A DNA stretch of 64,000 nucleotides from Octopus vulgaris (taxonomy: Eukaryota). The translations under genes were made by a program, and so were the position numbers. Under the pieces are notes generated by a model. It was given only the letters and a program-made list of their open reading frames with translations, was not told where the DNA came from and did not search any database. This document shows, one piece after another, positions 1-64,000 of this stretch. The stretch spans positions 54,994,001 to 55,058,000 of the forward strand of contig OX597819.1 of the NCBI GenBank assembly GCA_951406725.2. Direction: 5' to 3'. Every line of letters starts with the position of its first letter. The stretch's first letter is position 1.

Positions 1-1000
1 TTGCAAAACAGGAGGAAAGAACGTTTGTAAAACACCATTCAGTGAAAGGTGAGAATTGACCTACAAAAAGTTAAGCATAAGTGGTGTGGAGTATGTGCTT
101 GATGGATTGTGTTATATGAGTTGTGACTCTGCAGTGTATGTGCCGTGTGGTTTGTCTCATTTTACTGGAAAATGATTGTGTAAAGTCTATATCGTGTAGA
201 GTGTGCATTGTGTGGCTCGCATTATTATTGACACGAAAGTTTCTTAAAAAGGATGTGGGGTGCATAAATCAATATAAACTATATCATGTATGCCTTTTAT
301 GTTTGTGTGTTCACTCGTCTTTTTTAACTCTTTGTACTCCAGTTATTATTGCTCCTGTATTTACTTTTATGTCTCACGTTCAACTGAGTTTCACTGTCCT
401 TGTATTTTAACAATCTTTCGGTTTGCCTCTGAGCGATGATATCGTCATCTTTCCTTGATAATTCGAGAAGATAAGGAGATATCGTTCAACTTACAAACAA
501 TTTTGTTGTTGTCTTTGACAATCATATCTAAACACCTTGGCTTGGTCTCCTTGCCCTTCTGTGCCGACATATTAAAACGTTTAAGGCCCGCTGTTTGTCA
601 TGTAGCGTATTTGGTATATATTTACAACACTTACCCATTTTCGCGTCGAAGTATCGGCATATTGCTCAATGGCCATAGCTGTCAACCTCGAGATCTCTGC
701 GTATCTAATTAGACTTTTCAAGGACTTGACACGCAGAAATGATGTGCTCAGTTTTCTGATTTTACTGACTGCATAGACTGAATCGTTTGCTTCTTTCTTC
801 TTTTTTTCATTACTTTCTTCATATTTGGATCATACAGTAACTAAAATTAAACCAAGAGAGAGATCAATATTCAACTTCCTAATGATACCTGTGGGGCAGC
901 TGATGATGGAGGTATGTTGGATCGTTAGCATGGCTGTGGAATAGTAGTATAACACATCATTCTGTATGTATGTATGTATGTATGTATGTATGTATGTATG

Positions 1001-1045
<45 letters not shown>

Positions 1046-1144
1046 GGCGTAAGTCAAGAAACGATGATGAGTGGAAGTTTTGTAAATCTTACACTATTTT
1101 CTATGACCCTATTATACCCCAAAAACTTAGTTATATTTAATATA

Positions 1145-1215
<71 letters not shown>

Positions 1216-1318
1216 CTAGGGAATATGATTCCAAACTTACAGGGAAAAATTCAATTTAGTAGTTCTTCTCTAATTTATACACACACACACACACACGCAC
1301 ATATATATATATATATAC

Positions 1319-1646
1319 AACAAATCGACTCCAGGACTTATTCTTTGTAAGCCTAGTACTTATTCTATCGGTTTTATTTGCCGAACCGCTCAGTTACGTG
1401 GACGTAAATACACCAGCATCGGTTGTCAAGCGATGTTGGGGGGGGGGACAAACACAGACACGCAAACACACACATGCACGCGCGCGCGCACACACACACA
1501 CATATAAACGATGGGCTTCGTTCAGTTTCCATCAACCAAATCCCCTCACAAGGCATAGTCGGCCCGAGGCTATAGTAAAAGACAGTTGTCAAGGTGCCAC
1601 CATATGGTTGGTAACCAAGTGACTTACCACACAGCCACTCCTGCGC
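1319..1646 (-). mobile_element. tRNA-derived SINE, family A, partial
   Basis: Matches the family A consensus seen about 20 times here: tRNA-like head GGCGCAGGAGTGGCTGTGTGGTAAG...GGGTTCAGTCCC, CCTTGGGCAAGT, internal (CA/TA)n, and a hairpin tail CAGTCAAATGACTG. Confidence 0.9.
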
Positions 1647-1660
1647 TCCCAACATATATA

Positions 1661-1870
1661 TTGGGTCATCCCATAAATAATGCGGTTTTTTAATACTTCT
1701 TTTTATTTTTCAAAATTAAGATAAAAAAAATTCTTTCTTAATTCTAAATAACCTCTCCTTTTAATCTAAAATACACTCTGCTTTTATAGCAAGTTGATGC
1801 AGGTAGTTTTTAACCCGTACCCCTTCCGACTTTAATAATAAAAAAACCCGCACTATTTGCGGGACGACCA
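1661..1870. mobile_element. Tc1/mariner-type MITE
   Basis: Imperfect ~30-bp TIRs (TTGGGTCATCCCATAAATAATGCGGTTTTT / AAAAACCCGCACTATTTGCGGGACGACC), flanked by TA. Confidence 0.75.
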
Positions 1871-1895
1871 TATATATATATATATATATATATAT

Positions 1896-2057
1896 TGATA
1901 GAAATGGCAAGACAAGAAAAGAATGAAAGAGACATCGATATTATGCAAATAGATGCGACAATTATTCGGTAGCCATGATAATTACTCCATGAGTTTCCGC
2001 CCCAACATCCGAAACTCAGAGTTTTATCATGGCTACCGATTAATTGTTACATATTAT

Positions 2058-2062
<5 letters not shown>
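1896..2062. mobile_element. Inverted fragments of hammerhead-bearing repeat family H1
   Basis: 1896-1999 is the reverse complement of, and 2006-2062 a direct match to, the 2608-2760 sequence; flanked by (TA)n and (CA)n. Confidence 0.7.
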
Positions 2063-2093
<31 letters not shown>

Positions 2094-2536
2094 TGGCGAT
2101 CGTATCTCGCCAACATCTGTATTTGTCCCCTCTACCGAAAAGGTAATTATTTCTACGCCAGCTGCTATGTTGTTGTTGTTTTTGTCTCATTTGGTCTAAA
2201 GTCGTATGACAACCACCGTTATATTATATTTTGTTTAACCGTTACCGTTTTCAATTTCGTTTTCGTCTCTCGTATTTACATCCGTCTCGTGCGTTCACAT
2301 TCCTGTCTTCTACCAAGAAATCTAATGCTTACAGCTTAGTTTTTTTTCTTGGGGCTGGCCGAGTTGGAGCACATATCAGAATTGAACAGCCGAAATTTGC
2401 TATGATGATTCGGTGTCTGACTGAAGATTGAAGGCTTCGAATGATTTGTCTGTGTTCCGTGTTTGTCCCTTCCTGTATTTCACGTTCTTTATATATAAAA
2501 TATTTATCCCTATATATATATATATATATATATATA

Positions 2537-2760
2537 GGGTCATTTTTCATAGCGTTTTTCCGATGGCCGGATAACTGAAGAGATGGCGGCGTGGATTTCC
2601 ACCTCGGCATCCGAAACTCGAAGTTAATTTATTATGGCTACCGAATAATTATCACATATTACATTTACAGATAATTTCCTCTATTTATATAATATCGAGG
2701 TCTCTTTTAATATAATATCGAGGTCTCTTTTTTTCTTTTGTTATCTTATCATTTTTATCA
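2537..2760 (+). mobile_element. Penelope-like/retrozyme repeat H1 with a type I hammerhead motif
   Basis: GATAA-CTGAAGA(2575-2581), long stem II GATGGCGGCGTGGA/TCCACCTCGGCATC, GAAA(2613-2616), then CTCGAAGTT; lies between (TA)n tracts. Confidence 0.7.
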
Positions 2761-2771
2761 ATATATATATT

Positions 2772-3097
2772 AAGGACCCCCTTCGGTCATGAATGACCAT
2801 GGGATTGCACCTAGAAAGTTACCCTCCTAGACACAAGTCCGGGCAAGGTGTTTATGGAAGACCAGCAGTCGCCCATGCATACCAGCCTCCCCTCTCCACG
2901 CCACCAGTGTTATCCAAGGGAAAGACAAAGGTCGATACAGCTTGGCACCTGTGACGTCGCAACTCATTTCTACAGCTGAGTGAACTGGAGCAACGTGAAA
3001 TAAAGTGCCTTGCTCATGAACACAACACGCAGCCCGGTCCGGGATTCGAGCTCACAACCTCACGATCGTAAGCTCGACGCTCTAACCACTGAGCCAT
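2772..3097 (-). mobile_element. tRNA(Arg)-like SINE with a CORE-like central domain and an RTE-like tail (family C)
   Basis: Reverse complement reads ATGGCTCAGTGGTTAGAGCG...CTCGAATCCC (A/B boxes, ACG loop), then GAGCAAGGCACTT...CCAGTTCACTCAGCTG. Confidence 0.8.
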
Positions 3098-3100
3098 ATA

Positions 3101-3472
3101 TCTCTCTATATATAAACGGCAGTTTGTCTGTGTGTGTTTCTGTGTGTCTGTTTGCTTGTACCCTCACCCTGACCACGGCTTTCAACCAATTCTGATGAAA
3201 CTTGACACACACATAGCCCAATGTCATAATTCAAAACTAACGCAGCGAAAATTTTGAAAAGTTCCCCCAGTTCTGAAAACAATCGATAAATTCGACATGG
3301 GGTCGAGAATCAGAAACACAAACCACAGACTGTCTAGGAGACGCACATCGACCTTTTTAACTAAAAAAAAAATTTACCATCATTTTTTCCCAATTTTTTG
3401 GCTATAACTATCTAAAAATGCTTTATAGTTATTTCCCTTACAAACCCGAGCAACGCCGGGCGATACTGCTAG
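3101..3472 (+). mobile_element. Non-autonomous Helitron
   Basis: A|TC 5' end, subterminal hairpin CCCGAGCAACGCCGGG, CTAG|T 3' end, no TSD. Confidence 0.85.
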
Positions 3473-3720
3473 TGTATATATATATGTATGTATGACAGGA
3501 TGGAAGACGCATCTTTTTCTCATACGCAATAATGTGAGAATGCAACAATGCCTGACGTAAAGGAGCGCAAGGCTGTCAGTCCCAAAACCACTCGCCAACA
3601 GCATACTTCCTCTTGTTGACACCCATCCGTCTAACAGCTTTAAAGATCAGCAGACTTAAGCTGATTAAACTGGAAATGTATTAAAGGAGACTTCTCTTTC
3701 ATTATTTCTGCGCTGTAATT

Positions 3721-3792
<72 letters not shown>

Positions 3793-3888
3793 TCTGTCTG
3801 TCTCTCTCTGTATTGGTATATCTGTCTGTGTCTGTTACTGCACTCTCACTATCTTTTTGTTTCTCTTTTTTTCTTTTTATTTATCACA

Positions 3889-3944
<56 letters not shown>

Positions 3945-4517
3945 AATACACGCGCACGCACACAAACAAACATGTGCATGCATATATATATATATATTCA
4001 AGTGTGTGCTTGTGTGCATATTGCATGTGTGTCGGCGGTGTTTCAAAGTTTTAACGTAAAAGTACATAGCCATAGCCACACATCATTCATACACGCACGC
4101 ACGCACTCACGAACGCACATATACGCACATGTATGAATGTGTGTGTGTGTGTGTGTGTGCGTGTGTGCGTGTGTACAAATATGCGTGCATATGTATTGTA
4201 TGTGCTCGTGTGTGTGTGCGTAAGGGTGTAAGTATGTTGTGCGCATGCGTGTGAGTATGTAGACAGACACTGTCACACTTTTTAATATACTGGAGATTAA
4301 TAGTCTCTCTCTCTGTCACTAGACATTGAAAAAATATCTCATAAAATCTGTCGACATTGGCCCCAATGTTACCCCTCATTCCAAGTTTATCAGGGGAGAG
4401 GGAAAGTGAAGTACGTTTAAATACATTGACGCCTTTCATAATAATGTCAACAGAAATCTCTCACGGGGAAGCGAACATTACATACATGCATATATATATA
4501 TACATACACACATATTT

Positions 4518-5190
4518 GTATGTATGTATGTATGTATGTATGTATGTATGTATGTATGTATGTATGTATGTATGTATGTATGTATGTATGTATGTATGTA
4601 TGTATGTATGTATGTACATATGTATGTACGTATGTATGTATGTATGTATGTATGTATGTATGTATGTATGTATGTACGTGTGTATGTATGTATGTATGTA
4701 TGTATGTATGTATGTATGTATGTATGTATGTATGTATGTGTGTATGTATGTACGTACGTATGTATGTATGTATGTATGTATGTATGTATGTATGTATGTA
4801 TGTATGTATGTATGTATGTGTGCATGTATGTATGTATGTATGTGTGCATGTATGTATGTACGTATGTATGTACGTATGTACGTATGTATGTATGCATGTA
4901 TATATATATGTAAGTATGTATGTATGTATGTATGTATGTATGTGTGTATGTATGTACGTACGTACGTATGTATGTATGTATGTATGTATGTATGTATGTA
5001 TGTATGTATGTATGTATGTATGTATGTATGTATGTATGTGTGTATGTATGTATGTATGTATGTTTGTATGTATGTATGTATGTATGTATGTATGTATGTA
5101 TGTATGTATGCATGCATGTATGTATGTATGTATGTATGTATGTATGTATGTATGTATGTATGTATGTATGTATGTATGTATGTATGTATG
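4518..5190. repeat. Long (TATG)n microsatellite
   Basis: About 670 bp of GTAT units with occasional variants; source of the MYVC/HTYI pseudo-ORFs. Confidence 0.98.
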
Positions 5191-6319
5191 TGTGTGTGTA
5201 TATATGTGTGTGTACATATATATGTATATGCACACACTCGCACACAAATGAAGATTGGAGTTGTTGGTGTCACATTTATTTGGCAGTTTACAGCTGTTTC
5301 AAAACTGTATGGATGACAAATCAAACAAACTTGAAGAGGAGAGACGAGTGAGTCGAGTAGGCATAGGTGAAGGTAGCACGAAATCAGTTCGTTCCAATGA
5401 GAAGAGGCCATCCTAGTAAGGATAGAAAAGTTAGATCAAGGAGACTGTACGCTTCCGGCATAGAGATTGCTCGACTTACTAGCAGCGGAAAAATCTCCCT
5501 GAAAACTCGCTCTACTATCTTTAAAAGTGAGAGAATTATGGGTCTCACATATGTAATGCATTAAGTTGAAAAATTCGATCACGTGATATTATCCATGTAA
5601 TTGATAAACAAAAAATTCTCAAAGAAGTTATGACGATCAAAATAACGATATGTACATATATATTTAACATACTACAGAACACTATAAAGGGGAGGACGTT
5701 CGCTGCGGGCCTCTGAAAGGAAATTTTCTCCTTATAGGGTTCACGTTTAAAGACACATGAAATCGGCTTCCGAATGTCGTCAGTAAATTGCTAGAAACAT
5801 GTTTTGGTGTGACTACTCTTCCTTAGTGACAGATACTGTTTCAGTCATTCATAGCCCACTCGGAATATCTGTTCCGATATATAAACAAGAAAAAATTATA
5901 TTTGCTGATGTGTGCCGAAGCTTTGCCAAGCTATAATTATCTTTTAATAAGCACGCGAAGACGCGACGATCAAAATAGCGATATTTACTTTGTATTTAAC
6001 ACTCTCCGGTTCACCAGAACGTGAAAGACGTTCATCGCAGGATTCTTGTTTCTGAGACTTAGTATGTAAAAACACATTGAGCCGTGCTCTAAATGATGTC
6101 AGTGGATTGTCAGGCACATATTACGCTAGTTCAGTGACAGTGTTTTAGTCAATAACTCCAATATGATGAGCATATGGAAACATTTGGAAAATAAAAACGA
6201 TGCAGATGGGAATGAATCTTACCTTTAAAGCTATTTAATTAAAGTAAACGGCATGTTTTAGCTTTATTGGACCGCCTTTAATACTCACAGGTTTGCAGTT
6301 TTCGTATAGAATATTATTA

Positions 6320-6597
6320 TTATATGTTTGATTTTTACTTTGTATTTGTACAAGTTGACTCCAAGTCTCACCCAGAGACCTCAAGAGACAAGTTAGAAGT
6401 TCAAGTTGGTGTTATGCCCAGGGTGTCATATATTTGGTTTTGCACATAATATTGTTCTTGAGAATGTTTAAGAAAACATAAGAAAATTATAAGTTTGTTT
6501 TAAAATTTGAACTTACATAGACAGTATTTTACGTAGGATATGGGCAGTTCCCATGAGCACTATCTTTTGAATTTCTTCCATTTTGGGGTTTCCTAGT
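6320..6597 (-). mobile_element. R4/Dong-like LINE 3' end
   Basis: Reverse complement encodes GNPKMEEIQKIVLMGTAHILRKILSM*, followed by a 3' UTR ending at ATAATAATAAT. Confidence 0.8.
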
Positions 6598-6874
6598 CCT
6601 AAAGAATATATACTTGCACATAATATAGTCAAATGTATAACAAAGACTATTAAGATAATATTATAAGAACCAATATTTTTAAGCATGATTCATGAAATAT
6701 TTCATTAAAGCAAATGCTAAATAAATACACTTAAATTAGCTTACGTACTCCCAAATGAAACACAAGTGTCTCTTTGAAGAACGAAAGCCATTATTACTCT
6801 TCAAAAAACATTGAATTGCCAAACTAAACAGATTATTACTGACGATTAGAAAAACCTGATTGAAGTGCTTTTCG

Positions 6875-6875
<1 letters not shown>

Positions 6876-6935
<60 letters not shown>

Positions 6936-6982
6936 CAGCAGCAGCAGCAGCAGCTCTTCTTCTTCTTCTTCTTCTTCTTCTT

Positions 6983-7081
<99 letters not shown>

Positions 7082-7092
7082 GTTATTATTAT
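6876..7092. repeat. Compound trinucleotide tract (TAG)n(CAG)n(CTT)n(TAT)n
   Basis: Read directly from the sequence. Confidence 0.97.
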
Positions 7093-8260
7093 TGAGTGGG
7101 AAAGCAGTGCATGCCATCAAAGTGACACTGGGGTAAAATATACGAAGCCCAAAATACCTCTCATAACTACCCATCTGATAAGGGTACACCAGGCACATGC
7201 ATCACAACCATATGTGCGCGACATGGTGATCTCATATCAAGATAAACAGCGCATGCCTTTACAGGTAGGGCCCAGCTAGAATTTTCTTCAGGTCGAGTAG
7301 CTCATCCTGCTTAAAAGGTCCCTGAATAAGGTTTGTTTTAAGGATGATGAACAAAACACCCTTGTTTCCAGAGGTGAATTATTCAAACCCCAAAGAACTA
7401 TCAACACATGGCTATGATGCTCCCCCGCTACTTCTGCTCTTGATCAGGGCACCTATGACAACAAGTATTGTTTTTGTCTTGAGGTTCCACATTTTGCCAA
7501 TTTCTATTTCAAGATTTTTATAATTGCTCAGTTTTTGGTATGTCTTAACAGATACATTTATGTCGATTGGGACAGTCATATCAATGAGGAGGCATGATTT
7601 TTGTCTGCAGTCTTTCAATATTCTGGCCTATTCGCATTTATCTTTCTGTCAGTTTGAACGGTGAAGTTCCAGAGGAGCGAGATGTGATCATTTTCAAGCA
7701 CTGGAGGTGGTTTGTGTTCCCTCCAGTTTTTATCATGGAGCAGGTCCAGGTTTTTGCAAATTACCCAGTGAATATACTGTACTGTTCTATCATGCCTGTT
7801 GAGATACTCTGTAGGCGCAAGAAGACTGCACATGGAGACAACATGATCAATGGTTTCATTTTGTTGTTTACATACACATGTTCGACTACTGCCATTCTTT
7901 AATATGTTGGCCTGGTAGCTCCTTGTAGGTAGGCATTGATCTCGGGCTGCTATGATAAACCCTTCTGTTTCCGATTTTAAGCCAGAAGACACTAATCATT
8001 GATGGGTAAGGGATTTGTCGACATCGGTATTATTAACTATTTTTGGATATTTGCTACTGAGCGGTTTTAATTGCTATTTATCAGTAAGAATATCTAAGGC
8101 AACAGTTTTAGCACGGGTTTTCATACGCTTAGCTTTTTCTGTGCTTGTTTCCAGTATGTTTAATTCTGGGATTTGTTGTATTTGGAATTCACTTAGATAT
8201 TCCTTTGCCTGTTTTGTTACTGAGTTTGATGCTTTCTTGTTTTCATACTTTAAGACAAGT
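7093..8260 (-). mobile_element. R4/Dong-like RLE LINE, 5'-truncated and decayed
   Basis: LKSETEGFIIAARDQ, zinc knuckle C..C....ETIDHVVSMC, RHD, NRP...IDMTVP...K..Y..L endonuclease motifs; frameshifts and stops; 3' end on (AAT)n. Confidence 0.92.
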
Positions 8261-8392
8261 TTCTTCTTCTTCTTCTTCTTCTTCTTCTTCTTCTTCTTCT
8301 TCTTCTTCTTCTTCTTCTTCTTCTTCTTCTTCTTCTTCTTCTTCTTCTTCTTCTTCTTCTTCTTCTTCTTCTTCTTCTTCTTCTTCTTCTTC

Positions 8393-8605
8393 AGTAGTCT
8401 TATTTTTATTACGTGCTTTCACTGCACTACCGAGCGCAGCTCTATGTACCTTGGGTGTGCTGTGATTTGTTGTGGTGCTCTTACTTTCACTGTATTGAAA
8501 GTGTTTTACGTAGGATGTTTGTAGTGCCTAGTAGTGCTATTTTCTGTATGTTGTATATACTTGTAAGTCCTGGTGTATTTGTCTTTTTTTATCATACCTA
8601 ATGCG
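8393..8605 (-). mobile_element. R4/Dong-like LINE 3' end
   Basis: Reverse complement closely matches 47150-47380; ends in (GAA)n. Confidence 0.88.
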
Positions 8606-8657
<52 letters not shown>

Positions 8658-8659
8658 AC

Positions 8660-8990
8660 AATCCTTTCTCCTATAGACGCAAGGCCTGAAATTTTGGGAG
8701 CCAGTCGATTAGATCGATCTCAGCACGCAACTGATACTTATTTTATCGATCCCGAAAGGATGAAAGGCAAAGTCGACATCGCTGGAATTTGAACTCAGAA
8801 CGTAAAGATAGGCAAAATGCCGCTAAGCATTTTCCCCGGCGTGCTTCACGATTCTGCCAGCTCGCCGCCGTAATAATGTTAGCTGGCAGAATCGTTAGCA
8901 CACCGGATAAAATGCTTAGCGACATTTATTCCGATTTTACATTCTGATTTCAAATTCTATTGAGGTCGACTTTGCTTTTCATTCTTCGGA
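8660..8990. mobile_element. Head-to-head pair of family B SINEs (Meta-like domain)
   Basis: Minus copy 8660-8869 and plus partial copy 8880-8990; consensus GGCGAGCTGGCAGAATCGTTAGC...GAGTTCAAATTCC...GAGGTCGACTTTGCCTTTCATCC. Confidence 0.85.
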
Positions 8991-10734
8991 TACGATTATG
9001 CTTCTGGTGTACGCAGATTTCGATACAAATACACCCTCGTGAAACCGTCGTCAGCGGACTACAGAACGAATCATACGAGAAATCTTACAGATTTATAGAC
9101 GTTATTAAAGCAGGATAGAAGAACTGGGATACAAGGAAAACAGGGGAAATATCCCGAATAATTCATATACTGTGTCTCTGCATGCAAATACCTTACAAAA
9201 AAAAAAAAGCGACTACATTGAAGCATTAACTACAGTACGCAGTAAAGATTGATAAGCGTTAGGTTCTAAAACATATTTGATATCTTTATTTCGATTGTTT
9301 CCGTTATATTTCGTGTTTTTTTTTTTCGCCTGTTACATACAGGCGACACGAACGTAAAATATCTGCAGCGAAAGACCCTCTTCAAATTAAATTTAATCAA
9401 CATTTTGCCACAAGGAATATTTTAGACCACCCTCTCTCCATCATTCTGTCTACTTAGACTGACGTTCACCACTTTGGCTATTTATCGATTGGATAACTTT
9501 GAAGTGAATCACCGAATGACTAAAAGTAAAGAAGTCAAAGAATGCTTCAAATATATCGCTGACTTCACATAACTTTCATTACACTCTTGGGGTGATCCTG
9601 AAGTATAGCGTACCGTTTCCCGCCTCCATTTTGCAAAAGTAATTTTCTTTTTCCCAGGGGGAATTTTCCATTAGAAATTTATGAACTTTTGCTGTATTTG
9701 TAAAAATTATGTTCTGTAATTGTTTATGCAATAGATTTATCTTCTCGTTTTGTATCTTCCCAAGACACAACAAGATTTATCTGTTCCATAAAATGAAATT
9801 ACGTTGACTTGCTATATGGCCATGGTGGTAGTCGAGCAAAATTACGTTCTATGATTGTCATGGATGGAATGCATTTCTACCCTTTGACGATCGACCTAGA
9901 GCTAAAAAGAAAGAAAGAAAGAAAAAGGAACTTAAATGTACACGAAGCTTTGCATGATCATTCGACCTGCTAGAAATAACAACAAAAATCTCTCGAACAG
10001 ATACTGAATAATATGAACCTTGATATACTGTATGTATCTGAAAACAAGGCCGCAACAAATGAACAATATTCCTTAGATGAATTTAAAATTATATATAAGG
10101 AACCAAAATTATATTTCTAAAATTCTAACAGCTGTGATTCATTAGAAACTTGAAATGGAAGCTTCACTTAAATTCGCTAAAATGAAAAAAGAAAAAAATC
10201 TACAAGTTCAAACAGCACGCTATAGTCCTAATTCACTCTCTTCTGAAATCTCTGTATGAGCATGCTATTGTCTCGACAGGGCGTCTGTTAAACAATAACT
10301 TCCGAATAGTTATTAACCTGAAGCTCTTTGAACGGTTAACCGGAATGATACGCCGCTCATGATCATATAGTCGAATAATGTTCGTTTGAATCTCACAATC
10401 TCTTGCTACTCTGTTTAAATATCTTTCCATAATACTAATCCACTTTAAATCCAACGCCCTTCAATTACAATTAATTACTTAGCACGCAACTAATTCAACG
10501 TTTATTAGTTAGCTAAATCAGTCTGTTCCTTTTTCTTTTTTTTTTTTCTTTTTTATTTAGTACAATGTCACGTATACTTCTCCATAACTGAATTACTAAT
10601 AGATTAAATACTGTTCAGTAAGTAATCCTCGGTCTTTTTCACTGCGTGGTACATTACAGATTAAACAATATTTAATGGTGCATTTCGCACGGAAAGCTGA
10701 AACAAAAATATTTTAACGAAACAGTCATCTATAT

Positions 10735-11745
10735 AGGCGCAGGTGTAGCTGCGTGGTAAGAAGCTTGCTTCCTAATCACACTGTTCCAGGTTCAGTCCCA
10801 CAGCGTGCCATCTTGGGCAAGCGTCTTTCACTGTAACCTTAGGCCGATCAAAGTCTTGTGAGTGGATTTGGTAGACGGAAGCTGAAAGAAGCCCGTCGTA
10901 TGTGTGTGTGTGTGCGTGCGTATTTATGTATGTCTGTGTTTGTCCCCCATCCCAGTGTGTTTATGTCCCCGTAACAGCGTTTCGGTGAAAGATACCAATA
11001 GAATAAGTACTAGGTTTACAAAGGATAAGTTCTGGGGTCGATTTCTTCGACTAAAACCCTTTAAGGCGTTATGTATTTAATGCAAAATATACACGCGTGT
11101 GTGTGTTTTTGTGTGCGTGCGTATTTATGTGTGTCTGTGTTCATCCCCCACCGCCGCTTGACAACCGGTGTTGGTGTGTTTATGTTTCTGTAACTTAGCG
11201 GTTCGGCAAAAGACACCGATAGAATAACTACCAGGCTTAGTAAAAAAAAAATACTGTGGTTGATTCACTGGGGCTAACCATAGAGGGGACAAACAAGGAC
11301 AGACAAATGGATTAAGTCGATTACATCGACCCCAGTGCGTAACTGGTACTTATTTAATCAACCCCGAAAGGACGAAAGGCAAAGTCGACCTCGGTGGAAT
11401 TTGAACTCAGAACGTATAGACGGATGAGATAACGCAAAGCATTTTGTCCGACGTGCTAACGATACTGCCAGCTCGCCGCCCTAAAAGAATATAAAGCATA
11501 CATAGACGCAGCAGTGGCTGTGTGGTAAGTAGCTTGCTTACCAACCACATGGTTCCGGGTTCAGTCCCACTGCGTGGCACCTTGGGCAAGTTTCTTCTAC
11601 TATAGCCTCGGGCCGACCAAAGCCTTGTGAGTGAATTTGGTAGACGGAAACTGAAAGAATAAGTCCTGCGATCGATTTGCTCGACTAAAGGCGGTGCTCC
11701 AGTATGGCCACAGTCACATGACTGAAACAAGTAAAAAGGTAAAAG
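10735..11745. mobile_element. SINE cluster: family A (+) 10735-11070, A partial 11100-11270, family B (-) 11272-11480, A (+) 11503-11745
   Basis: Match to the in-window consensuses; the B copy carries the L1/Tx1-like tail variant. Confidence 0.85.
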
Positions 11746-12345
11746 AGTAACGAGTAATGTACACATACTGCTGACAGGCCAGTTACTGAAGTATTTGCTG
11801 TAAGATCTGTTATGAACTTAAAATTTAGAAAAATATATAGAAAAACTAATTATTAAATTGTTTTGCTAATGCTTGCGTATCAACGTAGATGTATATGTGT
11901 GGTTAACAAGTTTGCTTCGTTAAAACGTGGTTTTGGTTTCAATCCCACCTCGCAGCGACTTACAAAATTGTATTTTATTATAGTTACCCGGATCTTGTAA
12001 GTGAATTTGGTCGAAAGAGATTTGTGGAAACGCACAATACTGCGATATTTGTTTTAAGAAAGCATCTCAAATCTTTATCCTACTCCTCTCACCCCCGTCC
12101 CGACCCCACAAAGGTATTTGTGACACCCGGGCTCGGTTACTTTATTTTTCTGTATCACTTGACGCGAAGTTTGTCTAAGCATGCTGTTGATAGTAGATAC
12201 TTGTTGCCGATGACGCACAAGTTACGCAGAAATCCCGTGGTACTTCTGTGCTTTTTAACACTTTATACCTATAAGAGATCCCTACTCATGACAAATATTC
12301 CAGTATTACGGCTTTTTTACAGTATATCCTTCGTCAAGTAATATA

Positions 12346-12530
12346 CAGTTGCGGCCAAAATGTTCAGAACGGCATTGTTTTCGTCAGAAAAGTAGGTTTA
12401 AGTTTTTATCAAAGTTGTTTTATATTCTATAATTTTCACAGACAATAAATACAATATTAATTGTTATTGTCTGAGATTTTGGTGTAATTTGAGAGGATAA
12501 TACAAAAGTTATGGATGATTTAGTGATTTA
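12346..12530 (+). mobile_element. Tc1-like transposon end fragment
   Basis: TA|CAGTTGCGGCCAAAATGTT resembles a Tc1 TIR start; no second end found. Confidence 0.45.
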
Positions 12531-13211
12531 CTGTTTGTTCCCTCACCATTGCTCGTTTAACAAACGATGTTGGTGTGTTTACAACCCCGTGACCTAGCGG
12601 TTCAGCAAAAGAGACCAATAGAATAAGTACTAGGCTTACAAAGAATAAGTCCTGGGGTAGATTCGTTCGACTAAAGGCGGTGCTTCAGCACGGCCGCAGT
12701 CAAATGACTGAAACCATTAAAAGATTAAAAGACTAAAAGAATGTATGTGTGTGTGTGTGTGTGTGTGTATGTATAAGTATGTGTGTGAGTGTATCTGTAT
12801 GTGTGTATGTGTGTGTGTATGTATAAGTATGTGTGTGCGTGTATCTGTGTGTGTGTGTGTGTATGTATGTGTGTGTGTGTGTGCATACGTGTGAATGCTA
12901 TGTTGAAACATACAAACGAGATGTTGAGTAATACAAAGGATTATATCGATTTTCTTTTTAATTAAAAAAAAATATATATATATATTTTAAATTTTCAACT
13001 CATTAAATCAACAATTAATTATTTTGTCTTTGCAGAATACGATCCTTTCAGCCCAATTTATTTTCCTAAATACAATTAATTAAATGTAACATAAATTAAA
13101 ATACAACACAAATCTAACTCGTTTAAAACTCTTTATAATAATTATTTCTTCTCTTGTGCTACAATAGGTGAGCGTCTTTCGTTTTATTGATCAAACGGCA
13201 TTAAAAATATC

Positions 13212-14000
13212 TAGTGGTGGTGGCACTGACAATGAAGATGATAGTTTTGATAATGGTGGTGGTGGTGGTGGTGGTGGTGGTGGTAGTGGTGGCGTGACTG
13301 CTGCAGATGGTGCAGTTGCTGGTAATAGTCATGGTGACAGTGGTGGTGGTGGTGTTGGTAGTGGTGGTTAGTGGTGGTGGTAGTGGTGGTGGTGGTGGTG
13401 GTGGTAGTGGTGGTTAGTGGTGGTGGTAGTGGTGGTGGTGGTGGTGGTGGTGGTGGTGGTAGTGGTGGTTAGTGGTGGTGGTAGTGGTGGTGGTGGTGGT
13501 GGTTAGTGGTGGTGGTGGTGGTGGTTGGTGGTGCGGTGGTGGTGGCAGTGGTGGTGGTGGTGGTGGTGGTGGTGGTGGTAGTGGTGGTGGTGGTGGTGTG
13601 ACTGCTGCAGATGGCGCAGTTACTGGTAATAGTGATGGTGATAGTGGTGGTGGTGGTGGTTGAGGTGGTGGTGACTGCTGCAGATGGTGCAGTTGCTGGT
13701 AATAGTGATGGTGACAGTGGTGGTGGTGGTGGTGGTGGTAGTGCTGTTACTGCTGATGGTAGAGGTAACAGTGGTGATGGTTGTGATGGAATTCGTAATT
13801 AGTGGTGGTGGTGGTGGTACCGGTAGTGGTGACGGTGCTGCTGCAAATGGTGCTGATGGTAGAGGCAGTAATGGTGATGGTGGTACTGGTAGTAGTGGTG
13901 GTGGTGGTGGTGGTGGTATTCCTGGTAGTGGTAATGGTTGTTGTAGTGCTGGCGTCATCATCAACGTCGTCGTTGTTGTCGTTGTTGTTGTCATCCGCCG
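13212..14000. repeat. (GGT)n low-complexity region with an embedded ~50-bp repeat
   Basis: GTGACTGCTGCAGATGGTGCAGTTGCTGGTAATAGTGATGGTGACAG occurs at ~13294, ~13598 and ~13671; the Gly frame is broken by stops and frameshifts. Confidence 0.9.
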
Positions 14001-14527
14001 CTGTTGATGTTGTCCTTGTCCCTTTTTTTTTTATTTAGTCGCAGGTCAACCCTTGAATCGTTGACCCTGAGATGAAAAGCATTCCAGCTTTTGATCAATT
14101 CGACTTTTTGAGCTGTGAAGGATTACATTATCTAATGTGTCCTTTCTTTATTTTAAGATAGTAATTTGAATGGAGCTTCGTCACTATTTTTAGCACATCG
14201 ACCTACCCCGAAGAACTTCCTCGACTTATTTAAAAGAATTTTTTTTTTTTAATCACCCTTCCGTTTACAAACAGAAATTTATGTCTGAAACATTAAAAAA
14301 AAGGCGATAAAAGGCCTAACAAACACAAGCAAATCTGACGGGCAGAGTTAAGATTAAAAGCGAGATTAGTGGTTGTTAGGCTATTTAAAAATATAAAAGG
14401 GTGTTTTGTTTTGTTTTTTCATTGAATATTTAAAAATACTTTTGAATTTCTCACAGTAACACAAAAATTCATTGATAACGCCCATGAGAGACCGATAACG
14501 CAGACATTGAAAATGATTGCTTTAGAC

Positions 14528-15447
14528 CAGGGCTTTCGAAAACATTTTACTTGTGACGGCTCTTGTAATAAAAGTTAATTTTCTATTCAACCACGAAATA
14601 ATTTGATTGAATAATAAATTACAAAACGTAAATAATTCACTAGTGCTTAATATAATTTATATGACACACAGGAAATATGTTTTCTTTTCTGAAAATATAG
14701 TTTTATATGCAGCCTTAACGACGTTGAAAAGGCTCTTTTTGGTTACAGCTGGATCGTTCGTTCATTTCTTATGATCCGTATGTTTTGAGCGTGCCATACG
14801 TAAGCAACACCGGTCGTCACAACCTGTCAAAGGTATTCCGCTCAGTATAAAATATCTACAAGAACCAGCGGTTATTGTTCTGTTATAAAATGATTTATAA
14901 ATACAAAGTTGTAAATTCACCACCCCCTGTAAACCCCTAAGCCTTTATACACCCCTGCCGAAATTATATTCATCCCAGGAGCTGTTATGTATACTTTGAA
15001 AAGGGATCTTTACCTTTTGACCTACAGATTTAAAAAATAATTTTTTGTAACTAAACATTTTCAAATTTCGGGCACTGGTAGAATGTGTCATAATAAAACA
15101 TCTTTTACTCTTAGCATTTTTGAGAAAAACTTATATTTACGAAGTAATTTCACGGTAAAGTAGTCCTAACAGTGACAAACGAAAAATTCACCGCCGATAG
15201 TTGTTGACAAACAACGGCAGTAACTTTATTCAGCTGAATACACGTCATTGATTGGTTGAAATTACCGAAATAGGACTACTTTAACGGGAAATTATTTCGT
15301 AAATATAAGTTTTTCTCAAAAATGCTAAGTGTAAAAGATGTTTTATATGACACATTCTACCAGTGTCCGAAGTTTGAAAGTGTTTAGTTACAAAAAATTA
15401 TTTTTTAAATCTGTAGGTCAAAAGGTAAAGATCCTTGAAAAGTCCTG
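14528..15447. mobile_element. hAT-type non-autonomous element, interrupted in its right TIR
   Basis: CAGGGCTTTCGAAA...TTTGAAAAGTCCTG ends; 8-bp TSD CTTTAGAC/CTTTCGAC. Confidence 0.75.
15004..15434. mobile_element. Foldback MITE, probably Merlin superfamily
   Basis: ~160-bp TIRs, GGATC...GATCC termini, perfect 8-bp TSD TTGAAAAG. Confidence 0.88.
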
Positions 15448-16109
15448 CTTTCGACTTTTAAAGTATGGTGAATGTTGTGTAAAGTAACTGGTACTCTTCC
15501 GGAAAAAGTGATGGCAAAGATCCAGATTTCTGGGTAAAGCTATTTCACTTCGTACTCAGTTATTATTCTCTGAAGAAAGACATGAAAGTCTCAAATTCCT
15601 CCCTTTCACTGTAATTTTTAGCCTAATTCTTTTTAAATGAATCATCACAAATATATTTTCACTCAGTGCAGTTTGTTTTTATTCTTAAGTTGAATGTTTT
15701 GTTTAACTGCTATCCCCACAAAATGGTTTTTGATGTAGACACAAAAGCCAGCAGTTTTAAAAGGAAGCGATTATCGATGCTATTGATGTTATCGATCAAA
15801 GTACTTGACAAGTGCTTTATTTTCAACGTTGCCGAAAGGATGAAAGGCGAAGATGACCTTGATGAATACTCTCAGATAAACCCAATTTCAGAGCATGTAA
15901 AAGAGAAGGGCCGATGTGATCGTTCGATCTGCTAGACAGCGTAGCCAAATTTTATTTTCTCCAATCAGCCTCTATTGTTAAAAAAAAATGGAAAGGACAT
16001 TTTGAATAATATAGCCTTAGATATTGTGTCTGAATGTTTCAGAAAAAAAATGTTAGTCATGGTTAGAATGCCTTTAATCATAAGTCTGTTGGATCTATGA
16101 GCATTGAAG

Positions 16110-16330
16110 GTCCTTCCCGCGCCCATAGACATATGAAGCCGGTTTACCGGATTCTGTGGTGTATATATATTCCCTACTGGACGCCGGTCCGTCGAGGCTT
16201 ACTTAGTGGACTGATGCAGCGTGAAATGAAGTGTTTTGCTCAAGAATACAACGCATCTCCCGGTCCAGGAATCGAAACCACTATCTTACGATCATGAGTG
16301 TCGATACCCCAAACCCTAATCCACGTGGCT
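16110..16330 (-). mobile_element. Degraded tRNA SINE related to family C
   Basis: Reverse complement B box TTCGATTCC, then TTCTTGAGCAAAACACTTCATTTCACG. Confidence 0.7.
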
Positions 16331-17029
16331 CCAGAGTCAACGGTATATTATTATCAACACTGACACCAAGGATGAGTTGATATCCCATTGCATTTACAAG
16401 GAATTTTAACTCGAAATACGGAAATAGACTGAAGTAATTTCCTGTTCCTTTATCCAGAACTGTTGCAGTATTTAAGATCTTAATACTGCAAGGATACGAA
16501 AAAGTCACGAATTTTACTGAAGTGCAAACTGCTGGCCATATTTTTTAATCTTTTACTTGTTTCACCCAATGAATTGCAGCAATGCGGCCTTGCTGGGGCA
16601 TCACCTTGAAGAGGTTTAGTCAAACAAGTCGACCCCAGTACTTACGTCATTTTGATTATTTTTAAAGTTTGTTACATATTCTACAGGTCTCTTTTATTGA
16701 ACCGCTACGTTACATGGACGTAAACAAACCAATGCTGGTTGTCAAGCGAAGGGGTAGTTTTGACAAACATAGACACAAAAAGCACTCACACATGACAGGC
16801 TTCCATAACAAGCTTCCACAAAGTTTCCGTCTACCAAATTCACATTAATTGGCAGACAAACATCCTTGCCCTACACATCTTATTGTGATTCTCCAGAGAA
16901 GAATGAATGCAGGTAACTAAGAAAAAGAAGAAAAAAATAGAAGGAAACAGGATAATTCTTTTGTACTGTTTAGTTTGAAGAAATAAAGCATTTGAATACG
17001 CCTTGAATACTGGATCCGAGACAGTAGAT

Positions 17030-17595
17030 GAGTGGTTCTCAACCGGGTCTATATGGCCCTCGGTGGGGTCCATATAAGATTTTGTTGTTAAATTTTATGT
17101 GCAATAAAATGGTTATATTTCTATAATACACAAAATATTTAAACAATTTTTATACAATTTCCTATAATATTTAATCATAAAAAAAATATAGGTGGAGGCA
17201 CATGGCCTAGTGGTTAGAGCAGCGGACTCATGGTCGACGGATTGCGAGTTCGAATCTCAGACCGGGCGATGTGTGTGTTTATGAGCTAAACACCTAAGCT
17301 CCACGCGGTTCCGGCAGAAGGTAATGGCGAACTTCTACTGACACTTTCGCCACAACTTTCTCTCACTCTTTCCTCCTGTATCTTGCAGCTCACCTGCGAC
17401 GGACCGGCGTCACGCCAAGGAAAGTGGGGAAACCGGCCCTATGAGCCAGGCGTGGCTCGAGAAGGAACAAACAACAACAACAACAACAAAATATAGGACT
17501 TTTTAAAAAATTTGGAGCGGTTATGAGGCTCTTTCTCCCTTGATTAAAGTAGAAACCAAAGGGGACCGTTGGCAAAAAATGTCTGAGAAACACTG
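17030..17595. mobile_element. hAT (Charlie-like) MITE with a nested SINE
   Basis: (C)AGTGGTTCTCAA...TGAGAAACACTG ends; TSD CAGTAGAT/CGGTAGAT; homologous to 38037-38278. Confidence 0.85.
17193..17487 (+). mobile_element. tRNA SINE family D (V-domain-like)
   Basis: TGGCCTAGTGG and GTTCGAATC boxes, CCTGCGACGGACCGGCGTC, (CAA)n tail, TSD AAAATATAGG. Confidence 0.9.
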
Positions 17596-18477
17596 CGGTA
17601 GATGTTAATCTCTCTGTATCAAAAGTATAGAAACTCGACGAAGCAACAAATATAAGTGTCAACAAGAGCAACAACGATGACTACAACAACAACAACAAAA
17701 ACTACAAGAACACCAGTAGCATCAGAAACTGCTGTTGCTGCAGGAGCCGGGTCCCTCATGATTTCATAATCCCAAGGACAATGGTGAGAGGCATTGTTAA
17801 AATACAGGTGATTATACATGTCAGCCCAAGTATATTTCTGACGTAAGACGCAGACTCGGTTGAAATCAAGTAAATATGGCCTCTGGGTGGAGAAATTCTG
17901 TCTGTCTGCCTGTCTGTCTGTCGGTCTGTCTGTTTGTCGGTCTGTCTGTCTGTCTGTCGGTCTGTCTGTTTGTCGGTCTGTTTGTCTGTCTGTCTGTTTG
18001 TCTGTCTCTCTCACACACTCACGTACGTATGTATTTATGTACGTACGTACATATGTATATATGTATGCATGTATGTATGTATGTATTTATGTATGTATGT
18101 ATGCATGTATGCATGTATGTATGTATGTATGTTTGTGTGCATGTATGAATATATGTATGTTTTGTTTAAGTTCTTAAGAGAGTTCCAGCCAGTCGCTAAC
18201 AAAGCGACAAGGCTTTTTGAGTAAAGAGAGTCCCCGGTGTTTGTAAATATGCGATTTAGTTGGTGTGTTGGTTGAGCTGTCGATGCCCACACCCAAGTGT
18301 GCGCATCTATTCACCTAAAGAGCCTCAGATGGAGGTTCAGATTGGAATGACTTACAAATCTTCAATGTATGTATGTATGTATGTATGTATGTATGTATGT
18401 ATGTATGTATGTATGTATGTATGTATGTATGTATGTATGCGTGTGTGTATGTATGTATGTATGTATGTACGTATATT

Positions 18478-18686
18478 CTTTTATTTGTTTCAATCATTTG
18501 ACTGCGGCCATGCTGGAGCACATATTTACTTTAGTCGAGCAAATCGACCCCAGGACTTATTCTTTGTAAACCTTGTACTTATTCTATCAGTCTCTCTTGC
18601 CGAACCGCTAAGTTACGTGGACGTAAACACACCAGCATCGGTTGTCAAGCGATGTGGGTGGGGGACAAACGCAGACACACAAAGAT

Positions 18687-18751
<65 letters not shown>

Positions 18752-18850
18752 CGACGGGCTTCTTTTAGTTTCCATCTACCAAATCCACTCACAAGGCTTT
18801 GGTCGGCCCGAGACTATAGCAGAAGACACTTGCCCAAGTGGGACTGAACT
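18478..18850 (-). mobile_element. SINE family A
   Basis: Consensus match; head truncated. Confidence 0.9.
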
Positions 18851-18869
18851 ATGTATGTATGTATGTATG

Positions 18870-18900
<31 letters not shown>

Positions 18901-20027
18901 GTAGAATGCTTCTTAGAGATGAAAAATTAATGCGTGAGCGAATTCATTAGGTTAATGTTGTAATATATATAGTATATGAAAACGGATTAATAGAGATGAA
19001 GAGACTTTTACATCCAAATAACTTTTTTTACAGGATATAATTTCTTCCAAATATTTTATTTGCTTAGTTTATCTCTCTTCCTCTTTCTCTCTCTTTCTCT
19101 CTCTTCCTCTCTCTCTCTCTCACATACATACATACATACATACACACATACTTACATACGTACATACATACATACATACATACATACATACATACATACA
19201 TACACATATTTGTATAAAATCCCACTGCTCAAAGTGAATAAATATTTGTATATTTATACACAGATCTACAAATAGACACAAACGTACACACACATATGCA
19301 AAAGGCATATGTATATATACGTGTGTGTGTGTGTGTGTATGTCTATGTGTGTGCGTGCATGTGTGTGCGTGTGTGTGTGTGTATGTGTGTTGAAACAGAC
19401 AAACAGAGATCAGTAATATAATTATATATATATATATATAAATGCACATATAAACAAATGTATACATAATACGTTCAGTACATACATAGGTTCGCCATTA
19501 GAAATATTGACGGAGCATTCTCGTCAAAACTTCACCCAAATACAAACATAAGAGACCTGATATAATTAACTGAGACATAAAAAAGGGAAAATTAAGTGCA
19601 GTTGTAGAAATCAGCTGTCTTGCAGATGTGAAAATGTCTTTCCATGTCAGTGAAAAGTAGAATATTTAGCGACAAATGCTTCGAGACCTGCAGCTTCTGT
19701 ACCCAAGTTATAAATTTACATTTATGTTTATCATTAATGGAGTATTTAAGACGGCAAGCTGGCAAGATCATTAGCACGTCAGGGACAATGTTTTGTGACA
19801 TTTCGTCCATCTTTCTTTTCTGTGTTTATGTTCCGCCGAGGTTGTCTGCTTTGTTTTTTGGGGATTTTTTTTTTTCATGCTTTTGAGGTCGATGAAATAA
19901 GCATCGTTTACTGTGGTTGATGTAATCGATTATCCCACTCTGCTAAAACTTCAGGCCTTGTATCTATAGTAGAAAGGATTAATGGAGTTCTTAGTTATTC
20001 TATTCTTTCGTTTTTCTTTTTTTTTTA

Positions 20028-20414
20028 TTCTTTTACTTGTTTCAGTCATTTGACTGCGGCCATGCTGGAGCACCACCTTTAGTCGAGCAAATCGACCCCA
20101 GGACTTATTCTTTGTAAGCCCAGTACTTATTCTATCGGTCTCTTTTGTCGAATCGCTATTTACGGGGACGTAAACACACCAGCATCGGTTGTCAAGCGAT
20201 GTTGGGGGGACAAACACAGACACACATACACACACCCACATACATATATACGATGGGCTTCTTTCAGTTTCCATATGATAAATCCACTCACAAAGCTTTA
20301 GTCAGTCCCAGGTTATAGTAGAAGACACTTGCCCAAGGTGCCACGCAGTGGGAATGAACCCGGAACCATGTGGTTGGTAAGCAAGCTACTTACCACACAA
20401 CCACTCCTGCGCCT
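20028..20414 (-). mobile_element. SINE family A, full length
   Basis: Consensus match from head to tail. Confidence 0.92.
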
Positions 20415-20634
20415 ATCATTATTATATATATATATATATATTACTTGATTTAGCCACTGGATTGCGCCCATACTGGAGCCCTGTCTTTAAGGGTTTAGCT
20501 GAACAATTCGACCTTAGTATTTATTGTAAGTCCTTTTGCCGAATCGCGAAATTATGGGGACATTAACAAGGCATATCATTTCTCTTTTCTCCAGTCTGCT
20601 TAGCTGAAAATGAGTACCAGCCGTGATCTGGTGC

Positions 20635-21060
20635 CATCACTGGATTAACCATTAATCAAAATAAGCACGTGCTTAGGGCATCAAGGGAAGGAGGGGATAC
20701 CACAGAAATGGTAAATGGTTTACGGCATGAAAGAAATCACTTTAAACTTGCTAAAGTAATATTCGGGATGCCTTTATCTCTACTAAGTATTGATGCAGAT
20801 GTGTTACCTAAGATTAATTTTGAGGATCTGATCAAAGACTTTGCAATTCAAAAACGTAGGAGGAAACTTTTCAAATATAGACAAAGTGGAAGTATACAAA
20901 AATAAACTTTGTTTTCCTTCTTACTGTTTAGTTTCGTTTTGAAAAATAGAAATTTATTTTATGGTTTGTTATTGTTTATATTTTGAATTACATAACCTTT
21001 TATATGGGCACCAAAATCTTTTAAGTGCTTAGGGCCTCAATGGGTCTCAATCCGGCCCTG
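20635..21060 (+). mobile_element. Internally deleted hAT transposon
   Basis: Perfect 8-bp TSD TCTGGTGC; right TIR AATCCGGCCCTG; remnant LSLLSIDADVLPKINFEDLIKDFAIQKRR resembles the hAT C-terminal dimerisation region. Confidence 0.88.
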
Positions 21061-23125
21061 TCTGGTGCTGCTCTCCCCCTCCAGTTGTCACAACCTGGAA
21101 TCCCAGATGTGCCACTGTGTCAAAAGGGAGTCTATATTTGCTCGCGACTACATAGGCACCTAAATTAATCAGCGAAAGCACAGTACATGTTATCAAGTCA
21201 TACATATCTGTGGGGGATAGCTGTCTCTTCTATATACATACACACTCGTTGCATATGTTGTTTTCCGAAACCATTACATCTACATAGACTTCTGATTAAA
21301 AGATTGAATCAACAAGATGGAAGAGAGTGTAGGTTATTAAAGCTGTGTGTTCTGACCTAGAATTTTGTAAACGACTTTGAAATGCACTGATGCAACTTTC
21401 TATCTGACACCCAAATCTGAAGATAGTTGAGTTAGTGAGTGAATGGTGTATTTATCTTTGATTTATCCTTTTCGTTGTCATATTTCTAATGAGATATGGA
21501 GCCTGTGCTTCCCAGTTAATTTTCAAAATTACCACTTAAAATATGCAGGGATTTCGTAAAATAACTTTGTCGTTATTTCAATTACTGCTTGGAATGTAAC
21601 TTAACAACAAGCTCTTGTATTTAAAATTTCGTTGGGCAGCTTTAGTTTAAATACGAACTTTTGAAAATGAGAGTTTGCATTATATAAGATCAGAAGTTGT
21701 GTTAGGAGGGTTGGTGTCAACGTGGTTACTCATGGGAAAGTTCGCTGAATCAATACGATGCTGAACAAAGCATTTTACATTACATTTTACTGTATATATG
21801 TCCACATTTGAAGATCAAACAGAGACAAGATCGATTTTGTTCCTTTCATGTTTCTGGTGTCGATAATAAAACTAGCTTTTGTTTTTATTGTTGCTGTGCT
21901 TGTTGTCGCCGTTGTCACCTTATTCACCGTCTCGCCGTTGCTGTTGTTGTTTAACCTTGGCCAGCCCTGATCAAACAGATCTGTGAGCGAAAAGCATTGC
22001 AGCAGTAGAAACCAAATAGTTTTCGTTTTTATCAGACATAAGTACATCTAAGATTGCATTATAATCCAATGTGTCTTCAAAAAGCAGTTGCATCGCATTA
22101 GACAAAATGCTTTGCAGTATTTATTCTGACCGAGATTCTTTTGCTTTTTATTCTTCCAGGGATCGATAGAATGAAGTTCCGGGCTCTGGAAGCATTAGAC
22201 AAAATGCTTCGTGGTATTCGTATCAACTCCCTATTTTCTGAGTTCTGCCTCCAATAATACTGGCGCCAAACTGTTGCCTTTCTTTTGACAGGAGAGGAGA
22301 GACTTACTCTATAGGCAACTGTTGGTCTCCTAATAACAGAAAAGAAGAAAAATAAGACAACAATAGTTACGTGGACCATCGCTCTGAAGAGGAAATTTTC
22401 TGGAGCAGATTTACGGTTAGATCTGAATGATGGAGGCCTGGTCATCCTTTGCTAAAAATAACAGGCAAACTTTTTCCTGTAAGGACAGTTCAGCTGCTGT
22501 TTATGACAGGTCGAGCGACCACGTAGAGACATCAGTTAACTAATCGAGGGATATAATCTCACTAGCTGTTGTAGTCTTTGCTGCTGCAATTGCTGTTGTT
22601 GTTGTTTAACCCCCACACACACTCACACACACACGCACATACTCAGTCTTGATTGAGCAGATCAATGTTCAAAGGCATTCCAGCTGTAACGATCCGATCT
22701 TTCACTCTCCAATAATCTATCTAGGACAACGTTAACCGATGTGTCCTCCCTCCTTTATCTTAAGACGGCAGGGTATGAATAAGCACAAGTTGACTGCTAT
22801 TTCTAGCAGGTTAATCGGTCTTCTCGTTGGTTGGTTCCTATTCTTAGTGTGATATAACAACGAGCGCTAAATGTCAGCCATGTTTGGGACACAATTTTGA
22901 TTCTCTGATGTAATTAATTATTTCACTTGATTCATATTGTTAATTAGTTAAGTTGGCAGATAGATAATCGCACTCGTAAACAAATACAAACTCTGTTACT
23001 GTCCTTGAAGGGAGTTGCCCTTTTAGTCTACGACTGCCAAACCCGGTAGCGTAGCTATGGGAAGTCGCACAAACTTGTCAATAATCAGTAAATGTGTGTG
23101 CATGTGTGTATGTATGTATATATAC

Positions 23126-23274
23126 CGGCGTGGCTGTGTGGTAAGAAGTTTGCTTCCCAATCATATGGTTCCAGGTTCAGTCCCACTGCGTGGCACCTCG
23201 GGCAGGTGTCTTTTACTATAGTCTCGGGCCAACCAAAGCCTTGTGTGTGGATTTGGTTGACGGAAACTGAAAGA

Positions 23275-23312
<38 letters not shown>

Positions 23313-23514
23313 TATATGTGTGTGTATTTTTATGTGTCTGTGTTCCCCCTCCCCTCATCGCTTGACAACTGATGTTGGTGTGGTTACATCCTCGTAACTT
23401 AGCGGTTCGGCAAAAGAGACCGATAAAATAAGTACTAGGCTTACAAAGAATAAGTCCTGGGGTCGATTTCTTCGACTAGTAACCCTTCAAGGCGGTGCTC
23501 CACCATGGCCGCAA
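23126..23514 (+). mobile_element. SINE family A
   Basis: Consensus match. Confidence 0.92.
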
Positions 23515-23767
23515 TGTGTGTGTGTATGTGTGTGTGTGTGTGTGTGTGTTCGTTCTAGAACATTCCATAGAGAAATGTATTCAATTATTTATCAACAGAT
23601 ATATAAACTCACAGGCCTTCGACCTGTGACTAGTTTGATAAATGCCAACGCACGAAACTCTCCAGCCTTGAGTCACTCTGTTACTTCTGCTAAATATTAA
23701 TAAATTATAGCATCCATCCATCCATCCATCCATCCATCCATACACGCACACATACATACATACATAC

Positions 23768-23819
<52 letters not shown>

Positions 23820-23883
23820 GTATATATAGATATAGGTTTAGATAGATAGATAATTAGACAGACAGACAGATAGATAAATAGAC

Positions 23884-23955
<72 letters not shown>

Positions 23956-23960
23956 TGACA

Positions 23961-23991
<31 letters not shown>

Positions 23992-24594
23992 GTATATATA
24001 GATATAGATATAGATAGATAGATAATTAGACAGACGGACAGACAGACAGACAGACAGATAGATAGATAGATAGATAGATACATACATACATACATACATA
24101 CATACATACATACATACATACATACATACATACATGCATAACTTTAAGAGGGAATCACTGCAATATTGGTTTTTTTTTTTTGTGATGGAGACAGACTTAA
24201 AGACTGCATACAACGGCACTCATTCTAGATACATCACTGGTCCTGCTGCCACTTACCAGATAAATAAATAAACAACAACAAAAAAATGATAACAGGAAAA
24301 AATAGTATAGCAATTATTAACAGAAGGAATGTGACAAAAATGACATAATTGTTAATTACTATTTAATTTAAGAGACGATGGTAAAATCGATAGAACGTCA
24401 GACACAATTAGACGCTTGCGGCATTTGGTTAAGACTTTTTGCCTTCTGCCAGGGTCAACTTTGCTTGGAGGTCATTTGGATCGAAATAGAATATTGATTC
24501 CCTACATTGTCCCGGAAGACCTTAAATTTATACGGAAAAGGAAATGAGGAGTTATGATGCCAAAGTTTTCTCTGCCTGCCTGTCTGTCTGTCTG

Positions 24595-24642
<48 letters not shown>

Positions 24643-24659
24643 CCTTGTATGCATGTGTA

Positions 24660-25000
24660 GGTATTGTCTTCAGTCACGTTTGTTTGTCCGTGGACAAGAT
24701 ATCTCAAGAACCGCTTGATGGATTCGGATGAAACTTTCAGGGATGTTTGGCCTCGTGAATTGCACAAACTAATTAGATTTTGGGATCGATCCGGTACCGG
24801 ACAAGGATTCTGGATTATTTTTCCTGTATCTTTACATAATTTTTGAGAGCGGTCGAGTTCATTTTTAGTATTGTTGTTTGTGAGAGCAATCGAGTTTATT
24901 TAAGATATTTTCATTTTAAAAACCACCTCTGGCTAATCGTAGAGAGGAAGTTGGTGTTGCCTTGACGGAGGTTTTCGCTCACCGAGTACCCTTGCTTTTC
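24660..25000 (+). mobile_element. Helentron-associated (HINE/DINE-like) non-autonomous element
   Basis: GTTTGTTTGTCCGT microsatellite, GATGAAACTTT, 3' CCTTGACGGAGGT sub-TIR, GCTCACCGAGT hairpin, T-rich end. Confidence 0.6.
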
Positions 25001-25256
25001 ATTTTCTTATAAATTTCAGGCTTTATTGACTATCTTTTACGTTTTATCCTCTATCTTTTACTTCTTTCAGTCATTGCATTGCGGCCGTACTGGGGCACTG
25101 CCTTCAAGGGCTTAGTCGAACAAATCGAGATTACTTTTGAAAGTCTGGTGCTTAGTCTATCGGATCTGTTTTGTCGAACCGTTAAATTATGGGGACGTAA
25201 ACGAGCCAATAGTGGTTGTTAAGCGATAGTGGTTGAAACAAACACACACACACCTA

Positions 25257-25410
25257 CACAGTAAATCGTTGGTGATTTTCTTCCTCTGTCTTCCCTTCTA
25301 TTGGACTTTCCTCTGTTTCCGAAGAAGAGCGTCTGCTCGAAACATTAAACCATCTTTCTTTCCTTCCCTGAGCGTCTGCTAATACATTACATGTACCACG
25401 TCCTCGCGTA
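25257..25410 (+). mobile_element. Hammerhead-bearing repeat H2, inserted in the internal microsatellite of a family A SINE (halves 25055-25250 and 25712-25865)
   Basis: GTTT-CCGAAGA(25319-25325)-A-GAGC GTCT GCTC-GAAA(25339-25342)-CATT-AAAC. Confidence 0.65.
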
Positions 25411-25461
25411 CCCATATATGCATGTGTATATGCATATATATGTAAGTATGCACATGTATGC

Positions 25462-25515
<54 letters not shown>

Positions 25516-25562
25516 TATATTATTATATGATCGAATACCACGCATCCATTTCCAAGTAAGTT

Positions 25563-25634
<72 letters not shown>

Positions 25635-25638
25635 TATA

Positions 25639-25713
<75 letters not shown>

Positions 25714-26281
25714 TGGCTTCTACACATTTTCCTTGTACCTAATCTACTCACAAGTCATAAGTTGGTCCGGGCCTATAGTAAAGACACTTGTCCCAGGTTT
25801 AGCACGTTGAAACTGAAACAGAAACCATATGGTTGCAAAATGAGCTTCTTAACCACACACCCATGCTTGTACCATACCAGCACCATGTCTGCGTTTATGT
25901 AAAAAAAAATGAATGAAAATTTTCATGTACTTCAAATTACAATATTCTGTCTCTCAAAAAAGTTTAGCTGTATCTTGAGTCAAAAGAAATTATTGTTAGT
26001 TCTCATTACCCTAAGCATGATGGAACTTAACAACCATTTTCTTTATACCAGCAACTATTTTTAAGTATTTCCAAATCTGGATTCCATCCATAACGAAAAA
26101 CCGGAAACGAAAGTCTGACTATATTTGTAGTTCCGGCTATGTACGTATGCCTGTGTATGTATGTATGTATGTATGTATGTATGTATGTATGTATGTATTG
26201 ATGTATGTATGTATGTATGTATCTATCTATCTATCTATCTTTCTGTCTATCTATGAATGTATTTACATACGCATGTATGTA

Positions 26282-26332
<51 letters not shown>

Positions 26333-26411
26333 GATATATGCACACACACACACGCACATAAATACATGCATACAACATACATACATACATGTGTGTGTGT
26401 CTATCTATCTG

Positions 26412-26446
<35 letters not shown>

Positions 26447-26454
26447 CTCTCTCA

Positions 26455-26486
<32 letters not shown>

Positions 26487-27544
26487 TTCTCTCTCTCTCT
26501 ATATATATGTATATACAATGGCTTCTACATATATATATATATATGTCGCTTCTATATATATATATATATATATAATGTTCTACGTTTTCACGGCTTTAAT
26601 TTTGTATTGTGTCCTTCCATTTCCGTCTAGACAATGTTAGTTGTCCAACTGCATATATTTGATACCATTTATAACTCCTTTCGTCATAAAATTTAACTTC
26701 ATGCGTTATTGTTGTGTTTCAGTAATTTCTTTTAATAATAGAATTATTTAAATATATATTTCTTTTCTTCCCTATTATTTGTCATCAACTGGTGCAGTTC
26801 ATCTACTCAATGAGTTCATTATTTTTTTACATTTCCTTCTCCCCATCCTCGCCCCATGTTTTTTGGTCTTTTTCTTTTTAACATAGATGAGTCTAAAAAT
26901 TAAAAAAAATTTCTAGCTCTGAAATAAACAGAAAATAATCATAACGAAAACATACCATTTCCTTTAAAAACTTCATAGTTCGAGAACCGTAGAAGTAGTT
27001 TTGCGACAGCTATACCTTGTCAAGCACGTGAGATTCAGAAAACATCACTCTGTCTTGGTTGAGAAGATTTAGCTTCCATTAAAGATAAACAAGAGAATAA
27101 AATTGATGTTCTTCGATTTACTTGTGAAAATGCAAAGCACGAGGAGAATAATTTAAAGCTAAAGTATAATCGATTAAATCAGATCCCAATATATCGCCGG
27201 AGTAACGTTACTTGACACGGTGTCTGGCTCGGAGATGAGGACGTCTCTACAAGTCGAACCGCTACTTCTTCGCAATGAGAGTCGCAGCGCCGGTAATACG
27301 GACATTTGGTTAGCCCAGTGATTCTCAACCATTTTTTTTTTTACTTATGGACCCCTTTGATTCCCAATTTATTCGGATGGACCCTCATGGCCATTCGATG
27401 TTTAAAAGATCTTTTTATATTATTAGAATGATAGATCGTCAGGAATTGTATGAAAAAAAGAGTGTTTTGTGTATTGCAGAAGTACAAGCAATTTATTGCA
27501 CATTAATTCTAATAAGAAAAAATCTTCTACGGAACTCCAAATGT

Positions 27545-27805
27545 CATATGGACTCCAGTTCAGAACTATTGGGCTAGACTGTCGCAAAAAAGACTCACAA
27601 GAAGGATTCTTCAAGCCGAGCCAACCGGCAAGAGAACTAGAGGGAGACCAAGAACGAGATGGTTGGATAACTTCATAATCTCAATTAGACACGCTTGGGA
27701 ATCCTGACATAATAATGGTTGCTTCTGATAGGACCCTATGGAGGAGGTGCCCGAGGACTCTACTTCCACGACCATTCCAGGAATAGTGGAAGGATGGATA
27801 TGATT
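27545..27805 (+). mobile_element. RTE-clade LINE 3' fragment
   Basis: Frame encodes GKRTRGRPRTRWLDN...DRTLWRR; preceded by a hAT MITE fragment at 27317-27545. Confidence 0.75.
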
Positions 27806-28502
27806 TAATTGACTTCTTTCCTCCGAAAAAGTGTAAAGTCGGTTTGACGCACTCTAGGTTTTAACCCAAAACCAAGAGAAATACTTATACGATACTCCAA
27901 GACATCATCTTAGAGATTCTTTCAAGTTACAGTGTTTTGCATTTTGAGAGACGGAGCTATTTAAAACTTACAAAATACTTTTCCTTTATCTCTCACACTT
28001 CCAAAGTCGATAGATATTAATCCTGTTAAATCACTGTGAAAGAAACAGTTACCTAACCCGCACCACAAAAAACATTAAACTTACGTCTCAGAAATAAACC
28101 AGATACAGTATATAGCTTACACTCTTAAAAATAGTAGTCACTTCCAAAAAGTTCCTCAAATTACACTCCCAAATGTACCTTAAACAAGAGGAGACACATT
28201 GGCATAGTATCCGTTCTCGTTCATTATTTAGATAGGGCCGAGTGATTGGGTAGACACGCGATTGAAAACGTTATGACCACGACCATTTTGCTATTTTGGA
28301 AAACTAGGGCATCACTGTTTCTGTGTCCTTTTGGAATATGATAATATGTGATTTGAAGGAGTCTTGATTGTCGCTCCCAGCATGTCTAGCGACTACGTAG
28401 AGGCTCGGCTGTTGGTTCAGATTTGAGTGAATGAACTAGTTATATTATACTTCACCACGATACGTGTATAAGTCTCAATTAATTGAAGTTACTAAGGGGA
28501 CG

Positions 28503-28806
28503 GTGGAGGCACATGGCCTAGTGGTTAGAGCAGCGGACTCGCGATCGAGGGATCGGGGGTTCGAATCTCAGACCGGGCGATGTGTGTGTTTATGAGCGAA
28601 ACACCTAGGCTCCACGCGGCTCCGGCAGAAGGTAATGGTGAACTTCTGCTGACTCTTTCGCCACAACTTTCTCTCACTCTTTCCTCCTGCATCTTGCTGC
28701 TCACCTGCGACGGACCGGCGTTCCGTCCAGGTGGGAAACCCACACGCTAAGGAAACCGGGAAACCGGCCCTAATGAGCCAGGGATGGCTCGCGAAGGAAC
28801 AAACAA
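28503..28806 (+). mobile_element. tRNA SINE family D
   Basis: Homologous to the 17193 copy; 12-bp TSD ACTAAGGGGACG; sits at the 5' end of a family B SINE (28814-28960). Confidence 0.92.
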
Positions 28807-29726
28807 ACTAAGGGGACGAGCTGGCAGAATCGTTAGCATGCTGAGCAAAACAGTTAAGAGGCATTTCTTCCTCCTTTACGTTCTGAGTTCAAATTCCTCC
28901 GTTGTCGACTTTGCTGGTGTCGATTAAAATAAGAACCAGTTGAGCAATGGGATCGAAGAATAATTAGAATTATTAAAGCTTGCTTCATTAAGGATTTTAG
29001 CACTTACTCATTTAACTACTTATATAACGGCATGTTTCTCGGCACATATTTATATATATTTCCGTTTTTTTTTTTTAGCCGACCTCACTGTATGTAAATA
29101 AAGGAGAATGGAACAAAGAAACTTGGGCGAAAGAGAGCGACATACTGCCAAAAGAATCTTTGTACGACCGACTTTAGTTCGCGACATGATGCAAGCCGCG
29201 AGCTTCATAATGGCTGATGATTTCGTTGCTATTACATAGAAGTTATGAGACGCAAGGAAGTCGAGAGAAAAGAGAAATTGATGGGGTGGAGGAAAATGAA
29301 ATGAAAAAAAAACAAACAAAAACTGTGTGTGATTGAGGCGTGAGAATAAGAAGGGGGTAGATGTGTAAGTGTGTGTGTGTGTGTGATAGGAATGAGACGG
29401 AGCGCGGGGAGGCGATGAGGTTAACATGAAATGCAGATTGGAGATTAAAAGCAATGTGCAGGCTTGATGCAATAACTGCCAAACTAAGAACTTTTATTCT
29501 TCTGCTATTTTTATGTTATTAACAGTAAGAGAATTTCTTTTTTCTGTTTATGCACACACACGCGCGCTCGCATACAACACCCTCGCATATAATCATACAC
29601 ACAGGCACATACATACATATTCATACGTACAAATATATGTATATGTATGTGTGTGTGTGTGTGTGTGTATATATATGTATGTATATATATACACATACAA
29701 TTAAAAATATAAATCCAGGATATATA

Positions 29727-30070
29727 GTGGCTGTGTGGTAAGTAGCTTGCTAACCAACCACACGGTTGCGGGTTCAGTCCCACTGCGTGGCATCTTGGGC
29801 AAGTGTCTTCTGCTATAGCCCCGGGCCGACCAATGCCTTGTGAGTGGATTTGGTAGACGGAAACTGAAAGAAGCCTGTCGTATATATGTATATATATGTA
29901 TGTGTGTGTTTGTGTGTCTGTGTTTGTCCCCCTAGCATTGCTTGACAACCGATGCTGGTGTGTTTATGTCCCCGTCACTTAGCGGTTCGGCAAAAAGAGA
30001 CCGATAGAATAAGTACTAAAAGGTGGTGCTCCAGCATGGCCGCAGTCGGATGACTGAAACAAGTAAAAGA
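29727..30070 (+). mobile_element. SINE family A
   Basis: Consensus match. Confidence 0.92.
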
Positions 30071-30088
30071 GAAAAAAGAGAAAGAGAA

Positions 30089-30138
<50 letters not shown>

Positions 30139-30194
30139 GTGTGTGCCGCGCTTACATTTGAGTGTGTCCCAGTCCATCCTTCTAAGTGTGCGTG

Positions 30195-30533
<339 letters not shown>

Positions 30534-30614
30534 ACACATACGCATAACACGCATACGTCCATACATGCATATACGCACGTGTATACACACACGCATACAC
30601 GAACACGCGCACGC

Positions 30615-30650
<36 letters not shown>

Positions 30651-31029
30651 TCGCACGCACGCACGCACGCACGAACACACGCACACACGCACAATATCGT
30701 CATTGTTGTTGTTGATGTTATTGTTCTTGTTCTTCATCACCACCACTACCACAACCGTCATCGTCACCATCGTCCTCAACCTCCTCCTCTTCATCATCGT
30801 CATTATCATCACTGTCGTCGTCGTCGTCATCATCATCGTCATTATTTTCTTTCTTTATTTCTTTCATATGCGTGTGTATATGTATATAAATATATATGTA
30901 TTTATACACACACACATTTATATATTCAAATATATGTATACAAGTGTGTGGGAAATGGATATGTATGTGTGTGTATATATATATATATATATAGTTTTTG
31001 TATGTGTATCAGTGATTGTGCGTGTGTAT

Positions 31030-31088
<59 letters not shown>

Positions 31089-31407
31089 CACGTGAGTATA
31101 TGCATGTATGGATGTATTGCAATGCAGAGAATTAACATCAAGATGCTGGTGATATTTAATCCAATGCCAGAACAAACAAAGAAACCGTGAGAAAAGATGG
31201 CGAAGCGTTGTGACTTGTGACAAAGAAGAATGGTAAATGTCTGAATATTATTATGTAGTCTGCTATATATTGGTGTGCTTATTAATGGCTCTTAAAATCA
31301 TTGTTGTTGTTGTTGTTGTTGCTGCTGTGATTGTTCTTGTTCTTCTCCGCTACTACCACCGTCACCGCCACTACCACCACCCCTCCTCCTGCTCTTCTTT
31401 GTCTTCT

Positions 31408-32027
31408 TATTTCTTTATTGCCAACAGGGGGAGGGGGTAAACACAGAGGGGACATACAAGGACAGACAAAGAGATTAAGTCGATTACATCGACCCCAGTG
31501 CGTAACTGGTACTCAATTTATCGACCCCGAAAGGATGAAAGTCAAAGTCGACCTCGGCGGAATTTGAACTCAGACAACTCGGCGGAATTTGAACGTAACT
31601 GCAGACGAAATACCTATTTCTTTACTGCCCACAAGGGGCTTAACATAGAGGGGACAAACAAGGACAGACAAACGGATTAAGTCGATTACATCGACCCCAG
31701 TGCATAACTGGTACTTAATTTATCGACCCCGAAAGGATGAAAGGCAAAGTCGACCTCAGCGGAATTTGAACTCAGAACGTAACGACAGACGAAATACCTA
31801 TTTCTTTACTACCCAAAAGGGGCTAAACACAGAGGGGTCAAACAAGGACAGACAAACGGATTAAGTCGATTACATCGACCCCAGTGCGTAACTGGTACTT
31901 AATTTATCGACCCCGAAAGGATGAAAGGCAAAGTGGACCTCAGCGGAATTTGAACTCAGAACGTAACGGCAGACAAAAACCGCTATGCATTTCGCCCGGC
32001 GTGCTAACGTTTCTGCCAATTCTCCGC
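31408..32027 (-). mobile_element. Family B SINE tandem trimer (one head, three body+tail units)
   Basis: Units of ~184-207 bp; identical junctions GACGAAATACC|TATTTCTTT at 31614/31615 and 31798/31799. Confidence 0.92.
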
Positions 32028-32033
32028 TTTTCA

Positions 32034-32183
32034 GCTTCTTTCAGTTTCCGTCTATCAAATCCACTCACAAGGCTTTGGTTGGCCCGAGGCTATAGTAGAA
32101 GACACCTGCCACGCAGTGGGACTGAACCCGGAACCATGTAGTTGGTAAGCAAGCTACTTACCACACAACCACTCCTGCGCCTA
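32034..32183 (-). mobile_element. SINE family A 5' half
   Basis: Consensus match. Confidence 0.88.
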
Positions 32184-33036
32184 TGAATATACAAGATTTA
32201 CACAGATATAAGAGTTATTAGAACTTGTGATCTGCCCGCGGACCCTTTTTTTGGAAATTTTCGCGCGCCGCACTAAAAAGTTTTCCCACCCTTGATCTAG
32301 AGTTACATTATCCAGTATGGCTCATCTCCCAGTTATTTTCTAATTCGGTACCCTGTCATTTGAGGCTCAGCATCTTTTTGTTTGGTTCCTAAAGATGTTG
32401 TTTAAGCAAATATATTGTGTAACAATTGCTAATTACTGTTGTAAAACAGATTGACGCTTTTATTGTTGTGGCTTTGTTGTCTTATATACCCGTATATGTA
32501 TGTATGTGTATGTTTATATGTGTGTGTGTTTATGTGTGTATGTATGTATGTATGTATGTATGTATGTATGTATGTATGTATGTATGTATGTATGTATGTA
32601 TGTATGCATGTATGTATATCTATACACACACACATGTATATACCCGTATATATATGTATATGGATAGATAAATGCACCACACACACACACACATATAGAG
32701 AGTGATACCCATGAATACATTCATTACATATATATACACACACACACATTATTTACTATTTTTTAAATAATTTATTTATTTATTTATATGATTTTTTCCC
32801 TTCTGAAAATGAACCCACTTTTTTTAATTTACTCATTTGTGGCAAAGAAGAGGGTAAGTAATTCTATAACGGACCATCTAATTTCTCCAATTTCTATTTC
32901 TCTAACTCTCCCTCCTCTCTCCCTCCCTCCCTGCCTCCCTCCCACCGACGTTTTTCTTTTAGTCTTTCTCTCTCTTCCTCTTTCATCTCTGTCTTTCTAT
33001 CATTCTCTCTCCTATTTCCTATTTCGAGTGTCTGTC

Positions 33037-33083
<47 letters not shown>

Positions 33084-34005
33084 CTCTCACTCTCTCTCTC
33101 CCCTATTTTTCAGTCACATATTTTCCCAACTCTCCCTGTATATTACTGCCTGTCTTTCTTCCTCTCTTTTCCTCACTTTTTTTTTTTTTACTCTTTCTCC
33201 TCTCTCACTATCTCTCTCTTACCACCTCTTTCTCCCTCTCTTCCTCTCAGATATTTCTTCTCAACATTTCTCCTCATATATCCATCGCCGCCTGCCTGTC
33301 TGCTTGTCTCTCTCTGTTTCTCTCTTCCCCACCCTCTCTCTCTCTCTCTCTCTCTCACTTCAACTCACTCTTTTCTTCTTCTCTCTTAGTTATTCCCTCT
33401 CACAATTTTTCCTTGTGTATCCCTACTAACCTGTCTGTATGCATGTCTCTGTCAACCCCTCTCTCGCTCCTGTTCCTTTTCTCTTTTTGACTTCCTTCCC
33501 CGTCTTTTTCCTCTCCTCTTTTTATATCATCCTCCTGACTTTTCATTTTTTTTATCCCGTCACTTCTCTTTGTCTCACAATGTCTGTGTATTACATAAGT
33601 TATCTCCGTGATTCATTCAACCCGACACTCTTTCTCTCATCGGTGGCTTTCCTTAAACTCATTGAATTTCTTCTTCTTCTTCTTCTTCTTCTTCTTCTTC
33701 TTCTTCTTCTTCTTCTTCTTCTTCTTCTTCTTCTTCTTCTTCTTCTTCTTCTTCTTCTTCTTCTTCTTCTTCTTCTTCTTCTTCTTCTTCTTCTTCTTCT
33801 TCTTCTTCTTCTTCTTCTTCTTCTTCTTCTTCTACTTCTTCTTCTTCCTCTTCTTCTTCTCCTCCTGCTTCTTCATCTCCTCCTCCTCCTCCTCTTCACC
33901 ATCATCATCATCATCGCCAGCAAAAGCAATAACAAACCACACAACCATCACTAATATCATCATCATCATCATCATCGTTATTATTATTGTTGTGTTTGCT
34001 ATTTC

Positions 34006-34060
<55 letters not shown>

Positions 34061-34229
34061 GTTATTATTGTTATTATTATTATTATATTCCCCTCATTTT
34101 CACATTCTCTTATCCTCTCTCTGTCCTATGAGACCTTACAACTCTCTTGCACAATCGAAATGGAGAGAAGGAGAGACAGGGAGAGGGGGAGGTAGAGACA
34201 GAGAGTGTGAGTAAGTGAGAGATAGATAG

Positions 34230-34323
<94 letters not shown>

Positions 34324-34399
34324 CATCTTTGTTTCAGACGTAAAACATCTTGACCTACATTTCAAATAATTGTTTTCTGCTGTAATTCTTTTACACGCA

Positions 34400-34496
<97 letters not shown>

Positions 34497-34819
34497 ACAT
34501 ATGTGTGTATGTACGTATATATATATATACATATACATATATGTATGTATATATGTATGTATGCATATGTGAGTGCGTGTGTGTGTGTATGCACGTGTGT
34601 ATGTCTTCAATTTGTTATTAAGAATTTCCACAAATGATGCTCTATACGGAACTTATGTACGCAATTATGTTCATACAATTATGAAATCCAGCCATAGACA
34701 TACACAGACGTACCGTGAGTTGGAATGTACATAAATACATACACAAGGACGTGTGTGCGTTTGTGTGTTTGTATGTAGATATATATATATATATATAAAT
34801 ATATGTGTGTGTATGTATA

Positions 34820-34856
<37 letters not shown>

Positions 34857-34948
34857 CTCAATGCACAAACACACATATTTAATATAGACATTCATATACT
34901 ATGAATACGTACATACATATATAAGTGTGTGTGTGTACAGATAGATAA

Positions 34949-35051
<103 letters not shown>

Positions 35052-35715
35052 TACGGACACTCACTTACAAAGGTGCCAGTCATAAATACATCTTGTTTCG
35101 TATCAAACCGAAGCAAATCTATTCTAAGGTGCGCCATCAGGTATAACAAATTAAAAGATTTCGTAGCTATGGCTATCGGCCATAAAGTACGAATGAAGCA
35201 CAATCGAAGAACAATGATTATTACATACAAAACATACGGTAAATATCCTATGATTCTGTGATTATGCATTGTTCCTGGAAAAAGTTATCTGATTCTATCA
35301 GCTGTTGTCTCAAGGCAGTGCAGATTAGATAACCAGCCTTTATCTTTTTACAGCTGCGGTAATATATATATATAATCGTAATATATAGAGGCTAATTGAA
35401 TTAAGACGACAATATAAAGCGTATACGTTAAAACAATGTATTCGTTAATTATCGGACACTTATATGTGTCTGCAAGTAACTAATTAATCTCAGAAAAAGA
35501 CTGTTGTTATAACACTCTCCAAGCCTAGATTTACAAAGCACTTTAACTAGATTTCTGGTCTTAAGAATTATTCTGGTGCATTTCAAAAACTAAATATACA
35601 CGCAGCCACATACATATTCATGATCACTGCCTTCTGCAGTAAAATTTATTTCTTGTCTGACTGTTGATTTAAGTCAATTTAATACTGGTCAGTTTTATTT
35701 ATTTTTATTATTATA

Positions 35716-35871
35716 GGAGTGGCTGTGTGGTAATTAGCTTGTTTACGAACCACATGGTTCTGGGTTCAGTCCCATTGCATGGCACCTTGGGCCAGTGTCT
35801 TCTACTATAGCCTCAGGCCGACCAAAGCCTTGTGAGTGGATTTGGTAGACGGAAGCTGAAAGAAGCCCGTC

Positions 35872-35918
<47 letters not shown>

Positions 35919-36760
35919 GTAATAAATAAAATATATGCATACATACAAACATATATGTACGTACCGACATCTACATGTATATATACATGCATATATAAAT
36001 ATATATACGTACAGGACACCACAAAAAGACGTAAAACTCAACAGAAACGAAAACGGAAAAGCCATTTTGTTACAACAGAAGGACAGAGACGTGGAACAGG
36101 ACGAGAACGAAAACGGGAAAAACATTATTTACAACAGAAAAACGAGGTACAGGACATGCTACACAAGGAAAAATTCCCTTCATCAGCTGTCACTAGTAGA
36201 CATAGCGTGTTTTGAAGGCAAGACAGGACACGACTCGTCAATACTAGGCCTTCCTGCGAGAGAATTAGAATAAAATAACCTCGCAGAGGGGTAAAACAAG
36301 CACGAAAAATGTAACACAAAAAGGGACGTAACAAAGAACTGCACAACAAAATACAAGATAAAAATACAAAATTAAAAATACATGTACAAGAAAATACAAA
36401 ACAGAAATAAATTACAATACGAGAAATCAAAATAAACAAGAGAACAAACGAAAAAAACGAACGAAAGGCCTTTGTTCTGGCTGGGATGGAAGAGGTACTG
36501 GCGAGCGCAGGGAAACATGACCTTACGGCCTGATATATATATATATATTTGTGTGTGTATATGTTTGTGTGTCTGTGTTTGTCCCCCCAACATCGCTTGA
36601 CAACCGATGCTGGTGTGTTTACGTCCCCGTACCTTAGCGGTTCGTCAAAAGTGACCAATAAAATAGGTACTAGACTTTCAAAGAATAAGTCCTGGGGTCG
36701 ATTTGCTCGACTAAAGGCGGTGCTCCGGTATGGCCACAGACAAATGACTAAAACATATAA
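35716..36760 (+). mobile_element. Family A SINE with a ~530-bp insertion (36005-36532) in its internal (TA)n
   Basis: 5' half 35716-35875 and 3' half 36550-36760 flank unrelated A-rich sequence. Confidence 0.85.
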
Positions 36761-36953
36761 ATGCCATTCACACTTGCTAGAGCAATTTTTACCATAAAAA
36801 ATCATTGTTCGGTTACTGCTGCTGTTCAAACTCAGGTTAGCCATAATTAAAAACAAAAATGATCAAACCGTCACCGACTAGGTTTTTGCTTCTTTCGGAG
36901 ATAATGTTTTGAGGACTACATTATCTAACGTGTACTTCTTTAATAAGGTAGTG

Positions 36954-37235
36954 GGATATTTTCGGTTTGAACGGCAGTTCAATTTCTGCAATTTCAACGA
37001 ATCAGTGACGTCTATTGAGGTGAAAACATTGTGTGCCGTATGAATATGTCCCTCGTTTAAGAAACAGATTGGGTTTATTTACATTTCTGAAGAAAAAAAG
37101 ATACCCTTTCCCCCACCCCTAACCCTAACTCTAAAACAGATTGAAATGCAATAGATCGATACTAGGGTCATAATTATGGGTGACAATTTCATATGACACC
37201 ACTAGAAAAAACTGCCGTTCAAACCGAAAAGATCC
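36954..37235. mobile_element. MITE with GGAT..ATCC ends (Merlin-like)
   Basis: 26-bp TIR GGATATTTTCGGTTTGAACGGCAGTT / AACTGCCGTTCAAACCGAAAAGATCC; GTAGTG duplicated on the flanks; internal CCCTAACCCTAA. Confidence 0.85.
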
Positions 37236-37931
37236 GTAGTGTGTTAATTGGAGGAGATTTGGCAGTTGTTTCGAACAGATCGAGAAGCTGTTAGGACCAC
37301 ATATCACTGAAGGCTTGAACCGGAAGCCATTAGTTGTATGTTATTATTCTAATGCCGCACGAGCAATGAAGGTGTCTCTGAATTTTGTCTGATTCTCAGA
37401 CGGAAATTTAACAGAAAAGCTTATGTTACACCATGTTTGTTTACTGAACGGCTCATTGCTCATTTCTGTCCAGCTGTTCAATGTTATTGGGAAAAGAAGA
37501 ATTTCGAGTCCACGGCACTTGTGCTTTTGGACTACTCTCCTTCAAATCTTGATTCACTCCAACGTGTGTATCTGTTAAAATCGTTTCCGTTCTGACGAAC
37601 TCAAAATTCATTGCTACAGCATATATGGATCTGGGAATTGGAGTGAGTTGATTTTGAATGACTGATAACAACTATCAGTGCCTCAAAACAAACTTGGAAA
37701 AACTGGCATATAAAGCTAGCAATTAAAATATTTCAATGCCAGAGAGAAAATTTAAACATATATGTCCCATAGGCGTAGGAGTGGCTGTGTGGTAAGTAGC
37801 TTGCTTACCAACCACATGGTTCTGGGTTCAGTCCCACTGCGTGGCACCTTGGGCAAGTGTCTTCTACTATAGCCTCGGGCCGACCAAAGCCTTTTGAGTG
37901 GATTTGGTTGACGGAAACTGAAAGAAGCCTG

Positions 37932-38002
<71 letters not shown>

Positions 38003-38036
38003 TAAAAGTCTTAGTGAAATAACTCATGCTTTAGAT

Positions 38037-38278
38037 CAGTGGGCCTCAACGGCCCTTGGGGGTACACATAAGATTTTGTTGTTAAAATTTGTGAGCAATA
38101 AAGTGGTTGTACTTCTACAATACACAAAACATTTCAACAGTTTTTAAATAAATTCCCTAATGATATTTAGTTATAAAAATATAATTGGATGTTTTAAACA
38201 TCGAATATTTTGGAAGGTGCATCTGAGCAAAATAGGAATAAAAGAGATCCATAAGCAAAAACTGGCCGAGAAACACTA
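38037..38278. mobile_element. hAT MITE
   Basis: TSD CTTTAGAT/CTTTAGAG; same family as 17030-17595. Confidence 0.8.
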
Positions 38279-38447
38279 CTTTAGAGAAACTTTCAGAAGA
38301 CAATCCAAATTTTTAACGAAGTATGAAAATGGAAGCAATTGCTATATGTAAGAATTATAAGTTCGTAAGAAGCACAGAAACTTTGTTTAAAAGACTTAGT
38401 GAAAATAACGTGTGTTAAGCGTTACACAATGTTTGTTTACTGAACAA

Positions 38448-38609
38448 GGCGCAGGAGTGGCTGTGTGGTAAGTAGCTTGCTTATCGACCACATGGTTCCG
38501 GGTTCAGTCCCACTGCGTGGTACCTTGGGTAAGTGTCTTCTACTATAGCCTCGGGCCGACCAAAGCCTTTTGAGTGGATTTGGTAGACGGAAACTGAAAG
38601 AAGCTCGTC

Positions 38610-38699
<90 letters not shown>

Positions 38700-38880
38700 T
38701 TGTGTGTCTGTGTTTGTCACCCCAACATCGTTTGACAACCGATGCTGGTGTGTTTACGTCCCCGTAACTGAGTGGTTCGGCAAAAGTGACCGATAGAATA
38801 AGTCCTGGGGGTCGATTTGATCGACCAAAGGCGTTGCTCCAGAATGGCCACAGTCAAATGACTGAAACAAGTAAAATGAG
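38448..38880 (+). mobile_element. SINE family A (another 5' half lies at 37771-37935)
   Basis: Consensus match. Confidence 0.92.
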
Positions 38881-39372
38881 TAAGCGATTTTAGAAAAAGT
38901 AATTTCAACAAAACATGAACACTAAAAGAATTATTTTCGGGAAGAATTGCAACTTGATAAAAGTGCAAAGCCATCAAGCCTCGATACAAATTTTGTAAAA
39001 ATAGAAATATAACAGAACCAATAGTACCATATTTACGTTTTCCTGTTTCATATTTTTTATTTTTTTGCATAAAATGTAAAAAAAAAAAAAATCTGTGCAA
39101 TTTTTTTTTTTATTGAATTAAATAGAATATAGTTCTAAGGATTTTTTTCGGTGTAAAGAGTGCATATTCTTTATGGAATTAAATATTAATTTTGTTCAAA
39201 GGATTTTTATATATAAATACAGGAATATTGCGAGCCTACTTTATTTTAAATAAATGTATACTTCTACATCAAATAAAACTGTTTTATCTCCACTGGCAAA
39301 CGAAGTCTCTGATAACGAACTAAATATAGATGGGCCGTATTAAGTTCTTTAATCGAGGCATTTATGTATGTA

Positions 39373-39435
<63 letters not shown>

Positions 39436-39933
39436 GCATGCATGCATACATACATGCGTGTATGTATTTATCTATCTATATACGTATGTATGTGCATGTA
39501 TGTGGTGCATGCTTGTTGTAGTCTATATACAAGGTGTATACATTTATTTTAAAGTATGTAGTGTACGGTATACATATACGCAGGTAATTAACTATGTGAT
39601 TAAATTTATACCATGATTTCATGCAAATACTTAAGCTGATATCTGTGATCTGCTGGGAATATGTGGCAAAATTAGAAATGGCTTATTCATATCCACTGAG
39701 TATCGCTGATATTCATTCGGATATCTGTAAAGATCCGTAGTAAGAATTAAATAAACTAGAAACTTTCATCCACCCAATATATACATGTGCGTGTGTGCGC
39801 AGATATACATACATACCTACATACATACATACATACATACATACATACATACATACATACATACATGTATACATACATACGTACATTTATACATGCGTAC
39901 ATATATACATGTATACATAAATATATATAATTA

Positions 39934-40022
<89 letters not shown>

Positions 40023-40061
40023 CTTACTCTCTCTCTCTCTCTCTCTCTCTCCCTCTCTCTC

Positions 40062-40106
<45 letters not shown>

Positions 40107-40206
40107 ATACATACACAAAGTATGGGGATTTAGTTCACAGCATTTGCCTAGCGTATTCTCCCCCCCTCTCTCTCTCTATATATATATATATACATATCTA
40201 TATATG

Positions 40207-40254
<48 letters not shown>

Positions 40255-40713
40255 CTGAAGCGTCCATGGTGTCATAATAAGGATCTGATCAAAGCTTTGC
40301 AATTAAATGTTACAGCCATCCTCATCGAGTTCTTGTTTCTTCAGGATATAATGCTTCAAGGACAACATTATCAAATGTGTTCTTCTCTAAGGCAATAATT
40401 TGTAATTTAGTGGGAATCGAGCTGCTATTTCTAACAGATCTAGCAATAACGTAGAAATTTCATTTGTTCGTGTAATATTTTATTGATGGTTTGAGTGGCG
40501 AGCTGGTTGAATAGTTAGCACGACGGAAAAAATGCTTAGGGGCATTTCGTCCTCTTTACGTTCTGAGTTCAAATACTGCCATGGTCGACTTTACCTTTCA
40601 TGCATTCGGGGTCGATAAAATAGTAACGGTTGAGCACTGGGGTCGATGTAATCCATTTACTCCTTCCCGAAATTGCTGGTCTTGTGCTAAAATTTTGAAA
40701 TCAATATTTTATT

Positions 40714-40998
40714 CCAGTTCTATATTTAAGAGATGAAGAATTATGTACATTATTTACATTACTTATATTCGACGGATATTTGTCCTCATCTTGTTTGTTG
40801 TTAACACAACATTTCGGCTGATATACCCTCCAGCCTTCTTTAGGTGTCTTGGGAATGAGAACCCAGATTCGAAATTTCCCCAAGACACCTGATGAAGGCG
40901 GGAGGGTATATCAGCCGAAACGTTGTGTAAACAACAAACAAGATGAAGACAAATATCCGTCGAATGTAAATAATGTAAATAATGTGAATAATGTAAAT
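40714..40998. mobile_element. Inverted pair of hammerhead repeat H3
   Basis: Minus copy 40714-40853 and plus copy 40850-40998; both homologous to 54868-55026. Confidence 0.88.
40884..40928 (+). ncRNA. Minimal type I hammerhead ribozyme motif
   Basis: ACAC-CUGAUGA(40889-40895)-A-GGCGG...CAGCC-GAAA(40917-40920)-C-GUU^-GUGU; stem III is the palindrome AACGUU. Confidence 0.75.
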
Positions 40999-41483
40999 AT
41001 TGTACAATATTTTATTGATGTTATTAGTCACACACTGAATTGTTAATTTTCAAAAATGAAAGGGATAATAAATATTTAAAGGAACACAGAAAAGCAAACA
41101 TAATAAATTGCATGTCTTTCAACTACGTAATAAGATAATTAAACCGTCATATCGATCAGGTTATTATAGGGAGACGATTAGGCAGCATGAATTTGTTTTG
41201 TTACTACTCCATTCGTAAAAATTCCATATGTAACTTAGAGAACTGACAGAGAATAAATTGTTACCGGTTCAAGAGATATGCAAGAGATCTCAGCATGTTA
41301 TTCTAAATGTTGCGTAAATGCCAGGGAGACGTCCAGGCTTTAGTTATGTTTGCTGGATTAAATTATGTAAATAAAGCTAAGGAGACGTGTAAGCCATCTA
41401 GTGAAAAGATCAGTTTAAACGTCTGCCTAACTGTGCTATCTATTTAATTTCCGTTTTGCACTAAGTCAAAAACAAAAAACCTT

Positions 41484-41573
<90 letters not shown>

Positions 41574-42630
41574 GATACAAATATATAAAATAAATTTATA
41601 GTTTTGTGGAAAGAGTAATTCTACTAGTAAATAGCCCATAGATTTCAAAACTAACATGGCAGGCAGTACAGTTGCCTTTGACTCAGAAGTCCCTGTCTGG
41701 ACTTGCACACACGTGAACAAACTTGGGTCCCGGAAATCTGCTTTTGACACTTAGGGAGGACAATGCTCTTTCGTGACGCTTTCGTGTGAACTGTGTTCGT
41801 CTGCTGGTGATAAGGGGAACGTTTGTTTATAATCGAAATAATGTCTGCTCAAATATAATTAAATATGTAGGTGTATAACAGTGTATTATTTATACATACA
41901 TACATGCATATATACATACATAATACACACACACACACGTATATAAATAAATATATATTCGTGTATATTCATGTGTATGTATGTATATGTATATATATAT
42001 AAGTATATATGTGTGTATATACATACATACACATATACATACATGCATACATACGTACATACACACTAATATATATATATATTTGTGTATATATGTTTGT
42101 GTATATGTATATGTATATATGTATGTATGTATATGTTTGTGTTTGTGTGTATATATATATACATACATACATACATTCATGAATAATTACATGCATACGT
42201 ACATGCATACATATACATACATGCAAACATGCATACATACATTCATACATACATACATACGTACATACGTACATACGTACATACATACATACATACATAC
42301 ATACATACATACATACATACATACATACATACATGCATGCATGCATGCATGCATACATACATACATACATACATACATACATACATACATACATACATAC
42401 ATACATACATACATACATACATACATACATACATACATACATACCTTGGTTATATAAATGTAGCCAGCACTTGCCTAAATGATGTTTGTCGCCTCCGATC
42501 TAGAAAACAGTCAATTATACATTCACTGGTATTGCGAAAAGCCGCCGGGCTGAACAAATAATCGGTGTATGCAATTGAAGCAAAAACCCGGCCAGGCCAA
42601 AATCTAGTATTCTCACTAGCTGTTGCTAAG

Positions 42631-43248
42631 ACGTTATCCTTTTCCAGGTATTTCATCTTTCAGATGTTCTCCCTGGAGGTAAGACAATTTTTTCTAGTTT
42701 GTTGCACACACGCATTTTTGCTAGTACATACGCGGTGAAGCTATACATTAACGTCGTATTATTACGTTCGCTATTTCCAGTAAATATCGGTACTTCGTTG
42801 TGCCATATATTTACTTCTTTGTATATTTTCCCCTCACGGGCTATTCTTTACTGGAAAGCAATACTCTAGTATTGCATTACTAATTTATTGAAACTTCTTC
42901 ACCGTTCTCGTGCTGTTAGCGTTTCGGCGTTTCAGTCGAGTGTAATGGCATTAATGTGGTAACATCTGAAAGGTTGTCGTGGTATATGTTTGGCTGATGA
43001 AGATAGATCAAGTTTATGGGTGGCAGACATATCTTGAAAAATCTGAAACCTGCGCAAGTCCCACATTATCCTTTTCCAGGTATTTCATCTTTCAGATGTT
43101 CTCCCTGGAGGTAAGACAATTTTTTCTAGTTTGTTGCACACACGCATTTTTGCTAGTACATACCCGGTGAAGCTATACATTAGCGTCGTATTATTACGTT
43201 CGCTATTTCCAGTAAATATCGGTACTTCGTTGTGCCATATATTTACTT

Positions 43249-43257
<9 letters not shown>
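42631..43257 (+). mobile_element. Retrozyme-like element H4: 432-bp monomer plus a 187-bp direct repeat
   Basis: 42634-42820 matches 43066-43252 (two substitutions seen); hammerhead lies immediately before the second copy; ends in (TA)n. Confidence 0.82.
42984..43069 (+). ncRNA. Type I hammerhead ribozyme motif, intact core
   Basis: UGG-CUGAUGA(42994-43000)-AGAU..UCAAG...CUUGA..AUCU-GAAA(43045-43048)-C-CUGCGCAA-GUC^(43060)-CCA. Confidence 0.8.
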
Positions 43258-43292
<35 letters not shown>

Positions 43293-44342
43293 TCACTTAC
43301 ACATACACACACTCTCACACATGCATATATTCGATGAGCTTCCAGACAATTTCCATGAAACAAATTCACTCGCAAGGCATTGGTCGACCCTGGAGTGCAG
43401 TAGAAGACACTTGTTCATGGAGCCGCGTCGTGGGACTGAACCAGAAACCATGTGGTTGAAAAACGAGCTTGTTAACCACACAGTTATGCCTGAGCTTATA
43501 ATAGATAATCATTTTTCATTCAGATACAAGTCCACTAATTTTGACCGGAAGAGTTTTAGTCGATTACATCAACAACAATACTTAACTCGTACTATATTTA
43601 ATCGACCCCGGAGGAATGAAAGTTAAAGTTGACCTCAGCGAGAATTGAACTTGATAGCGGGAAAATATTCTGTTGCAGACGGTGGTGGTGGTGGTCATGT
43701 GTTAGAGGTGATAATGATGTGGTGTTGATGATAATAGTGATGATAATACTGATGATGGCGGTGGTGGCGATGGACGCAGTGGTTGTGGTAGCGGCGGGCG
43801 GAGATGGTTTGTGAGACTAATGACAATATATAAATTGTAGAATGGCTTGTTTCCACTGATAGTTCCAGCTGAGCTTGGTGTTGACTTTGGTGCATGTGGA
43901 TCGATTTCCAACAGTTGACGGTGTTTTGCAATGTAAAACCTGTTCTCTAAGATCTTTTAAATCCTTCTTAAGAACTCAGGCAAATCCTTTGATTGTGACA
44001 TTGAACTGTATTGACCTAACCTTTCCCATTCAGCCACCACCGCCACCACCAACACCGCCTCCGCCACCACCAACACCACCTCCGCCACCACCAACACCGC
44101 CTCCGCCACTGCCACCGCCGCCATCGCTACTGCTTCTTTTTATTCCCCCCACAAATTTATCTGCTTACATCATAATAAAACAAAATACATAAAATTTAAA
44201 GAAAAATTGCTTTAAAAGAAATAAAATCTTTGTGCTACCCCGAGTACCTTCAAAGTAAAATCTAATCTATTTGTTAAAACGCCAAAGTCTATGACAAATC
44301 GGTGTTTCATGAAGAACTACAAAGACGCTGGATGAGAACTAA

Positions 44343-44402
<60 letters not shown>

Positions 44403-44602
44403 CCTTTCTACTATAGACACAAAGCCTGAAATTCGGGGGAGGGGGATAGTCGATTTCATCGACCCTATTACTCATCTAGTACTTATTTTATCGACCCCGA
44501 AAAGTTGATAGGCAAAGTGAACATCGACGGAATTTGAACTCACCACCACCATAATGATAATAATAATAATGGTTTCAAATTTTGCTACAAGGACAGCCAT
44601 TT

Positions 44603-46090
44603 TGGATGACCTCAAACTTTATGGTAAAGACGAAGCCCAAGTCAGTTGCTGATATCAGAATGAAGTTCGGACTGAGAAATTGTGGTGTGTTAGTCATGAA
44701 GAGAGGCAAAATCAAATGTATGGACGGGCTATCGATACTGTCGGGGATTTTTATAAAGCAGATAGAAGAGACGGGCTATAAGTATTTGGGGATCTTGGAA
44801 ATGGAGAAATTAATGGAGAAAGAAATGACAGAAAAATTTAAGGTGGAGTACTTGCGCAGACTGAGACTGATCCTTAAGTTGAAATTAAACGGACGGGATA
44901 AGATCGAAACTATCAACACCTGGAGCAGGGGTAATCGCATCGACAGTAGACGAACTAAACAGCTTAGACAGAAAGACAAGGAAGTTGCTAACTAAATATG
45001 GGACACTCCACCCAAAAAGTGACACAGACAGACTGTATGTACTAAGAAAAAGGGGGTCAAGAGGACTTATTGGATGCGAACACAGCATTAGATTAGAAGA
45101 AAAAAACATAGCATGGTATGTAAAAAAAATGCTACAGAACCGCTATTATTAGACGTAAGAAGGTCAGGCTTATGTACGATAAAAGATTGCAAAGATAAAG
45201 CACTGTACAAGCAATTGAAAACGAATGAAACTGAAAATTGGTGGGTAAAGAAAAGAATGCACGGACAATTTCATAGGGTCGTTGAAGATAAAACAAACAG
45301 AGAAAAAAGATGACTGTAGATGACTAAAAGTGACTTCAAACCAGAAATGGAGGCTCTAATCTGTGCTGCCCTAGAGCAAGCACTAGGAACAAATTATATA
45401 TAATACAGAATAGACAACACATCAGAAAGTGATAAGTGCAGAATTTGTGAACAAAATGGTGAAACCGTAGGGTATATTACCAGTCAATGTACGCCACTAG
45501 CCCAGGAGGAATATAAGGGACACCGCGACAATATAGCAAGGCTTGTCTATTGGACACTTTACAACAAGTATGAACTTGACAGAGCAAAAAATTGGTACGA
45601 CCACAAACCCGAAGGCATCATCAAAAATGATAATGCAAAGATCCTGCGAGATTTTATGATTCAGTGCGGCCATGAGATAGAGAATAAGAAGCCAGACATA
45701 GTCTTAACTGAGAAAGAAAGCAAACTGTGCTGGATCATAGATATAGCATTCCCAGCTGACAACAAGGTATGCGATAAGGAAGAAAGAAAAGTCGATAGAT
45801 ATGACAGATTAGCTTGGGAGGTTAAGCAGTTGTGGTCGATGAAAAAGGTGGTAGTGGTACCAACAATTGTCGGAGCCCTGGGAACAGTGAGTAAAAATCT
45901 TGATAAGTACAAAGAACAAATAGGACTGCAATGAGAGTGGAACACTTACAGAAAACAACACTACTTGGAACCGCTCGAATACACTGGAAGATGCTCGAAA
46001 AATATGAGGTGTTACCTTAGTTCATTGGTAGTGAACAGCTGACACCATAGTATATCTCCAGCGTTAGAAGCTGTGCAAAGGCTATAAATA
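44603..46090 (+). mobile_element. R4/Dong-like LINE, RT C-terminus through RLE, decayed
   Basis: DDLKLY, IRMKFG..CGVL, YKYLGI, zinc knuckle, KPDIV...IIDIAFP...K..RY..L; stops and frameshifts; ends at (AAT)n. Confidence 0.93.
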
Positions 46091-46325
46091 ATAATAATAA
46101 TAATGGTTGTTTCCAACTTTTAGTACAAGGCCAGCAATTTTCGGGTGAGGTGGGTAATTCGATTGCACTGATCCCAGTGTTCAACTGATACTAATTTTAT
46201 CGACACCCTGACAGGATGAAAGGCAAACCCAACCTCTACAAAATTTGAACCCAGAACGTGAAGACAGATGAATTGCCGCTAAGTATTTTTGCCCGGCGTG
46301 CTAGTGATTCTACTAGCTCGGCGCC
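46090..46325 (-). mobile_element. SINE family B (other copies at 40496-40705, 43505-43650, 44400-44542, 49935-50120, 61128-61275, 63530-63745)
   Basis: Consensus match with an (ATT)n tail. Confidence 0.82.
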
Positions 46326-46369
46326 TTTACAACAACAACAACAACAACAACAATAATAATAATAATAAA

Positions 46370-47376
46370 AACTGTTTTCAGTATTCAAGGAAGCTGACAA
46401 ATACAAACAAAAAATCATACTACCTAATAAATATGAAGAGGAAGAAGAAACAACAAAAGCTATAAAACAAATGAAATCCAAACTAAAACAGCAACGATCC
46501 ATGATAAAACGATGGCAAGAAAAGCCTCTTCATGGCAAATGCTGGGCTAAACTAAATGCAAAAGAAATAGACAGAGAAAAATCCCAGCAATGGTTTAGAA
46601 GCTCAGGACTCAAAGCAGAGACTGAAAGATTTTTAATTGCAGCACAAGACCAAAGCCTCCCCACCAGAAATTACCAAAAACATGTAATGAAAAGAAACAT
46701 AACAAGTAACTGCAGAATATGTGGAGATGGACAAGAAACAATAAATCATATTATCTCTGGCTGCGCAGTCCTGGCTAAGAAAGAATATATTCACAGATAC
46801 GACAGAGTTTGGACCTACATACAGTGGAAGATATGCCAACACTATGGAATAACAATAGAAAAAATATGGTATAGGCACACGTCAGAAAAGGTCACAGAAA
46901 ACGAGAAAGCAACTATTCCCTGGGATATGCCAATACACACAGATAGAGGAATTAAGGCCAATAGGCCGGATATAGTTGTCAGAGATCATGATGAAGAAAA
47001 ATGCTTTCTGATTGATGTATCAATACCAGCAGATGACAACGTTTCTCTAAAAGAAATGGAAAAACTTTCAAAATACAAAGACCTGGAAATAGAGGTAACT
47101 CGAATGTGGAATCTAAAAAAACAGAAACAATTCCTATCATAGTAGGCGCATTAGGTATGATAAAAAAATATTCAGACAAATACATAACAAAAACACCAGG
47201 ACTTACAAATAAATATAACACACAGAAAATTGTACTGCTGGGCGCTGCACACATCCTACGCAAAGCACTTTCAATACAGTAACCACAAGAGCATCACAGC
47301 AAACCACAGCACATACCCAAGGCTCACAGAGCTGCACTCGGTAGTGAAGTGAAAGCACGCTATAAAAATAAAACAA

Positions 47377-47380
<4 letters not shown>
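46370..47380 (+). mobile_element. R4/Dong-like LINE 3' portion
   Basis: ORF 46471-47142: KPLHGK, ETERFLIAAQDQ, CRIC....ETINHIISGC, NRPDIVV...IDVSIP...EKLSKY; flanked by (AAT)n on both sides. Confidence 0.95.
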
Positions 47381-47462
<82 letters not shown>

Positions 47463-47788
47463 CAACAACAACAACAACAACACCAACAACGTTAAACGCC
47501 TGCTTATAGATTAATTTCAAGGCTGTGAGAACCTGATGACTTCAACATATAACAATTGTTCAGTTGCTGTTTGTTAAGTAGTAGTCGCTTGCTTTTGTAG
47601 TTTGTTGTGTTAGCCCCCACCCCTTTTTTTGTTCCTGTCTGAAACCCCTACCGTGCCCGTAATAATAAGCAGTAATCTATGAAGCAATAGTAATAATGTA
47701 GGAGATTGAAGAATGTAGGGATGGAGATGAAGAGGGGAATGGTGAAAATACAGCAAAGAATTTTTTTGTTGTGCTTTTTGTTTTCTTA

Positions 47789-47857
<69 letters not shown>

Positions 47858-48564
47858 CTTTGAGAAACAGCTGCGCTGATGAAATGAAAACAGAAAGTCA
47901 TTAGTGATGCGATGTCTTAATAAAATCATTTATTTGATTGCAAAAGAACCATGTGAAGAAACCATCACTTCTCTGTATAATAATTTCATAAATAAACCAA
48001 CAGGAGACTCTATACGTGGTCGATATACATGCTAGGTATTGTAACTAAATTACCCTTAAATCAAAACCTGCTGTTTCGAATGACTAAAAAGAGAAGAAAG
48101 GGAACAATGAGAGCTAAAGCTTACATTGAATTATGTAGTACATTTTTCCTCGTTTATCACGGAATAACATCCGTATGCTCAATTGTGAACCAAGTGACGC
48201 TTATCACGAATTGATATGTGATAACATTAGTCGGTGATCAGTCAAAGATTCAGCTCGGACGACTAAAGCGCACCTCAGCGACCGTCCGCAACTCTCTGTT
48301 GAACATGGAAGGAAACATACGTTCTTTTATTCATTAGTTACAAATTCACTTAACGTGTTTTTTTTTTTTTAACCAAACATTCATCATAAACGAAGGTAGA
48401 TAAATTAGAAAAATGATGTCAGAAAATTTTAAATAAAAGAAAAAATGAGAGTGAACTTTTAGTGAGTTCATTGTGCTTGTATTCCTTATAATTTTGAGTT
48501 CTACGTAATTTTGGTTTCTATTAACAATGTGGTAAGCCGCGCTCATTTTAAATTATCTTAGTCT

Positions 48565-48637
<73 letters not shown>

Positions 48638-49110
48638 GAAATAAACTCTCAAGGGGATTTCCTCTATGAGAACCCCTCTTCAGGCAAGTGTTTCGGCCCT
48701 TAACTTTTTTACGCTCTTAGGAAGCCGGGCCGCATCTGGGTCCTGACCCTTGTGTCACATTTTACCCACTTGGATATCGGCGACTCGTGCGTTTAAGCCG
48801 CTTGGAGATTTCTTCTAGTTGCAACTCCTCTTTTGCTTTTAATTGTTTTAAATCTTCCTCGGAGGAAGAAGGTGGTTTCTAACAAAGAGGCAAAGCTCTA
48901 TTATTGGAACATAGATAACAAAATCTAGTTCACATTTTGAGCTTGCATATTTTTACTATTCCACTGACAGAGTGCATTTGTAATGTGCGTGTTAAGATGA
49001 CTGATTTTCTTTTTCTGAAAACCCTAGCCTTGCCACTTTGTCACTTGAGCGTTTACTCACAAATCCAAGCGCGCCAGTTATCATTCGTATGAATGTGAAT
49101 TTTTAATCAG

Positions 49111-49169
<59 letters not shown>

Positions 49170-49515
49170 AGAACTCGGGCAAAATGCTTGGAGGCTATTG
49201 ATCAAAATATAATGTAGATACAAATACAGTAGTTGAGGTTAACAGGCTAATCAATATCCAATCAATCTACCGAAGGGTGCCAGACGAAAACGTCAGCAGC
49301 CGAACTTATTGACACCCAACAAAATGTCCTGGATTTATTTTGGTTGTGGCTGTGTCTTCTGCTTATTTTCTCTGACGAATGACGAAAACATTTTGATGAC
49401 GTAATCGGAGCGTAGCGCTGGTGGGGAAGGGGAGGCGTACATCGATTAACATGGATATTTGGTATGACAAATGTACTTTACTCTGAGTAAAAAAAGGCAT
49501 TGATATCAAGATAAT

Positions 49516-49900
49516 GGGCGAACTACTACGTGGTCGATCATCCTTTAGAAATAGTTGGCAAGTCTCCCTCAATTCACACCCTACCGTCTTAATGTGGTCA
49601 CTCGTCTTCTAGAAATAGCAGACAAGTCATCCTCAATTCCAACCCTGCCGTTTTAATGTTGTCACTCGTCCTCTTGAAATAGCTGACAAGTCTCCCTCAA
49701 TTCTCACGCTACTGTTTTTTAATGTATTCACTCGTCCTCTAGACATAGTAGACAAGTTTCCCTGATTTCCCGGCCGTTTTAACCGATGTAACAACAGATG
49801 TTATAATATGCTTGAGAAAAAAAAAACGAGATGATTGCAGATGGAATTCATTTGACCAAAGTCCTGCTTGATTAAGACTGACCCAGGGCTAAACATTAAC
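49516..49900 (+). repeat. Old interspersed element family E with a fourfold tandem ~65-bp 5' module
   Basis: GTGGTCACTCGTC.TCTAGAAATAGCAGACAAGTCTCCCTCAATTC repeated, followed by the tail GACCCAGGGCTAAACA. Confidence 0.75.
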
Positions 49901-50269
49901 AGTTATAGACAGTGACTAAAATCATCGTTACTCTCAGTAGAATAGTTAGAGCTTCGAACAAATTCTTTGAGGTATTTGTTCCGGTTCTTAACGCTCTGAG
50001 TTCAAATCTCACCAAGGCCAACTTCACCTCTCATCCTTTTGGGAGGCTGGGGCGATAAAATAAAGTATCAATCACGTACTGAGGCCAGTGTAATCAATTG
50101 AGCCCTACCCCTCAAAAGAGCCAGCTAGAAAGGTAGCTCTCAACCATTTTTTTCACATGGACCCCTTTCATTCCTATTTTGCTCTACTGCACACCCCGTC
50201 CCAATAGCCACTCCATGTTTAAAAAGATCCTATTATATTTTTATAATTAAACATTAAAGTTCAGGCTTA

Positions 50270-50520
50270 CTCTGAACTTTCGTTTGTGAGGAGCTGAGAA
50301 GAAGAGAAGCGCCTACTGAGGTGCATCTAGCAGTCGGGATAACCAGAATGTGTGGGGTTTCCTCGTTTGTCCTTGTGATGAACTTCCCTCTTTTGGGGAA
50401 TTTTGTTGTTTAATTAGATTGTTAATTGTCATTGCTATTTTATTGTTTACTCGATTTTTGTTTTAAACCCCACGTGTCCCTATTCGTTTTGTGTTCAGCC
50501 CTTGTGGCCAATGAAGAAAC
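50270..50520 (+). mobile_element. Putative L1/Tx1-type LINE 3' UTR, followed by a headless family B SINE body (50521-50685)
   Basis: T-rich UTR-like sequence ending CAGCCCTTGTGGCCAATGAAGAAAC, similar to the family B variant tail; no ORF here, so the clade is inferred. Confidence 0.5.
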
Positions 50521-50949
50521 GATATTACATCGGCATCTGAGTTCAAATCCCATCGAGGTCATCTTTCTCTTTCATACTTTCGGGGTCGATAAAATAAGGG
50601 CCAGTTTAGCACCGGGGTCCATGAAATCAATTAACCTCCCTACCAGAAAATTCAGGCTTTGTGTCTATAGTAGAAAGGATTATTAAATCGGTGTCGGTAT
50701 GGGGGTATCTGGGACGATATGAGTGAATGTGTCCTGTTCGAAGACATTGAATAGGATAGGATTTGATGGATATTTAGCCTGTTGTTTCTAGTAGATGCAA
50801 TGAATATGCAGCTGTGCATCGTTAACCAGCAAGAAGAGATGTCCTCACGGGCTTAAAAAACTTCAGTGAAGTCTGTTCGAACGGATTATTACTTGTTAGT
50901 ACACCTACTGCGTTGATCTCTTAGAGAGATTTTAAAACTAGCATTTTTG

Positions 50950-50981
<32 letters not shown>

Positions 50982-50984
<3 letters not shown>

Positions 50985-51190
50985 AGAATTCACAAACAAA
51001 ATAACAAACAAAAGACGAAGACAGGTGGTGTAGACAACAAACAGATGTATTAGCATAACGCTCGGGAAGTAAAAAAGTCTTTAACGTTTCGAGCCTACGC
51101 TCTTCCACATAAAGGAACACAGAAATAAACAAGGAGAGAAAATAAAGAATGTGTAGTGACTAGCGATCTATCATGGTGAATAACGTACAG
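50982..51190 (-). mobile_element. Hammerhead-bearing repeat related to H2
   Basis: Reverse complement CTTT-ATGTGGA-A-GAGC GTAG GCTC-GAAAC-GTT-AAAG; downstream GAGCGT..GCTAATACAT is shared with 25370-25388; lies between (TA)n tracts. Confidence 0.6.
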
Positions 51191-52507
51191 GAGGGTCACA
51201 CAGGAGACCTAGGGAGAAAGGGATATTTATATATATATATATATATATAATATAGTATATTATTATATATATATCATATATATATGTATATACGATGTAT
51301 ATATATATATATATATGTACACACACTCGCACCCCACCACACACATACGCACATACATACATATATACATACATATATTCATATATACACATGTATATGC
51401 ATATTCATATGTATGTATTTATATGCGTAGACATTTACATGCATGCACACGCACATGCACACGCACACACGTTCTATCTTGCTTACAAAACGTGCATATA
51501 CAACGGTTCTCTCGCTCCTTCTTTTCAGTCTTTTATACACATACACGTCTCTCCTCTTTCTCCTTCTCCCTATCACACACTCATACACAAACCAGATAGA
51601 CACAGACCACCTGACATATAGAGATGGTGGGGGCGGGGTGGGAGGAAATACCCCATTTATTGCAGACAGCCTTAATGTTATAAACCTGGGGGTGGTTTAC
51701 ATGATTAAACGGTAGCCGTGTCTCATTAATTTGTAATGAGACAAAACTAGCCTGACCCACCCTTACTTTAATAAATATAAACAAATACTTATCAATGATA
51801 AAAAAAAATAAATTATTTAACAAAGCTACTGTTTTCCATTTGTCATTAAGGTTCTCATGATTTAAACTATAAATAGCACTGAATCATTGAGTTTATAGAG
51901 GACTATATAAACAAATAGAAAAGCGCCATATTAGCCTAGTTAAGTAGCTCAATGATTACAGCAGACGATAATATAAATTGTTACTATGAGGGTGAAAAGT
52001 TTTTGTTATTAGATTATTTACAGTAGAAGAGTAGCATCCATAATCATTTCCAAGTTCTCTGTGATTGGTGAGAGGAAAGGAGAAATAATTCTTAGGCCGT
52101 GGATCTGGCTCAGATGCGTTTAACAGAGTGAACTCTGGGCAAAGTCAGCTAAGTACGGGTCATGTGGTGGTGATAAACTCAAGTGTGGATATGTCGCTGA
52201 CTTAGAAAGAAAACAGTACCTCCAGCAGACTTGTACTCATTTCATGCCAACCAAATGACTTCAGTGGAGGCAAGATTACACTGAAATAAATTTATGCAAA
52301 TCGCTGTGCAGTGGGATCGATCTTGAAATCACGTAGTCAAGATCGACCATGCATGATCCCATAACACAAATTGATCATAGAACTAAATACCCACATTTCT
52401 TTGGGTTTACGTTCTGAATTCAAATCCTGCTGGCACATGAGGTCAGAATTAGATGGGGAACAAGTGAACCAATTAACATGGTCCTTCGAAATGTAAGTAG
52501 AAAGAAG

Positions 52508-52571
<64 letters not shown>

Positions 52572-53771
52572 CTCCTTTAATAAATATATTTAGTCATTTT
52601 ATTTTGTTCTGTTACTTTTATTTGTAAGTATTTCATGTATACTATACTTACAGGTACACATATACAACACTTATCCGTACATATATTGCTAAAATATTTA
52701 ATAAACTTAATTGGTTACTAAAATATTTAATAAATGAGATCTACATTTCTCATCTATCTTGGGCTTGTTGCCTTTTGAAATTAGGCCCACATTTCACATC
52801 TGGTCTTGGCCTTTTACCAACTGGAGGAAGCATTTCCTGGCTGTTAATTGAATTGGGGCCTTCATGTCGCATCTGGTTTGATCCTTAAAACCAGTTTAGC
52901 ACTTTGTATGCCCATGACCTTCGAAGACTCTACGAAAACAATGATAATTATACTGTAAACGTTCAGCTTGAACAATTACAATTTGAAGTCTGTAGAGAAA
53001 AAAATGTAAGCGGAAACAGAATTCCAATATACTTTGTTTTTAATGATTTAATCAGAAAGGAAAGAGCGACACCCATTACCATTATTCAAGGCATATCTCT
53101 GGACTGGTGGAGGGAAGGAAGATACTTTCACACCAGACACCTGGCTCCAGTGCTTGCAATAGAGTGAACTCTGCTAAAAGTAACCAAAGGTTTAATGGTG
53201 ATGGTGGTGGTGGTGGTGGACCGAGTGACAGATGAAATTTATCATCCAAATCGTTCCGGAGAGGAAATATTAGGTGTAGTGAATTAGCGAATCATCAACC
53301 CCGAAATATTACTGGTTTCTCGAAAGAGCTTCTACATAGTTTCAGTCTGCCAAATTTCACTCGCAAAGCTTTCGTTAACAAGAAGTTATGGTCAAAAGAC
53401 ATTTGCGGAAGGTGTAAAGCAATGCTGCCTTGTAAAATCGTTTTCTGCCGTGACGTCGGATTAATCAAATCGTGGTTAAAGGGAATCGCGGGAGGCGAAG
53501 ACATAGAATAGATGACTGAAGGATGAAAGAAGCATGTGTGTATCAGGTGGGGAGAGGTGTTATATATTTCGCTTACTCTGAGGAGCAAAGCACGATGGTA
53601 GAAGCAGCGAAAGAAATAAGTGAGGTGATAACATGTCTGTTGGCTAGAGTCTGGAATGTATTGGTGAATGAGTGAGTCATTGCCAATCATTCAAAGAGGT
53701 TTAGTTTGGATACGGCCTCGGTTGTTCGTGTATACTGCAGCATCATAGTTCTAGACATGAGAGTACTATTC

Positions 53772-54001
53772 TGTTGTGTTGTGTGGACGCCCCCAGACGA
53801 TGAAATAGGCTAGCCCAATACGTAGATATAGAGGGAGAAGTCTAGACGTCGGGAGTTGAGTAGAGGTCATCGGAACGTGCGATATAACAGTGGCGACGAG
53901 GGTGAGATAGCACACACAGTCACTGTGTAGTATTACGATATAACAGTGGCGACGAGGATTTCGTAGCTCACACAGCTACTGTGTAGTATTGCGATATAAC
54001 A
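53772..54001 (+). mobile_element. LTR-retrotransposon remnant with a duplicated LTR end and PBS
   Basis: TG...CA ends, TSD TATTC/TATTG; ATAACA-G-TGGCGACGAGG at 53891 and 53947. Confidence 0.65.
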
Positions 54002-54692
54002 TATTGCAGGTTCCTATGAGTTTTACAGAGAGCCCGTAACCGTTCTAGTCGCAGCTGAAGTATTTTCTGGTTTTGAAGGGGACACAGTTTTGTAATGCTA
54101 TAAATCTAATTGCATGGTCAAGCGCCTGTATCAATTTTCAAAGTTTTAACTGCGTGTTGTCCACGTCTAGAAAGAGTAAAAAAAATGGGGTCCTCGAGAG
54201 AAAGTTTACAAGACGGAACTTAATGTAACTTTCAGGCTCCTATAGTGCCTGAAAACGTGCTTTTTTTTCTGTTTTAGGGAGGGTCCTGTCAGATATTTAC
54301 GACTCTCTAGGATCCTTTGTATCGGTTTTAATCCTACCCTTATAAACCTTGGGTAGGGGTCAAAGTGTGTTTTCGTGATATGCGCAATACGTACAGAAAA
54401 TATGCATTTTTATACTGTAAAAGAAGATAAGGCTATCACCTCCGTCCCCCGTTCATTCCCTCGAAGCCGCTAATTAATTTACTGATCGATTCTCTCCACC
54501 CACTTCAAAATTTAACTTTATTCTTCACTCTAACGATATCGATTTGATAATTTAAATGTCGACTTCTCATATTTCTTGGGCGGGGAGCACGGTCAACTAC
54601 GGTGAACCCAGTACTGGATTGGTATTTATTTTATTAGCTGTTGAAGGGAGGAGGAGCAAAATAGAGGCCACAGGAAATGGAACTCACAAAGA

Positions 54693-54755
54693 AGTAGTGG
54701 TTAAGAGCGCGGGCTACTAACCCCAAGATTCCGAGTTCGATTCCAGGCAGTGACT

Positions 54756-54843
<88 letters not shown>

Positions 54844-55106
54844 CAACAACTACAACGAAAAATATCTTAGGAATGAGAACCTAAGTTCAAAATTTCCCCA
54901 AGATACCTGATGAAGCCTGGAGGGTATATCAGCCGAAACATTGTGTTAACAACAAAGAAGATGAGGACAAATATCCGTCAAATGTAAATAATGTACATAA
55001 TTCCTCATCTCTTAAATATAGAACTGTAAAAATAATACATATTGTCCAAAATTCTACAGTTTCTCTCAGTTCGTATTCTCAGTAGCCATAGTAACGATGA
55101 CGTCAC
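54693..55106 (+). mobile_element. tRNA-like head + (AAT)n + hammerhead repeat H3
   Basis: GTAGTGGTTAAGAGCG...GTTCGATTCC, (AAT)n, CTGATGA 54907-54913, GAAA 54935-54938. Confidence 0.75.
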
Positions 55107-55266
55107 TGCTGCTATTGCCTTTGAATCCCGAAGTATTCGTCTGATGAGACACCAAGAGAAATGACTCGCTATAATAGGGAAAGGGGGAGCAAACAATAAA
55201 TAAGTAAGGTCACATGTTTGTGAAGATTAAAACGTAAAGCAGTGCCTCCTACTGGTCTTTTAATAA

Positions 55267-55660
55267 ACCAATAAGGGAGAGTCTACGCGGTCGCTTGACC
55301 TGATAGAAATAGCGATTAAATTTCTCTCAAATCATACTCACCATCTTAACGTAGAATGGACAAATTAGATTGTGTATGTGTGTATCTATATGTCTATAAA
55401 GATGTATATGTGTATGTATATGTATGTATATGTATATGAATATATATATATATATTATATATATGAATGTATATGTGTATACATATGTATATGTGTGTGC
55501 ATATATATATATATGTAACGACATCTCTATGTGTGTGTTGTTTGTATGTATGTATCCTAGACAATCGCACAAAAAAAAGGCAGTATTGAAATGGCTGGAA
55601 TGCCTTTGATCAAAGTTTTGCTCAATAAATTGCTCTCATCCGGGGATAAACACTAAACAA
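55267..55660 (+). mobile_element. Family E element split by a microsatellite
   Basis: Head GGGAGAGTCTACGCGGTCGCTTGACCTGATAGAAATAGC; tail GGCTGGAATGCCTTTGATC...GGGGATAAACA. Confidence 0.7.
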
Positions 55661-55697
55661 CGGCGACTACGACGACGACGACATCAAGAACATCCTC

Positions 55698-55731
<34 letters not shown>

Positions 55732-56143
55732 GCAACAACAACAACAACAGCAACAACATCAACTACAACAAAATCTTTTAAGCTTGGTGTGGGGTAAACG
55801 AATCCACTACAAAGTTAGCATCGGATTAATGATATACAGTTATGGGGTGGGACTTTATCGCTCATCGATAGAAGGGCTACAAACACATATTATGAATGAG
55901 CTATAAATGGGGGTGGGGAGGGAAAATAAGGCAAAATAAAAGGAGAGCAACTTGTACACAATTTACTTGTCAAAATGCGAATGTATTTTGATAAATAAAA
56001 TGATGTTTCTATTCAATGAAAGAGATTGTGCTTGTTTTCCTTTTGTTTAGTTTTTGTATTTTGTCGCTTTAATTTTTTAATATCCGCACCCCAAAATCAA
56101 AATAATAATAATAACAATGATGATTATGATGAGGATGAGGATG

Positions 56144-56187
<44 letters not shown>

Positions 56188-56563
56188 CAAACATAACACA
56201 AACAAACAAAGTCATGCTGCTTTTACAATATTGAAAAATGCATCTGCCGTTTCCGTCAGCGAAGAGAATCTGAAGCAAAATGTTCGATAATGGTGATTTG
56301 ATAGCAGGAAATCCTGACTATTTTTCAATTTTTATCCTTCACTAAGATTCGGTTTGAATTTCTATCTGCTAAAGAGAGTCGAAATCAAATTATCGCCATC
56401 ACTGGTTATTATTGTTGTTGTTGATGTCGTTTACCAATCTCCTGCTCTTTCCTCCACTCCCTCTCCCCGTCCTCCTCTTTTCTTCTTCTTCTTCTTCCCC
56501 TCCTTCTCTTCTTCACCCTCTTCCTCTTTCTCCTCTTCCTATTGTCCCTCCTCTTCCCTATTT

Positions 56564-56600
<37 letters not shown>

Positions 56601-56687
56601 CAGTAGCATCATTATCATCATCAGCGGTAGTAATAGCAGTAGGGGTACTAGTAGTTGTTTCATCATCATCCTCATCATCATCATCAC

Positions 56688-56802
56688 AGGGATACAGGCA
56701 TCCAGCAACAGGACCTCCATAATGCTATGATGGACCGTGAAGTCTGGCGTAGCATAGTAAATTCCACTGTCTCGACCACGGTCGAACAATGATGATGATG
56801 AT
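56688..56802 (+). mobile_element. RTE-clade LINE extreme 3' end
   Basis: RDTGIQQQDLHNAMMDREVWRSIVNSTVSTTVEQ* followed by a (TGA)n tail. Confidence 0.75.
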
Positions 56803-56817
56803 CATCATCATCATCAA

Positions 56818-56860
<43 letters not shown>

Positions 56861-57019
56861 CGTAGTAATTTTGATTCACCCTGTTGCATGTTTTCCATTT
56901 GTGACATTGGAATAAAATGTCTGAATCTCAGACTTTAAACATCCGATATTTTCATACTTCGTCGTGTTTTCTGTTTCTCCGACCACGCTTCATCGCCTCA
57001 AATGGGCGGCGAAGCGTGG

Positions 57020-57474
57020 TCATACAAAGGACGCATAGCATTCGACCAGTCGCAATGGTGACCGTCGTTCAACAGTATGACTTAAGTCTTGTATGATTTA
57101 CCAGCTGTACAATATCACAACTCCACCGAAAATGTGCTACTTCAAAACTGTTAAAGTATTAACACTTACCCTATTTTAACGTGTATAAGGAAGACCCTAA
57201 ATTTGGGGGGCTTAAAATTTGGCAAAAAGGTTTTGTAAGGGATTATAATACTATCCATGTATACTCTTTTACTCTTTTACTTGTTTCAGTCATTTGACTG
57301 TGGCCATGCTGGAGCACCACCTTTTGTCGAAGAAATCGACCCCAGGACTTATTCTTTGTAAGCCTAGTATTTATTCTATCGGTCTCTTTTGCCGAACCGC
57401 TAGGTTACTGGGACGTAAACACACCATCATCGGTTGTCAAGCGAAGTTGGGGGACAAACACACACACACACACA

Positions 57475-57508
<34 letters not shown>

Positions 57509-57870
57509 GTACGACGGGCTTCTTTCAGTTTCCGTCAACCAAATCTACTCACAAGGCTTTGGTCGGCCCAAGGCTATAGTAGAAGACACTTGCCCAAGGT
57601 GCCACGCAGTGGGACTGAACCCAGAACCATGTGGTTGGTAAGCAAGCTACTTACCACACAGCCACTCCTGCACCCAAAATTTATGGGGTTCCTTATACAC
57701 GTTAAAATAGGGCAAGTGTTGAATGCTGTAACAGTTTAGAAGTAGCACATTCTCGGTGGAGTTGTGATATTGTACAGCTGGTAAATCATACAAGACCAAG
57801 TCACGACGGTCACCATTGTGTACGACGGTCACCATTGCGAATGGTCGAACGCTATGCATCCTTTGAAAGA
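57020..57870. repeat. ~190-bp inverted repeat enclosing a family A SINE (57268-57672, minus)
   Basis: 57025-57208 pairs with 57673-57865. Confidence 0.88.
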
Positions 57871-58262
57871 AAAAAGAAAAAATCTCTCCTCTGTCTTGTA
57901 ATGTTCTAACATGGAGGAAGGACTGATTGACCAATGAAGGGCGCTGTAGCATGAACTCAAAAGATACAATATTCATAGAGGTACTCTTTGCCAGACTAAT
58001 GTACTTGAATAGAGCAACAGTATAATGGATAAGGGGTACACATTGCTTGGGGGGGGGGGAGCAACGGTATAAACACGAGTATCAAGGTTTGCATCGCCAT
58101 AAAAGGAAAGCAAACAGTATTACAGTTAAATTAGAACAGGAACCAAATGCTATTTGAACAAAAAACCCAAACGGATAACAAGTTCAAGAATACTTATCGG
58201 AAAGCGATGCTATGCCATTTTAATCACTATTAATGTTTCTACGGTGATCGATATGATATTAT

Positions 58263-58325
<63 letters not shown>

Positions 58326-58655
58326 GGGTGATGATGATGATGATGATGATGACGATGAGGAGGAGGATGGTGATGATGATGATGATGATGATGATGATGA
58401 CGATGATGATGATGATGATGATGATGATGATAGGATGAGGAGGAGGAGGAGGAGGAGGAGAAAAAGGACGACAAAGGTGACGACGACGACGAGGATGACG
58501 ATGGCGATGGAGAAGGGGATGACGATGATGATGATGATGACGAAGACGACGATGTCATTGTGGTCATCATCATCACCATGACAACGACGGTGATGATGAT
58601 GACGATGACGTCGACATCGACGGTGACGTCGACATCGACGGTGACGTCGAGGATA

Positions 58656-58687
<32 letters not shown>

Positions 58688-60302
58688 ACTTAAACCTCAA
58701 GTCTACTCTAATCAAGTTCACCTGTGATCGAAGGCTAAACGTTACACGAATCGATGTCTGAAACTGAACCACGGCGACCGAGAGCAGAAAGCACTGAAAG
58801 AGATCGATTCACTTCTGACAGTCAAGGTATTTCCTATAGGCAGTCTCACCCAGCTATCGATGGTCTACATATGGAGATGATGCCGACGACGACGACGACG
58901 ACAATAATGATGCTGGTGATGATGATGACTATAATGATACTGATGCTGATGATGATGATGACGAAAATGATGTTGACGAAAATGATTTTGACAACGATGC
59001 TGCTGCTGATGATGATGATGACAGTAATGATGCTGGGGCTGATGATGACGAAGATGATGTTGACGACGATGCTGCTGCTGATGATGATGATGACAGTAAT
59101 GATGCTGGGGCTGATGATGACGAAGATGATGTTGACGAAGATGATGTTGACGAGGATGATGACAATAATGATACTGATGCTGATGATAATGACGAAGATG
59201 ATGTTGACGGCGATAATGATGCTGCTGCTTATGATGATGACAGTAATGATGCTGATACTGATGATGATGATGACGAAAATGATGTTGACGACGATGATGA
59301 TTGCTGACGATATTGTTATTTCCAGTATTGTTTCTTGTTATCGTTGTTTGTCATTGTTTTTTTTTGTTATTTGTTTTTACCTTTTATTTTTGTTGCTGTT
59401 GTTCTTATGCTTATAATTACTGATAATGTTATCATTGTTGTTTTTGTTGTTGTTTCATTTGTGCCTCTTTAATGTTGCTGTAACTATTGCCGTCGCTCTT
59501 GTTGCTATTACTGCAACTGTTATTAATATTATATTTCTTACGCTGCATTCCACTTTCTTTCCTGTTGTTGCTTTCATTATAGTCGTTGTTGTTATTGTTG
59601 TTGAGTAGTAGTAGTAGTAGTAAGTAGTAGTAGTAAGTTTTTGTTGTTGTTATCGTCGTTGTCTTAGTACAATAATTACTATTATAGTTTTAGAACGTTG
59701 AGCTCTTTCCTCCGAGGCGTGTAACGTAATCTCGTTATTTTCAGTTTTAAAGAACTTATTTCTTTTCGCTCTTGAAATATCATAGGAAAGTATATATATG
59801 TATATATATATATATATATATGAAGAAAAAAAGCTACAAGAAATATCATAATGAAAAAAGAAATACACCATAAAAAAGATAATTTACAAACAAACGAAAA
59901 CAAGCAGAAAAAGAAATCGTTTCATCTTAATTCCCAATAGAGAAATATGGTGGCAGGTGAGATTTGATTCAGCGAGAAAAGTATGAAAAATGAATAATCC
60001 TTGTAGACTAGAAGCAAAAAGAAATAGAAAGAAATCCTATTATATACAGAAGAGAGACATACTACACCTGGGTACATACATACTCACAGCAATAATTTGT
60101 GGAGGAAGTAAATATATGAAATAAACAGAAAATACAGAAAAATGCAGACTGGACGAAATCCGATTGACGTTCAGATTAATGGCCAATAGTGATTACTAAT
60201 GTGGACTTGTGTAAATGCCGCATTTTATAATCGTTGCTGTTTCGATTTTAGTGCATGAATTTTATAGATCTTCATAATATCGTTTCCACATATCCGTTAT
60301 TG

Positions 60303-60365
<63 letters not shown>

Positions 60366-60373
60366 TATTATTA

Positions 60374-60420
<47 letters not shown>

Positions 60421-61104
60421 TGAAAACCCACAGCTTATTTTGCTAGGTATGATGGAAAGGGTCAGCTGTCCGCAGCCAGCAGACTAAGGTGACACTCGTT
60501 TACTGGTCATGCTTCGAGAACCCTGCGAAGAATTCTTGCAGTTCCAAGCAATGCTGTGTTTTGTAGGTGTTCTACCTTCACACTAGTTCCTATCTTTCTC
60601 AGCCACGTTGGTAGTTGAGTGCTGATACTTCCAAGTGCACCAATTACTATTGGTATCTCGTCTACTCTCTTCATTGACCTCAACCTTCGTATTTCCCACT
60701 TAAATCGTCATAATTGTTTTATTTTCTCTTCTTTCACATTGATCCTGTTGTCACCGGGGCCTGCTATGTCGATTATCATACATGTTCTTTCTTTTTTATT
60801 CACCACAGTAATGTCCGGTTTCCTATGTCTAATCGGGTGATCGCACTGGATCATTGCATCCCACAGGATTTTGCAAATTCTCATTTTCGGTGATTCCTTC
60901 TGGAGTTTTCTCATACCACGACTTTGCTCTTTCTAAGCCGTGATTTCCACAGCTTCCAATGGATCATTCTTGTCGCATTGTCGTGGCGTTTTTTTGTATT
61001 CGCATTGTGCCAATTTCGGCCATTCGCTAGCGATGTGCCATACCGTTTCACCCCTCTCACCACACATTCTGCATTTGTCGCTACCGGTAGTGTTGTCTAT
61101 TCTA
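60421..61104 (-). mobile_element. R4/Dong-like LINE 3' portion
   Basis: Reverse complement encodes KCRMCG, ILWD..IQCD....RKPDI...IIDIAGP, LQNTALLGTARILRRVLEA*; ends at (AAT)n. Confidence 0.92.
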
Positions 61105-61297
61105 TTGTTGTTGTTGTTGTTATTGTGTTGAGTTCAAATTCCGTCTTAGTTGACTTTGCCTTTTATCCTTTCGGAGTCGATGAAATAAGTACCAGTTGAA
61201 CACTGGGGTCAATTTAAATCGATTATTCCCATACCCCAAAGTTTCAGGTCTTGTGCCTATAAGGATTATTATTACTATTGTTGTTGTTGTTGTTAGA

Positions 61298-61860
61298 AAA
61301 ACTGGAACGAGGTAACGAAAAGGGTGGCCAATCTCACCCAGAAATGGGCCTAGAGGAATCTATCCCAGAAAGGTCGAGTCGAGGTGGCAAATGCGTACAT
61401 CGCATCCGTCATCTATTACCGCTTGACCGTCGTCCCTTGCCCCGATTGCTGGTTAACCAAACTGGTGCGCTTACTCTTCTACTTTCTGTGGAAGGGGCAA
61501 GCTCCACTGGTCAGGCGCTTCATCTGCAAACATACGCTCAGACTACGACATCTTAAGCGTTTCTTGGACAGTGAGCAGGTGTGGTCGCCGTTTGTCAGAC
61601 TCGCCTTTCTACAGCTCGTCTCTTTGACTGAGCTGCAATCTTGGACCTAGCGTAGACCGATAAAGGGCGCTTGGAACCTCGAGTGCCGTCAAGCACTCAC
61701 AGCTCTTCGCCAGACGGGCAATACGGTCGGTGGTAGTTCCACTCTAGCGTTCTATAGAGGGTTAATGGAGGGAAAGTGCGACGACGTTCTCGAGGAAACT
61801 CTGGTCGTTGATGACGATCAACTAACCGGTCTGTTTCAGAGAACTTTCGGGCCTTGGCTG
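61298..61860 (+). mobile_element. L1/Tx1-clade LINE ORF2 fragment
   Basis: RNLSQKGRVEVANAYIASVIYYRL...LFYFLWKG matches the post-RT LS..GR..L...FLW pattern. Confidence 0.75.
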
Positions 61861-61959
61861 AAATCCCTTGGCTGAAAAAGGGTGGTTTAGCCTCCAACTG
61901 ACGAAGTTTCTCCATTAGGGATTGACACTCCAGTTTTATTAACGGTGGAAAAGTGAGAT

Positions 61960-62372
61960 AGTTATGAAAGACTTTTAAGACCAAATGGTCAGGAAAACTG
62001 ACGGAAAGGGTCTTGCTCCACCACACAAGCCCTTGCTTTCAATGGCTGCTAAGTGTGGTTGTGGCTTTGAACTGGTTGATTACACTCCCTTTTCTTCTGA
62101 TTTGGCCCCATGTGACTACAACCTGTTCCTTAACATGAAAAAGCACTTGGTTAGGAACCAGTATCGCAGTGATGATGACGCCATATCTGATGTTAATTAC
62201 TTTTTTGCGTAACTGGATAAAAGCTTCTTCCTCAATGGGATCCAAGTACTGCAACATCGTTGGAAGAAGTGTGTGGATCGCAAGAAAGACTATGTTGAAA
62301 AATTAACCTCATGTGGTCACATTCCATGAGAGTATCGTGGTCAGCCTATGAACTTTTCAGCTGACCCTCGTA
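61960..62372 (+). mobile_element. mariner transposase 3' fragment with TIR
   Basis: PFSSDLAPCDYNLF (YSPDLAP.D motif)...GIQVLQHRWKKCVDRKKDYVEK*; ends ACTTTTCAGCTGACCCTCG|TA. Confidence 0.9.
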
Positions 62373-63774
62373 TAACTGAATTGATTGAAGTAACGCGAAA
62401 TAAAATATCTTGCTCAGCTGACCTGTCCAGGAACTGAACGCACGAGCTTACGATTATGAACTGAAGCCTTTAATTTCTAGGCGTAGGCATCTTCACAAAT
62501 ACGATATGCATGACATCTATATTATCAAACGTTAACGCAGTAATTCTGTATGCTTGAATTACATCATTTCATTTACCATGGCACATCAGGATTTCCAAAT
62601 ACCATGAGTGTTTTGGTTTACCTTGAAATGTTTTACAACGAAATACCAGTATTCCCTGCTGATAATATGTAATTTAGGGAGTGTACTTATCTTATCCTTT
62701 TTTTAAATTCATTTTTGCTGTTATTGTCCATTTACTTTCGTATGTTATATACTTTCTCAGTTCATCACGTGATTATCCAGATAGCATAATGTTATACAAG
62801 TACGATGCTTTACTATTAAGTCGTTGCTAATTTTTCCTATCTTCTTTCCTCTGAAGACTGGTTCTTATATTACATTACCAAATTCTAAATTATGTTTAGC
62901 TTACAGGATGTTATCTTTTCACATCTACTCACGAATGTACTCCATCAAAGTTGCCATGTACGCCATAGTAATAAAATATTTTGTGCAAAATTTATGACCT
63001 TATTTATTGAGCTACCTTATTTTCTCGCTCAGTAGAAGAGCCCCATGATTTCAATCTTAGAATATGTAAAAATCTAGTGATTTCACTTATGGTACAGAGA
63101 TCAGTCAGACAACGTCGTTTGTATCTTCACAAAGTTTGTTTTTAAATACTTGTATGTTTGGGAAAGATCACTGTGAAAGACAGATTGATAATAGGTTTGG
63201 AACATGGATAACATAAAAACTATCTAGTAGTTCTCAAACGCAAACAATAGATAAGAGCAAGTGGGGGAGACTTTGCGTAATTGATCGACCTTCAAGTAAT
63301 AGCAACCAGATCTCTCTCAAAGCACACTCCAATTATAATAGAACAGGACTTCTCGACTCATATTCGTTCAATTTACACACAGGTAGCTTTTTGAGATAAA
63401 TTCCGTCCCCCTCTCACTCTGTTATCTTCAGTTATTTGAGTTTAGCTCTTCTGCCACAATAAAACTTCAGGCGAAGAGGAAATTTAAAATACTGTTGTTA
63501 AGCATTGTTAATTGGAACACAAATAACTATTTCATATTTTGGCTCAAGGCCAACGCTTTTCCTAGAGGCAAAGGGGGTTAGTCGATTGCATAGACCCCCA
63601 CTATTTGACTAGTATTCTATTTTGTCGACCCTCAAGGGATGACAGGCAAAGTTGACCTCGGCGGGATTTGAACTCAAAACGTAAAGAACCGGAAGAATTT
63701 CCACCAAGCACTTTGTCCGATGTGCTACCAATTCTTCCTGGTCACCATCTTGTTTTACGCACATGCATAGGCAC

Positions 63775-64000
63775 AGGCGCGGCTGTGTGGTAAGAAGTTT
63801 GCTTCCCAACTAATGGTTCCGAGTTCAGACCCACTGCGTGGCACCTTGGGCAAACGTCTTCTACTCTAGCCTTAGGTCGACCAAAATCTTGTGGGTAGAT
63901 TTGGTAGACAGAAACTGAAAGAAGCTCATCGTATATGTGTGTGTATGCGTATGCGTATGTGTGTGTGTGTGTTTGTGAGTGCATGTGTGTGTGTGTGTGT
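63775..64000 (+). mobile_element. SINE family A 5' half, runs off the window
   Basis: Consensus match. Confidence 0.88.

Follow-up and report, generated by a model that had tools for sequence, protein, structure and literature searches.

A dispersed family of 432-nt hammerhead repeats in Octopus vulgaris with two fixed right ends and Penelope-type insertion marks

The window analyzed here, a stretch of 64,000 nucleotides from Octopus vulgaris (GenBank assembly GCA_951406725.2, contig OX597819.1, positions 54,994,001 to 55,058,000 of the forward strand), carries an insertion that is probably one 5'-truncated member of a family of non-coding hammerhead repeats of 432 nt (a non-LTR retrozyme), whose copies have two fixed ends in (TA)n and were likely pasted by a Penelope-like reverse transcriptase (RT)-endonuclease in trans. 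The fixed boundary of the family is its right end, not its left. Counting monomer positions (q) from 42631, which places the predicted hammerhead cut between q430 and q431, we followed 281 arms at 170 unique loci (out of 193 family loci). Right ends fall at q183-200 in 147 arms, at q247-262 in 103 and elsewhere in 31, so that 250 of the 281 stop about 198 or about 260 nt after the cut, with 125 arms ending exactly at q196 and 60 exactly at q258. The 3' flank is TA-rich in 219 of these 250 fixed-end arms versus 3 of the 31 others, and the 75 single-arm loci comprise 57 with the short end, 16 with the long end and 2 with another. The initial annotation placed the left end of the window copy near the cleavage site; across the family the left ends are scattered.

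The features of the window copy are collected in table 1. The direct repeat described by the initial annotation, 187 bp with a period of 432 and two mismatches, is reproduced as the core at 42634-42820, and over the full 196 nt (42631-42826 and 43063-43258) there are four differences, including those two. Equally borne out are the intact words of a type I hammerhead with a stem II of about 44 nt before the second copy, the right end running into (TA)n, and the start of the first copy a few nucleotides past the cut-equivalent position, which is the third base if a 2-nt match is counted and the sixth otherwise. The monomer has a GC content of 38.9%, and no stop-to-stop frame within the element exceeds about 80 aa. 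Translated searches (tblastn) of the window with three Penelope proteins found no match, and neither these nor the reading frames of the window place an RT plus GIY-YIG frame between the repeats; judged by its sequence, the window element is not an autonomous Penelope element. The predicted fold of the whole monomer is better than that of shuffled sequences (z = -3.1), and the region around the two 3' ends folds far better than shuffles in all four copies folded. Words that look by eye like a splice donor, GAGGTAAGA (42676-42686), and an acceptor, TTTCAG (42925-42935), occur within the monomer; introns can be retained in Penelope elements. Elsewhere in the window, frames at 44570-47139, 7588-7995 and 61354-62038 resemble fragments of other non-LTR retrotransposons.

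Table 1. Features of the hammerhead element, in window coordinates
Feature	Position	Strand	Remarks
Whole insertion (locus L271)	42631..43258	+	1.45 monomers of 432-nt period; 5'-truncated; stops at the short 3' end
Upstream partial copy	42631..42826	+	monomer q1-196; certain match from 42634
Downstream copy	43063..43258	+	reaches the short 3' end (q196, about 198 nt past the cut), to within a few nt because of TA overlap
Type I hammerhead	42986..43066	+	sequence and covariation; 95.6 bits under our own model, which it fits by construction
Stem I	42986-42993 with 43061-43066	+	sequence
Hammerhead core CTGATGA	42994-43000	+	sequence
Stem II	43001-43044	+	44 nt between CTGATGA and GAAA
GAAA	43045-43048	+	sequence
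GTC (GUC)	43058-43060	+	predicted cut after 43060
Stem III near-palindrome ACCTGCGCAAGT	43048..43059	+	A at 43057 private to the window copy
62-nt 'tail' between short (q196) and long (q258) 3' ends	42827..42888	+	only internal in the window copy
Predicted structured region around both 3' ends	42774..42875	+	fold z = -5.0; same fold in 3/3 other copies folded
11-bp stem enclosing the short end	42774-42784 / 42847-42857	+	predicted fold
Hairpin just before the long end	42858-42875	+	predicted fold
(TA)n target microsatellite, (TA)18	43252..43288	.	right end of the insertion runs into it

That the element is a multi-copy one of the retrozyme type, as first proposed, agrees with our searches of the host assembly (2.8 Gb, 227 contigs). 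A hammerhead 23-mer has 129 exact genome matches and a 22-mer near the 3' end has 686, with none for either reversed control, and a search with the monomer returned at least 127 matches (40 scored of 1527 candidates). Subfamilies are 73-99% identical to the window copy and several keep the unit of about 430 nt; a genome query with an older subfamily found further non-coding copies. The same word recurs about 432 nt apart in 33 matches, with one adjacent pair, and some copies have two hammerheads in tandem (e.g. L002, L003, L005, L016 and L022), against one in the window copy. Searching for words at monomer distance, we saw no long exact array, a search that could miss collapsed or diverged arrays.

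In most copies the hammerhead core is preceded, at a distance of 59-62 nt, by a conserved TCAG(T/A)CGAGTGT (window 42932-42943), which resembles the TCAGT element of U1/U2 genes, which is found at -56 to -60 in 26 of 27 U1/U2 loci of this genome. As an snRNA-type promoter in the monomer this candidate found no support: the weight matrix chose another site as best, and an equally high score was reached by 634 of 1000 resampled sequences.

The hammerhead is supported by covariation. Across 22 aligned copies picked for diversity, 96.2% of the cells in stems I-III are paired, and 8 of 24 pairs carry changes on both sides; one of 500 shuffles scored as high, and slid controls were 22-39% paired. 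Because the structure was hand-drawn from these same sequences and the copies are related, we take these figures as support and not as a probability. Core words are intact in 157 of 168 copies, in a search that itself demanded near-matches. Of these 168 hammerheads, 108 have a perfectly palindromic stem III, the commonest form being a perfect 12-mer; the palindrome occurs in lengths of 6, 9, 10, 11 and 12, with two different 12-nt sequences, so the palindrome has been kept through changes of both length and sequence. This fits a dimer model for animal hammerheads (PMC4209133): here too, pairing through the palindromic stem III likely enables cleavage by two hammerheads acting as a dimer. The 16-mer holding the A at 43057 is unique to the window copy in the genome, and since this private base lowers the predicted stability of the stem III self-dimer (-10.3 vs. 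-23.5 kcal/mol for the common form), the window copy is probably a weakened ribozyme. In all six copies computed, the constrained hammerhead fold lies 1.5-9.2 kcal/mol above the minimum-energy fold. For monomers with the 12-nt forms of stem III, a closed stem of 4 bp is predicted; the lengthening of stem III from 6 nt in some subfamilies to 12 nt in others would turn a dimer-only ribozyme into a monomer-competent one. Stem I has a U bulge of 0, 1 or 2 nt among L126, L030 and the window copy (42986-42993).

Among 93 head-to-head pairs, 23 with one arm ending elsewhere were set aside, and 66 of the 70 classifiable pairs combine one short and one long end, as against 35 expected (p = 8e-16); counting distinct junctions only, the figure is 65 of 68. 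TA is found on both sides of 59 of the 66 mixed pairs, and 44 of them show a 1-8 nt overlap of the arms where these meet. No correlation links the 5' ends of the two arms of a pair (rho -0.08). A private variant, a candidate sign of one template copied twice, is shared within 19 of 111 insertions; in 80 of the 111, differences within the insertion are larger than the best distance to another locus. Both counts come from a thin sampling of subfamilies. On one contig (C31), near-identical head-to-head insertions (L011-L015, L025, L027) have their junction and a terminal (CT)n-(TA)n in common, and were apparently duplicated as a block.

Similar structures have been studied in Penelope elements. 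According to Frangieh et al. 2024 (PMC11167929), a Penelope protein in vitro nicks AT-rich DNA on both strands and extends both, its RT starts at two internal sites that define a genomic tail, and hammerhead cleavage is dispensable for insertion. A tail at one end of inverted Penelope insertions is described by Arkhipova et al. 2013 (PMC3846280) and Craig et al. 2021 (PMC8557442), the former also reporting that pLTR sequences act in cis for mobilization in trans. Because our mapped ends fit the scheme of these three papers, we infer internal priming at about +198 and about +260, one site per strand. The Penelope-type mobilization that the initial annotation had inferred is supported by insertion marks of that type, namely fixed 3' ends, an optional tail, 5' truncation, inverted 5' copies and an AT-rich target. 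A Penelope-like enzyme would nick a (TA)n target, and reverse transcription would start inside the RNA, about 198 or about 260 nt after the hammerhead cut, and copy back through the intact cut site. If both target strands prime, each start site would be used once, and the two cDNAs would join by short microhomology into a mirror-image insertion; if one strand primes, a simple truncated copy such as the window insertion would result.

This scheme needs a template that is unbroken at the cut. We lean slightly toward a ligated monomer circle over an uncut partial-tandem transcript or template jumps. A more speculative proposal, which we hold tentatively and at somewhat less than even chances, is that one Penelope protein dimer recognizes two structured start sites, spaced by 62 nt, on a small circular ribozyme RNA, with one site for each cut (TA)n strand, so that every two-armed insertion would be a fossil of coordinated two-strand priming. 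If this is true, efforts to reconstitute the formation of Penelope inverted ends would have in the 432-nt RNA a minimal substrate that is free of protein.

Which enzyme could have acted in trans? GIY-YIG frames are many in this genome (6136 candidates). A young Penelope-like family (L184, L181, L155; G000:C6:133343700-133349700 and others) has, besides an intact 781-aa RT plus GIY-YIG frame, an upstream one of up to 479 aa; its copies stop in TA, either at a short end or behind an extension of about 35 nt holding a hairpin, and by eye its 3' region has a minimal hammerhead (U3-A8 core, 6-nt palindrome) before the short or long end in (TA)n. A second young family (L191, L237, L253, L270, L305), with 94-99.7% protein identity between copies, also shows a minimal hammerhead by eye in its 3' region and adjoins retrozyme insertions at three independent loci, with TA repeats between; L253 and L270 belong to a single duplicated segment (99.7% along 3.4 kb). 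The protein search gave no name for the Penelope clade; a CxxxxCxxC linker and the description in PMC8557442 suggest that it is Neptune-like. RT fragments adjoining L052, L272 and L289 were considered as partners and rejected as unrelated neighbors. Flanks of family loci hold other hammerhead-like motifs of unrelated sequence, some of them head-to-head; the whole set comprises L111:3775, L117:4549, L195:5906, L198:1589 and 1629, L200:5186, L210:1617, L217:1552, L229:2227, L242:1379 and L251:2683.

An alternative to copying through the cut site is that the window insertion was made from self-cleaved RNA, whose 5' end was the hammerhead cut and to whose end the RT ran, as the initial annotation had read from the left end of the window copy. 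The window copy and three others do start 1-5 nt after the second cut (4 of 33 in the pooled list at 0 to +5 vs. 1.5 expected, P = 0.058), and 10 of 34 ends lie within 10 nt of it against 5.0 expected (P = 0.022), in a list that includes older copies, was curated by hand and was pooled after the data had been seen. However, the long-arm set before pooling is not significant (7 of 28 vs. 4.2 expected, P = 0.115), and five of the ten near-cut ends lie upstream of the cut, in stem III, in sequence that a cleaved RNA would lack. Moreover, 24 pooled arms extend more than 10 nt past the second cut. At the first crossing there is no excess at all, with 2 of 62 arms stopping within 10 nt vs. 4.9 expected, and in a tail-selected sample (the loci behind the first 100 of the 686 22-mer matches) 60 of 100 arms cross the cut intact. 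Among the arm ends listed near a cut, none starts at the first base after it. A left end at the cut is thereby ruled out as a family rule, given the scattered left ends, the lack of a first-crossing excess and the lack of any start exactly at the cut. The weak excess near the second cut could reflect a small contribution from cleaved 5' ends without being a signature of the family, and we regard self-cleaved RNA as an unlikely source of the window copy.

On another reading there is no independent RNA parasite, and the repeats are what is left of the terminal repeats of some still undiscovered autonomous Penelope-like element that moved in cis. Every insertion mark is of Penelope type, and Xenopus retrozymes resemble pLTRs according to a recent preprint (bioRxiv 10.64898/2026.07.22.740005). 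The 50 GIY-YIG loci examined, of 150 listed and 6136 candidates, leave such an element room, though they hold no sequence in common with the monomer (best E 3.4). Against this reading, long arms run into more monomer and not into coding sequence (the 33 two-word matches at about 432 nt), the adjoining RT fragments that were traced had unrelated 3' sequence or TA or other repeats between, and several subfamilies, 73-99% alike, keep the unit length. No autonomous element sharing the monomer was found beside the screened family loci, and in 37 sources the covariance model that we built picked up family copies and nothing else; overall we consider a cis-moved remnant improbable. As for a local tandem duplication or satellite with chance hammerhead words, the scoring proposed at the outset did give it some footing, since Rfam yields no hammerhead family, whether at the gathering score across the window or with E<=10 between 42400 and 43400, and the unconstrained fold of the 101-nt hammerhead region is no better than shuffles (z = +1.1). 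Yet copies are dispersed on many chromosomes, with fixed ends and covariation, and copy number and end structure refute this reading, to which we assign next to no probability. A truncated copy of a retrozyme family mobilized in trans is the reading we retain.

By its sequence, the family is one of animal non-LTR retrozymes, with a hammerhead in the unit of a short, low-GC, multi-copy, non-coding repeat. Literature searches, supplements aside, found no paper on an octopus retrozyme, and the family may be catalogued in Repbase or Dfam. Judging by two papers (Cervera and de la Pena 2020, PMC7229834; bioRxiv 10.64898/2026.07.22.740005), it shares with the animal retrozymes a non-coding, low-GC repeat of a few hundred nucleotides, a single type I hammerhead in each unit, with a stem III that is palindromic, as well as coexistence with Penelope-like elements, which are proposed there as mobilizers; the preprint argues that animal retrozymes ride on Penelope elements. 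In contrast to what these sources describe, almost all copies here are dispersed units of less than two monomers, often head-to-head, and the 44-nt stem II is missed by Rfam. Cleavage and circles are shown there; in the octopus family cleavage is predicted and a circle is proposed. The parts seen of these papers map no insertion ends and name no octopus family. With only one hammerhead, the window copy belongs to the monomer class and not to the 'active' class of the preprint (Li, Clavereau and Pollet 2026), in which 8 of 9 Xenopus dimers did not cleave. With the animal hammerheads of PMC4209133 the family shares the type I topology and a palindromic helix III suited to dimer folding, and differs in a stem III that varies from 6 to 12 nt between subfamilies.

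The likeness to Penelope-like elements, as described in PMC3846280, PMC8557442 and PMC11167929, extends to partial tandems, 5' truncation, head-to-head inversion, an AT-rich target, an optional tail at one end and two internal RT starts downstream of the hammerhead. The octopus family differs in having no coding frame and in a tail of 62 nt versus 30-40 nt there. Its pairing of short and long ends is also near strict (66 of 70), where the papers speak of 'often' or 'optionally', and this bears on how Penelope inverted structures form. The kind of element is already known and the family is ordinary in kind; what it adds is a set of insertion ends that match internal two-site priming, which makes it useful as a clean record of Penelope-type priming.

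What the first reader, a model, noticed from the sequence alone, without database searches (positions are those of the whole stretch)
50270..50685. Putative partner LINE 3' end joined to the same site of a family B SINE
Seen: a non-SINE UTR-like segment ends TGTTCAGCCCTTGTGGCCAATGAAGAAAC, matching the variant SINE tail over about 30 nt. It is followed immediately by GATATTACATCGGC..TCTGAGTTCAAAT, a decayed family B body beginning at the same GGTATTTCGTCTGC position (10/14 by eye). Inference: this is independent support for a SINE-targeting LINE. The Tx1/L1-like ORF2 remnant at 61298-61860 is a candidate relative.
Basis: inference. Interest (0 to 1): 0.7.

Follow-up and report, generated by a model that had tools for sequence, protein, structure and literature searches.

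The report
LINE end joined inside SINE head
A decayed 3' end of a likely Tx1-type LINE retrotransposon is joined to a SINE repeat within one base of where a SINE variant with a matching tail joins its own kin, so this LINE likely inserts itself and its SINE passenger into one site of the SINE, a likely new target for a known safe-haven strategy.

Summary
Observation confirmed and strengthened; interpretation partly supported. 50263-50520(+) looks like a 5'-truncated LINE end. Its first 27 nt translate RLTLNFRL*, matching the ORF2 C-termini (GPNLSFRL*, GPTLSMRL*, GTTLNMIL*) of RT proteins found through the 61.3-kb remnant. This is the best or tied-best site of 127,948 by nucleotide distance, and rank 3 to 12 of 3,791 by amino-acid score. 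A 231-nt UTR follows. Its last 45 nt match the variant-SINE tail (36/45; profile E 0.002). It joins a family B SINE body within 1 nt of the two tandem-array junctions. That body is an old common-tail copy, unlike the tandem units, which points to at least two separate junction events. Best reading (0.6): a Tx1-like LINE, probably from an octopus, targets the head of SINE B and mobilises a tail-sharing variant that inserts into its own family. Against: one LINE copy only; no SINE head or target duplication at the 5' junction; the 14-nt register needs a 7-nt gap; no endonuclease was seen; no genome-wide junction count was possible. Tx1 elements that target other transposons, with partner SINEs, are published. 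I found no SINE target in 10 searches. New variant of a known kind; interest 0.5.

The parts
50263..50289 (+). Likely last 8 codons and TGA stop of an L1/Tx1-type ORF2 (RLTLNFRL*)
   Evidence: Best site of 127,948 against the ends of P0002/P0112/P0113/P0115 pooled (3 nt differences) and against P0002 or P0112 alone. Tied best with 2 others using five later-found proteins only. BLOSUM rank 3 or 12 of 3,791.
50290..50520 (+). Likely 231-nt 3' UTR of the LINE: purine-rich start, T-rich middle, A-rich end
   Evidence: 22 of 30 purines at 50287-50316 and 19 of 30 T at 50437-50466. No second copy of the UTR in the window beyond the tail. UTR status is inferred from position.
50475..50519 (+). Tail shared with the variant family B SINE
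   Evidence: 36/45 nt to tandem unit 2; variant-tail profile E 0.0021.
50521..50685 (+). Headless family B SINE body with the common (TTA-ending) tail; inferred 3' half of the target
   Evidence: 104.7 bits to the family B profile from model position 72; 10/14 match over the first 14 nt; 80% to variant units and 70-78% to common-tail copies; common-type tail and diagnostic bases.
50138..50256 (+). 5' flank: truncated piece of an unrelated repeat (other copies near 27.3, 38.1 and 17.0 kb); not a SINE head
   Evidence: Its second half is not found at 50.4-52.6 kb.
31408..32028 (-). Three head-to-tail variant-tail family B units (period 184); units 2 and 3 start at GGTATTT directly after the tail; unit 3 ends at a purine-rich simple repeat
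   Evidence: Unit pairs are 164-171 of 182 nt identical.
11269..11481 (-). Solo variant-tail family B copy whose tail is cut short by another repeat (no junction information)
61297..61876 (+). Internal ORF2 remnant (post-RT region) of the same LINE lineage; two stops and a 17-aa gap; no C-terminus or UTR
   Evidence: 64-70% aa identity to P0002/P0117/P0118/P0119; inside a 97/96 clade with them. The relatives carry RVT_1 and zf-RVT.
49175..49203 (+). Isolated family B head fragment ending about 10 nt past the junction position; possible displaced 5' half of the target (weak)
   Evidence: Motif with 2 mismatches of 19, 0.01 expected by chance; model positions 32-60, with no body following.

Best explanation
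A 5'-truncated piece of a likely Tx1-type LINE (likely ORF2 stop plus 3' UTR, 50263-50520) is joined to a family B SINE body at the position where variant-tail SINE units join each other, likely because the LINE's endonuclease nicks the tRNA-like SINE head there and primes reverse transcription. Shown: the junction position, the shared tail of about 45 nt, and that the body here is a common-tail copy while the tandem bodies are variant copies. Inferred steps: (1) ORF2 nicks the head between the A-box-like and B-box-like parts at ..AGC^GGTATT..; (2) the LINE RNA is copied from its A-rich 3' end and truncates after about 260 nt; (3) a family B subfamily acquired the last 45-60 nt of this LINE lineage, so the same enzyme carries it to the same site in other family B copies; (4) the SINE's own head is homologous to the upstream target, so the new copy joins seamlessly and gives head-body-tail-body-tail arrays; (5) at 50.3 kb the 5' half of the target was lost or pushed away by later insertions or deletion.
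For: ORF2 end. The P0069 lineage end does not fit (13,483 sites as good). Tail. Three of the 4 intact tails of this type in the window abut the family B head at that position. The post hoc motif AAGAAAN{0,3}GRTATT has exactly these 3 hits, 0.17 expected. The chance of a same-strand family B body within a given 25 nt is about 0.004 (coordinates entered by hand), and a match of 10/14 or better has frequency 3.7e-4 per position. The junction region aligns to the tandem junction with score 45, against 14 or less for six intact heads. Targets belong to two SINE subfamilies. Precedent: Tx1 families target other transposons, and SINEU shares the target and forms tandems (PMC4494074). For U2-targeting Utopia the target was seen at the 3' flank in 44 families but at the 5' flank in 11, and 5'-truncated copies lacked it (PMC4640811 passages).
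Against: Only one LINE 3' end is available, and the two tandem junctions may not be independent. The 5' flank is an unrelated repeat, not a SINE head. No convincing TSD was found, only the low-complexity hexamer ATTAAA. The 14-nt register needs a 7-nt gap, so it adds almost nothing to the alignment score. Four other family B copies also begin near the B box (model positions 69-75), so headless bodies occur without this LINE. Unit 3's tail abuts a simple repeat, not a SINE. The ORF2 evidence is 8 residues; with held-out proteins and BLOSUM scoring it ranks 12 of 3,791, among 8 candidate sense stops in the segment. tblastn with the relatives does not detect it. No endonuclease domain was seen in any relative scanned. 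The tail shows no significant RNA structure (z 0.25).
Confidence: 0.6

Rival explanations
1. One founder event, copied by descent: a single LINE insertion into a family B copy created the junction. LINE-end-plus-SINE-body units were then spread by read-through (3' transduction) and DNA-level duplication, with no standing target specificity.
For: It explains the missing head at 50257: the LINE end plus SINE body moved as one 5'-truncated unit ending in the common tail. Tandem SINE arrays from unequal recombination are published (PMC10702118, PMC11481361 passages). Units 1 and 2 share a private C>T change.
Against: The body at 50521 is common-type and only 80% like the tandem bodies, which are variant-type and 92% like the solo variant copy. 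One founder would need later homogenisation. Unit 2 shares a tail variant with the solo copy but not with units 1 and 3.
Confidence: 0.15
2. Template switching: reverse transcription started on a SINE RNA, stopped at a fixed point in the head, and jumped to the 3' end of a LINE or SINE RNA. This makes LINE-SINE chimeras and SINE multimers as single insertions.
For: It predicts no SINE head at the 5' flank, as seen. Such chimeras are described (PMC4494074 discussion). The junction lies in a predicted long head hairpin, but z is only -1.6 to -1.7.
Against: The three junctions agree to +/-1 nt, whereas the switch points Kojima describes vary by up to 22 nt. It would need two different RTs (common-tail and variant-tail partners) to stop at the same base. 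No outer TSD beyond ATTAAA.
Confidence: 0.1
3. The true target is a tRNA gene (or another repeat) related to the SINE head, and SINE copies are secondary look-alike targets.
For: The head is tRNA-like by its A-box-like and B-box-like motifs (sequence; label recalled). tRNA genes are listed among targets of specific non-LTR elements (PMC4640811).
Against: There is no tRNA gene in the window to compare. In all 3 junctions the sequence continues into the SINE core, not a tRNA end.
Confidence: 0.07
4. Chance or non-specific adjacency: a 5'-truncated common-tail SINE landed in the A-rich end of an old LINE piece (or the upstream piece is not a LINE), and the 10/14 match is coincidental.
For: Four of about 20 family B copies start near the B box. 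The window is dense in SINEs.
Against: The tail match, ORF2-end match, adjacency (about 0.004) and register (3.7e-4 per position) would all have to coincide. The other B-box-truncated copies follow low-complexity or microsatellite DNA.
Confidence: 0.08

Closest known systems
Tx1-Mar LINEs and SINEU SINEs of crocodilians (Kojima 2015, PMC4494074; read parts 1-4 of 5 of the full text, supplements unavailable)
   Same: Tx1-type LINE and a SINE share one insertion target inside another transposon; the SINE forms tandems by sequential insertion.
   Different: There the target is a Mariner DNA transposon, the SINE heads are U1/U2-derived, and no shared 3' tail was found. Here the target is a tRNA-like SINE head, the SINE shares a tail of about 45 nt with the LINE, and it would target its own family.
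Xenopus Tx1L targeting Tx1D (as summarised in PMC4494074 and PMC6719617 passages; the primary paper was not held)
   Same: APE-type LINE inserting at a fixed site of another mobile element.
   Different: The target is a DNA transposon. Endonuclease specificity was studied for Tx1L; nothing of that kind is shown here.
Keno and Utopia, U2-snRNA-targeting LINEs (PMC4640811 passages)
   Same: The 3' end is followed by the downstream half of a small-RNA-derived target at a fixed position; the 5' half is often missing; tandem insertions occur.
   Different: The target is a functional U2 gene; Utopia uses an RLE endonuclease.
SINE-LINE tail sharing and tail swapping in molluscs (PMC11481361, PMC4758252 passages)
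   Same: One SINE body with different LINE-derived tails.
   Different: Partners reported in bivalves were CR1, CR1-Zenon, L2 and Nimb; the passages seen name no Tx1 partner and no site-specific nesting.
SINE-derived satellites (PMC10702118 passages)
   Same: Tandem units made of part of a SINE.
   Different: Explained there mainly by unequal recombination; no LINE end shares the unit boundary.

Membership tests
L1/Tx1-type non-LTR retrotransposon | ORF2 with RT and C-terminal zinc-binding (zf-RVT) region | tested here: met
   Met in relatives: P0117-P0119 carry RVT_1 and zf-RVT; closest solved structure is L1 ORF2p, E about 1e-50, against R2 at 1e-24. The window holds only a post-RT remnant (61.3 kb) and the last 8 codons (50263).
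L1/Tx1-type non-LTR retrotransposon | N-terminal apurinic-like endonuclease | tested here: inconclusive
   No such domain in the 18 relatives scanned; the longest (905-912 aa) appear to be N-terminally incomplete.
Tx1 clade (as opposed to L1 clade) | RT groups with reference Tx1 elements in a phylogeny | not testable with these tools
No reference Tx1 set was available. The tree has only unnamed relatives, and the atlas gave no family name.
Tx1 clade (as opposed to L1 clade) | ORF1 with gag-like zinc knuckle | not testable with these tools
   No 5' part of the element in the window.
Target-specific LINE | More than 20% of 3' ends flanked by the same repeat at a fixed site | tested here: inconclusive
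   1 of 1 LINE end and 2 of 3 intact variant-SINE ends in the window; the sample is too small.
Target-specific LINE | Target split by the insertion, 5' half upstream, with or without TSD | tested here: inconclusive
   The immediate 5' flank is another repeat. A head-only fragment lies 1.06 kb upstream. No TSD was found.
SINE-LINE partner pair | Shared 3' tail | tested here: met
   36/45 nt; profile E 0.0021.
SINE-LINE partner pair | Concurrent activity | tested here: inconclusive
   Variant units are 90-94% alike over their length, while the 50.5-kb locus is about 20% diverged. This copy is an older relative of the mobilising family, not evidence of overlap.
tRNA-derived SINE (Deu/Nin type) | tRNA-like head with A and B boxes | tested here: inconclusive
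   Box-like motifs are visible in 10 heads; ARAGORN and Rfam find nothing.
tRNA-derived SINE (Deu/Nin type) | Deu/Nin central domain | not tested
   Resemblance recalled; no reference sequence was on hand.
Template-switch chimera | Variable switch point in the 3' partner | tested here: not met
   The three junctions agree within 1 nt.

The most novel reading that the evidence does not exclude
An octopus Tx1 lineage has evolved an endonuclease specific for the tRNA-derived head of an abundant SINE, and a subfamily of that SINE captured the LINE's tail and became self-targeting. It inserts into its own relatives, knocks out or borrows their Pol III promoter, and builds headless tandem arrays: a three-way host-parasite-hyperparasite loop among retroposons.
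Probability: 0.5. Interest if true: 0.7.

Novelty: new variant of a known kind. Interest (0 to 1): 0.5.

Why it matters
SINEs are about 11.6% of the O. vulgaris genome and L1-Tx1 has recently active families (PMC13282606 passages). If this window is octopus, as the protein relatives suggest, a LINE that targets SINE heads would add SINEs to the list of Tx1 targets. It would explain nested and tandem SINE arrays that repeat annotators miscount as separate families. It would also give a natural case of a SINE steered into its own family. And it would offer a new sequence-specific APE endonuclease whose site is known to within a base and can be tested in vitro.

Tried and rejected
Decayed SINE instead of LINE UTR: rejected (profile hit only E 0.53; intact heads align at 14 or less against 45 for the tandem junction). 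Second copy of the UTR in the window: none. Other genomic copies: two exact-pattern scans of genome contigs and blastn against plasmids and phages found nothing, as expected for animal DNA. No eukaryotic DNA collection was on hand, and metagenome and viral contigs stayed unchecked. Spurious ORFs crossing the junction: a search with the tandem's antisense ORF gave 1 protein from 1 candidate, not informative. Cluster members and sources of the relatives could not be looked up. Insertion into the flanking repeat as a clean unit: its second half is not downstream. ORF2 or ORF1 remains between 49204 and 50256: none by profile or by eye in three forward frames of 49204-49545. The R4-like LINE at 60.4-61.1 kb as partner of the common tail: no tail similarity (score 14). 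Conserved tail hairpin: not significant. Pfam on the segment's ORFs: nothing below E 0.1. Atlas: unnamed clusters only, below the recognition threshold. P0120 reads past the usual stop into a Lys/Glu-rich stretch, consistent with a purine-rich UTR start but not alignable.

Full report
Setting. The window is AT-rich, dense in microsatellites (145 tandem-repeat rows), and has no tRNA or Rfam hit. Pieces of the LINE lineage studied here occur in gene models of Octopus sinensis and O. bimaculoides (P0125, P0126), so an octopus origin is likely; this is inference. Family B has a tRNA-like head and a core (the Deu/Nin label is recalled, not tested). It has common tails, one ending in TTA repeats, and a variant tail found in a three-unit tandem at 32028-31408(-) and a solo copy at 11481-11269(-).

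Observation. All quoted motifs are present; GATATT starts at 50521. The tail match covers 50475-50519: 36 of 45 nt to tandem unit 2, a score that none of 3,599 background windows or 5,000 shuffles reach. Against units 1 and 3 it is reached by 4 and 24 of 3,599 windows. A profile trained on the four variant tails alone picks this segment as its best non-training hit, E 0.0021. The 14-mer matches 10/14, a level reached by 47 of about 128,000 positions. The B box follows 16 nt after the tail instead of 24, so a 7-nt gap is needed. The upstream segment is not SINE sequence.

Is it a LINE end? The 98-aa frame of the 61.3-kb remnant found 109 relatives. The best, P0002, is 64% identical over 184 aa and runs to the ORF2 end, GPNLSFRL. 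Two further searches gave 6 and 13 proteins. Nine close relatives end in G-x-x-[LM]-[STN]-x-x-[LVF] (P0002, P0112, P0113, P0115, P0117-P0119, P0121, P0122); the rest are truncated, frameshifted, read through, or belong to other lineages. Frame +3 at 50263-50289 reads RLTLNFRL*. Counting nucleotide changes needed to fit the ends, this is the single best of 127,948 positions for the first four ends pooled (3 changes) and for P0002 or P0112 alone, but only among the best 46 for P0115. With five proteins found only after I noticed the motif it ties for best with two other sites. By BLOSUM score it ranks 3 (ten ends) or 12 (held-out five) of 3,791 stop-terminated 8-mers, with 8 candidate sense stops in the segment. 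The end of the sister-lineage protein P0069 does not fit. The site lies within about 7 nt of where the unrelated upstream repeat stops (50256) and 231 nt before the tail. The remnant at 61.3 kb falls in a 97/96 clade with these proteins (18 rows); they carry RVT_1 and zf-RVT and are closest to L1 ORF2p among solved structures. I put 'LINE 3' end of the same lineage as the 61.3-kb remnant' at about 0.85. The two pieces are in the wrong order to be one copy and do not overlap, so identity at family level is untested. Tx1 as opposed to L1, and the APE domain, were not testable.

The junction. Of 4 intact tails of this type in the window, 3 abut the family B head at the same position to +/-1 nt; the fourth (unit 3) abuts a purine-rich simple repeat. 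The body at 50521-50685 has the common tail and common-type diagnostic bases and is 80% like the tandem units, which are 95-97% like each other and 92% like the solo variant over the core. So the junction occurs in two SINE subfamilies of different age. That fits a shared DNA target better than one inherited junction. Against this: the 5' flank is a truncated unrelated repeat whose remainder is not nearby; no TSD was found except ATTAAA; and four other family B copies start near the B box without any LINE. A head-only fragment at 49175-49203(+) ends about 10 nt past the junction position and is not followed by a body. It could be the displaced 5' half with a short duplication. But 1.06 kb of other sequence with no ORF2 signal intervenes, and the would-be duplicates agree poorly, so it is a lead only.

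Mechanism. Most likely (0.6): target-primed reverse transcription at a nick in the SINE head made by a Tx1-type endonuclease. The variant SINE carries the LINE tail and is delivered to the same site, and its head anneals to the homologous upstream target to give seamless tandems. The nick, the mobilisation and the annealing are inferred. Rivals: one founder junction spread by transduction or duplication (0.15), template switching (0.10), chance (0.08), tRNA gene as the primary target (0.07).

Literature. Kojima 2015 (PMC4494074; parts 1-4 of 5 read; supplements with target tables and the Fig. 3 labels not visible) reports Tx1 families targeting U2, microsatellites, piggyBac, Mariner, Harbinger and LTR elements, and SINEU sharing the Mariner target with tandem insertions. 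Passages only were seen for PMC4640811, PMC13282606 (plus a term search of its one supplement), PMC4758252, PMC8869645, PMC3747384, PMC8967140, PMC5804259, PMC10702118, PMC11481361, PMC5786205, PMC9115989 and PMC6719617. PMC4795812 and PMC85248 were not held. Ten searches and these passages showed no report of a Tx1 element targeting a SINE or of a self-targeting octopus SINE. Repbase, Dfam, SINEBase and subscription papers (Kojima and Fujiwara 2004; Ohshima and Okada 1994) were not searchable and may already hold it.

Verdict. A real feature. The LINE identity is well supported for so short a piece; the shared tail is supported; site-specific SINE targeting is probable but rests on one LINE copy and two possibly dependent SINE junctions. 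New variant of a known kind; interest 0.5.

Noticed in passing
window 49175-49203 (+): Family B head fragment with no body, ending about 10 nt past the junction position, 1.06 kb upstream of the LINE piece; possible displaced 5' half of the target.
   Followed up: partly
window 60421-61100 (-): 3' remnant of another LINE with a restriction-like-endonuclease-type C-terminus (R4/Dong-like by recall), ending in an (AAT)n repeat; its tail does not match the common SINE tail.
   Followed up: partly
window about 61960-62350 (+): Mariner-like transposase remnant (by eye) shortly after the ORF2 remnant.
   Followed up: no
window 43652(-), 44546(-), 54691(-), 61125(+): Four family B copies start within model positions 69-75, at the B box, after low-complexity or microsatellite DNA; a possible second recurrent truncation point.
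   Followed up: no
window 8660-8990: Two family B copies head to head, forming an inverted pair.
   Followed up: no
window 49541-49763: 64-bp tandem of 3.5 copies; part of it also matches 22643-22817(-).
   Followed up: partly
window 61125-61297 (+): Headless common-tail family B copy with a TTA/TTG tail abuts the 5' end of the ORF2 remnant.
   Followed up: no
protein P0120: Labelled as from a Herbaspirillum MAG but 58% identical to the window's ORF2 remnant; likely animal host contamination in that assembly.
   Followed up: no
proteins P0125, P0126: Octopus gene models whose N-termini are pieces of this LINE's ORF2 C-terminal region; likely annotation artefacts or exonisation.
   Followed up: no
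window 31615-31570 (-): Tandem unit 3 carries an 18-nt local duplication around the B box.
   Followed up: no
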